Shown here in pieces: positions 1 through 56,691 of a stretch of 56,691 bases of DNA. The notes below the pieces were generated by a model. That model had not been told where the DNA came from, did not search any database, and was given only the letters and a program-made list of their open reading frames with translations. The stretch's first letter is position 1, and each line of letters begins with the position of its first letter. The position numbers were made by a program, and so were the translations under genes. This stretch comes from Vitrella brassicaformis CCMP3155 (taxonomy: Eukaryota > Protista > Chromerida), in the NCBI GenBank assembly GCA_001179505.1, contig CDMY01000533.1, forward strand, positions 1 to 56,691, written 5' to 3'.

Positions 1-427
1 AGGTGGAGGGGGTTGGGTGTAGTCCGATACACGCTCGTTCATCCGAAAAGGAGGAGAAACAGCCGAGAAATCACGCCCATTTTTGTCTGTTGGCACGACT
101 GTGTGTTCACTAGCCCAATTCGCGGACGAGCTCCTCAACCCTAGCACAAACGCACCATCCCTCCCTTTTGGGCAGCGAAGTGCGTTTTTCGGGAAGAGGT
201 TCAACCAGACTCACACCAGGCGCTCGTCAAACCCATAACCGACCGACCGACCGACACCGCCTGCCTGCTTGATTCGTCAACACACCTTCCGACCCGAGAG
301 AAGCCTCAAGCCGCCAGCAGAGCTGCTGCATACAGGTGGATGGTGCATACTACACCCCGGCAGCAATTCACGCGTGAATTTGTGTGCTGTCTGTGTGTCC
401 GTCGGGACAATGCGTGTGAACTAGGCC

Positions 428-1248
428 ATGTCGGGGGAGACCTCTCCCACGCAGATGAAGGAGGGCCAGGGGACCGCCTTTTTGACGGCTTACAATAGGC
501 TGATTCACCTGGTGCGTGAGATCCAAGCGCTTGTGCCGCAGTTCGACAGCCCCGTCATGGGTTCGGGCGGGTTCCTCAAGCTGATGGATATAGAGGTCAT
601 CCTGGCGGGCGGAAGAACGCGTTGACGGCGTGCTGACGCCGCGGTCAGTGAGGGCCATCAAGACTGGCCTGCAACAGCTTCAAGACCGCATTGCAGCGTC
701 TGAACCAGTGGCAGCAGGCAAGACATCTGAGCAAGCAACGACGTCAGATCCGGTGAGAAAAGGAGCTGGGCGTGGCTGATAGGAAGGGGAGGGAGGGGCA
801 AGAGATCTCTGCCGTAAAAGCCTTCACGCAAGGCACGCAACGCACAGGTCCATCATGGGCATGGCCAGCCCGCCAAGCAACACTCGCACGAGAGCTGCCA
901 ACGCTGTGTGAAGTTACTTCAACATCTGCCACCATCGCTCACTCCAGAACCATCAGAATAAGCCTGCATGCTGAGCTGAACAAAAGTGAGTAGAGCCTCG
1001 CGCCCCGTGTCCGTCCGCTTCATTGAGCGTGCAGTACGTGGGCGGGCACATGCATGGGTCCGTCCGTTTGTGTGTGTGCGCATGATTTTGAGAGGGAGCT
1101 GTCAGGCCGCCTCGACGCTCCCTCTGCCCTTGTCTCTCGCCAAGGGTCAGCGGGGAAGCAGCCATCTGTCGCCCAGCAGCGCGTTGTCACAGCAGCGACA
1201 GCACACACCCGTGCTGGTCAACCGTTCCTGCAACAGCTGATGCATTGA
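428..1248 (+). CDS. Possible spliced hypothetical gene (may extend upstream of the window)
   Basis: Acceptor-like ctag at ~424 precedes MSGETSPTQ...; coding-like frames at 428-625, ~600-751 (LTPRSVRAIKTGLQQLQDRIAAS, then gtgag donor) and ~1090-1248. The frames do not join cleanly and no family is recognised. Confidence 0.25.
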
Positions 1249-1874
1249 TTGGCGCCCAGCCGTCAGAGGGATACCGACGATGGACTCACAGGCGAGACAG
1301 TGAGTGGGGTCAGGGGGCGGCCGCCGCCGGCCAGTACGGCCAGTATGGAGACGGAAGAGGGAAGTGCGAGGGAAGGGTGCATATGTCATCTTCACGGCAG
1401 CTTCTCGCTGGATTGTGAGAGCGTTTGAATGAAGAGGCAGCATGAGACAAACTGACTGACTGACTGACTAACAGACGCACACACAGGAAGGACGGCAGCA
1501 AAGAGAGAGAGAGAATTTCGTTATGAGGATCAGGCATGACGACATTATTTGTCCCGCCTAGCTGGGTGAGAGAGTTTGTTCACGCAACGAAACAGACAGA
1601 CAGACAGACAGACAGTGCGTGTATGTGCGTATGTGCGTCCGCCGACCCATCGGCCCATCCATCCATTCATGTGGTAATGCATGATGAGCAAGACACACAT
1701 CCCCATCCCCACCCAAATGTGCAGCAGAAATGCAAGCCTCGGTCCTTGCCCAACAAATGCCACCCACACACACCCACACCCATTCATTGATTTCGCGCGT
1801 TTGTGTGAGGTTGTGTGCCAACCCTCTTCCATGGGTGGAGGGATGTATGCAAGTGCAGTTTGAGAAATCAGTGA

Positions 1875-6804
<4,930 letters not shown>

Positions 6805-7079
6805 GGTGACTTGGGGAGGTTCGGTCAGACAACCGAGTTCGATGGGATTTTTCCCCCAAACGTATAGACCGTAGAGGCGAGTGTCGAAAGCGAGTGTCGG
6901 AGGCAGTATCTATTAAAACCGGAAAGAAAGAGGCGAGTGTCAAAAGCGGCTCGAGCTTGCACCCGCCCCCAGCGCCCCCCGCGCTCAACTTGGAGGGGAG
7001 AGCGAACGACAAGGACACTGGACACACGTTCTACCATCGGCGTGCCCTAAAGACGACCGAACGCAACCCGCCCCGTATA
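6805..7079. promoter_or_regulatory. Putative bidirectional promoter between kinase-ankyrin and ankyrin-calpain genes
   Basis: 275 bp between divergent ATGs (6804 minus, 7080 plus); inferred from geometry only. Confidence 0.5.
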
Positions 7080-10000
7080 ATGTCGAGCGAGGGAATTGAA
7101 GCTGCAGATCTCATATTGGGCTACGTGCTGGAGATATCGGACAAGGGTGGCGTGACTGTCTCGTTTGCTGAGGCTACCAAGAAGTGTCTCATCGGCTACC
7201 AGGACAGGCCGGACCAGCGAAATGACTTGCGTCAGCTCATTGACACGGCTGTCATCCATGGTAATCGGAGTCTGCTTCATTGGGCAGTGAGAATGGGCCG
7301 AGGAGAAGTCGTTTCTGCCTTGTTGTCCTTCGACCTCAAGCACCACATCGCCAAACAAGATGACGTGAGCGACGGAAGCGCATTGAGGGGTTGTTATCAT
7401 TTGTTTCCCCTGTTTCCAGGTTTTCAAGACCCCGCTGCACACAGTCGCTCAGACGGGTGATATGATAGTGGCGCCTCTTGTCGTCAGTGCTGCTGATCCA
7501 TCCACACTGACGATCAGAGACAAAGCTGGACAAAACTGTGTACACTGTGCTGCCGTCTATCGTCAACCGGCACTGGTCAGGAGCCTCGCCGAGGCTGCAA
7601 AGCTCAACACCGATGTTACCCTGATGGAAGACGAGGTCGAAACAAGAGAAGTGTTTTGTACCGATGTGATATTATTCTTCTGTTTTGCACCGGAGTGATG
7701 GCCACAGGACGGGTTCACTCCCCTGCACTTGTCTATCTTTTATGACTGCATCGAGATCACGCGCCTGCTCGCCGATCCGCGGACCATCATCCACAAAGGC
7801 GGCGTGGGGCTGAGCGCACTCCACTACGGATGTGCAAAGGGTAAATGGAGTCACGTCAATGTCATGCTCAATGCTGCTGCACTGGGCAGTGCAAATACAG
7901 CAATCGCAACTGTTGACGAGGTGAACAAGATACTTGTTGTGAATAGGTTGCGACATAAGCTTCCCTTACCCTGATACAGATTGGACGCACCGTTCTGGCA
8001 AGTGCAATATGTGCTTCCTTTGCTTATGCTGGTGGCAAAGATACTGTGCTTCGTATGGTCGGCCTACTTCACGAGAAGAAGGCATCACATGTCATTACTG
8101 CAAGAGACAGAGTGAGGAAGACGTACGGAGTGGAGAGTTTACCGACCACCTTCCTCTCCGTGTTGAATTTGTGTCAGGATGGGCGCATCGCGTTACATCA
8201 CGCTGCTAAAGCAGCAAGTCGTGACATCGTTTCGGCATTATGCTCGAGCGAGGACGTCAAATGCCAAGACACAATATGGGTCTGTCCGTGGGTCGACACA
8301 TGATAGTATGATGATACAAGACATTATACGCATGTTGCTTATCTTTGCAGAAGCAAACGCCCCTACACCAAGCTGCTGCCTTCGGCAATCTGTCAGGGCT
8401 GGACGAGCTGCTGAAAATTGTCGACAGAGACGCACTACTGCTGCGAGACAGTGTAAGCACGCTGATACACGCAACGATCACAAACAACCGGTTTTCCTGC
8501 ATTTCAAGCTCAGGCCAGTCGGACGGCTCTTCATCTGGCTGCGGAGTGCGGGAGAAATGAATGCATCAGGATGCTGGTGAAGGCTTCGGAAGAAAAAGCA
8601 TGCCCCCAGCTGCTGGATGCTGTGGACGAAGTAAGTGAACAGAGAATTACTCGACGGTATCGCTGGTACACATTGACGTATTTAGGACGGCTTGCTGCCT
8701 CTACACATCGCCATCGGATGCGATGAAGTCGAAGACCGCGTGGTCGCGTCTTTGGCCTCCAAGGAGCGAGTCCAATGTTCAAGGAAGGTACAGCAATCAC
8801 GACAACAAGAAAACACATTTGTCATGCAACCCCCTTCTTGAGATGGCTCACAGGATGGACAAAAGGCCTACCATCTGGCGGTTTCAAGAGAGCGAGTCAC
8901 AATTATGCAGATCTTTCTCTCGAGATTTGGAGGAGACGCTCTTCAAGCCAAGGATAACGTGAGAATTGCGCATCTCTGCCCGTGGATATGTGTCCGGTTA
9001 TACCTCTGCACAGAGGGCGGACACCCCATGATCTGTGCCGTGAGAAATCTGACGTCAACATGAAACGGCTGCTTTCGTCTTGGTTGCAAGCCGAAGTGAT
9101 GTCCATCATGCAGCCTATATCCGATGGATATGGCCTGAAAGCGATCCCGCAGTTCGCTTCCATTGGCGTTCCCCTTGACAAAAAGCACTTTTACGCCAGG
9201 TGGGCATGACAGGCGACGGATGAGAATCGGGAAGGGAAATGGACCCACTCACCTGCGCTACTTGTGTTGTGTGTTGCGGCAGCTAGCGCGAGCACTGGAG
9301 GTGACGGATCCAGAAGCCGGCTTGATCCTGAAGGGGCGGCCAATCACAGCTGCTGATCAAGAATTGAAAAAAGAGAGGGAGGACAAGGCTTTCAGAATCC
9401 AAAAGCTTCTTGAGGAGGCGCCTGTCTCTCCGCAGGTGGAAGCTGGCTTTGTCGTCGTCCCAAGCTGGTTGCGCAAGCCGAAGACGGAGAAGGAGATACT
9501 TGAAGCGGGGGCTGCGATCAGCGGGCACTCGTTCCCTCTCTGGCAAGAGAAGGATTCAGACCTGCTTGTGAAGCACCACAGCCGCTCACAATTGTACGAG
9601 GACCCGACAGGAATTTTCTCTTTGAGCACCCGCCAGAAGGAGGTTTTTGCAGTGGGGCTGGACCAGTTTCGGCGTTTCCCCGAAGCGTTCCATCCCGATG
9701 TGGAGAAATGGAAAGCTTTCCCTAAGACTCAGGACTCGATCAGTGGTGACAAGCAATGCTGTATGGCGAAGGAGTCTTTTTCCAGCGACTGCGTCAAGCA
9801 GGGACGCCTGGGCGACTGTGCTTTCCTCAATTCGCTGGCTGCGCTGGCTTATTGGGAAGAAAAGACCGGCGTGCCCTTCCTCAGGAAGTCTATCTACCCA
9901 AAAGAAAAGGCTGCCGACACCGAGATGCCAGTGATAAGTCCCGAGGGGAAGTACATATGCCGATTGTATTTCAATGGGGGAGCTCGCAAAGTTGTCATCG

Positions 10001-12257
10001 ACGACCTCATTCCGACGCTGACCAACAGGCCTGAAGTGCGACTCACCGGAGCCTCAGTCATTCCTGGAGAGACATGGGTTATCAAATATGCTATTTAAAA
10101 TTCCTTCTAGCCCAAAGACCTTCCTTCTTTTCTTCCTTCTTTTTCAGGTTACCGTCATTGAGAAGGTGGCAGATACCAACGTTCGCACTTCATTTTGTCC
10201 TGCTTGACGTCTCTCGTCAGGCATATGCCAAGACGATGGGTGGATACGATGCGATTCAAGGCTCATTTGCTCCAGACAATCTGTACATGATCTCTGGATG
10301 GAGCTCGGAAAAGATCGAACTCGACGAAGTCCGCTCCAAGAGCAAAGACATAGGCCACCTGTGGGAGTTCATCTACCCGCAGCTGCGCGATCGAAAGGCA
10401 GTAGCCTGTCTTGGAACGCGCAAAGAAGATGGAGGAACGGAGACGAGGAGCAAAAAGACAGGTAGCCCAAATGATCCCGAAGTGCTCTTACCTTAAGGAA
10501 ACCATCGTGCCATATATATGCAGGGCTTGTGAGTTGTCATGCATACTCAGTGCTTGAAGCGGCCGAAGCAGGGGGGCATCGACTGCTGTTCATTCGAAAT
10601 CCATGGCGTGAAGACCGCTGGAAAGGCCGGTTCTCACCACGTTGTACCGAGTCATGGACGGCGAGCATGAGGAGACAGCTCAATTATGACCCCGAAGCGG
10701 TGCTGAGACGCAAGCTGTATCGTTCTCGTTGATTGTCTATTTGCCTGTTGAAACAGGTAGCGCCTCGTGAATCGGATGACGAGTCAATACCTGCGGATCG
10801 GAAGAGATCGGATGGGCGGTTCTGGATGGAGTTTCATGAAGTCGCAGAGAATTTTGAGGTAGGAACTTACGACACCACACAAGCAACAAAATGACGAATC
10901 TAACGATGTTATGTGCCTATTTGATGGGTGTATCGGATGGAACGCAGTCGCTTTATATAGCATATGATCCTTCTCGCTTCGCTCATCGAGTTGAAAAACA
11001 CTCACGGTTCGGAGCAAATTATGGTTAGGAGCAAATTATGTGCAGCGCTTTCCTTCCGTGTCGCCTTTACACCAGGTTCAATGTGACTGGACAAGAAGCG
11101 TTTGTGAGCAGTGCAAGGAAAATCTCAGCATTTAGCCCGCAATTCGTCCTCGAATTCCATCCCTCCAGCACTGACCTGGCGACTGAGCAAGTGGAAGTGT
11201 GGATCCAGGTAGAAAAAGTGTCCTTCGCCCGCCATTGATTTCTGACCTTTTCTCTGTCGTCTCAGCTGTATCGGCACGTCACGGCCTCAAAAAATGTGAA
11301 GGACGCCAAAGAAAAGAAAATTGGTATCACAACGCAGGTGTACGAGGGTGCCGATAGAGTGCTATCCTGCAACGAGCGGGCCCATGTGCTGAATGAGTCC
11401 GATCGTCGAAAGAAGAATACGACGTTAAACTACTGTTCGGATTCAATGATGCGGCTTGACAAGTGGAAGCTCAGGTGGTGGAAAACTGAGGGACTAAAAC
11501 AGCGCTCAAGTGAAGATGTCCACCTCAAATACAACGTCGTCGTCGGACAAATGAACAGAAAGGTCAGAGCCTCCACGACTGTCTCGGACTCCCATGACCT
11601 CGTCCTTGTCGTATCAGGAGGACTTTAACTTCACCCTGTCAGTCTTCTCCAATGTCAAGGTCACCCTCAAGGAATTGCCACCTGTCATTCCGGAGGGATG
11701 GGTATCACAGTACCACGATGGAGAATGGACGCCGGAGACAGCAGGTGTGGAGGCCCAAACAAGGATTGGAACAATCATGGAAAGAATGAATTGAATGCGA
11801 CTTCCCAGGAGGGCAGCGCTACTATTCCTCGTTTGTCACGAACCCGAAGTATACTGTGTACTGTGTAGAGACTGTCGAATCAGTCATTCTACTAGAGTCT
11901 CATCAGGTGGGAGAAATATACACGCTCGAACATCACCAGAAGGGGATGTCCAGAGAACTCGCAATTGATATTTTCAGGAATATACGGTGGGGCTCTACAT
12001 CAACAATGAGCAGCGCTGCAGAAAAAGTTTTAATCCAAATTCGATGATGCTCACTAATGTCAAACTAGCGGTGATAGACAACAGATTTGCCACTGACGGA
12101 CTTTCATGCTTCAGTTCTCGGTCTTCTGTCGCAGGCTGGTGAAACAACTATCATTGTTTCAACCTTTGATCCGGGGTGTATTGGCAAGTATCGTCTGAGC
12201 ATTCACACCCCTCCAATGAAGGGGGATACGGTCTATCCTGCTGTCAAGCGGGTCTAA
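7080..12257 (+). CDS. Multi-exon ankyrin-repeat calpain-7/PalB-like cysteine protease (ANK repeats, possible MIT-like helices, CysPc, two calpain domain-III-like regions)
   Basis: Ankyrin exons 7080-9060 (SLLHWAVRMG, TPLHLSIFY, ALHYGCAKG, TPLHQAAAFG, LPLHIAIG). Catalytic triad QGRLGDCAFL / HAYSVL / IRNPW. CAPN7-like motifs EDPTGIFSLSTRQK, WKGRFS and LNYDP. Last exon TIIVSTFDPGCIGKYRLSI...KRV* ends at TAA 12255-12257. The splice phase at ~9200-9280 is unresolved. Confidence 0.88.
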
Positions 12258-12582
12258 CAGTGGAGACACACGCTACCTGTCTTTTGCTCGTCTTGTGGAG
12301 TGAACAGCAGGTGGTCGATTTGTGAGCGGTCTGAGGCAGGCCGATGGAAAGCAGACATCAGCAGTACACAAAGCAAATAAGGGCATAATTATGCTTGGGT
12401 GTCGAGTTAGACCAATCATTTGTCTTTTCTATCCGAGTTTCTGTGTCTTATCGAATAATTTATGGTGTAAGACGGAATGACCCAGCCACAAAGGCCAACC
12501 ACAAGGAATAATCATGGTTGTCAACCACCCTCGCGAAGGTGCACCGAGCAGTCATCCTCATCGCCAGCACGAAGGAAGGAAG

Positions 12583-12690
12583 TTGAAGTCAGGTGGTGGA
12601 ATACTGGGGGACCGAAGCAGCGCTCAAGGGAGGTGGACAAACAAATGTGCAGAAAGGTCAGAGCCTCCACGACGACTGTCTTGGTGAGAA
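12583..12690 (+). repeat. Degenerate duplicate of a calpain exon end plus donor site (source ~11465-11590)
   Basis: Shared blocks tcaggtggtggaa, cagcgctcaag and agaaaggtcagagcctccacgac occur in both places. Confidence 0.75.
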
Positions 12691-12730
12691 TCCACGACGA
12701 CTGTCTTGGATCGATTCTCACCAAGACAGT
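12675..12730. repeat. Perfect 18-bp inverted repeat with 20-nt loop
   Basis: ACTGTCTTGGTGAGAATC (12675-12692) is the exact reverse complement of GATTCTCACCAAGACAGT (12713-12730). Confidence 0.9.
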
Positions 12731-12898
12731 GAGTGAGTCGGTGAATGAGATTGACTGCTTCTCCGCTCTTTCATTCCATGTCTCTAGGACTCACGCCATC
12801 ATATCGGCCCATCTAGACACCCAGTGTGAGCACTGCTGTCATACTTATCCAAAGTTGTGAAAGGGACCATCTTTATCGGCTCGCTTACATTCACAGCT

Positions 12899-13140
12899 CG
12901 AGACACAAGTGTGAAAACGCCAATCCGATGCACGCTGGATGTGTTAACAGCCAGAGATATTTATTGTGAGCTACAGCTCGGGGCATAGAACGACATCATT
13001 CATCTGAATGAATGGCTGGAGTGCCCTTGTCGACCTGTCCAATAAAGGTCGGCACCAAGACACGGACCAAATAGAAAATGACTGTTAGCCCGACGGTCTC
13101 CCTTCGCTGAAAAGTACAGGGGATTGATCCTTGAGACATT
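12899..13140 (+). repeat. Dispersed ~240-bp segment S, copy 1
   Basis: Direct match to 29400-29643 and inverted match to 31305-31500. Confidence 0.9.
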
Positions 13141-13179
13141 CGTGCAGCACATGAATCAGGTGAGGCGATCATGATTGGA

Positions 13180-14276
13180 TCAGCTTGCACACGCGTGTCT
13201 CATCCATGTGTGTGTATTGCTCACGAGGCACAGAAAACAAAAACGGAAAAACCACGCAATAAAAACCCATACACACACGAACGCAAAGAGAGAGAGACCG
13301 CGCAACAACAATAGGGTCAGGGCACAGCCAATTTTCAGCTTTCCCCTGTAGTACCGGGCCAGCCAGCTCCTCTCCCACACCGCTAGCTCCCTCTGGGCCC
13401 GCTCCATCGAACGAACGGTCTCCTCCAACTCCCGCACTCTCTTTCGGAGCGACTCGACTGTTTCTGGCTCGTCCTTGCGCTCCTCTGCTGATGAAGCACG
13501 CAAAACGTACGCACACACACAAAAGACACGAATGTTCGCGTGCCGTTGCCCAGCTGCCAGCCGGTTCGTGTGCGCACCGTGAGGGAGGCCGTGCTCTCGG
13601 ACCTTCTGCAGCCATTCCTCGTCTGATGGCGAAAAGGTCAACCAGAAATCAATGAAACGCTGCGTTAATCCCGCTGTGCCCAGCCAGCCTTGGTCGAGTT
13701 CGGGATCACTTACGTTTGGCAATCAGCCTCTCCCGCTCCTTCTGGCGCCTTGCGACCTCCTTCTCTAAGTAAGGCCGTAACTCAGTGAGGACGAACTTGG
13801 ACGGGTTCGGAAAGTCGATGTGGAGCGTGTCCAGTTCGTTTTGAAACCACTTCAGATTTTTGTCACTGACAGCTAAGTCCTCGTCGAGCTCTTTCTTGCG
13901 AGCGGCGATAACCGTCTCCTGCACTCACTCACAGACAGAGCCCAGGTGACCAGCAGTCCCCTCCTGGTGCCAGAGTGTTTCTGTGTACCAGCTGTTGATC
14001 TTCCTCTGACTTGCCGCCTGCTGACCACTGACGAACACACCGGACACAGACACACAAAGAGAGAGGTGCACATCACTTGTGCCAGATGGCTGCATCTTCC
14101 CATCAGCCCACCAGGCGTGTCGGCTGTCGGTGCACCGCCGAAGAAGTCGCCCTGCTTTGTCCCACGAGGTTTCTGCCAACAGGCCAAGGCGACGCGAACC
14201 CGGCAAGTCGTTGCACTTGGACAGCTGACAACGCACACAACAGACAAACGACCGACGCAGCCGCTCCGGGGAACAT
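13180..14276 (-). CDS. Family X copy 1: 5-exon hypothetical coiled-coil protein with signal + transit-like leader (probably plastid-targeted)
   Basis: Exon 1 MFPGAAASVVCLLCALSAVQVQRLAG-FASPWPVGRNLVGQSRATSSAVHRQPTRL. Phase-consistent GT-AG exons give ETVIAARKKELDEDL...LEKEVARRQKERERLIAK, HEEWLQKVREHGLPH and SLRKRVRELEETVRSMERAQRELAVWERSW. The same structure is present in two paralogs in the window. Confidence 0.7.
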
Positions 14277-15348
14277 CTACAGGGAGTCGGAATTGGCATT
14301 CACGGAAGAAAGATCTGGAGTCGGAATCGTCAACGAGGCGGGGAAGCGGAAGCAGCACTTCATTACAAAAACCACGTCGGTCAGTCGCTACACAGCTGCC
14401 CTAAACCTCATTAAATTCAGCGCATGAAGTCGGGCGCGTGCCGACAGGCATGGGTCTGAGAAGGACAGAACAAATGGATGGCAGAAGAAAGACACACCTC
14501 ACACTGAAGACATGAACCACATGGGCACTTTAGAGCCTTATCACCCCTGAAGGCTCTCCCGAGCGATTTTTAAAATATTCGAAGTATTCAAAATGCCGGA
14601 AAAAAGCAAAAAAGAGACGCCCGGGGGGAGGAAATACTGTTTTTAGGCTTGTTTTACCTATGAAAGGCCCCTCTCCATTTCGCCGCCTCCAAAGGTTTGA
14701 ACGAAGGATTTGAAGTGTCAGACGAGTCAAGGATTTGAACGTGTTGTGTCCACACAAAAGGCCAAGACCTGCTTAAACCATAGCTGTGCGCTAAGCCGAC
14801 TCGTGTGTACATACACATGGAGGAGGCAGACCGTATGCTTTCTCTCGTTGTTTCATCGATATTCCTCAAAACAACAAACGAGAGACAGCAAGGAGAATAA
14901 AGAGTATCTTGGGTGTCGTGTCGTGAAGGGACAGAAAAAGCCTGAAATTGCGGCTGAATGAATAAAGGCAATGAAAAAGGCCACTCCGGGTGCTGTGGGC
15001 GTTTACTTTGGGCGTCTCGTCCCGCTGTGTGGGTTGAAGAGTAGTCGGCGCGGCTGAAGCCTGAAGGGGCAGGGGACGAGGTGAGGACATCACACGCGCC
15101 GTGTCGCTGAAAGACAGGAAAGTTGGAGAAAAAGCGAGTCACACACGGGCCATATTTTCACATTCATGACGGTCCTAAGTAGCCAGTAAAAATAGATTCT
15201 TGCCTGCCGTAAAATCCTGCGGATTTGTAGGCAGGCTTGTAAAACAGTACAACATACATACACACAAATGCACGTGGCTAGTCAGTCACTTGCTCGCTGT
15301 ACAAAAGATGAGTGCACATGGAGGGAACAGGGGGCAAGGCAGGCCATG

Positions 15349-17470
15349 CTATGTATCTATCTGCTTGTCGTTGTGGGCGTCGAGCGGCGCCGATGCCTCG
15401 CACTCCTTCCTGCAAACCAGTCAGGGATCCGAAACGTAAGACATCGATAAAATCGATAGACTGACTGACCAGACTTTGCATGAGTTGTCTTTTGAGGCTG
15501 TGATGAGGGTGTCCCCCTCGTAGTTGAAGGCACACGAAAACACCTCATCTGTGTGACCCTGACACATACACATACAATGTGCACGCACCATCCCGCGTAT
15601 GCCTGCCATGGTTTGGCTGATGCTCACTCACCTGCAAAACTTGTATGCAGTCGCCCGTGTCGACGGACCACAGGCGGCACGTGGTGTCGCTGGACGCCGT
15701 CAGCACGCGGTGGCCGTTGGGCGAAAACGCACACTGCACCCCATACGCAGACAACACGATAGGCGATAGCATGCAGTGAGCCGTTCGGTCTTTTCTCACT
15801 TTTGATATTTCCTTGTCGTGTCCAACCATGATGGCCGAGCACTGAGCTGTCGCGACATTGTACACCTGTAGGCGGACCCATTTTATGGACCATGCAATGT
15901 TTCGGCCGGTGCGTCTGTGACCCAATAACCACCCACTGACTCCCTGCCTGCTTCCTTACCCGTGCAGTGGCGTCCGCCGATGCGGTGACGATTTTGTTGC
16001 CGACATTGTTGAAGGCACAGTCGAGGACCTCGTCGGTATGGCCGCGGAACGTGTCCATGCATGCACCGCTGCCCGTGTCCCACAACCGACACGTCCTGAT
16101 CGATGCACAAACATAGGTAGACATACGGGCCCGTTCGCTTATCACGCTATCCCCGCTGTCACTCGGCTCACTTGTCTATCGATCCAGTGATGCAGTAATC
16201 GCCCGTCCAGTCGAACTGAGTCGTCGAAATCTCCCCCGTGTGACCTGCTCATCATCCACAGATACACACACTCATGAGGCTTTGCTCATGAGCCGTGATG
16301 TGGGCGGCGGTGGGGTGGTCACTCACTCACCCTTGAGTGTGTGAATGCATTTGCCAGTCTCGACGTCCCACATTTTGGCGGTCATGTCGAAGGAGCCCGT
16401 GACGATCTTGTCGCCGTCGGTGTTGAAATGCACACTCACTATCTCTGCCTGGTGACCCTGTTCACGTTCAGCACATCACAGGAAAAACAGATATGAGACC
16501 TGCTGCCCATTGTTCAGTTGGTCTGGTCGGGCTTGCCTGCAGCACAGCTAGCTGCGTGTTGGTCTCGACGTCCCACAAGACGGCCCGGTGATCCATCGAG
16601 CCCGTCGCCAGGCGAGTGCCCTGCAAACGCCAACATCAACATACCACCATTTACAACGCACCCATTCATCGACGCTGGCCGTGCACATGTGGGGCGAGGG
16701 CGTACTAACCTGTGGGTTGAATGCCACACAGACTATCTCCGCCTCATGACCCCGCATGATGTGCAAACATCGCCCGGTGGTGCTGTCCCACAGCCGGGCT
16801 GTCTTGTCAAACGAACCCTGCACCACCACCACAACGTAAGAGCCACTTGTCGGTCACGGTGCTTTGTCTGTCGTCCCTCCCTCCCTCCCTCCCTCCCTCT
16901 CTCCCTCCCTGCGTACGTACGGTAGCTATTTTGTCGCCAAACGGATTGTTGAATGCCAGTGCATAGACGACGTTCTTGGACCCCTCGAGGGCCAGCACCT
17001 CGTCGCCTGTGTTGGTGTCCCACACGCGACACGTCCGGTCATAGGAACCTACACAGACATACACAGACAGGCACAGAAGAGGCCCAACTCCACCCGACTG
17101 CCCTCTCCGTTTCACCCCACACCCCGACCACTCACTCACCAGTGATAAACTTGGAGCCATCCTTGTTGAATGCACAGTTGGTGAGCGGCAGTATATGCGC
17201 CCTTAGCGTGCGGTAGAGGTAGTACCGTTGGCTGAGGTGGTCCTCACACTTGGCGGCGAGCTTCCTGATCAGCCTCGACAGCAGCAGATGGTGGCTCTCG
17301 CGCAGCAGGGGCTCCTCACGGATGATGTGCGACGCAAGTGCGTCCGTGTCTGAGTCCTCTTTGAGAGTCAGCAGGTCGATGGCCTTGCTCTCCAGCTGAC
17401 CGCTGCTGCGTTCATACTCGAGGATGATCCCAGGCGGGTAATACCGCAGCAGAAACCGCTTCAGCTTCAT
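15349..17470 (-). CDS. DAW1: Dynein assembly factor with WD repeats 1 (ODA16/WDR69), multi-exon
   Basis: Diagnostic N-terminus [19 protein letters not shown] and [26 protein letters not shown]; successive WD40 exons; last repeat [12 protein letters not shown]; stop TAG at 15351-15349. Confidence 0.95.
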
Positions 17471-17652
17471 CGGCACTATGATATCAAATCACATGGATGA
17501 AAACCATCAGGAACCTGCAGAAGGCGCCTTCCTTGGTACACTCGAAGCCTTTCAGGGAAAAAACGCGAAAGAGACCGAGATCTATGCGAGAGCGAACGCG
17601 AGATCATAGCTTGCAGAAAAAGACCCATGATCAGCTGGAAAAGGCGCACGCG
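17471..17652. promoter_or_regulatory. Putative bidirectional promoter DAW1 / RAP-domain gene
   Basis: 182 bp between divergent start codons; geometry only. Confidence 0.4.
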
Positions 17653-20400
17653 ATGGGCTGTCTGAGGCTGCTCGTCACGTTGCCAGCGAAGCGCTGTATG
17701 ATTTATTGCCATCGGTCCATATCAACAGTCCACGACCAGATCCCGTCTGACTATTCAGACGCTGCGGCGGCGTCCCTCCCCCAGCTGTCAGTGAAGAACC
17801 TGGGTACTCACAGCAAGCCACAGACTCTCTCGTTTTTGATCTGTGTGTGTCGTGTTGGGGTGCATGAATGCAGGTCACTATGCCCTTCGTGCGTCGCAGA
17901 TAGGGGTTGCAACGCCGGCAGTGTGGCGCCAGCTGTCGTCCTTGCTCAAGGAGCGAGTCGAGTCCATGGATCCAAAGGACTGCCTGCGCGTTCTCAAGGC
18001 CTTCGAGGCCTTCCTGCCGGCGCACACCCAAGCAGCCCGGCGCGACTCCCCCCTGGACGAGGAGCTGCTCTTGGCGGTGGGCAAACAGATCGCCCTGCAG
18101 TGCCACCAAATGAGGGCAGGCGAGATCGCCGCTGCAGCCTATGTTTTCTCGGAGCACAGAGCGCTGTATGCGCCCCTCTACGCTGCCCTAGCCATCGCCT
18201 TCTCCCTCAAGATCGCCTCGGCTGCTGCGGCGGATCTTACGCTTGTGGCACTAGCATATGCGCGGCTGTATCTCGCCGATCAGAACCTTTTTGGTCGGTG
18301 AAGTAAACACAGGCGATTGAATGTGCTGTAATTATCGGGGGTCTCTCCATGTATCAGGTCGTTTGGCGGCGGCATCGGTGGTGCTATTGGGCACCTTCAA
18401 GACGCACGAGCTGGCCTCGCTGCTCATGTCATTCGGCCTCGTGGGTATCAGACACGATGTGCTTTTCATCAAGGCGGCAGACACTGTCACGCAAAAGTTG
18501 CCACGTAAGCCGCCCACGAATCCCCACCAGGCAATGCAAACAGTTCGTGTGCTGTGGTGGTGTTGGAATCAGAGTTCAGTGCAGAGGAGTTGGCCCTCAT
18601 TGCGTTTGCCTATGCCCGGTTCCACCTGATTGTGCCGGGGCTGGTGCACCGCCTGAGGAGCCATCTTCCACATCGAGCTGAACAGCTGAGTGGCACCCAG
18701 GTTGCAGAGCTCGCGATCTCCTGCGCGCGGCTAGGCATAACGCACGAAAAACTGACGGTGCGTGAGGATGATACAAAAAGGAGAGTGACCATATGATGAC
18801 CATATCAGGAGTGATTGATGCCTTGTCTGATGCTGTCAGTCGCTGTATTGTGACAAGATTGACTTCGGGTCTCTCGGCTGGCCCCTGTTTGCAAAGTGCG
18901 CAGCGGCCCTCGGCAGTCTCGAGGTCACACATGCACTGACGTGGCATACAATCGCCAGGGAGACGCTCAGGCGCTTAGAAGACGGTGGCAACCGCGAGAA
19001 CACACCCGGTCCTCCGGGGGACTCCCCGTGGCGGCTGGCTGATCGAACGATGCCTCTCGAAGACGGCTCATCGGCGCTGTCTACTATAGACGGCCCCCCT
19101 CTGGGATGCCTCGTAGACATTTTTGCTGCTTTCGGCGACCTTATGGGCTGTGTCAAAACAGCAGCGGAGCTCTCCTCTCTGGTGCCTGATGTACTGAAAG
19201 AAGTGGGGCCACTGGTGGCAGACGGCGGTGATGCACTGGACGGGCAGCAAGTGATGCGGCTGTTCCGCTCGATGAGGCGGCTCCCGCAAAGATGGACACG
19301 GTCGCATGATCTCGATCCGCGGGTGTCGAATGTGGAGAATGTGGGTGGGCTGGAAGGGCTGCAGCGAGTGCTGATCGGCAGAGTGCTGACGCTGCTTGAC
19401 CGGGAGCAGATGCGGGCAGACGAAGTTCTGTCAACGGCTTACTCAATGGTGGGGGAACGATGCACCGGATATCACAGAACGAGCGGCTTGCACCTGTTTT
19501 CGTGTGGGTCTTCAGATTTGTCTGTACCCACATTCGTACCACGTAGAGGAGCGCATCAAAACTCGCGAGGCATCGTCATTCCCTTCACTTGAGGGATTCC
19601 TTACGCCCGTGTGCTGCGGAGTCTCTGAGCTGCTGGACGACGACAGACAACTGAGGGAGCGACATCCACAGCTGTGGGAGAGCCTCGATAACAAACAGCA
19701 ACAGGTCAAAGCGAGATATGACGGAATCGACGATCTCTTTCCGTGCTCACTTCGCCTATGTTTGCCTCTCTGTCAGGTGGTTCAGCAGTTCATGAGTCGC
19801 CATTTTCCCAGGCTGCCACTCTGGACCATCCCACGGCCGATCGCCATCCAGCCCAAAGATGTACCCGACGCTGTCACCTCACCGCCACGCAATGAAACTC
19901 AGACGCCCAGTCCCACAAGACATGAGGACGAACATTTCTTCCGCGTTCCATCGATGCCCTCTACTGATCGCGATGCCCCGCCCGAGCCCCCGGTGCCTCC
20001 CTGTCAGCGAGTGGATCTGACTTACTCTCTTCCGCAATCGCTCGTTGCCGAGCTGGGCACGGTGCTGAGTGGCATGGGGGTGGCGCACCAGAGGCACTAC
20101 ACAGAAGGGCCGTACGTGGTACCTGTTGTTGAGGCCGACCGCCCCGTGGCATACGTCTTTCTCTCCCAGGAAGACCACATTCACGTGTCGGGTGATGGTG
20201 CGACTGCTTCGTACGACTTGCGGTGCGAGAAGCAAGTTGAGATGCGGTTCTTGGGTTGGGCTGGGTGGAGGATAGCGAGCCTGCCATTCTTTGTGTGGCG
20301 AGGGCTGCGGGGAATGCATGCAAAGGCACAGTGGATTAGGGAGAAGCGGGAAGAGATGATTAGTGAGCTGGACAGTGAAGAAAGAGACTCGGAAAGATGA
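17653..20400 (+). CDS. Helical-repeat (HPR/FAST-like) RNA-binding protein with C-terminal RAP domain, probably organellar
   Basis: Presequence-like MGCLRLLVTLPAKRCMIYCHRSIST; ~37-aa helical repeats (LTLVALAYARL, LASLLMSFGLVG, LALIAFAYARF, VAELAISCARL); RAP-like C-terminus EGPYVVPV...MRFLGWAGWRIASLPFFVW; stop at 20400. Start codon inferred. Confidence 0.8.
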
Positions 20401-20457
20401 ACAAAACCCCTCACACTTGCAAGTGAAATTAATGCCCACGACGCTCAATTTCGTCGA

Positions 20458-20776
20458 CCCCAGCTAGCATGGCAATGCGACGGATCATCCCGTGTTTGGG
20501 TGGTTGATGGGTGGCTGGGTGTATTGTTGGTCGATAAACTAGTCGACTAGCGCTGGTCTCGGTCGTGTACAGTGGATTCGTGTTTTTATGATGTAGTCAG
20601 AGAAGCAAATAAATTCGTTTCGTTCCTCATCGCCGCACAAATACGTCTACACATATCCGTACACGCACGCACACGTCTAGAACACAGCTACAGCTGAGGG
20701 TGCCGTGAATGCCCCATGGAGCGCACCTACCTGGTCTAGCCCTCACCACTCGAAGGCCACTCGAATTTGGACATGC
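20458..20776 (-). pseudogene. Decayed fragment of the ricin-B lectin gene (3' flank + last intron + exon stub)
   Basis: Colinear matches to 23830-24090 (ccccagctagcatggcaatgcg; gtggattcgtgtttttatgatgtagtcagagaa) and 24435-24565 (aacacagctacagctgagggtgccgtgaat...gcgcacctacctg; ccactcgaa). The last exon is missing. Confidence 0.8.
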
Positions 20777-20779
20777 TAG

Positions 20780-20895
20780 GTGTTTTGTTATGTTGTGTCG
20801 TGTCGTGTTATGTTATGTCACCGTGCAATGTCATCGTGTCGTGTCGTGTGATGTCATGTCTTGTTATGTCACGTTGTGTCGTGTCGTGTTGTGAT
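20780..20895. repeat. Degenerate pentanucleotide microsatellite (TGTCG/TGTTA/TGTCA)n
   Basis: Directly visible tandem units. Confidence 0.85.
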
Positions 20896-21519
20896 GCAGC
20901 GTCACCGCTTTGCAGAATTGTATCATGTATTTACCTATTCTGTACAGGCCTTTTTATCCAGGGGTAGCCAAGGGAAACCTCGGTGTGTTGGACACCCGCC
21001 CTGGTTTTTGCAGGGCTGCTATATCGTTTCGGGACTCGCGAGTTTCACGAGCGTGGCACGCTCTTACGAAACAAAGTGTTCCTTTGTTTGTTTGTTGTTT
21101 GTTTGTCCGTAATTGGGGCCAAGCTAGCACTTCCTTCGGTTCCCTTGCGGGGGCTTGCATGCGAGCTTGGGGGCTTTGTATGCATTTCGGGAACGGCGAA
21201 AGCGTAGCGAGTCCCGCCAGCCCGACGGAGGAGGGAAATTTCATTCCATGGACGCATTTTCATGCGTTCATAGGAGACGCAAATGAATGAGGGTTGGTCG
21301 ACGTTGACGCAGTTCGTTTCATGAGAGACCGACAGACTCTGCCTGCCGTTGCGCTATGAGTTAACGTATGTCACACACAGACGCAAATGAATGAATGAAT
21401 GAATGAATGAATTAATTAATTCACGTCAACACACTTGGCTCCGTGAAACACTAGGACTCTGGGGCAGGGTAGGCTGTTCTTCTTCCCTCGCCCACGGCTC
21501 CTTCCTCAGATGAGTGACG

Positions 21520-23081
21520 ATGAAACTGCCTCGAGGTGGTAGCGGCAGTGGCAGTTTGTACACCGGCAGTCCGTCCTGCTCCCTGTCGACCATCCGTCCG
21601 TCCCGCTCCCTGTCGGCCATCCCTGTGAAGGGTCCGAGTGCCGACAGTCCCCTTTCGCTGACACCTACCGGCTCAAGTCGTCGGATCACGGAAGACACCC
21701 AGCCTCTTCCACCTTGCTTACCAACCAAAGCTGCCGATGACAGTGTGCCGGTTGAGATCCGCACTCTGCCTGAGGAATGGGGATTTTGGACTATCGAGAT
21801 CTGCGGTCCGATAAAACTGGTCAGTCAGTTCAGTCAACCAAGAAAACGATGAGATCTATGTCCTGCTTCGTTCTCCCTTTTGTTCTGTTCAGTGGCTGAG
21901 GGACACTCCCGTCAACTCCCTCATCGATATTGTCCTCGCGGGTGCTGTCAACTATGCCTACTGCATCGTCACCGCGGATCTCATCGGCTCCGAAAGACTG
22001 CTTTATTGGTGGTTCGACATTGCCTGTCGATATCTCTGGCCGACATTGATCCTCGCGTTTAAATGCCTGGGTCATTTCCAGCCTCCACGCAGCGTCCTTG
22101 AAATGGTGCTTGTCAATATCGCCTGCATCGTCTCCGTCGGACTGGGCAGCTTCGCTCTATACATTGCGCCAATCGGACGTAAGAAACAACAATGGACAGG
22201 GACAATGAGCCAATCTCGCATGCATCGGCTGGGTATACCTCTTGTGAATAGGTCTGTTCACGTTTCTGTGGTACATCGGGGCGATTTGGTGCGGAGGATG
22301 CACCGTTTTAATCTGTTTTGTCCCAAGGTCATTTAAGGTCCCAACGAGTCCCCCCTCTCCTCGGGCCGACCGGTGTTGCATTCCTCGTCCGCATATCATT
22401 CAGCATATTCGCGCCAAAAGTTTTCACCTCTTCGATATGCAGACTCGATTGCGTATCAAAGACTCGCTCAGTCGTGTTCCTGCAAAGGCAGCGCCGTCGC
22501 AGTGGTAAGCCACTCGCGGACTTTCTTCGCTTATATCACCAACGACTCTCTCTTTCTCTGCCTGTGTGCATGTATGTCATCCCATTTGTCAGGAGAGATC
22601 AGTCAAACTCTTGCTGTTTTTCCTCGTGATGCTCGATTGGACTTCCGATCTTGCCGTCGGTGTTGACCTTGTCACTCGTGGGCTCCTCTGGCAATCCGTC
22701 ATCATCTTCGTCCTCTCTCTCTGCGACTGCATTGCGCTCAATGCCCACTGGCGTGCGCGGCCTCTGATGGAATTGTCCGTGAGATTCCATCTCATTACTT
22801 TTATCGTCTCGCTGGGAGAGATACCTATCGCCATCATTACCTTCATGTCCATGCCGGTGGATCAGTCGGACCTCAGTACACTCGTCCTCTACGTCCTTTC
22901 AATCGTCGTCACCTGTCTGATGGTCTCCTTCAAAGGAGGAATGCTGTTCGCCCAAATGAGGAGAGAGCGACTGAGAGAGAAACGGACGACGAGCAGCATC
23001 ACGAGGACCACCACGAGCACCACCACGAGCACCCCCACGAGGGAGTACTGCTTGGGCTCAGTCTCGCACCAAGTCACATAA
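21520..23081 (+). CDS. Multi-pass membrane protein of unknown function (4 exons; Ser/Pro-rich N-terminus, Thr-rich tail)
   Basis: Exons join as MKLPRGGS...GPIKL|WLRDTPVNSLIDIVLAGAVNYAYCIV...SFALYIAPIG|HLRSQ...RRS|ERSVKLLLFFLVMLDWTSDLAVGV...FKGGMLFAQMRRERLREK..., with roughly 7-8 hydrophobic segments. Confidence 0.7.
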
Positions 23082-23189
23082 GATAGGCCGTGAAGAGCAC
23101 GATCTTGTGAGGTTCAATCGAGTGGTGGCATGGGGTGTATTTCATTCGATGCTCTGCACACGTGAGGTGTGTGGTATGCTGGCGGGGTG

Positions 23190-23489
23190 NNNNNNNNNNN
23201 NNNNNNNNNNNNNNNNNNNNNNNNNNNNNNNNNNNNNNNNNNNNNNNNNNNNNNNNNNNNNNNNNNNNNNNNNNNNNNNNNNNNNNNNNNNNNNNNNNNN
23301 NNNNNNNNNNNNNNNNNNNNNNNNNNNNNNNNNNNNNNNNNNNNNNNNNNNNNNNNNNNNNNNNNNNNNNNNNNNNNNNNNNNNNNNNNNNNNNNNNNNN
23401 NNNNNNNNNNNNNNNNNNNNNNNNNNNNNNNNNNNNNNNNNNNNNNNNNNNNNNNNNNNNNNNNNNNNNNNNNNNNNNNNNNNNNNNNN
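23190..23489. other. Assembly gap (300 N)
   Basis: Run of N. Confidence 1.
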
Positions 23490-24308
23490 GGGGGGGGGAG
23501 AGGGAGGGGGATGATTGTAAGTTCTATTGCTTTTATCCGTGCTCTATCTTGACGTCCAAGGCAGGATTTGTAACTGTCTGGCGGTGGATTACGTGGAGTG
23601 ACTACTGTGTGTCGTGTGGTGGGTGGCCTTCGTGTGTTCGTGTCTTTTGTGCATTCGTGTCTTTTGTGCATTCGAGTCTTTTATGGATTCCTGTCTTTTG
23701 TGCATGGTGTCGATGCTCAAGCTCACGAATCCATTTGCCATACGTACACATAAAGCATATGGATGTGTATGTGCGTTTCGTAGTTTATGTCGCGTCTGAC
23801 AGAATGCCTTTACGACAGTCAGCCCATCGCCCCAGCTAGCATGGCAATGCGATGGATCATCCCGTGTAATCATGTTGGTACCTCTATATTACCATGCGGT
23901 GCAGGTAGATTGGTGAGTGGGTGAGTGTATTGTTGGTCGATAGATTAGTCGACTGGTTAGCGCTGGTCTCGGTCGTGCACAGTGGATTCGTGTTTTTATG
24001 ATGTAGTCAGAGAACCAGTAAATTTGTTTGGTTCTTCACCGCCACACACACAAATGCACGCTCGAACACGTCCACAGACCAGGCCCTCATGCACTTCGCA
24101 AACAAGAGACCACGACACCACATAAAAGCACATGTACCCGACGAAACTAACACGCAAGGTGACACGTATGTCCTCGGTTGGCGGGGCGGCTATTGGCCCT
24201 TACCACGGAGGACAACCACGTGAGCGCGCCTTGATTGGGCGCCGTGTGCCCCTTATGTCACGTCACGCATATTCTACTCAGACGTATTTGGCAAGCCAGG
24301 CAAACTAT

Positions 24309-25096
24309 TTACGGCCTCTTCAAGTCCCAAATGAAGTTGTCCGTATCGCATGCTATGCCTTGCACCACGTTGGCACCATTGTGGTGGCTCGAAAGGAAGA
24401 CGCCAAGGCACTGGCCTGCAAACAGAGTGGGATAAACACAGCTACAGCTGAGGGTGCCGTGAATCCCCCAAATGAAGCGCACCTACCTGAGTGTCTGGCT
24501 TTCACGAGATAACCACCATCCTTTTCTTCCAAGAAGGCCCACTCGAAGTTGGGCGTATCGCATGCTCTGCCTTGCACCACGTTGGCACCATTCAGCTGAT
24601 CCAAATTGAGGACGCCCAGGCACTGGTTGGAGTGCTGAGCGATGAGGTGATAGTACTCAGTCGAACCCGGCACTTGCTTAATCTTCCACTTGAAGTTAGT
24701 TGTATCGCATGCTTTGCCTTGCACCACGTTGCCACCATTCAGCTGGTCCCAATTGAGGACGCCCAGGCACTGCTGGGAGTGACGGGCTTCAAGGAGCCAC
24801 CAGCCGACCTCCAGGTCGGCAGGGAGTAGCATGCGATGCGTGACATCTGTGGGAGAGCAGAGCCAGTAACAACCTGAGTGATTAACCGTCCCTCGCCCAC
24901 CCACTATCACCCACCTGTTGCGTCACTGACACCAGACTGCTTCACATCGCCGACACCTCCTCTTATGGTCTGAAGCGTCCAGCCATGACAATTACGGTTG
25001 GCTTCTGCTCCCCCGCATCCCTTCGCTCGCCTCACCAACCCCATCACGGCAGAGCAGCGCCAGGAGGAGCAGGGCAAGGGCGGCGGCGTACGTCAT
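24309..25096 (-). CDS. Secreted ricin-B-type (R-type) beta-trefoil lectin
   Basis: Signal-like MTYAAALALLLLALLCRDG; three repeats ARHSQQCLGV...NGGNVVQGKACDTTNFKW / AQHSNQCLGV...NGANVVQGRACDTPNFEW / ARHS|GQCLGV...NGANVVQGIACDTDNFIW; stop TAA 24311-24309. The junction of exon 1 is uncertain. Confidence 0.88.
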
Positions 25097-25299
25097 GCTG
25101 AAGGGCGAGACAGCGATGCACTAGATTGAGTTCGGGAAGTGAGGAAGGCGAGATCGAGGAGATGTGGAGCTTCCTTTTTTTCTTTCAATCCCTTTCCGTA
25201 ACAGCTTCTCTCTCCTCGTTTCACGCAGTCATACCCTAACATATCCGCGCGTACTGTCTGAGGCAGGCTGTCTCTCCGAGAGCACAGTGATCAGATCAC

Positions 25300-26622
25300 A
25301 TGCTCTCTCGGTGGAGCCTGGTATTGCCGATTTATTGGGTGGAGATCTATTGGCTTCTCGGCGTCATCACAACGCCCTCCCTCCCCCGCCCCAACGCCGC
25401 TTCGACTTCATCTGTGAGGCGAATGACGGTCATATCAGCGTTTTCATCCTCCTTTCACGGAGCCATCGAGAGATCCGCGCAACGCCCCGACCACCGGCGC
25501 ATCCCACCGCCCCTCTATTCATCGGCCCACCCCACAGCTCCGCCAACTCCTCCCAAACGTCGGGCCGGCAAGAAGCGTGTGGATGAGTGGCTGGTCCAGG
25601 CCGGGCTGGCCGAGACCCGTTCCAAAGCCCAGGGGCTGGTGATGCTTGACCGTGTTTTTATCAACGACACGCGAGTGGGCAAGGCCGGGGAGCTCTTGCG
25701 AGAGGAGGACGTTCGATGGCTGCGTGTGGCTGGCGGCCCCAAGTATGTGAGTCGGGGAGGGGAGAAGCTCGAGGGGTTTATGGACGCGTGGGGGATCTCA
25801 AGGTTGGACGGCAAGCGGGTGCTCGATGTGGGCGCGTCCACGGGTGGCTTCTCTGACTGTTGCCTGCAGCGGTAGGTATCAAGGCATACATAGGGGGGCG
25901 GTCTAGGATGAAGCTGTGTATCATACGACGAGCTGGTCTGTCTGTCTGTCTGTCTTTCTGCAAGTGCAGGGGTGCGGCTCATGTGACTTGTGTTGACGTG
26001 GGACGGGCGCAGCTCGACCCCAAGATCACCAGCGACCCACGTGTCGTGAACTTGGAACGAATGAACGCCAAGTAAGTAAAAGTAAGAGAGTCCGCCACCC
26101 CGTCCGTGACCGCTGGCGCATGAGTGTTGTTTGTATGTCCTGCCTGCAGGTACCTTAACTCTAGCATGTTGCCCCATGACGATTACGATGTCATCGTGAT
26201 GGACCTGTCATTCATTTCTCTCACCAAAGGCACGCAGGCAGCCACCCGCACAACGCAGCTAGTCTCTGTCACACATATATGTTTCTATTTAGATATATAT
26301 ATTGTGTCTACGTATTGGTGCAGTTTTGCCCGCCGTATGGCCTCTGCTCAAGACGGCTGTCGATAATAATGTTGATCCACCATTATCGGGGCTGTTGATA
26401 GCGCTGATCAAGCCCCAGTTCGAGTGCAGGAAGGAGGAGGCGCGACGGTATAGAGGAATCATTCGTGACGGGGCCATCCATCGCCGCGTTTGTGAAGAAA
26501 TCACGTCTTTCTGTGCGAGGGAACTGAGTGGCAGTGAGTTGATGGGATTGGTCGAGTCCCCTATAAAGGGTGGCGAGGGCAACAGGGAGTACTTGCTGGG
26601 ACTGAGACGAAATCCTGATTGA
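25300..26622 (+). CDS. tlyA: TlyA-family rRNA (cytidine-2'-O)-methyltransferase with S4 domain and bipartite N-terminal leader
   Basis: KKRVDEWLVQAGLAETRSKAQ (S4), [62 protein letters not shown]; 4 exons; ~90-aa hydrophobic + Ser/Arg-rich extension. Confidence 0.95.
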
Positions 26623-27317
26623 TCTACATCGATGCAAACTGCAGTTACGCATGCTCCCCCTCTGCAAACACACACATGCGGTACCCGTCCAACCACACCC
26701 ATCCAAGATGAGTCACATAGAGGTAGGCGTTGCATGGGTCCGTTGAAAACGCGCACACGCACGCACTCACGCTCATACGATTAACCCGTGTGTAGGAGCA
26801 GTTCGCAACCTTCCTAAACGGACTTATTCTCAACGGACTTTTGAGTACGGCTTTCCTTCATCAGACCCTGTAGCAATGAGTGAGTCAACGAATGACCTGG
26901 TTTTATATCTCCGTGAGTCACTTTCACGTGTCTCACACCATCACGTATTTTACGTATCCATACCGTTGGATGGCAGACGGGACACATCTGAGTCGCAAGC
27001 AAATGTGTCACTTCAAGGCAATTGCAATTGTATCAAACCACCGTCGATGCTTACATACACAGGAGACACACCAATTAATTAATCTGCACGAGAAAAGTAA
27101 CTCCTGTCCTCACCCATGGCATCATGATTTGTTTGCAGTCAATGAGTGTTGTTCATTGGCAAAGGGCATCAAAGCCCGTTCTGTGTGTCCTTTCTCCTCG
27201 CCTGCACAACCCAGGTGGTTCATGTGTCTCTCCGGTGTAAGCTGTGTCTTCCTTCTGCCATCCATTTGTTCTGTGCTTCTTTCTCAGACCCATGCCTGTC
27301 GGAACGCGCCCGACTTC

Positions 27318-27907
27318 ATGCGCTGTTCGGTCGTTCGTTAACCTCACGGGGACCTTGCCCCCCGGCCCCCCGAAGGGGTACGCAAGAACGAGTCTGTGTG
27401 GTGCAGGCTGTCTACCCACCCATCCCTATGGTCCACCACAAAAGGAAAGGCACTGGCACCGGCCGACATGCAGATGACAATAGAGGGCACAGATGACGAA
27501 CACTTCCCCTAGCCACATACACAAGAACGAGCGATATCGCCCGACAGCATGAAGCCCTGGCAAGTGTACAGAAGCCAGAGGAAGCAAGCGAAACATGGAA
27601 GCCCACTGAGCCATCCAACGCAACAAACAACAATCAGGTGAACACACCACCATGTACACGCGGAAAACAACAGAAGCGCCCCACCCATCCACCCACAGCA
27701 GCCAACCAATAGGCAGACAGAGAGAAAGGGAGAGAGGCCAGGCGGGCAACAAAGCAGGCCAGCCTCAGGAGAGGAACGTGCAGGCTAATGTCTGTTGCTG
27801 TGTCACTGGCAAGATGTGAGCCTCCTTCTCACTAGCTGTGGATGCTGAGTGTGACCATAGGTGCCTAGGAATGCACGCCCGCCCCATCACGCACGACTGA
27901 TGCGCTG
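27318..27907. mobile_element. 574-bp insertion (27326-27899) flanked by 8-bp target-site duplication ATGCGCTG; non-autonomous DNA-transposon-like
   Basis: ATGCGCTG occurs at 27318-27325 and 27900-27907. The paralogous upstream region of family X copy 1 has a single copy (empty site, cagcgcat 14418-14425) with both flanks contiguous. Ends are weak inverted matches (CGGTCGTTCGTTA vs CAGTCGTGCGTGA, 10/13). Confidence 0.75.
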
Positions 27908-28067
27908 AATTTAATGAGGTTTAGGGCAGCTGTGTATCGACTGACTGGTCTCACCGTGGTTGTGAGGTGCTGCTTCCGTTTCCCCGCCTCGTTGACGATT
28001 CAGACTCCAGATCAGTTGTAGTTTGGTCGCTTTTTCTTCCGTGAATGCCAATTCCGACTCCCTGTAG

Positions 28068-29096
28068 ATGTTCCCCGGAGCCGCTGCGTCGGTTGTTTGC
28101 CTCTTGTGTGCGTTGTCAGCTGTTCAAGTGCAACGAGTTGCGGGGTTCGCGTCGCCTTGGCCTGTTGGCAGAAACCTCGTGGGACAAAGCAGGGCGACTT
28201 CTTCGGCGGCGCACCGACAGCCGACACGCCTGGTGGGCTGATGGGAAGATGCAGCCATCTGGCACAAGTGATGTGCACCTCTCTCTTTGTGTGTCTGTGT
28301 CCGGTGTGTTCGTCAGTGGTCAGCAGGCGGCAAGTCAGTGGAAGATCAACAGCTGGTACACAGAAACACTCTGGCACCAGGAGGGGACGGCTGATCACCT
28401 GGGCTGTGTGTGTGAGTGAGTGCAGGACACGGTTATCGCCGCTCGCAAGAAAGAGCCCGACGAGGACTTAGCTGACATTGATGAAAGCCAAAAGTGGTTC
28501 CAGGAGACATTGATAGAAGTCAGAAACTTCAGGAAGCCGTCCAAATTCGTCCTCACTCAGTATCGGCCTTACTTAAGAGGAGGAGGTCGCAAGGCGCCAG
28601 AAGGAGCGGGAGAGGCTGATTGCCAAACGTGAGTGATCCCGAACTCGACCAAGGCTGGCTGGGCACAGAGGGATTAACGCATCGTTTCATGGATTTCTGG
28701 TTGACCCTTTTGCCATCAGACGAGGAATGGCTGCAGAAGGTCCGAGAGCACGGCCTCCCTCACGGTACGCACATGAACCGGCTGGCAGCTGGGCAACGGC
28801 ACGCGAACATTCGTCTCTTTTGTGTGTGTGCGTACGTTTTGCGTGCTTCATCAGCAGAGGAGCCCAAGGCCGAGCCAGAAACAGTCGAGTCGCTCCGCAA
28901 GAGAGTGCGGGAGTTGGAGGAGACCGTTCGTTCGATGGAGCGGGCCCAGAGGGAGCTAGCGGTGTGGGAGAGGAGCTGGCTGGGCCGGTACTACAGGGGG
29001 AGGCTGAAAATTGGCTATGCCTTGATGGCCCCCCTCTACAGGCTTCTTTTACGGTTGCGCGGGGATGGAGGGGGGGAGAGAGGCGATGCTCGCTGA
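28068..29096 (+). pseudogene. Family X copy 2, frameshifted in exon 3 and diverged at the 3' end
   Basis: Same exon structure as the other copies. An extra A at 28575-28576 (tac tta A gag gag) shifts LEKEVARRQ to LRGGGRKAP; homology to copies 1 and 3 stops at ~29024. Confidence 0.65.
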
Positions 29097-29399
29097 TCGT
29101 CGAAGTGGCGTCATGAGGGGCTGACGATATAATGGGGGAGTGGTTGGCGGTGTACAGTGGGGATTTTGTGACGTGCATCGATGCCACACATGGATGCCGA
29201 ATCAGTGAATTCACGGAGGACGCGTCAGTGCCACCATTGTGAATGAACCAGTGCTGTCGAAAATCGATGGTGTCGACGATCGATCTCCACAACATCGTCC
29301 TGACAGACAAACGCAGCACTTGACTGACTCCATGCGTCTATCGCGTATGCCTGTGTGTGGCAGTCGATGGCATGTATATGGAACGGTGGAAATGCGTCG

Positions 29400-29643
29400 C
29401 GAGACACAAGTGTGAAAACGCCAATCCGATGCACGCGCTGGATGTCGTGACAACCAGCGATATTCATTGTGAGCTCAGCCCAGGGTAGAGAACGACATCA
29501 TTCATCTGAGGGAATGGCTGGAGTGCCCTTGTCTACGTGTCCAGTAAAGGTCGGCACCAAGACACGGACCAAATAGAAAATGTCTGTAAGCCCGACTGTC
29601 TCCCCTTTGCGGACAAGTACGGTGGAATCACCCTTGAGACATT
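29400..29643 (+). repeat. Segment S, copy 2 (direct relative to 12899-13140)
   Basis: Direct sequence match, more diverged than copy 3. Confidence 0.88.
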
Positions 29644-29914
29644 AGTGCGCGATGACAGCGCACATTTTGACATTATTTCAGTCATGTGGCAAAAATCATG
29701 TCAAAAGATCTCTTCTCGTAAGCATGGTCTCCCGGTCTTTGAGAGGAAGAAAGAAAGAGGAAAAGGAAAAAAGGGACGACGATTCCCCGTAAAACGCCTG
29801 GCTCAGAGCCGTGGTTTTTGTGCACTGTTTCCCCGCCTCGTTTGACGATTCAGACTCCAGATAAGATCTTTGGTCGCCCTTTCTTCTGTGAATGCCAATT
29901 TCGACTCCCTGTAG

Positions 29915-31265
29915 ATGTTCCCCGGAGCGGAGGCGTCGGTTGTTTGTCTGTTGTGTGCGTTGTCAGCTGTCCAAGTGCAACGAGTTGCCGGGTTCGCGTC
30001 GCCTTGGCCTGTTGGCAGAAACCTCGTGGGACAAAGCAGGGCGACTTCTTCGGCGGTGCACCGACAGCCGACACGCCTGGTGGGCTGATGGGAAGATGCA
30101 GCCATCTGGCACAAGTGATGTGCACCTCTCTCTTTGTGTGTCTGTGTCCGGTGTGTTCGTCAGTGGTCAGCAGGCGGCAAGTCAGAGGAAGATCAACAGC
30201 TGGTACACAGAATCACTCAGGCATCAGGAGGGGACGGCTGATCACCTGGGCCCTGTGTGTGAGTGAGTGCAGGAGACGGTTATCGCCGCTCGCAAGAAAC
30301 AGTTTGCCGAGGACTTAGCTGTCATTGACAAAAATCTGAAGTGGTTCCAAAACGAACTGGACACGTTCCACATCAACTTTCCGAACCCGTCAAAGGTCGT
30401 CCTCACTCAGTATCGGCATCACCTGGAGAAGGAGGTCGCAAGGCGCCAGAAGGAGCGGGAGAAGCTGATCGCCAAACGTAAGTGATCCCGAACTCGACCA
30501 AGGCTGGCTGGGCACAGCGGGATTAACGCAGCGTTTCATTGATTTCTGGTTGACCTTTTCGCCATCAGACGAGGAATGGCTGCAGAAGGTCCGAGAGCAC
30601 GGCCTCCCTCACGGTATGCACACGAAACCGGCTGGCAGCTGGGCAACGGCACGCGAACATTCGTGTCTTTTGTGTGTGTGCGTACGTTTTGCGTGCTTCA
30701 TCAGCAGAGGAGCCCAAGGACGAGCCAGAAACAGTCGAGTCGCTCCGAAAGAGAGTGCGGGAGTTGGAGGAGACCGTTCGTTCGATGGAGCGGGCCCAGA
30801 GNNNNNNNNNNNNNNNNNNNNNNNNNNNNNNNNNNNNNNNNNNNNNNNNNNNNNNNNNNNNNNNNNNNNNNNNNNNNNNNNNNNNNNNNNNNNNNNNNNN
30901 NNNNNNNNNNNNNNNNNNNNNNNNNNNNNNNNNNNNNNNNNNNNNNNNNNNNNNNNNNNNNNNNNNNNNNNNNNNNNNNNNNNNNNNNNNNNNNNNNNNN
31001 NNNNNNNNNNNNNNNNNNNNNNNNNNNNNNNNNNNNNNNNNNNNNNNNNNNNNNNNNNNNNNNNNNNNNNNNNNNNNNNNNNNNNNNNNNNNNNNNNNNN
31101 NGGAAGCTGAAAATTGGCTATGCCTTGACCCTATTGTTGTTGCGCGGTCTCTCTCTCTTTGCGTTCGTGTGTGTATGGGTTTTAATTGCGTGGTTTTTCC
31201 GTTTTTGTTTTCTGTGCCTCGTGAGCAATACACACACATGGATGAGACACGCGTGTGCAAGCTGA
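29915..31265 (+). CDS. Family X copy 3 (last exon interrupted by assembly gap)
   Basis: MFPGAEASVVCLLCALSAVQVQRVAGFASPW...TRL|WSAGGKSEEDQQL|ETVIAARKKQFAEDL...LIAK|HEEWLQKVREHGLPH|AEEPKDEPETV...; near-identical to inverted copy 1. Confidence 0.7.
30802..31101. other. Assembly gap (300 N)
   Basis: Run of N; the flanks align to paralog positions only ~47 bp apart. Confidence 1.
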
Positions 31266-31304
31266 TCCAATCATGATCGCCTCACCAGATTCATGTGCTG
31301 CACG

Positions 31305-31500
31305 AATGTCTCAAGGATGATTCCACCGTACTTTTCAGCGAAGGGAGACCGTCGGGCTAACAGTCATTTTCTATTTGGTCCGTGTCTTGGTGCCGACCTT
31401 TATTGGACAGGTCGACAAGGGCACTCCAGCCATTCATTCAGATGAATGATGTCGTTCTATGCCCCGAGCTGTAGCTCACAATAAATATCTCTGGTTGTCA
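31305..31500 (-). repeat. Segment S, copy 3 (inverted)
   Basis: Near-identical reverse complement of ~12946-13140. Confidence 0.9.
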
Positions 31501-31696
31501 CAAAAATCATGTCCCTCTTCGCAAGCATGGGGTCCGGAGTCCGGACGATTCCCCGTAAAATCTGACGCAGACCTCAACAGACCAACATCAGATTCTTCAG
31601 ATCTCTTGACCTCATGATGATCCCTTGCTTTGGACGTGGCTTGCATTCGTAAGTATTGCTCCTGAAGGCCTTCCCAGCCCTTCCGCGCGTAACATC

Positions 31697-33948
31697 ATGG
31701 GGCCTCGCCACAATCTGTTGGCGTGCCTTCTTCTGGTTGGGCTCTTCGGCTGCCCACCCACGTCCGCATGGGGGCTCAACCACACACGCGAGCACCTCCT
31801 GAGAAGGCTGCTTGGTAATGAAAAATGGCCCCCTTTCTCATGCCTGCCGTCTCCTGACATTGGTGCAGGTCCTCCTGAGGTATCTGGGGCGTGCAGGTGC
31901 TCTTCATGCGCCGACAAATATGGCCATCATGTGGACATACCGATGAAAGAGAGCCTCAGCGATGAGGATCGGCGTCTCAGCTGCGCCGCTCTGTGCGCGA
32001 GTGATCCAACATGCACCGGTTTTGAGGTGTGGCTAGCGCCTCGAGAGTCCAACTGTGAGGTGCATTGGACACCCATCGACTGGATTGACACATCGGCAGA
32101 CAACATCGAATGCTTCCCCAGACGAGGTGCGCAGATGTACTGATGTGCTGTCTGTGTCACCATGCCTCTTGATGTGGTGCCTGTGCGGTGTTTGCGTCTC
32201 GCTCTCTTAGGCTATGCGCCGGTGGATCTTGTAATTCTGCTTGATCGGTCTCTGTCGGTGAAAAGTAATGGGTGGAGCCTGGAGACGGAATTCACGCGAA
32301 AGCTGCTGGACGCGCTGCCCATTGCCCCGGGAGAGATCAACGTGGCCATTATCCACTTTGGAGCCGACACCTACTATGCCATGCCAGATGAGGTTCATAG
32401 CCACAAAGCCACATCCCCACGCTACAGAATGTCGGTTATCCCATATGTTGCCTATGCAGGCAATGTCGTCCTCTGGCGACTTCATCCAGACAAAGGAGGA
32501 GGCCCTGACGGCCATTGACAACCTTGCCGTCCTCGAGCTCGAGTACGGCACGGACCTCATCGGTGCTCTGCATGCCATGATCACCGTGCTCAAGACCAAG
32601 AGCCGCAAGGCCAAGCAGCAGGGAGAGCTGGTGTCGGTGGTGCCGTGGTTCGCCGTGATTATCACTGATGGCGAGAACACGCACCGCTGCAAGGAGGTCT
32701 CTGGGGAGACCTTCTGCATGCCGTCTGGGGAGTTCGTGAAGTGGAAGCATCACCCCAACTACCGCGGCAAGAACCCCTCATGGGTGGAGCAGAAGATGGA
32801 CCATGTCCTGGTATGTGGAAGGGGAAGGAATAGCCGCACAAATATGTTCTGGTCCCTGAGGGTTTGTCTGTGTGTTAGGCTGAGGTGCCTGAAGTGCGTC
32901 GTTTCTGCATCGGAGTGCGGCTCAAGACACAGAGAGGCCGGGTGAGCGATACACCGATGGATGCACACGTGTGGACGGGATGTCTGCGTGTCAGGATGAT
33001 TTGTGGGCGATGGCGAGCATCCTGAAGGAGGACCATGTGTTTGAGATCCTGAGCTTCGAGCTGCTTGACTACCTCATCGAACAACTGCTCATCCTCATTG
33101 GCTCATTCGAAAGTCAGTCAGTCAGCCAGCGACTGTCAGCCAGCCATTGATTAAGAGGAGGCATTTCTGCATGTGCGCGTGTGTGTGGTACGTGTCAGTC
33201 TGCGGGATAGAGAAGGAGTGGACTGAATGGATTTGCAACGTCGAGTGCGGCCAAGGCAGATACGTCCGGACTCGGATCGAGCGGGTGATGTCCTCACAAA
33301 GAGACCAACAAACGAACCAACGAACGACGGAAGGAGCACCATCGTTGATGGTTGTCCATGTCAATCAGGTGAGCCTGGGGCGTGATTGTGTCGGTGTGGG
33401 TGAGGGGACGTGGACGCGCGTGGTCAAGGAGTTCGACGAGACAGGCGGCATCTGCATCAACCCAAAAATGCCCGTCTGCCCTGACGGTCACGACGTTATC
33501 TGCCGCATTTTGTTGCTGGGCCTCGTGACCTACCCCGAGCTGGTCAAGTTCCTCATCAAACACATCGAGTGGTTTGAAGATATCATCACCAGCTGCGTCC
33601 ACATCAGTAATAATAACAAGTAACCGATACCAAAGGGAGCGATAGGTCCTCTCTGTCTGCAGGCACGTATTGCCCGATGCTGAACGTGACGTACATCAAC
33701 CCGCCGCCGTCATTCCTCGAGCACGTGTACCCGGCCTCGTATTTCGAGCTGATAAGCGAGGAGCTGATACTGCCGACGGTGGACCACACAGTGGAGTTCC
33801 AGGACATCCACAGGGCCCTCACGCACAGCGCGGCCATACCCAATGGAGTGGGCGACATCCACCTCAAGATGGCACACATGTTCACTGACGCGCCGCTCGT
33901 ACAGGTGGATCGATAGATGCATATACACATACACATCCAGATACACAG

Positions 33949-33991
<43 letters not shown>

Positions 33992-36900
33992 AAATACATA
34001 CACACATGCATACGTACATGTACGCGGTTGTTGTGTCTCGTGTCATATACGGACCCCGTCCGTGTGCAGGTGTTTCGAGTGACGACCCAGCGACAGTTCT
34101 CGCCCCTGCTGCCCAAAGAGGTGATCGACATGCTCGCGCACTGCGAAGGAGGTATGCATGCCACACACACACACACTGAAGACACCACCGTTGGATTCCA
34201 CTGCGTCTTTGCCCGGGCAGTGAGTGAGTGCGGCAACAAGGCGGGCATCGAGGGAGTGCTGTCGTCAAAGCTGCCGTCGGCCACATTCACACTTACGGAT
34301 GAGTCGTCTAGCGATCGATTCGCCGCCAAGCTGCAGTGCGTGACGCGGGAAGACGCAGAAGACAACCCGTACGACAACCCCCTGCCACCCACACCAGCAC
34401 CGCCACAAGAGAAACTCAGAGGTGACTCACCCACTGATTGACTCCCACACCCACGCACTCAAGCACACACCTGACTGTTTGTCTTTTGTCCCAGTGTGTC
34501 AGGATCTGAGTGAGTGGTCCGATTGGGAGTGTAACGCCGAGTGTGGCAAGGCCAGCCACGTGCGGACCAGACGGGAGAGGGTCGTCTTTGACACCTCGTG
34601 TGACGACGCCGAGGCGTCTCCATGGGACCGCCGAGCAAAGGAGTTCCGCGTGCCGTCGTCACCCGGTGATGATGGCCTCTGCCGCAGCGACCTTACTCGA
34701 TGCGCTTTCGGTCAGTGAATGGATGAATCCAATCGTCATGGATGTCTTGTCGTGTCGATGTCTGCAGGTGAGCGCACCAAGTGTGGTGGGTGGTATGCGG
34801 CAGCCCCTCACCGGCACTTCGAGTCGTTCCTCTCCGACCTCACAGGCACCTCATGCACCAAAATCAGTGAGACAACGAAAAAGAAAGAGACAGAATTCGC
34901 CACGAATCCTTCGTTCGTCAGGCCAGTACTGCCACCACATGAGCGTGACTTTCGATCCCGGCCACAAGGGGTGCAATCCGTGGTTGGACCTCCTCGAGAC
35001 CTTCTCGCCCGCACCTTTCCTCCTCACGTCAGAGCAGCTCTTCCTGAACGAGACTGCGCACACACTGCGGTATGTAATGGTTGAGACCGCCCAGTCGTCC
35101 TCCCAGTGCCTGAAGGACAGCATTGTGCTGGAGATGGGCAACCTCTACACATACAGGCCAACCATACGCGTAAGTGAGCCAAGCCATGCCAAGCCAAGCC
35201 AAGCCAAGGATAAGAAAAGTGGCTCCACGTGCTCGTCTTCTCTGTGCAGGTCTACCAGTCCTTACCTGGTGGTGGCCGTCTGCTGATCGCCTCATGCACA
35301 GGAGACACACGAACAGGAGCCAACACCAACACAGGTCAGCACAGAGAGAGAAAGAGAGAGGCAAAGAGGGAGCCGGAAACATGCCACACCCACAAATGCG
35401 GTGACTAGGGCTGCATTGTCTGCATTAGCTTGCAGGTGGGTCCCCAATCGCGTGCGACAGCGTCGGCACTCTCGAGGCGCTCGTCAAAGACCAGCGGCAC
35501 CAGGCAACCCTCACGCTGCAGGACGATGCATCGACAACCGTCGAGGTGCAGATGCAATGCATGAGCGACGCGGACCCCGACACGGGACAGCTGCCAGACG
35601 ACCCAAGTGAGCCCTGATATCCCGTGGGTGACCCGCACACCTTTATATGCCCAATTGTTATCCTCAATGCCCGGATGTGTGCAGTGGCCGTCGCGGAGAA
35701 CTTCAGTGAGTGGACTGAGGCCATTTGCACGGCGGCGTGCGGCGTCGGAAAACTCCTCAAGTCAAGGAGACAACTGGTCAGTATGTCGGAAAATCTATCC
35801 ATGTGTGCGTGGGTGTGTGTGATTGCCGCATGTGTCCTTCGTTATCAGGTGAGCCGTCGAGGGTGTTTCATCCGCGGCTTGTACAGGAAGCTGTTCCGTC
35901 GGTGGATGCGCAAGGCCAAGGAATTCGACCTGCCAGTCACGCCTGAATTCTGCAGCCCATACACATGTATGTACGTGCGCACACAGACAGGCATACTCGG
36001 CAGAACATGCGTGTGTATCCATTCAGGTCCCGAAGTGGAGTGCAGCATCCCTTATCCGCTCTTCCCCATCACAAACAGACCTGAACCCAACGATAAACGC
36101 AACTGCCTCTCAGAAGGTACGCGGCTGCATCGGGGGGAGCAGGTGACGACGCTTCTCCATTTCCTTCCATGGCATATATGTAATATGCAGCTGATTTCAT
36201 CACCGGCCTGATCGCCACGTACGACATCGACTATGCCTCCGGCCCCCTGGCCACCCTCCCCGCCCTCTCGCCACAAGAGTTCGGCCTGCACCGGATTGAC
36301 AACACAGACAACGGCAAGTGTATGCTGCTCAGTTACCGCAGCGGCCAGGGGTTGGCTGGCAGCAGCGGCAGCAACATCGAGCTGGACTTCAACGAGATGG
36401 ACACGGACAATCCCACAAGAGTGCAGCTGTACGACCGGGGTGAGGGGAACGGCACCACGACCGCGACGATGCTCGGAAGCTGCGACGGCGACTCCAGGCT
36501 CATTGCTGAAGGTGAGCGTTGAGTGTTGCAGGACATATCAGCATGCTGTGATTGCGTGCCACGTAGGTCCCAGCTGCACCTCCTTCCTGGGACCCGGCAG
36601 CCTGGCGATCATCTTCTACCGGGCCTACGAGCCGGACACTTTCTCGTTCGTAACGTTCGTGTCCATCTGTCAGGGCACACAGGTCGTCTTCACCAACAAC
36701 GGGTGGAAGCGGGATGACGGCGGCTTCAGAGAGAGCGAGGACCGCTTCACCTGGACGGCGCCCACGGAGGTGACGCCCGGCGAGGTGATCACTTTCATGA
36801 GCCTCATCGCCGCAAGCTACCTGCGGCTCGGTGACAATGGCGACCAGATCTTTGCGTACCAAGAGCGCAGTGATGGGGAAATTGTGTTCATTTATGGGGT

Positions 36901-39900
36901 GAACAACAAAGGGGAGAAGGTGTGGCAGGATGACGCCACAAACGACAAGACGTCCAGCCTGCCGTCGATACTGGCCAAGGGGCCTTTCCACATGCCGCTG
37001 AAACAGAACCCCTGCATACGGTAGCGATGCAGACGGACAGGACAACACACACACAGACAGGTCAATATTGATGTCTCTCTCTCTCTTTTTCTGTGCGTGT
37101 GTGAATGTCGTCTTTGCAGGTATCTGGGTCCGACCGAGGGGTCGACGGCCTTTCTGCTGTCGAGCATCGCTGACCATGGGCACTGGGGCTGGACGGACAA
37201 CACCGACGACACATTCATTCCCGCATGCCCATTCGCAATCACCGACGCAGGGCAACCAGGTCCGTCATCATATGACACGGACAAGAGACATATTTTTTGT
37301 GCCTGTGCAGAGAGTGGCTTTTACAGCGGGTCGAGTGCGTGCGAGAACATGGAACAGGTGACGATGGTGCTGATGAACGAGGCCCCCGAGGCGTCGCTGA
37401 CACTCTTCTCAGAACAGGGTGACCAGGTGCGCATGGTCCTCACGCCCGCCGCACCCGCACTCGAAGAGCCACAGCCACCAGACAACACCACCGAGCCGGG
37501 CCCCAAGCCGACAGCCCGGCCCCCTCCGCCCCCCAACGGCACCACCGATGCCGCGTCGTATGTGTTTGAGGGTGGGGAGGTGCTCAATTGCGACGGCAGC
37601 GGTATGGAGCTGTGCATCCCGCTGGCCAACGAGGGGCAGCACATCAACAGCTGGACCTGGAACAACATGGACGACACACAGACCTGCAGGTCGACCATCC
37701 GATGGCGCCAGCCGCCCGGCGTCGAGGCCTCGTCTTTGTACAGCTGTCTCTGGGCACCCCTTGCGCAGAACCCATGCAATGGTGTCCAAGAGACCACCGT
37801 GTGGACGTCACCGGACCACCCCGACGTCCCGTACATACTCATACGCAACACAGCCGGGTCAGCCAGACACACAAACCAAGAGAGAGGAGAGACCGAGGTG
37901 GAGAGTGGCATTTGTGCAGGATAGCGAAGGGTGAGGTGATCATATCTCCTGGGGACACTAGTGTGCGCTACACAGTGGAGTGTCTGTACCAGGGTGGATA
38001 TGGCACCTCAGTCGTGGTGGCCACGGACCAGAGGCAGGCCGTCGTCATACACGGTGAGCCCTGTCTGTCAACCACCCTTCATCACACCGTGGCCACATGC
38101 AAGTGATGTCTCCCGTGTCTCGTCCCTCTCTCTTTCACAGACTTGCCGCTCGGCGCCGTGGCGTCCTTCACATTCGACCAAGGCCTGGCACGCAACCTCG
38201 TCTCAGCATCACGACCTCCCTTCGCCCTCTCAGCAACCGACATGGCCTACAACGGCCCCACAGTGATCAGAGACGGCCTGACAATCCTCTCGGAGTGCAC
38301 CACAGCGTCATTCCAGCTCTTTACCAAGGCGGATGGCACCAGCAGCAGCGACATCGAGGCCTTCACTGTGGTAATGTCAGTCCGTGTGGACACGTGGCCG
38401 GAGGGGTGGGACAGCGCAGTGCCGCTGCTAAGTGTGACGAGGGGAGAAGGGGGCGACTCTGTGGCGCTGCTGGATGCGATCGCCGCGAATGCGACCACGG
38501 GGGACGACCCGAGATGCCCCAATGTGGGCGAGGTCAGGGCGAGCACTGTGTGTGCGGCGGGGCTGGACGTCACCGTCCTGACGCCGCTCACCCTCATTTT
38601 CACCACGGTAAGACGAGGGCGGACCAGGGAACCGCCATGTCTGCATTCATTGCCCTTCGGTTCATCAGACAGAGGGCCTGCGTGTGTACGTGGGGTCATC
38701 GAGGGTGTACAGTGACCCGGCTCTCCGAGTGGCGATTGATAAAACCTCCACATTCACCCTCGGCAGCCCCATGGGCAAGGTCCCCGATGAGACCGGGACC
38801 CTTTTGCAGTCGTGTGATGTTACTGTCGAGAGCCTCTACAGGGGACCGCAGCTCATCACGCCCGATGGGGTGTTCCCCGCACACGGGGCCACTGATGTGC
38901 CTCTGGACCAGCGCACCTTGGTGGCCTTCTTGGACCGGCAATTCACCGTCAATCGCCCCTTGCAGGTGAGACGATGACGGCAGATTTGGTCTGGTGGGTG
39001 TGAGCGCCTGTCTGTCTCTCTAGGTGATGGTCTTTACCATTCCCGCATCCACAATCGACGTGCCGAGCCCACCCCCCGTGTTTGTTGCCCGCTTCACCAA
39101 AAGAGGCGAAGGGAAAGGAGACATGAAGACGATGGTGTCGGTCAGGGAGTCGGTCATGACGGTCAGGCTGCCCCTGCACATGGTCCCGTCCACCCGGTAC
39201 CAAGTCGTCATCCCGGCGGGCAGCGTCGCAGACACACACGGGCAGCTGCTCAAGACGCGCATCGAATGGCGATTCACGACGACCGACGGTAGCCTCCCTG
39301 ACAACAGGTGACTGGCTGGATGGAACGCATGCGTGGAGGTGTGCTGATGTTGTGCTATGTCTCTTTGTGCAGCCCCCCCGTGCGTCTGTCATCCTCCTTC
39401 CCATCAAACGGAGTGACCGATGTGGACCCTAGAGGCCCGATCGTCATTCCCTTTGACGGGCCCGTCACACGTGGGTATGGCGCGATCACCATCCGGCCCA
39501 CGGACCACTCCAACGACACCCACCAATCATCGCTGCGCGACCTTGCCCTCACAATTGCCATCGAGGACAAGTCGCTTGTGCACGTCCAAGAAGACGTGAT
39601 GGTGGTCCACCTGCCGTCCCCCCTCTTCCCCTACACCACCTATGAGACACTGCTTCCCGCCTATTCCCTGTTCGACCATGCCGGCAACCCTCTGCAGCCC
39701 CCGGGCATCTACATCCGCTTCAGCACGTGGGACAACGAAACACTCGACGAGACGGCAGCAGAGGCAGGAGGCGTGCTCTCCCCCAATGAGTGGGACACAC
39801 AGCCGCCGTCGCTCTTGCACTTTACAAGCGTGTCCCCAACCGTCACCGACGTATACCTGGAGATGGTTTTCGATGAGGATGTCCGTGTTGTGCCGGGGTG

Positions 39901-42900
39901 GGTCTACATCGCCTCTGTGGAGGGGCTGGAAGAGAGACCGATGCCTGTGTGGCTGAGCAATGACGCTGTCGTGGGATCGCATCTAGTCGTCAGGGCGGCT
40001 GGTGTGGCTGCCGGCCTGGGGTATAGTGTCATTGTGCCCCGCAGCCGCATTCGAGACCACGCAGGCAACTTCTTTGCTGGACTGAGGTGAGGTGAGGTGG
40101 AAAGAGCGGACGCCGTGTCTCTGTCCTATGCATCAATTATGTCCGCGACACGCAGATACGGCGACAGGACCTTCACCGTCCCTCAGACGACCACCAGCCC
40201 TTCGCCGTTACGTCTCGTCCGTGACCTGTCCTACCCTCCCCCCGACTCCACCCGGCTGCCCCCCACCTCACCCGTCATCCTCACCTTCTCCCACGCCGTC
40301 TGCCGCCCCTCCTTTCCCTCATACATCCTCGTCAAGCCCGTCCAGGCGCCCGGCCGTTCAGCCATAGCGTCTCTTGTCGACACATCAGACAGCGAGCAGG
40401 TGCGCATCGAGGGGCCGTCCGTGTTTCTGAGCCTCAGGCCATGGCTCACGGGCGGCACTATATATGAGATGGTGCTGCTGGAGGGCACCTTAACCGACTG
40501 CAGGGGTGGCAGGTCTCCTCCAGTCGGGGAGAGTGTGGGAGGCGAGGCTTTTTCCTTCTCTGTCGGCGCGCCTACTGACGGCACACCACCCACATTGGTG
40601 CAGCTGTCGCCTGTTGCGGGTTCAGCTGACGTGGAGACATCGCTGCGATCGCTTGTGCTGGCTTTTGACGAGCCAGTCGTCATCGCGCCGCGAGCCACCC
40701 AGTCCATTGGGATATCCCGCGGCGGCCAATCAGATAGGGAGATAGGCCGTGAGCACGTTAAGGCGTTCGGGAGTGTTGTGGTGATTGAGCTGGAGAGTGC
40801 CTTGCGGCCCGGTGGCGATTATGGCGTGTCGATTCCCGTCGGGCTGATAATGGACTATGCCGGCAACGTCTTCAGCTTCTACAGCAAGTGGGAATTCAGC
40901 ACATCCGCTCTGCCGACGGCATCTGCCAGCCCTTTGGCTCTGCTGAGTGCCTTCCCGCAGAGCCTCGCAGTCGGTGAGCCGCTGACTCTTCTCTTCAACG
41001 AGACGATCAGCATACACGTCACCGGCCAGGCAATCGAAGTGCGGCCGACCAACGACGAGCACGCGCCATTCCACATTCGAGACGACGGCTATTTCTACCA
41101 AGGAGAGCTGGGGAGTGCGCAGTGGACCGAAGGAAAAGGGAGCCTCATTGCCACTGACGGCGGGCTGGCGGTGCTTTCCTTCCCCTACCCCCTGGGCCCA
41201 TCTCTCTCATACAATGTCACCCTTCCCGCCGGTCTATTCACTGGTCTAAACGGGTCTTTGTCAAGCGAGACGACCATCAGCATCGACCTCTCTGCAGCAG
41301 CCGATGCCGCCGATCAAGAGCCGCCTCGAGCACTGTATTTCTTTCCTCCGCCCGAGGGCATCCCTCTGGTGTCATCGGACATCATCGTGAGCTTCACAGA
41401 AGACATTGCCCCATCCCTCAATGTGGAAGAACAGCAGCAGGTCACCCTGAAGCCAGATGGAGGGGCCGAGGAAGCCGTCCCCTTCACGATCAAGGGCAGC
41501 GTGCTCATTGCGACGCCTGCATCGGTTCTGCAGCCGTCCACTGCATACACCCTGACCATCCCACAGACAGCCATCACCGACCTCTCGCGCAATCCCATGA
41601 CCGGCGATGTCGTCTACGCCTTCACGACCGGCCAGCCGCCATCCAGTGGTGAAGAAGAGGACACTCGTGGCCCGGCTGTGTTGCCTGGAGGCGTTTTGCC
41701 CCCACAGGACGCCACGGATGTCCCTCCCTCTGTGTCGTTCGTGGTGGTGTTTGACGGGCCTGTGATAGTTGTTGGGGGCGTGCTGGCGTTCGCCGCTGCT
41801 GAGAGGCCTGGCGTGGATCCCATCTTTGTGGATCTGCATGACGCCGAGAGAGTGTGGCTTGGCGGCAGTGCTGGCAACCACATCATGATTGTCGCTCTCG
41901 AGAGGCACCTGCTGCCAGACACACAGGTAGGAGGCGGGGAAACATGGATGGATGGATACACAATCTCTGATTGTGCGTGTCTGTGTGTGCAGTATACCGT
42001 GACAGGGCCACTGGGTCTTCTGGAGGATGCGTCAGGCAACGCTCTCACTTACGATGTCTCAACACAGGCAGGGCGATTCACAACCGGCGCCCCGTCAGCC
42101 GTCCCCCCAACGACGCTCACCACCCCGACCGCCCCCCTGGTCCTCAGCCACGCGGCCCCCATCCCTCCCGTGCAGCTCGACACACCCACGGGGGATATTA
42201 TCCTCTCCTTCCCTCACCCATTCACACGTGGCAGCGGGGTGATTGAGGTGGTTCCTGAATCGATCGACGGTCTGTGGCCCCCATCGCTGTCGTTCGATGC
42301 TGCCAAGCAGACGGCGACCGACATGGACGTCACGAGTGAGGGCCATGTGGGGCTGCTGGGCGGCGGGCGTGTTGTCAAGGTGCGGCTTGGGTCGGTGGGT
42401 GTGCGGCTCACTCAAGGGGGTGAGTACAGGATACGGTCGTCAGAGGGGGCCCTCTTGGTGAGTGAGTATGAAGACTGGAGAACGGACGACCTGAGACACA
42501 AATGTCTTCCCTGCCTTGGTTGCTTTCAGGCGCTTCAGGGCCGCAGCTCCCTGTCTGTCGATGCCTCCATATCAGTGGCCGATGCACCATTAACAGGAGA
42601 CACCGACGACGAAGAGGCATATGCCACCATTCAGCCGCAGAGCGTCACGCCCCCACGTCAATCAACCTCGCCGTCCTCCACCCCCGCATCTATCGTGCTG
42701 CACTTCCCCGCCCCTGTCATCGCCGCCGCCGCCGCGTGCCGCATCTTCGTGTGGCCCCACACACAGCAGGTGGCACCCGAGGGGAGAGCCGCTGTGGACA
42801 GCCAGGCTGTCATCGATCTGACAGACTCAGCAAAGGTGCAAAGCACGGTCAGAAAGGCTGAAATATGCCCCGTGACGTGACATGTGGTGTCTGTTGTGCT

Positions 42901-45900
42901 CAGGGGATGGTGCGTGGAGGTGTGGTGGCGGCTAACGTGCCCTTTCTGCGGCCGTCGACCACATTCAGGGTGCAGCTGCACCCGCCAGACCGATGTCTGC
43001 AAGACGTGGTCAGCCACTCATTCGTCGAGTGGAGCGCGCAGGACGACTGGACATTCACCACTGGCCCCGCTGCTGCAGTCCAACCTCCCAAACTTCTCAA
43101 AAGTGAGTCTTCGCCCCCCAGACAGATCTCACCTTGATGTGTGGCTGTGGTGCATGCAGCCTTCACCGTGCCAGCTGCCGTCCTGTCCAGCAACGCGGTG
43201 CCCGCAGAGCTTTCTGACGCATCAGCCCCCGCCCATCCCGCCATCCTCGTTGCCGTTTTCGACACTCCCATCAGAGTGGCCGAGCGGGCCTTCGGCACCA
43301 TCCGGCTGCCCGACGGGTCTGCACGGGCATTCCACAGCCCGCAATGCGACTCGTTCTGCCAAGTACTCACTGTCCTCTCCCCTGCGGTGCTGTCCCCCAT
43401 TGTTACGTATTTGGTGACACTGGAAGGGCGGTCCCTGCTCACAGACGATGGGAGGCCAGTACAGCAGGGCTATGAGTGGAGTGTGCAGGGCCCTGAGACG
43501 GAAAATGGGGAGGGTGGCGGTGCAGCGACGGCTGAGGTGTTTCCAGTGGCCGGCAGCTCGGATGTGTCCCTCACACCCGTTCTAAGTAGGTGGGCTACTC
43601 TCGTGAGGGGGGAAATCAGCGAACAACTTCATCCATAATTGTCGTGCTGGTGCGGCAGGAGCGTACATGGGCACATCGACGAGTTGGTACCTGACGAGCT
43701 CCCCAGACGTGTCGGTGAGTGTGTCGTCTTCTTCAGCGGCCTTTGCCCCCTATACCATCCCCCTAAACTCTCACCACGTACGCAGCACGCAGAACGCATC
43801 CACTGTGCCTTCGTATGGGGACCAATGAGACACAATGGACGGCTGGACGGATGATCTCTCTGTCCATGTCTATCCGTCTGTCTGTCTGTCTCTTTAGGTG
43901 GGGTCCGTGGGCCCTTTCCTGCATGTGTCGCTGCCATCAGTGCTCCCCCCCTCCCAGACCATCATCGTCACCCTCCCTGCACAGGCCATCAGGACCATTG
44001 CCGACGGCACCCCGCTGCTGCAGTCTGACATCGTGTGGCGCTTCAGCACTGAGGCAGCCGATGGGGGCGGCACAGCATGGGATGGTGTCATCGACAGGGT
44101 GCCCCTACATCGCGCCAGAGACGTGGCGACCGACACACACATGGTTGGATCATTCGGATGCGCAAGTGTATGTGACCATCCGGTATTGTCCAAGGGTCTG
44201 TCTCTGTCGACTTGACTGATTGCAGCGGTTGGTGTTTGACCGGGCGGTCTATCTGGAGGTGGCCCACAATTCCCCCCACATGTTGGCACTGACCCCCATC
44301 GAGAGGGATTCCCTGGTCCCCCAGAAGCAGAGAGGTTCCGTCGATGCTGCCGCCCTACCCACCATCCAAATCCCTCTCAACGACACACAGCAGGCAGGCA
44401 GCCAGCATGCCTTACCACCCCATCCCACATACCGATCTGCCCTTTTCTCAGGTCATGATATCCGGCTCAGTGTTGGTGGTGACACCTCGGCTGCCGCTAT
44501 TCCACGCCACCACTTATAGCGCCACCATCAGCAGCACCGCACTGCTGGACAGCCGAGGGGCGGCGTGGGAGGGTATCGACGGCACCGCCCGTCAGTGGCG
44601 CTTCACGACAAGGAATGTCATCCGTCGGCTCAGTGATGTCACGCCTCCCACACTGCGTGTGACCTCCATACGCCCGGCTGTGAGCAAAACACACACACAC
44701 AGAGACTGTGCCTTAACCTACGTCTCTCTGTCATGTGTATGTGTGTAATGTCAGCCCGGCAGCCGCCATCTGCCGCTGTCGACATCGCAATTTGTGATGC
44801 GGTTCACCGAGCCGGTGCTGCCGGGGAGTGCGGCAAAGTCGGCAGCCGTCAGCTTCAGACCAGCAGACACATCAAAGGACACCATCCACGTCTACACCGA
44901 CGACCCAATGCACGTAAGGACCTATGTGCCGACCGTTGTTGCGATGGATGATGTGTGGACGGTGGCTTGTCACGGTGGGTGGTTTGTCTGATTGCTGTCA
45001 GGTGCGGATTGACGGCAGCAGTGTGCAGGTGTTGCTTCCCCAAAGGCTGGAGCCCTCCACTGTCTACACGGCCTACTTCAGCAAGACAGCCTTCACCGAC
45101 CTCGCCGGCAACCAGGCGCAATACGGTCAGCCACTCTCTCTCTCTGTGTGCGTGTGTGACCGCATCCCTGCCCTCACGCCCATATCGATGTCTGCAGACT
45201 CCCGTTGTGTGGTGGAGGTGACCGACACCGACATAACGGCCGTCGCCCTCAAGACCCTCCCCAACTCCAGCCCCACCCACTGCCGCGCACAGTGCTACCT
45301 CACACCCGCATGTGGTGGCTTCATTCTCATCCAGGGGGACCCACTGAACAAATGTTCCCTCAAGGCCGGCCCCGTCATCGACACACACATCAAACCGGGG
45401 ACAGCCACGTACTACGGGGGCTACATGAGGCAGTGCTGGGAGGTACATGGCTTCCCGGAGCCCACTACGGCCGCTCCTGGGGATGAGGAGCGCAGGCGGC
45501 TGCAGGCCATCGATGAGACAGGTATGGTATATTGGTGTGTGGGGGTGTGGGGGATGAGAAGGCGATCGAGACGGTGATGTGTTGGTTGTGTGCTCGTCAG
45601 TGCCCCACCATGGGTCGTTCTGGCGCTTTGAAACCAAGCCGCTCGCCGATTCCCCATCCACCGAACCCATTGGCAGCCGCACGGGGCCCTTTGCTGCGTC
45701 TGTGACATTCGGCCGTTTTGCTCTGTATGATAGGGACTTTTCTGCTGCTGAATTGCCGCCTCCCGGTAAAGTCGCCTGCCAGCCGCTTGTCTTTCTGTGT
45801 GTGGGAATGTATGGCGCTGCTGCCTCTGCATTCTGCATTCTGCATTCATGCAGCGTCGGTCGCTTCATACCGGAACGGAAGCTTCGCCGTGACGCTGGAC

Positions 45901-47312
45901 CTCTGCATTGACGAAACTTGCGGCGAGACGCAGCAGCTGACCCAGCCCTTCGTGTACCCAACCGACTCCCCAGAGTTCTACGTCAAAGCAACGACTGACG
46001 TACGTGTGTAGGGGTCGACGAGACGGCCTCCTGTCGGTGTGGAAGCTCTCTGTCTCTGTTGTGTTGCAGGTGCCGGGTGTGTACCCAGTGTTTCGTGCGT
46101 GTTATGCGCTGCCGATTCCCCCCTCCTCACCGCTAGAAGAGCTCCTCGAGCGGCGCATCACGCTGCTGCAACTGGCGTGCGGCATCCCCGCCGACCCTCA
46201 GTCGAGTCCCTTCGGCTTCGTCCAGGAGTCCTTCATCGGCCAAGCGTACGCCAGCTTCTTCACCATCGACATCAGTGAGGTGTCGCCCTCATCGCAGCAG
46301 CTGCTCTATCTAGCGTGCGATGTCGACCTCTGTCTCGATCCAAGGTGCCTGGACGACCCTGTCGATACCTGCCCCACTGGACAAAGGTACGTACGATGGG
46401 CAATGCACCCATTGGAAGTTTGATATATCGATGGACGTGTGTTGGTTGTGTAGGCGTCTGCAGGCGTCCGGCGGCGCGAGCGCCTCGGTGCTCACTTCCA
46501 AGGGTCTGCAGATGGGGCCCATTCTGCAGCAGGGCCAGCAGGCCCGGAAGGTCTACCCCGACGGGACCATCTATGACAATATCAACGACCAGGTCATCGT
46601 CAAGGGCAGCTCATGGCGAGACGACACCGACGAGACACGGGCGAACCATCTCCTTCTCTATGTTGGCGTGAGCCTGGGGGCTGCTGCGGTCTTGCTCTTG
46701 ATTGCCAGCATTGTTTACTTCAAGCGGCGTCGGAAAAGGGGGGCAGCACCGCTATTCGCGGCGAGCAAAGATGTGTCTTCTCGTGACGGCCAATTTGACA
46801 TCGATATACCCTCGTCGGCCACCAAGCCGGCCGACCTATCGCCCTCGCGGCCCGCAGCGAGGATAGTGGGACAGTCTACACGTTTCTCTGACCATGGCTT
46901 AGATAACGAGGCAGAGGACAGCAGCCCCGCGTCTGGATCTTCGCATGTCCCTGATGACGCCCCAGTTGAGGAGAGGAGGGGCTCTCATCTGTCAGCACTG
47001 AGCCACCTGCGGATTCTTGTGGGTGCGTCTCAGCGACACATGTCTCTCGGTGACAATCGCGACGATGGCGATGACGATGACGAGTCAACGCCCCTCGGGT
47101 CAAGTGACGGTAGAGAGGCGCTGCCTGCTGGTCTGAAGCGCAGGTCGTTGTCGAAGCATGGCGACGAAGAGAGTAGCCCTTACGCGTCTTCAGAGAAAGA
47201 AGATGTACATGTGGGCGAGGAGACGAGACATCAAGGCGTTGACCAGGGGTTTCGGTCGAGCATCGTGAGTGCGACAGGTGTGCCGGCTGTCAATCTGGAT
47301 GACTTCAGCTAG
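31697..47312 (+). CDS. Giant multi-exon type-I transmembrane adhesin-like protein: SP - PAN - vWA - 3xTSR - bacterial-type module - LamG-like - ~14 Big_5-like Ig - PAN - ZP-C-like - TM - acidic tail
   Basis: Signal MGPRHNLLACLLLVGLFGCPPTSAWG; vWA DLVILLDRSLS...GTDLIGAL...IITDG; TSR WTEW.C...CG.G..RTR x3; Ig repeats xPxxGxTDV...LxFD...YxVxIPxxxxxDxAGN...FTT; TM LLLYVGVSLGAAAVLLLIASIVYF followed by KRRRKR; stop TAG 47310-47312. No second signal peptide or obvious gene break was seen, but not every junction was checked. Confidence 0.8.
32210..32810 (+). other. vWA (integrin I/A-type) domain with intact MIDAS within the giant adhesin
   Basis: DxSxS = DRSLS; T in YGTDLIGAL; D in VIITDG. Confidence 0.9.
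33945..33995. repeat. Intronic (CA)n(TA)n microsatellite
   Basis: Directly visible. Confidence 0.9.
38860..45125 (+). other. Tandem array of ~14 bacterial SbsA/Big_5-like Ig domains
   Basis: Repeated pattern, e.g. SFPSNGVTDVDPRGPIVIPFDGPV...TTYETLLPAYSLFDHAGN...RFST; DGTPPTLVQLSPVAGSADV...LAFDEPV...GLIMDYAGN..WEFST; LQPSTAYTLTIPQTAITDLSRN...YAFTT. Confidence 0.8.
45854..46386 (+). other. Zona pellucida C-terminal (ZP-C)-like domain
   Basis: Two exons: GSFAVTLDLCIDETC...PEFYVKATTD|VPGVYPVFRACYALP...LLQLACG...ASFFTI....LLYLACDVDLCLDPRC......C. The Cys and hydrophobic spacing follows the ZP-C pattern (judged by eye). Confidence 0.6.
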
Positions 47313-47781
47313 CTAGTGACGTACGTACGTACGTGTAGAGTAGTGTTTGGGACGGAGTGTGTGACGCGTCATATGCGAACTGTGTCTGTCCATATATGGG
47401 ACAAACTGGCTGGTGGTTGAGGCCGTGTGACGCTTTGTAATGATTATGATCTGATTGCAACAGTCAGTTGACGTGTACACATGCGGTCTGCGGTACTGTG
47501 CACACACACACACACGACGAGTCCACGTGAAAAGCAGCATAAACAACCACCGGATATAAAACGCAGACAGCGATTCGTGAACCTGCTGGACGACACGAGT
47601 AGATGGATGGATGGAGAGTGGATGCAATGGCCAGCTTACCTTCACTTCTCCTTTGCAATTGCTGGGAATCGACGAGAGACGGCCACACAACTGATACGTA
47701 CACAGGATCCCCAGCCCCAGAACTATAAGCCATAACCACAATGTGTGGTCCTGCTGAGACGAGAGCTTGTAGTACAGGGAC

Positions 47782-49345
47782 TCAGCGTTCTCGGCGGCCC
47801 CATGGCCGTACCCGCTCCCACATCTCCTGCAGCCAGCCCCAGAGCCAGGACAGCCAGGCCTTCCAGCCGGTGTGTGCGGGGCAAGTGGCTGGAGGGTCGT
47901 CGGCGAGGCTGTCCACAGGGGGCTCGATGGGTGGCTGAGGGATGGGCTGCGGGGTCGGCGCCCAGTACCCGGGGTAATAGTGCGGGTTGACCCGCCTCAG
48001 CCTGACACGATGGGCGAGAGACATCAGTAGATTCAGATTGACAAGCTGATTCCTACGCGTCGTCGACAAGGAAAACATATAGTGCGTACCATGCGTGGTT
48101 GAGAATGTCGTCGTAGGTGATGGTGGCGGTGTTCCGTGTCAGCAGCTCGTAGAAGGCGTTGGCATGGCTGCTTCGGGTCGGGCCCTAGATGACATACAAG
48201 CACGGCAGAAAGGACACACAATATCATAGTCCGTCCATCTGTGTGTCTTGTTCCCTCGCCGCCAAGGTAACCTTCTTGGGGCTGGTTTTGACGCCATACA
48301 GCATCTCCCCTACCATATCCCTACAGAGACAACAGCATAAGACACAAGTATCTCAATTCCTCTGTATTGAATGTCTCGCTGGCTCACCCCAGCCGCTTAA
48401 TATCAAAGGTCAGCCGCTCGCGTGCCTCCCGGGAGCGCAGCTCCTCCTCCCCCTGGCAGCACAAGACACAACAGGTGTGGCCCGGCCAAACATCGAAGCT
48501 GAGCCTTCTTAGTCATCACCTGGAACACCCTCGATAACCCAAAATCAATGAGCTTCATCGTTGGCAGCTCTCCCTCGCCCTTGCCCTCAATCAGAAAGTT
48601 CCCCAGCTTAATATCGCTGAGCGAAGCAAGAGAAAGAACAGACGCGTGGAATGGTGGCTTGCATTACTTTGTCGCCATCTCACCCGCCGTGAGACACAAA
48701 CGCTCGATGGAAGAGGTCCCTCAAGGAGATGATCACCGGAGCGATCATCTCCTTCATGGCCTCCTCCTCCAGCATCTCTGACGGCCTCCCCTTTTCGAGG
48801 TTGCGCCTCGTGTAGGCCGCCGCGTCCTCCTCATAGAGGTCCGTCTTGAGGAAGACGGCCTCCCTCACCCCCTCCCTGACCTCTGCCACCTGAAGGGAGA
48901 AAGAGACAGAGACGCAGAGGATGCTGGAGAAAGCATTGTCCAGTGACTGGCTTACCAGGTTGGCTTTGGCGATGCTCTTGCTCTCCAAAAACATGACCCT
49001 CTGCATGGCCGCCGTCTCCCTCGGCGCCAACCCCCCGGCGGCATCTCCTTCAGGACCTTCTCGGCTCCTGTGCCGGCGCTGAGCCGCTCTTGGGCCTGGT
49101 ATACCCTTGCCCCGCTGTAGGTACCCAGGCCGAAGGGCAACATTTGATGGCCGTCGAGGCGGCGGGTGGGAGGCAGGTAGCCGCCGTGGCCAACATATTT
49201 GGTATCCCCGTCCAGGAAATGCAGAGGGTAGGGGTTCCCATCAGGGAGACCCCCCCTTGCGAAGACGCGGGGGATGTCCGCCAAGCCCGGACGGAAGCGG
49301 GGGCTGCGCGGAGGGAGGGGCGCGACGTGCCTACACGAGTGCATT
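47782..49345 (-). CDS. Divergent protein kinase-like gene with an apparent frameshift at a G6 run (49031-49036)
   Basis: FGLGTYSGARVYQA...KVLKEM (subdomains I-II), VMFLESK (alphaC Glu), VSHGG|DIKLGNFL, LIDFGLSRVF, DIKRLGEMLYGV and TITYDDILNHAW; Pro/Trp-rich tail ending at 47782. The 5' boundary is uncertain. Confidence 0.65.
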
Positions 49346-50596
49346 GCTGCTTTTGCTGCTGCTGTTGCTGCTGCTGCTGTTGCTGTTGTTGTTGCTGTTG
49401 CTGTTGCTGCTGTGCTCTGTGAGACTGCACCACAGACACACAAGAATGGGCCCGCAGTGAGAGAACCCATCCTCTCTCTGTGGGTGTATGTCTCACCCCC
49501 AGAGCTGCCCTTTCTCTTGCGTGTGGTGTCCACGGGCGCGGCTCCGTCGACAGAGCGGTTGAGTGGCGAGGCATCGACGGTCGTGTCGGTCCTCTGCCGC
49601 CCCATATTATCGTGGGGCCCAATGTAATACAAAAAGGGTCGCCTCAACACGTACCCTTCTGCAGTATGATGTGGCGCATTTTTGCATAGTTCGTAGGGTC
49701 CTGCTCCCCGTCGATGCCATACACCATGCCAACCTGCAGACAAAGGGTGGACAGGATAGGTGTTGGATAGGTGTATCCATTTGGCGTTTTGCCGTACGTG
49801 CTGGGCGTCGTTGTACAGGTCCTTTGTCACACCTTTGTCGCGCATCAACACGTAAGCACGGGGATGGCTGCCGGGGCTGCAGCCATCCGTAGCACAAGAA
49901 CACGTGCTGCAATCGACGGATACATATTGTAGTTCCATACCTGCCGCGATGGCCAGGCCGTTCGGTTCGGCGCGCAGGCTCGTCAGGCAGTGCGTCGCCA
50001 TGAAGTCCACGCTGGACAGCTCAACCTGCGCGACCAAATCAATGCACAGAGTGTTAAGTTGGCCGTGATGTGTTTTGTCTTACCACAGTGTTGATCTGCT
50101 TCCAAATATCGAATCTCGCCACAACAAATCGCCATGCGATCTGCACAGACTGAAGCAAGGAACGGCCGTGAGGAGCACGGTGCATGCGCAGTGGTCTGTG
50201 CTCACATTGGGCAGCGCCGCACGGTCGCCTGTGAATATGACGATCTTGCCCTCCAGGTATAGCAGCATGCAGCGACCATTCCACTTGAAGCATGTCAACA
50301 AGGATATACACGAAGGAAGGAGAGTCGGCCATCACTGCTGATTGATTGGGATCGGTACTTGGTTTGGAGCTTGCTGAACTAAAACGACACACACAGATAG
50401 CAACAGGCGGTGTCAATCACCTTTCGCGTGATGGCGAGCAGTTTTCCCTTACCTTGGTGGCCAACTCGTCCTTTTCTGTGATGAGGCCCCGGTTGGCCCG
50501 CTCCGCCTGCTCACAACGACGCTGCAACGAAGAACAAGAATCGGTTTTAGTCCGTCCCGCACCGAAAATCTCGCCGTCTCGAAATCTCGCCCGCAT
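49331..50596 (-). CDS. Hypothetical spliced coding region (coiled-coil then beta-rich exons); either the N-terminus of the kinase or a separate gene
   Basis: Exon-like segments RRCEQAERANRGLITEKDELATK, WNGRCMLLYLEGKIVIF, IAWRFVVARFDIWKQINTV|VELSSVDFMATHCL and VGMVYGIDGEQDPTNYAKMRHIILQK, bounded by GT/AG. Confidence 0.45.
49345..49415 (-). repeat. CAG/CAA trinucleotide repeat
   Basis: About 22 triplets; reads as polyQ, poly-A/T or poly-S/N depending on frame. Confidence 0.9.
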
Positions 50597-50726
50597 CGCA
50601 AGCTGCGTGTTGCGTGTCCTGTTGCATGTTATGGTGGTGTTTTCATGCTGGACACAGGGACTTGGCAGTTAGGCCGCTTAGGGTGCTCCTAAAACCGCTG
50701 CTGCTCGCAAGACAGGCGTTTCCAAA

Positions 50727-52572
<1,846 letters not shown>

Positions 52573-53812
52573 ACAGACAGACAGACAGACAGACAACAGA
52601 CAGACAGATGGGCGAGGCCAAGTCTCGACCCGGCAGTGGTGGTATCTTTCTAGTAGCTGCATGCGCTCACTCTCTCACTCACTGAGTGTGTGCACACGCA
52701 CACACGCATGTCTGTCTATATTGGTTGGTGTACCATAGTGTACATGTGCCTGCGTGAGGACCGGCCGTATTCATCATCATACAAATTCGTGGTGCTTGTG
52801 GGACCCGCTGATGAGAGTGATCGTTGGCCACGACACACATTTCCCGCACACAACGGACCCGTGGCACAGTCAAAGAAGACATCCTCGACTATATCATTGA
52901 TCGCCTCACAAGGCCCGATCAGAAAGAGGTTCCGGGATATCGCGGCTTGCGTGTCAGAAAGAAGAAAGCCACTTAATCAGGCACACATGTATGTATGTAT
53001 GTATGTAGCAGCGGGGAGAGGGATGTTCGGACGAATGAAGGGCACATGCCACACGGGTGTTCAGGGTGTGTAGATGGTGGATGGTACTTACTGGGAGAGA
53101 GAGAGTGGGCAGAGTGAGCCGAGGGACTGACTGAGTGGGGGAGCACAGCACGGGTGGCTGGCTGGCATCGCGCATGCCAGGGGGGCTGTGACACTGGCAC
53201 GTTGTTTTAATGATGCGGGGGCGATGCCCCCGATGTTGACCAGATGGTGCCTTAGCATGGATGTGCACCATGGATGTGTCGTGGCTCGATCGCACATGCT
53301 GAATTGGCAGTGGCATGTGCGATGGATGGGTGAGACATACATGGGGACCAGCCCGTCCGCCTTTGTTTAGTGGATGGCGTGTGTCTTTCTGCTTGTCTCG
53401 TGTCCAGGAAGGAAGTGTAGTTTGTGGTAAGGGCTGGCTGGCCATCTCGTGTGTATGTCGATTCATGTGTACAGGCAGACCATTGCGGACCCCTCTCTGT
53501 CTGCCCGTCGTGATGAATGCAACGCATGTATGCTTGTCTGCACGCGCCTGCGTGGGAGACATCGGATTTGAGCAAGTGTTTGTCGGTCAGGTAATATTAC
53601 ACCAGCGTGTCTGTCTGCGCCCCTCAAATGTACTCAGTCGGTCCTTCATGAATCAATCGACCACTCACCCCAGTGCGATACACATGTTGAAGTTGCTGTG
53701 TGCCGAACACATACCGTCCGTCGGCCGAGTTTGGCGGCATGATCGCCCTTGCCGCTCTAACCCAGAAAACCCGAATCCAAGAAACCTTTTTATGTTCCGC
53801 AGCCTCGTCCGC

Positions 53813-54279
53813 ATGGTGGATCAGGAGGTTGTGAGAAAGAAGCTGGTAGATACGCTCAAGCCAGCTCTTCTGGAGGTCAATGACGTCAGGTTGGATCACA
53901 TCACCTGCACAAAGGGAACACAGACGAGCACAAGGTGGATGAGGTGTGTTGTCAGCGGTGGCTGTGGAGCAAGCTACGATGCGTTGATAGTCTCGGACGC
54001 CTGTACGCCTCACTCACATGACACATGCGGGGAGGGTCTGTGGATCTGAGCAGTTGATCTCTTGTGTGTGGTCTGTGCAGTTGAGGGCAAGCGGCTGCTC
54101 GACAGACAGAGGTTATTTGAGAACACACAAAATGTGGGTCATGGGTCGTGTCGAATCTTCTCGTTCCACAATGCTGCAGATTGGTCAACGATGCGCTCAA
54201 AGAGGAGCTCAAGGACATTCACGCCTTCACCATGAAGTGCGTCACGCCGGCAGAATGGGAGAAGCGGAAGCCTAGCTGA
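53813..54279 (+). CDS. bolA: BolA-family protein (BOLA2/Fra2-like, no targeting peptide)
   Basis: 4 exons: [25 protein letters not shown]|[16 protein letters not shown]|[10 protein letters not shown]|[33 protein letters not shown]. Confidence 0.93.
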
Positions 54280-54346
54280 ATGAATCATGGCTCTGTCATT
54301 TTGCAAGGGCTGCGGGCACGATTTTGTTGCCGAGATGTGCAGTGTT

Positions 54347-55640
54347 CTAGACAATGTATGTGTAGCGGTGATCGATAGGCAGTAAGTACCAATCGACTGA
54401 CTCTCGCATGATCTCGTGCATCTTGAAGTTCCTGTCTGTCCTTGGCGGTCTCCGACACGAAGGTCTTGCCACGCCGGTACGGCGCCAGCAGGTGCACAGC
54501 GGACGGCTGATGCTGCTCTGCTGGCGACGTGGATACGCCGTCAGGGCGTAGAGGCAGCATCTGCGGCGAAGGCCGAGGGACACAAGGACGGCACAGACGG
54601 GGGCCATGGCTCGCTTCGTTGCCGGCTAGAGCCGCCTTTTCTCTCTTGGCCTGCGAAGTCATATGCGGGGTTGCTGGTTATCAGCCTCGAGCTCAAACCA
54701 GACGTGCTCCGGCCGCCTCGTCTCCTCGCCCTCATACAATGTCCATCACCTACATTCATGCATACAACAGGGGCACTGCGACGCCGCCAGGAGCTGAACG
54801 TGCCATGATTTATGTACCTCGTTCGACACAGCTGCTGTGAGTGGTTTGCCCTTTCGCCCGCCCAGCTGACTGTCCAGCAGCGGACACTTGACGAATCCAA
54901 CCGATCTCCCCAGCTGCAACAAAACGTGACAGACACGACACACCACACATGAGCACTTGGTGGTTCAATATTTGGTGTCTGTCCGTGGACCTCTGTCTTT
55001 GCACTTGCTGGAAATTGAACGCGCCTGTCGCGTTGCACGCCTAGGGTCCCTCCCCTCGTGCTTACTCTGTCAGTGTATGAGTCCCCACACACAACGAGAC
55101 TGCATACCTGCACACACGACACAACACAACACAACACACAAATGGCCGCAGTTGGGCACATCCATCCGTCCGTCCATCCATCAATCCATTTGTGCCTTTT
55201 CTGTGCGCACCGTGTGACGTCGCTGGGGTTGTCCTGTGTCATGGCAGCACTCCTGGCGGCACTGATGGGCATGCACGGGAAATTCCGGTCTTCGTTTCGG
55301 GCAGCACCGTTGTTGTAGGACGTGCCGACGTTCTCCAGACACTGCCGACATCCGGCGCGACACGCACAGACGATGTTGCCTCCACGTGGGTACCAAGAGG
55401 ATGGATGCGCCAACACAACGCACCTCGTAGCAGAAGAAGTGATTGCAGATGAGGCGGGTGAGGTCGTCTTGGTGGCCGGTGGGTCCAGGCCGGTGGGACG
55501 GTGTAGACCGGGATGGTGACGAGATCCGGCGCTACAGAGATCCGGCGCTCAGCGGAGCAGACTGCAAGTCGGCCACTGCAGGTGTTTTCTTGTCAGTCAA
55601 GCGGCGCTTGTCTGCTGCCCGTCTGATGACGTGGTTACCT
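54347..55640 (-). CDS. Poorly resolved spliced hypothetical gene or pseudogene with a Cys/His motif
   Basis: Spliced segment LICNHFFCYE|CLENV resembles a RING/zinc-finger CxHxFCxxC core. The other exons do not join cleanly and there is an in-frame TAG near 55535. Confidence 0.35.
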
Positions 55641-55823
55641 GCAACACTACACATCCATCGGTAATGGGCTGGCTTGGCGTCTGCCTCTCTGACTCACTCA
55701 CCCACTGACACTCGACACTCGGACAAATGCTGAGTTCCTGCAACACACATCCAGACACACTGGAGAGGACAGCGATGAGTCATTTACGCACTCCCACAAA
55801 CTACCCTTCGGGTTTCAGGCTCC

Positions 55824-55853
55824 AGGGTTTGAAACCCTTACCCTGTAACCCTA
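55824..55853. promoter_or_regulatory. Telomere-like/telo-box-like palindrome AGGGTTT-G-AAACCCT plus two degenerate ACCCT units
   Basis: The sequence is directly visible between divergent genes; its function is inferred. Confidence 0.3.
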
Positions 55854-56084
55854 GCAGAAACTTGTCCACTCTGAGGTACGTTTGCGCCTGTCTATTCCTT
55901 CATGCAGATCTTCAGCACTTGCTGCATATCGGAGGGACGGCATTGAATGAATGAGTGAATGATTCATCACTGTGGTCTCTGCTGGGCTCGTGTGCGTGCC
56001 GCCACAGGTGCTCAGCATTTGACCCGAACGATTGGCGACTCTCCCCACCCGAACGAACGCCGCTATTCAGCCGTGGGAAGGGCC

Positions 56085-56691
56085 ATGTTCAAGCTGGGCT
56101 GCCGGAGGGCACCGCAACTGTTTGGTGCAGAGTGCCCCAGCTCTGCCTTGACGAAGGTGAGGAAACTGAACGGGTTTAGCCCTCCGATGCGCTGCAGCAT
56201 CACTGTCACGTTGTTTTGTGTGTCCGTCAGATGTATCGTCCCCGACTGTCCCCCCTCATTCTCCAAACAGCACACCCCCTCGGCCACACTTTGCCACTCA
56301 CCCGCCACTGTCGCCCACCGACGAGCCGCCATTTCCCCGCAGCTGCCTTCTTCACCACCGTCCGGGGCAGTGCTGAGCAGCGGACGACTGGACAACACAA
56401 CTCCGGCAGCAAGGCGGCCGATGATGAGATTCTGTTCACTCCCCTCGACCCGGGTACTGAGCCGTTGGACCATGAGCCGTCGCTGCCCGACGTGACTGAA
56501 GCGGATCTTGAAGGCATTTCCAAGGGCATCTATGGCGTCGAGTACCTGTCGGAGGCGCCGTCCAGCCAGCAGCTCAGCTACCCACCAGAGGGCATCGTCT
56601 CTGGCTCTTGCCGGCGAATGTTCATCAACCTCGTGTGTGTTCGACGGCCTTTTGAGGGGGAGGCCTCACCCCCGCCCCCCATCAACGTGGT
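56085..56691 (+). CDS. Hypothetical protein with mitochondrial presequence-like N-terminus, truncated by window end
   Basis: Exon MFKLGCRRAPQLFGAECPSSALTK (gtgagg donor), then an open frame from 56231 MYRPRLSPLILQTAHP...DDEILFTPLDPGTEPLDHEPSLPDVTEADLEGISKGIYGVEY... with no stop before 56691. Confidence 0.6.

What the first reader, a model, noticed from the sequence alone, without database searches (positions are those of the whole stretch)
31697..47312. Giant TRAP/MIC2-like adhesin extended with bacterial Ig repeats and a ZP-C-like anchor module
Seen: one apparent 15.6-kb gene (roughly 3,500-4,000 aa, estimated) with SP, PAN, MIDAS-intact vWA, three TSRs, ~14 Big_5-like repeats, PAN, ZP-C-like domain, TM and acidic tail. 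Known: vWA+TSR+TM+acidic tail defines apicomplexan TRAP/MIC2/CTRP motility and invasion adhesins, and PAN/apple domains typify other microneme proteins. Inference: a free-living-relative adhesin combining apicomplexan-type, bacterial-type and animal-type extracellular modules on a long stalk. I know no described protein with this architecture.
Basis: partly seen in the sequence, partly recalled or inferred. Interest (0 to 1): 0.88.

Follow-up and report, generated by a model that had tools for sequence, protein, structure and literature searches.

The report
Giant mosaic surface adhesin of Vitrella
A single expressed gene of the alga Vitrella, a free-living relative of malaria parasites, encodes a 4,145-residue membrane protein that joins a parasite-type sticky head, a bacterial-type stalk and an animal egg-coat-like anchor; the architecture is real and unusual, but the protein is not a true member of the parasite gliding-adhesin (TRAP/MIC2) family.

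Summary
Window 31697-47312 (+) is exactly the public CDS CEM21066.1 / A0A0G4FZK6 of Vitrella brassicaformis: 4,145 aa, 44 exons, named only "VWFA domain-containing protein". One spliced RNA contig of 14.1 kb starts 129 nt upstream of the ATG, so this is one gene.

The domain order is SP, PAN, vWA with an intact MIDAS, three TSR-like modules (two followed by a homologous ~200-aa module), four uncharacterised modules (one of bacterial type), 14 Big_5 Ig repeats, PAN, a ZP-C-like module, TM and a 197-aa mildly acidic tail. The dibasic site and the EHP-like motif that follow the ZP-C-like module are conserved in a paralog.

"TRAP/MIC2-like" holds for the head only, where the best solved match is T. 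gondii MIC2. The tail is long, has no tryptophan and no YxxPhi signal. GAC and ROM4 are reported absent from chromerids. I read the protein as a cation-dependent adhesin or matrix protein on a long stalk, probably shed at the dibasic site.

No other protein with this full architecture was found. A 2,523-aa Vitrella paralog shares the Big_5/ZP-C-like/TM part. ZP-C homology rests on several concordant lines, none individually significant. The scan has already noted ZP-like modules on other DNA of this genome (at least 15 notes). Both AlphaFold models failed.

The parts
31568..31696 (+). 5' UTR (start of the RNA contig); in-frame stop at 31607-31609, first ATG at 31697
31697..47312 (+). CDS, 44 exons / 43 introns, 4,145 codons + stop (= CEM21066.1 / A0A0G4FZK6)
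31697..31771 (+). Signal peptide (aa 1-25)
   Evidence: Hydrophobic N-terminus read from the sequence
31814..32125 (+). PAN/apple-like module 1 (aa 40-125; exon 2, phase 1-1)
   Evidence: Pfam PAN_4 E 0.02, below threshold; Cys pattern
32225..33081 (+). vWA domain with intact MIDAS (aa 131-353)
   Evidence: Pfam VWA 5.3e-13; aligned with MIC2 and TRAP vWA, DxSxS and TDGE conserved
33112..33500 (+). TSR-like module 1 (aa 364-436), directly after the vWA as in TRAP/MIC2
33501..34420 (+). X1, uncharacterised ~210-aa module (aa 437-646), homologous to X2
   Evidence: 1e-7; no Pfam hit
34421..34772 (+). TSR-like module 2 (aa 647-720; exon 12, phase 1-1)
34773..35686 (+). X2, uncharacterised ~200-aa module (aa 721-920); weak lead to CBM / galactose-binding-like beta-sandwich
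35687..36058 (+). TSR-like module 3 (aa 921-1000), the most divergent
   Evidence: no Pfam hit of its own
36059..36568 (+). U1, uncharacterised module (aa 1001-1127)
   Evidence: no hits
36569..37258 (+). U2, bacterial-type uncharacterised (LTD-like) module (aa 1128-1324)
   Evidence: atlas 0.97, bacterial clusters; 32% identity, E 1e-26, to the N-terminus of a cyanobacterial Big_5/RTX protein
37259..38857 (+). U3 + U4, Cys-containing modules (aa 1325-1770) shared with Vitrella paralog P0030
38858..45208 (+). Array of 14 Big_5 (SbsA-type) Ig-like repeats (aa 1771-3546)
   Evidence: Pfam 8.5e-69; 13 repeats + 1 gap; nearest relatives are bacterial
45198..45445 (+). PAN/apple module 2 (aa 3543-3625; exon 40, phase 1-1)
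   Evidence: Pfam PAN_1 E 0.001, model positions 1-65 of 76
45747..46454 (+). ZP-C-like module with 8 Cys conserved in the paralog (aa ~3700-3860)
46385..46457 (+). Conserved dibasic site RR (aa 3860-3861; its codons lie either side of intron 43), 4 residues after the last Cys
46500..46532 (+). EHP-like hydrophobic motif KGLQMGPILQQ (aa 3876-3886), L..GP[IL] conserved in the paralog
46650..46718 (+). Transmembrane helix (aa 3926-3948)
   Evidence: hydropathy maximum 2.5
46719..47309 (+). Cytoplasmic tail, 197 aa, Ser-rich, mildly acidic, no Trp, ends NLDDFS

Best explanation
This is one expressed nuclear gene of Vitrella brassicaformis. It encodes a 4,145-aa type I membrane glycoprotein assembled from modules of different origin.

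Inferred mechanism:
- The distal head (PAN, MIDAS-bearing vWA, three TSR-like modules with accompanying beta-rich modules) binds ligands. By analogy with integrin I domains and the TRAP/MIC2 heads, this binding would be metal-ion dependent and directed at glycans or proteins.
- Four further modules and 14 tandem Big_5 Ig-like domains form a long stalk (tens of nanometres, my estimate). The stalk would hold the head beyond the cell wall or glycocalyx.
- The membrane-proximal PAN + ZP-C-like module is followed by a conserved dibasic site, an EHP-like hydrophobic strand and the TM helix. I read this as working as in animal ZP precursors: the protein travels membrane-anchored, and a furin- or subtilisin-type protease cuts at the RR site. 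The cut releases the huge ectodomain into the wall or extracellular matrix, or switches its interactions.

Shown: gene structure, transcription, domain content, the paralog, and the bacterial affinity of the Big_5 and U2 modules. Inferred: ligand binding, the stalk role, cleavage, and matrix or wall incorporation.

Evolutionary reading (inferred): a P0030-like Big_5/ZP-C-like/TM protein acquired a vWA-TSR head by exon shuffling at phase-1 introns. The Big_5 and U2 modules ultimately derive from bacteria.
For: Single gene and transcript.

Head:
- Pfam VWA 5e-13.
- Collinear vWA + TSR alignment to T. gondii MIC2 (4okr) and a TRAP (4hqf), with the MIDAS residues conserved.
- The profile of the three TSRs hits the MIC2 and F-spondin TSRs first.

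Stalk:
- 14 Big_5 repeats.
- Nearest relatives are bacterial surface proteins carrying T9SS sorting tails or RTX repeats, at 27-33% identity.
- U2 is 32% identical to the N-terminus of a cyanobacterial Big_5 protein.

Anchor:
- ZP-C is the only additional Pfam family hit in both paralogs (E 0.1 and 0.006).
- The language-model search returns only ZP-C clusters (0.93, 202/256 features).
- Foldseek of the two-sequence model puts ZP modules at 11 of the top 12 PDB hits and 27 of the top 30 Swiss-Prot hits, aligned to their ZP-C halves up to the EHP region.
- 8 Cys, the RR site and L..GP[IL] are conserved between paralogs that are only 27-30% identical here.
- The ZP cleavage/EHP mechanism is taken from PMC4755741 and PMC7456536.

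Module borders at phase-1 introns.
Against: - No ZP-C match is individually significant: Foldseek E 0.08-0.9 with TM 0.2-0.3, and Pfam is below threshold.
- Both AlphaFold models are poor (pLDDT 34 and 36).
- The longer single-sequence model gives only random hits.
- A two-sequence profile finds no ZP protein in the PDB.
- There is no ZP-N, so ZP-type polymerisation is not expected as such.
- Cleavage, localisation and ligands are untested.
- Only one RNA run shows the transcript.
- The bacterial origin of the Big_5 and U2 modules is inferred from nearest neighbours, not from a tree.
Confidence: 0.55

Rival explanations
1. It is a TRAP/MIC2-type motility or invasion adhesin. In this reading it is secreted apically, stays in the membrane, has its tail coupled to an actomyosin motor, and is released by intramembrane rhomboid cleavage.
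For: - It has an SP, a vWA directly followed by a TSR, a single TM and a net-acidic tail.
- MIC2 is among the best solved matches for the vWA and is the best for the TSR profile.
- Small residues (SLGAAA) lie in the outer part of the TM, and a GA pair is conserved in the paralog.
- An aromatic residue (Phe) stands two residues from the C-terminus.
Against: - The tail is 197 aa rather than short, has no tryptophan and no YxxPhi, and has a pI of only 5.2.
- GAC and ROM4 are reported absent from chromerids (PMC9250747).
- Woo et al. found no TRAP orthologues among chromerid vWA+TSP1 proteins (PMC4501334).
- The extracellular dibasic site and EHP-like motif suggest a different release route.
- The paralog with the same anchor has no vWA or TSR.
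Confidence: 0.15
2. It is a permanently membrane-anchored receptor or cell-cell/cell-wall tether. The ZP-C-like region would be just another Ig-like spacer, the dibasic pair would not be cleaved, and the long Ser-rich tail would signal or bind the cortex.
For: - The long tail has 32 Ser, which could serve regulation by phosphorylation.
- The ZP-C evidence is individually non-significant.
- Some animal ZP-C-containing receptors, such as endoglin, do not polymerise (cited in PMC7456536; betaglycan, PMC3695229, is a signalling co-receptor).
Against: The RR site and L..GP[IL], placed between the last Cys and the TM, are conserved in two paralogs that are otherwise only ~27% identical. That suggests the processing motif is under selection.
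Confidence: 0.22
3. It is an annotation or assembly artefact: two or more neighbouring genes, or a bacterial contaminant carrying the Big_5 array, fused into one model.
For: A 300-N assembly gap lies 600 nt upstream (30802-31101). The Big_5 and U2 modules have bacterial nearest relatives.
Against: - One spliced 14.1-kb RNA contig starts at 31568.
- Word shares in the RNA run fit full splicing in both the head and the Big_5 region.
- 43 short spliceosomal introns keep a single frame, and none is longer than 165 nt.
- Independent DNA runs hold the whole stretch.
- A second Vitrella gene carries the same Big_5/ZP-C-like/TM combination.
Confidence: 0.03

Closest known systems
Apicomplexan TRAP family (Plasmodium TRAP, CTRP; Toxoplasma MIC2)
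   Same: Type I membrane protein with a signal peptide and a MIDAS-bearing vWA domain directly followed by a TSR. MIC2 and a TRAP are among the best solved sequence matches. It has extra PAN/apple modules, as other microneme proteins do.
   Different: It is 4,145 aa against roughly 500-2,000 aa. About 3,000 aa of non-TRAP modules lie between head and membrane. The tail is 197 aa without the subterminal Trp or YxxPhi. No orthology is reported (PMC4501334). The partners GAC and ROM4 are reported missing in chromerids (PMC9250747).
Vitrella paralog CEL92098.1 / A0A0G4E9L0 (P0030, 2,523 aa, 'SbsA Ig-like domain-containing protein')
   Same: It has an SP, the U3/U4 modules, a long Big_5 array, a ZP-C-like module with the same 8 Cys, the RR site, the L..GP[IL] motif, a TM and a long tail. 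Identity is 24% over 1,485 aa.
   Different: It lacks the whole PAN-vWA-TSR-X-U1-U2 head and the second PAN. The tails are not alignable.
Bacterial Big_5 (SbsA-type Ig) surface proteins, e.g. T9SS cargo of Bacteroidota and the cyanobacterial MAG protein NEQ95214.1
   Same: They have long tandem Big_5 arrays at 27-33% identity. In NEQ95214.1 the U2-type module stands next to a Big_5 array.
   Different: The bacterial proteins end in T9SS sorting domains or RTX repeats. They have no introns, vWA/TSR head, ZP-C-like module or eukaryotic TM and tail.
Animal ZP-module precursors (uromodulin, GP2, ZP2/ZP3, tectorins) and nematode standalone ZP-C proteins
   Same: A ZP-C-like Cys-rich module sits next to the membrane. 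It is followed within a few residues by a basic cleavage motif, a short hydrophobic strand and then the membrane anchor. Foldseek, Pfam and language-model searches all point to ZP-C. The mechanism is described in PMC4755741, and standalone ZP-C in PMC7456536.
   Different: There is no ZP-N, so it is not a canonical bipartite ZP module. It has 8 Cys rather than 4-6. The organism is an alveolate, and reviews treat the canonical ZP module as confined to animals (PMC13361971). Cleavage and polymerisation are untested.

Membership tests
TRAP/MIC2 adhesin family | Signal peptide, single TM, type I topology | tested here: met
   Hydrophobic N-terminus; single hydropathy peak typical of a TM at 3926-3948, followed by KRRRKR
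TRAP/MIC2 adhesin family | Extracellular vWA and/or TSP1 domains | tested here: met
   Pfam VWA 5e-13. The TSR-like modules are below the Pfam threshold, but their profile best matches the MIC2 and F-spondin TSRs
TRAP/MIC2 adhesin family | Short, charged (acidic) cytoplasmic tail with an aromatic residue, classically a subterminal Trp | tested here: not met
   The tail is 197 aa, pI 5.2, has no Trp, and ends NLDDFS with only a Phe. Definition from PMC9250747; the subterminal Trp is from my own knowledge
TRAP/MIC2 adhesin family | YxxPhi sorting signal in the tail | tested here: not met
   No match in the tail
TRAP/MIC2 adhesin family | Rhomboid cleavage site in the TM; ROM4 and GAC partners present | tested here: inconclusive
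   The TM has small residues (SLGAAA), but this is not specific. ROM4 and GAC are reported absent from chromerids (PMC9250747); I did not re-test that here
TRAP/MIC2 adhesin family | Micronemal secretion and a role in gliding or invasion | not testable with these tools
   Needs localisation and genetics
vWA (integrin I-domain-like) with MIDAS | DxSxS ... T ... D metal-site residues | tested here: met
   D137-R-S139-L-S141, T217 and D256 align with the MIC2 MIDAS segments
Thrombospondin type 1 repeat | WxxW, CxxxCGxG, RxR layers and six Cys | tested here: met
   The alignment of the three copies has invariant W, C..CG, R and C columns. TSR1 and TSR2 have 6 Cys and WxxW; TSR3 has lost one W and the first Cys. 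The Pfam score is below threshold
Big_5 (PF13205) bacterial Ig-like domain | Match to the family profile above the curated threshold, in tandem | tested here: met
   229 bits against a 23.6 cut-off; 13-14 copies
PAN/apple | Match to PAN_1 / PAN_4 and the Cys core | tested here: inconclusive
   PAN2 scores 19.3 bits against a 21.4 cut-off over nearly the whole model. PAN1 scores 15 bits against 27
Zona pellucida (ZP) module | ZP-C domain | tested here: inconclusive
   Pfam gives 13-17 bits against a 24.6 cut-off in both paralogs. The atlas search gives 0.93 with only ZP-C clusters. ZP proteins dominate the Foldseek top hits in three libraries, but at E 0.08-0.9 and from a pLDDT-36 model. The PDB profile search is negative
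Zona pellucida (ZP) module | ZP-N domain upstream (bipartite module) | tested here: not met
   There is no ZP-N Pfam hit. Residues 3626-3712 hold no Cys. In the paralog a Big_5 repeat directly precedes the ZP-C-like module
Zona pellucida (ZP) module | Basic consensus cleavage site, external hydrophobic patch, then a membrane anchor | tested here: met
   RR lies 4-5 residues after the last Cys. It is followed by L..GP[IL] and then the TM, all conserved in the paralog. That these motifs act as in animals is inferred
Zona pellucida (ZP) module | Cleavage-dependent polymerisation | not testable with these tools
   Needs biochemistry

The most novel reading that the evidence does not exclude
The ZP-C / basic cleavage site / external hydrophobic patch / membrane anchor cassette is regarded as an animal invention for releasing and assembling extracellular matrix proteins. 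In this reading it is a genuine homologue that works the same way in an alveolate alga. There it controls the shedding of a giant adhesin built from a TRAP-type vWA-TSR head and a horizontally acquired bacterial Ig stalk. The ZP release switch would then be far older or more mobile than thought. The TRAP-type head would have existed on matrix proteins before it was coupled to the gliding motor.
Probability: 0.3. Interest if true: 0.75.

Novelty: new variant of a known kind. Interest (0 to 1): 0.55.

Why it matters
Chromerids are the closest free-living relatives of apicomplexan parasites, so their surface proteins show what adhesion modules did before parasitism.

This protein shows the TRAP/MIC2-type vWA-then-TSR head in a non-parasite, on a protein that lacks the motor-coupling tail. 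That supports the view that the head pre-dates its use in gliding.

It is also a clear case of bacterial-type surface modules (Big_5, and a U2 module seen in bacterial secreted proteins) built into an intron-rich eukaryotic gene.

Finally, it adds a membrane-anchored example, with cleavage-site and EHP-like motifs, to the ZP-like modules this scan has been finding in Vitrella. Reviews still treat the canonical ZP module as animal-only. The protein is a concrete target for wall or secretome proteomics in Vitrella.

Tried and rejected
- My ab initio exon-chaining model gave 39 exons and 3,820 aa and missed the TSR exons. I replaced it with the exact mapping of the public protein.
- Word-index homologue searches found nothing but the protein itself. 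I tried the full length, the N-terminal 985 aa and the C-terminal 606 aa.
- A metagenome scan with the ZP-C-like alignment found no relatives.
- phmmer of residues 1001-1810 and 3540-3930 against PDB sequences found nothing meaningful.
- A two-sequence ZP-C-like profile against the PDB was negative.
- AlphaFold2 on 3540-3925 (single sequence, pLDDT 34) and on 3700-3900 (two sequences, pLDDT 36) both failed to give confident models.
- blastp self-comparison did not detect the internal repeats. An iterated HMM did.
- The tails of the two paralogs are not alignable.
- I rejected the fusion/chimera and contamination readings; see the fourth rival explanation.
Full report
**What the locus is.** The window is the complete 56,691-nt scaffold of Vitrella brassicaformis CCMP3155. 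A phmmer search with the 929-codon open stretch 40091-42877 against 1.8 billion representative proteins returned one near-identical protein of 4,145 aa, P0001. The collection names it CEM21066.1 / UniProt A0A0G4FZK6, "VWFA domain-containing protein", from a 56,691-nt contig. Mapping P0001 back onto the window gives 44 exons that start at 31697 and end with the stop at 47312. An exact reconstruction gives 42 GT-AG introns and one GC-AG intron of 51-165 nt, and a 12,438-nt CDS whose translation is identical to P0001.

**One gene, transcribed.**
- Of the public runs that hold the sequence, X1-X3 and X5 behave as DNA, with unspliced contigs and word shares near 1 for X1-X3.
- X4 holds a single contig of 14,138 nt that begins at 31568 and skips the annotated introns with GT..AG ends. 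Fifteen joints were listed and six more were not shown.
- The contig length equals 129 nt of 5' UTR, plus the 12,438-nt CDS, plus about 1.57 kb.
- Only 6 kb could be laid, so I computed the share of 31-mers that a fully spliced mRNA should retain. The expected shares are 0.611 for 31650-37600 and 0.889 for 40091-42877. The observed shares in X4 are 0.59 and 0.88. The Big_5 part is therefore spliced and expressed together with the head.
- An in-frame stop lies upstream of the first ATG inside the 5' UTR, so the N-terminus is complete.
- These results rule out a fusion artefact or bacterial contamination for practical purposes.

**Domain content.** On the whole protein, Pfam gives Big_5 (8.5e-69), VWA (5.3e-13, residues 131-353), and sub-threshold PAN_1/PAN_4, TSP1 and ZP-C.
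- vWA: the MIDAS is intact (D137-x-S139-x-S141, T217, D256). It aligns with the MIDAS segments of T. gondii MIC2.
- TSRs: the three TSR-like modules (364-436, 647-720, 921-1000) are homologous to one another and share WxxW, C..CG, RxR and the Cys columns. A profile of the three has the MIC2 TSR (E 0.006) and the F-spondin TSR (0.04) as its best PDB hits.
- vWA-TSR order: the vWA and TSR1 align collinearly with the crystallised MIC2 vWA-TSR fragment. A TRAP structure (4hqf) also matches.
- X1 and X2: TSR1 and TSR2 are each followed by a ~200-aa module. X1 and X2 are homologous to each other at 1e-7 and have no family. There is only a weak lead to carbohydrate-binding beta-sandwiches.
- U1-U4 (residues 1001-1770): four more modules. 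U2 (1128-1324) matches uncharacterised bacterial domain clusters (atlas 0.97). It is 32% identical (E 1e-26) to the N-terminus of a cyanobacterial MAG protein, which continues with eight Big_5 domains, CopC, Calx-beta and RTX repeats. U3 and U4 are shared with a Vitrella paralog (see below).
- Big_5 array: an iterated HMM finds 13 repeats at regular spacing between 1771 and 3546, plus one repeat-sized gap.
- PAN: PAN2 (3543-3625) nearly reaches the Pfam threshold over the full model. PAN1 is weaker.
- Membrane anchor and tail: a TM helix lies at 3926-3948. The tail is 197 aa, pI 5.2, with 35 D/E against 25 K/R, 32 Ser, no Trp and no YxxPhi, and it ends NLDDFS.

**The ZP-C-like module.** No single test is significant, but several agree.
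- ZP-C is the only further Pfam family hit in P0001 (E 0.05-0.1, covering model positions 2-128 of 133) and in the paralog (E 0.006).
- The protein-language-model search of residues 3640-3925 returned only ZP-C clusters (score 0.93, 202 of 256 features).
- AlphaFold2 failed to give confident models (pLDDT 34 and 36).
- Foldseek with the two-sequence model still ranked ZP modules (uromodulin, ZP2, GP2, ZPD) as 11 of the top 12 among 350,542 PDB chains. They were 27 of the top 30 among 550,129 Swiss-Prot models, aligned to their ZP-C halves, and most of the top AFDB cluster hits. E-values were 0.08-0.9 and TM-scores 0.2-0.3.
- The longer single-sequence model gave random hits. That shows what noise looks like, and also that the signal is fragile.
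- A two-sequence profile did not find ZP proteins in the PDB.
- At the sequence level, eight Cys, an RR pair four to five residues after the last Cys, and an L..GP[IL] motif between that site and the TM are conserved between two paralogs that are only 27-30% identical here.
- This layout is that of animal ZP precursors, in which cleavage at a basic site removes an external hydrophobic patch and the membrane anchor (PMC4755741, PMC7456536). My recollection that uromodulin and ZP3 carry a similar "GP[IL]" EHP is from memory and was not tested.
- There is no ZP-N: no Pfam hit, and no Cys in 3626-3712. This is therefore not a canonical bipartite ZP module. Standalone ZP-C domains are known from nematodes (PMC7456536). 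A 2026 review treats the canonical module as confined to animals (PMC13361971). I found no paper linking ZP domains to apicomplexans or chromerids.

**Relatives.**
- A search across the whole length among proteins of 2,280-7,250 aa found only the protein itself. Searches with the head or the C-terminal part alone found nothing.
- Among the 150 best matches to the Big_5 exon, only one shares other modules. It is the Vitrella protein CEL92098.1 (P0030, 2,523 aa): SP, U3/U4, a Big_5 array, a ZP-C-like module, TM and tail, at 24% identity over 1,485 aa.
- The hits I could characterise are bacterial. They sit on Mb-sized contigs, carry T9SS sorting domains, or are named bacterial proteins, and they are 27-33% identical.
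- In P0001 the non-Big_5 modules (PAN1, vWA, TSR1+X1, TSR2, X2, TSR3, U1, U2, PAN2) are bounded by phase-1 introns. The Big_5 array has few introns, they are not in register with the repeats, and one exon of 1,771 nt spans more than five repeats.
- This fits assembly by exon shuffling of a vWA-TSR head onto a P0030-like stalk and anchor, with the Big_5 and U2 modules ultimately of bacterial origin. That history is an inference; no tree was built.

**How it most likely works.** It is a cation-dependent adhesive head on a long Ig-like stalk, anchored by a ZP-C-like/TM cassette. The conserved dibasic site and EHP-like strand suggest that a furin- or subtilisin-type protease sheds the ectodomain into the wall or matrix.

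The TRAP-type reading, coupling to a motor through the tail, is less likely for four reasons.
- The tail fails the family's defining features (definition in PMC9250747).
- GAC and ROM4 are reported absent from chromerids (PMC9250747).
- Woo et al. already noted chromerid vWA+TSP1 proteins without orthology to TRAP (PMC4501334, section 55).
- The paralog with the same anchor has no adhesive head of that type.

**Comparison and novelty.** The protein works partly like a TRAP/MIC2 head, partly like bacterial Big_5 surface fibrils, and partly like a ZP precursor. It is a member only of the vWA and Big_5 domain families. The gene is public but uncharacterised, and I found no description of this architecture. 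I class it as a new variant of a known kind, the mosaic extracellular adhesins of the apicomplexan lineage.

The scan has already noted ZP-like modules on other pieces of this genome (at least 15 notes, some followed up) and a second Big_5 array. The ZP aspect is therefore not unique to this locus.

**Limits.** There is no confident structure. Only one RNA run shows the transcript, and it was laid over 6 kb only. The protein search tools were length-restricted and are now exhausted, so orthologues in Chromera or other alveolates could have been missed.

Noticed in passing
window 30802-31101 and 23190-23489: Two assembly gaps of exactly 300 N. The first lies about 600 nt upstream of the gene's ATG, so the promoter region is incomplete in the assembly.
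   Followed up: partly
window 31650-37600 (runs X11-X15): Marine sediment metagenome runs of 2023-2025 hold up to 38% of the 31-mers of this stretch. Vitrella or a very close relative therefore seems to be present in those sediments.
   Followed up: no
window 44394-44451 (intron 36): This is the only non-GT donor in the gene, a GC-AG intron. The other 42 introns are GT-AG.
   Followed up: partly
window 33905-34069 (intron 9): The longest intron (165 nt) carries (CA)n and (TA)n microsatellite runs. Contigs of several runs break there.
   Followed up: no
exon/intron table, window 31697-37258 and 45198-45521: Module borders in the head and at PAN2 coincide with phase-1 introns (symmetrical 1-1 exons or exon groups). 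This is the pattern known from exon shuffling of animal extracellular modules.
   Followed up: partly
P0001 residues 4139-4145 (window ~47289-47309) and P0030 residues ~2503-2508: Both paralogs carry an N-L-D-D motif near the C-terminus of tails that are otherwise unalignable. It may be a sorting or binding motif, or chance.
   Followed up: no
P0001 residues 262-330 (window ~32685-33010): The vWA domain carries an insertion of about 70 residues between the TDGE strand and the last helix. Part of it is encoded by a 63-nt exon (exon 5).
   Followed up: no
P0001 residues 1507-1770 (window 37856-38857): Module U4 has a very weak Pfam hit to the trans-sialidase C-terminal (lectin-like) domain (E 0.08). 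This is only a lead to a lectin-type fold.
   Followed up: no

What the first reader, a model, noticed from the sequence alone, without database searches (positions are those of the whole stretch)
45854..46540. Zona-pellucida-C-like domain with cleavage site and hydrophobic patch in a protist
Seen: GSFAVTLDL (IHP-like start), FYV, CYALP, LLQLACG, FFTI, LLYLACDVDLC..C..C, then RRLQ, then a short hydrophobic GLQMGPIL before the TM. Known: the same order (ZP-C, basic cleavage site, external hydrophobic patch, TM) controls release and polymerisation of animal ZP proteins, which are regarded as essentially metazoan. No ZP-N was recognised. Inference: a non-animal ZP-C homologue or striking convergence, possibly controlling shedding or assembly of the ectodomain.
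Basis: partly seen in the sequence, partly recalled or inferred. Interest (0 to 1): 0.85.

Follow-up and report, generated by a model that had tools for sequence, protein, structure and literature searches.

The report
Standalone ZP-C domain in Vitrella adhesin
The part next to the membrane of a giant surface protein of the alga Vitrella brassicaformis, a free-living relative of malaria parasites, is very probably a ZP-C domain with its cleavage site and blocking strand, a building block that reviews still treat as confined to animals.

Summary
Window 45854-46540 covers the last exons of a 44-exon gene (31697-47312, + strand) for a 4145-aa protein of Vitrella brassicaformis. Public records name only its VWA and Big_5 domains. 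RNA contigs confirm two of the splice junctions.

Residues 3713-3855 match Pfam PF00100 (ZP-C) from end to end (profile 2-132 of 133). The E-value is 5.4e-4 at 20.5 bits, below the curated cut-off of 24.6, and no other family hits at E<=10. A protein-language-model search puts the domain among animal ZP-C clusters at 0.95. With ZP families removed the best score is 0.59; Reeler scores 0.49 and DOMON 0.42.

All six canonical ZP-C cysteines are present, with spacings close to a published nematode alignment. They are followed by RR four residues after Cys8, an LQMGPI strand like uromodulin's VLNLGPITR, and a membrane anchor. No ZP-N was found, so this is a standalone ZP-C preceded by a PAN domain.

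The fold could not be tested. No relatives were found for an alignment, and both AlphaFold runs failed at pLDDT 33-34.

RRLQA occurs only twice in the protein, and the two copies flank the ZP-C unit.

The scan has already noted ZP modules on other DNA of this genome.

The parts
31697..47312 (+). Whole gene: 44 exons, 4145-aa type I membrane protein (signal peptide, VWA, TSP1-like repeats, many Big_5 Ig-like repeats, PAN, ZP-C, TM, acidic tail)
   Evidence: P0001 maps exactly onto the window. Named as a Vitrella brassicaformis CCMP3155 protein. Pfam domains.
45206..45436 (+). PAN/apple domain, residues 3546-3622, six Cys, directly upstream of the ZP-C unit
   Evidence: PF00024 E 0.0014, 18.9 bits, below the cut-off of 21.4. 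Cys at 3546, 3571, 3575, 3581, 3595, 3622.
45494..45508 (+). First RRLQA (residues 3642-3646, preceded by a third R), between PAN and the ZP-C unit; candidate second protease site
   Evidence: Only two RRLQA in 4145 aa. Chance of one in a shuffled ectodomain is about 0.0024.
45600..45765 (+). Exon 41, residues 3651-3705: Cys-free linker with strand-like FAASVTFGRFALY; possible counterpart of the ZP-N/ZP-C linker
   Evidence: Exon mapping. Junction to exon 42 seen in an RNA contig. The role is an inference.
45874..46372 (+). ZP-C domain, residues 3713-3855 (exons 42 and 43, intron 46000-46069 inside). Cys 3723/3728 (extra pair at strand A), 3765 (Cys5), 3791 (Cys6), 3837 (Cys7), 3842 (CysA), 3847 (CysB), 3855 (Cys8)
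   Evidence: PF00100 E 5.4e-4, profile 2-132/133. ESM Atlas 0.95 to ZP-C clusters. Cys positions compared with PMC7456536.
45880..45906 (+). IHP-like strand A, SFAVTLDLC (3715-3723), with an NGS sequon at 3713
   Evidence: Hydropathy peak at 3719-3721. It lies at the start of the Pfam match. A Cys in strand A is moderately conserved in nematode ZP-C.
46385..46466 (+). Second RRLQA (residues 3860-3864, the codon of R3860 is split by intron 46387-46453): candidate cleavage site four residues after Cys8
   Evidence: Sequence. The position matches the CCS of ZP proteins. Cleavage is not shown.
46485..46526 (+). EHP-like strand SVLTSKGLQMGPIL (3871-3884)
   Evidence: Sequence. LQMGPI resembles the mouse uromodulin peptide 599-VLNLGPITR-607, which lies beyond the cleavage site.
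46650..46721 (+). Transmembrane helix (3926-3949) followed by KRRRKR
   Evidence: Hydropathy and sequence.
46722..47312 (+). 196-aa cytoplasmic tail rich in Ser and Asp, no Trp, then the stop codon
   Evidence: RNA contigs cover 46586-47475.

Best explanation
The last about 500 residues of this giant Vitrella surface protein hold a genuine but divergent ZP-C domain without a ZP-N. It sits between a PAN domain and the membrane anchor. I put homology at about 0.8. After Cys8 it keeps the animal layout: a basic site (GQRR|LQA), a short strand (LQMGPIL) that would complete the ZP-C sandwich as strand G (the EHP), and a TM helix. My reading of the mechanism is an inference, at about 0.45. The EHP keeps the ZP-C closed while the protein travels to the surface. 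A subtilisin- or furin-like protease then cuts at RR, which releases the ectodomain from the EHP-TM stump. The opened groove can take a donor strand from a partner, plausibly one of the ZP-N-bearing ZP proteins that the scan notes report elsewhere in this genome. This would tie the adhesin into an extracellular matrix or wall. The second RRLQA upstream of the linker may allow a second cut that separates the adhesive part from the ZP-C unit. The confidence of 0.6 given here is for the statement as a whole.
For: Pfam: PF00100 is the only family at E<=10. It scores E 5.4e-4 and 20.5 bits, with residues 3713-3855 on profile positions 2-132 of 133. It appears in every sub-range tried, and no other part of the protein hits it at E<=1. 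The family was named beforehand, so the per-model probability is about 2e-8 (my arithmetic: E divided by 24736 models). ESM Atlas: the top hit scores 0.95 with 205-207 of 256 shared features. Every family-bearing cluster listed is a ZP cluster, and the first is a nematode ZP-C-only cluster. With ZP families left out the best score is 0.59. Cysteines: strand-A Cys to Cys5 is 42 residues (41 in the nematode alignment), Cys7 to CysA 5 (5), CysA to CysB 5 (4), CysB to Cys8 8 (8). RR lies 4 residues after Cys8. LQMGPI lies 15 residues further on and resembles uromodulin VLNLGPITR. The topology is type I. The gene is transcribed and spliced. RRLQA occurs only twice and flanks the unit, with different codons at the two sites.
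Against: The Pfam score is below the gathering threshold of 24.6. There is no structural support: both single-sequence AlphaFold models had pLDDT 33-34. No sequence relatives were found anywhere, and no PDB hit by phmmer. Conservation, and so selection on the motifs, cannot be shown. RR is only a dibasic site and not the furin consensus R-X-K/R-R. The EHP-like stretch is weakly hydrophobic, with no hydropathy peak. Without a ZP-N the protein cannot form a canonical head-to-tail ZP homopolymer. The FXF motif is not clearly placed: FGF at 3802-3804 or FFT at 3817-3819.
Confidence: 0.6

Rival explanations
1. The domain is a true ZP-C but serves only as a rigid stalk or binding domain, like the ZP-C of endoglin or betaglycan or the nematode ZP-C-only proteins. 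The RR site is not used. Any release is by cleavage inside the membrane, as in TRAP/MIC2 adhesins.
For: There is no ZP-N. ZP-C domains that work alone and bind proteins are documented. The TM has a run of small residues, SLGAAAV. The N-terminal half is TRAP-like, with VWA and TSP1. RR is a weak protease consensus.
Against: The full set of CCS position, EHP-like strand and TM is kept. The CCS five-residue motif recurs on the other side of the unit, which is hard to explain if the site is not used. The tail lacks the Trp near the C-terminus that TRAP-family tails carry (the Trp rule is from my own knowledge).
Confidence: 0.25
2. It is not a ZP-C homologue. It is an unrelated or convergent Cys-rich beta-sandwich that happens to match the profile weakly.
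For: The Pfam score is under the threshold. There is no structural confirmation and no pairwise hit to any ZP protein. The tool notes that a third of shuffled proteins get ten best hits from one family, and about 1 in 100 get a first hit of 0.95.
Against: Two different methods agree. The profile match runs end to end. Six cysteines fall at the canonical spacings. The flanking CCS, EHP and TM order is right. The next-best families score 0.59 or less.
Confidence: 0.12
3. It is a true ZP-C, but taken recently from an animal (chromerids live with corals) and not old in alveolates.
For: No alveolate relative of this particular domain was found. The nearest language-model clusters are all animal.
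Against: The domain is split by introns and fused in frame to a gene with apicomplexan-type VWA and TSP1 parts. It is under 30-bit similarity to every animal sequence searched, which does not fit a recent transfer. Unchecked scan notes report ZP modules in this genome with relatives in gregarines and Cryptosporidium.
Confidence: 0.1

Closest known systems
Uromodulin (UMOD) ZP-C with consensus cleavage site and EHP
   Same: Six ZP-C cysteines (Cys5-Cys7, Cys6-Cys8, CysA-CysB). A basic site a few residues after Cys8 (586-RFRS-589 in UMOD, GQRR here). Then a strand with L-x-[LM]-G-P-I (VLNLGPITR in UMOD, GLQMGPIL here). Then a membrane anchor.
   Different: UMOD has a ZP-N and a structured linker, is GPI-anchored, and forms homopolymers. 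This protein has no ZP-N, has a TM helix with a 196-aa tail, has an extra Cys pair at strand A, and carries about 3700 residues of other domains.
Nematode standalone ZP-C proteins (T01D1.8, F46G11.6, CUTL-19; PMC7456536)
   Same: A ZP-C without a ZP-N. Extra cysteines stabilise the region of strand A and the AB loop. The top language-model hit is a nematode ZP-C-only cluster.
   Different: Those are short secreted or GPI-anchored animal proteins that arose by loss of ZP-N. This ZP-C sits at the end of a giant multidomain TM protein in an alveolate.
PAN+ZP and vWFA+ZP proteins of animals (LET-653, NompA, CUTL-28, cuticlins)
   Same: A PAN domain lies directly upstream of the ZP part, and a VWA domain is in the same protein. 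Both combinations are among the four main nematode ZP architectures (Atlas clusters).
   Different: The animal proteins normally keep a ZP-N (CUT_N). Here PAN is followed by a Cys-free linker.
TRAP/MIC2-family adhesins of Apicomplexa
   Same: Type I membrane protein with VWA and TSP1 modules, a single TM and an acidic tail.
   Different: No known member has a ZP-C, a Big_5 array or a PAN next to the membrane. The tail here lacks Trp.

Membership tests
ZP-C domain (Pfam PF00100) | Profile match at or above Pfam's gathering score | tested here: not met
   20.5 bits against a cut-off of 24.6. It is still significant as an E-value (5.4e-4) and is the only family listed at E<=10.
ZP-C domain (Pfam PF00100) | Match over the whole domain, not a local Cys-rich patch | tested here: met
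   One stretch, residues 3713-3855, on profile positions 2-132 of 133.
ZP-C domain (Pfam PF00100) | Cys5, Cys6, Cys7, CysA, CysB and Cys8 at the canonical spacing | tested here: met
   Cys 3765, 3791, 3837, 3842, 3847, 3855. The spacings 5/5/8 after Cys7 compare with 5/4/8 in PMC7456536. Which cysteines pair was not testable.
ZP-C domain (Pfam PF00100) | Ig-like beta-sandwich fold superposable on UMOD or ZP3 ZP-C | tested here: inconclusive
   Two single-sequence AlphaFold runs gave pLDDT 33.0 and 33.9. No fold search was run on them.
ZP-C domain (Pfam PF00100) | Similarity by an independent method | tested here: met
   ESM Atlas 0.95 with 205-207 shared features to ZP-C clusters. The best score without ZP families is 0.59.
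ZP-C domain (Pfam PF00100) | Conserved FXF motif in the ef loop | tested here: inconclusive
   Candidates are FGF at 3802-3804 and FFT at 3817-3819. No residue-level alignment to the profile was available. In UMOD the motif is 553-FRF-555.
ZP precursor C-terminal control unit (CCS + EHP + anchor) | Basic cleavage site just after Cys8, then a hydrophobic strand, then a TM or GPI anchor | tested here: met
   RR at 3860-3861, LQMGPIL at 3878-3884, TM at 3926-3949. Shown as sequence only; cleavage was not tested. RR is dibasic, not R-X-K/R-R.
Canonical ZP module (ZP-N + ZP-C) | A ZP-N domain with four Cys upstream of ZP-C | tested here: not met
   No PF23344 or PF25057 hit at E<=1 across residues 1-3960, nor at E<=10 across 3620-3715. 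There is no Cys between 3623 and 3722.
Canonical ZP module (ZP-N + ZP-C) | Polymerisation into filaments | not testable with these tools
   Needs expression and microscopy.
TRAP/MIC2-like adhesin | VWA plus TSP1 ectodomain, one TM, acidic tail with Trp near the C-terminus | tested here: not met
   VWA E 8e-14. TSP1 hits are only weak. The tail is acidic but has no Trp.

The most novel reading that the evidence does not exclude
The cleavage-gated strand-exchange machinery of ZP proteins (ZP-C closed by an EHP, opened by a cut at a basic site) is older than animals and works in alveolates. In Vitrella it would load a giant adhesin onto a ZP-type polymer built by the ZP-N-bearing paralogues. Two matching RRLQA sites would let one protease first activate the ZP-C unit and then cut it off.
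Probability: 0.2. Interest if true: 0.85.

Novelty: new variant of a known kind. Interest (0 to 1): 0.65.

Why it matters
[quoted passage not shown] I found no paper that links ZP domains to chromerids or apicomplexans. The public record of this protein carries no ZP annotation.

A ZP-C that keeps its cysteines, cleavage site and blocking strand in a relative of malaria parasites would have one of two meanings. Either the module's origin lies far below animals, or there was an old transfer between kingdoms. It would also give a unicellular system in which to ask what a ZP-C does without a ZP-N. Surface proteins of this lineage, and how they are shed, matter for parasite biology as well.

Tried and rejected
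**Structure**
- AlphaFold on P0001:3545-3935 and on 3672-3895, both single-sequence, gave pLDDT 33.0 and 33.9.
- I ran no fold search on them, because matches to such models mean nothing.

**Searches for relatives to build an alignment, all empty**
- phmmer of exon 43 against 1.84 billion representatives found only the protein itself.
- Three word-indexed searches in three length classes found nothing.
- The scan of metagenome contigs found nothing.
- phmmer against PDB gave only a chance hit to Maf at E 2.

**Steps not possible or not taken**
- I could not obtain real animal ZP-C sequences as tool objects, so there was no profile-profile comparison and no residue-level alignment.

**Readings rejected**
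- DOMON, Reeler or Calx-beta as a better match: scores 0.42-0.59 against 0.95.
- A hidden ZP-N in the linker: no Cys and no Pfam hit.
- An animal contaminant: the exons are in frame with the rest of a 44-exon gene that holds VWA, TSP1 and Big_5 domains, and long DNA contigs of two studies carry the locus.
Full report
**What is there.** The window is a whole 56,691-base contig of Vitrella brassicaformis CCMP3155. The + strand from 31697 to 47312 carries one gene of 44 exons. Its public product, P0001, has 4145 aa and is named only "unnamed protein product" or "VWFA domain-containing protein". It maps onto the window without a mismatch. The single mismatch reported comes from the tool reading the first GTG of my exon query as Met (one search shows MPGVYPVF).

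The stretch 45854-46540 starts at the first base of exon 42 and ends just past the EHP-like strand in exon 44. The three introns I inferred by eye are 45766-45853, 46000-46069 and 46387-46453, and they are the ones in the public model. Spliced contigs from two runs carry junctions 45765|45854 and 45999|46070. Long DNA contigs from two other studies are colinear with the window. The gene is therefore real, transcribed and spliced. The last junction was not covered.

**Architecture.** Pfam finds a VWA domain (E 8e-14), weak TSP1 repeats, and many Big_5 Ig-like repeats (E 1.7e-52 and 2.4e-20 in two slices). It also finds a PAN domain at 3546-3622, with E 0.0014 (below threshold) and six Cys. After PAN come these parts, in order:
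- a Cys-free linker (3623-3712)
- the Cys-rich domain in question (3713-3855)
- GQRRLQA
- a short strand, SVLTSKGLQMGPIL (3871-3884)
- about 40 polar residues
- a TM helix (3926-3949) followed by KRRRKR
- a 196-aa Ser/Asp-rich tail without Trp

**Is it a ZP-C? Profile search.** Exon 43 alone hits PF00100 (ZP-C) at E 0.029. The spliced domain hits it at E 0.0042, 0.0017 and 5.4e-4 depending on trimming. The best score is 20.5 bits, with residues 3713-3855 aligned to profile positions 2-132 of 133. No other family appears at E<=10. The score is below Pfam's gathering cut-off of 24.6, so this is not a formal Pfam member. However, the family was named in advance, so the relevant probability is roughly E divided by 24,736 models, about 2e-8 (my arithmetic). 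The match is also end to end. No other part of the 4145 residues hits PF00100 at E<=1.

**Is it a ZP-C? Language-model search.** The ESM Atlas feature search gives a top score of 0.95 with 207 shared features for exon 43. For residues 3700-3900 it gives 0.95 with 205 shared features and a recognition value of 2585. Every family-bearing cluster listed is a ZP cluster. The first hit for the whole domain is a nematode ZP-C-only cluster. With six ZP families left out, the best score falls to 0.59 (Calx-beta). Reeler scores 0.49 and DOMON/Reeler 0.42.

**Cysteines.** The domain has Cys at 3723, 3728, 3765, 3791, 3837, 3842, 3847 and 3855. Published work gives three typical ZP-C disulfides: Cys5-Cys7, Cys6-Cys8 and CysA-CysB. 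In a trimmed nematode alignment a strand-A Cys sits at column 105, Cys5 at 146, Cys7 at 201, CysA at 206, CysB at 210 and Cys8 at 218 (PMC7456536). The table compares the spacings.

| Interval | Nematode alignment | This domain |
|---|---|---|
| Strand-A Cys to Cys5 | 41 | 42 |
| Cys7 to CysA | 5 | 5 |
| CysA to CysB | 4 | 5 |
| CysB to Cys8 | 8 | 8 |

All six canonical cysteines can therefore be assigned. Cys 3723 and 3728 form an extra pair at the IHP strand, a region where extra disulfides have arisen repeatedly in animals. Which cysteines actually pair was not testable.

**The control unit after the domain.** In uromodulin the site 586-RFRS-589 is cut after F587. This releases the external hydrophobic patch (EHP), which blocks polymerisation. 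The EHP is strand G of ZP-C and is later replaced by a linker strand of the next subunit (PMC7737619 and PMC4755741). In mouse uromodulin the peptide 599-VLNLGPITR-607 lies beyond the cut at F588. Here RR lies four residues after Cys8, and GLQMGPIL starts 15 residues after it. The shared core is L-x-[LM]-G-P-I. The stretch is only mildly hydrophobic, and RR is not a furin consensus.

**A new observation.** RRLQA occurs exactly twice in the 4145 residues, at 3642 and 3860. The two copies lie on either side of the linker plus ZP-C unit, and they use different codons. The second is split by an intron. The chance of RRLQA turning up anywhere in a shuffled ectodomain is about 0.0024. Dibasic pairs are otherwise rare, with none between residues 1832 and 3430. 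This points to a specific protease motif, but it is not proof.

**What could not be shown.** No relative of this domain was found:
- phmmer against 1.84 billion representatives
- three length classes of the 5.8-billion-protein index
- metagenome contigs
- PDB sequences

Without an alignment, both AlphaFold runs failed at pLDDT 33.0 and 33.9. The fold, the disulfide geometry and the placing of the EHP as strand G are therefore untested. I could not see the residue-level Pfam alignment, so the FXF motif is not placed; the candidates are FGF at 3802-3804 and FFT at 3817-3819.

**ZP-N.** None is present. There is no ZP-N or CUT_N hit at E<=1 across residues 1-3960, nor at E<=10 across 3620-3715. 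There is also no Cys between 3623 and 3722. This is a standalone ZP-C. That state was described in animals only in 2020, for nematodes. PAN+ZP and vWFA+ZP are two of the four main nematode ZP architectures, and both partner domains occur in this protein.

**How it most likely works.** This part is inferred. The EHP-like strand closes the ZP-C during export. A cut at RR|LQA frees the ectodomain from the EHP-TM stump and opens the groove. A partner with a ZP-N and linker then supplies the missing strand and fixes the adhesin in a matrix or wall. The upstream RRLQA may allow the adhesive part to be cut away from the ZP-C unit. I put homology at about 0.8 and this mechanism at about 0.45. The main rival, at 0.25, is a ZP-C used only as a stalk or binding domain, with release if any inside the membrane; the TM has SLGAAAV. 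Chance or convergence gets about 0.12.

**Novelty.** A 2026 review treats the canonical module as a metazoan synapomorphy and mentions only incomplete ZP-like domains in a choanoflagellate. Full-text searches found no paper linking ZP to Vitrella, chromerids, apicomplexans or alveolates. The protein's precomputed Pfam list lacks PF00100.

This scan has noted ZP modules on other pieces of the same genome. Among them are complete ZP-N plus ZP-C proteins and another giant surface protein that ends in a ZP-C. Those notes are unchecked by me. I used them only as the source of the idea that ZP-N-bearing partners exist.

Noticed in passing
window 45494-45508 and 46385-46466: RRLQA occurs only twice in the 4145-aa protein and brackets the linker plus ZP-C unit. 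The codons differ, and the second copy is split by an intron. Chance is about 0.0024.
   Followed up: partly
window about 39100-44600 (protein residues 1832-3430): There is not one dibasic pair (K/R-K/R) in about 1600 residues of the Big_5 repeat region. This could reflect selection against protease sites in the stalk.
   Followed up: no
window 46387-46453: If the last intron is retained, the frame reads 14 more residues and stops. That would give a secreted form ending just after Cys8, without cleavage site, EHP or TM. No read evidence for or against.
   Followed up: no
window 46650-46721: The TM helix has a run of small residues (SLGAAAV) near its outer end, as in substrates of intramembrane rhomboid proteases. 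The 196-aa tail is acidic but has no Trp.
   Followed up: no
window 45874-45882: An N-glycosylation sequon (NGS, N3713) sits right at the start of the IHP-like strand of the ZP-C.
   Followed up: no
window 22001-24000: G+C drops to 0.44 with a strong AT skew (-0.215), against 0.5-0.6 elsewhere on the contig.
   Followed up: no
window 31871-32128 (protein residues about 75-105): By eye, a second PAN/apple-like Cys pattern (CAALCASDPTCTGFEV) lies near the N-terminus, before the VWA domain. Pfam did not list it at E<=1.
   Followed up: no
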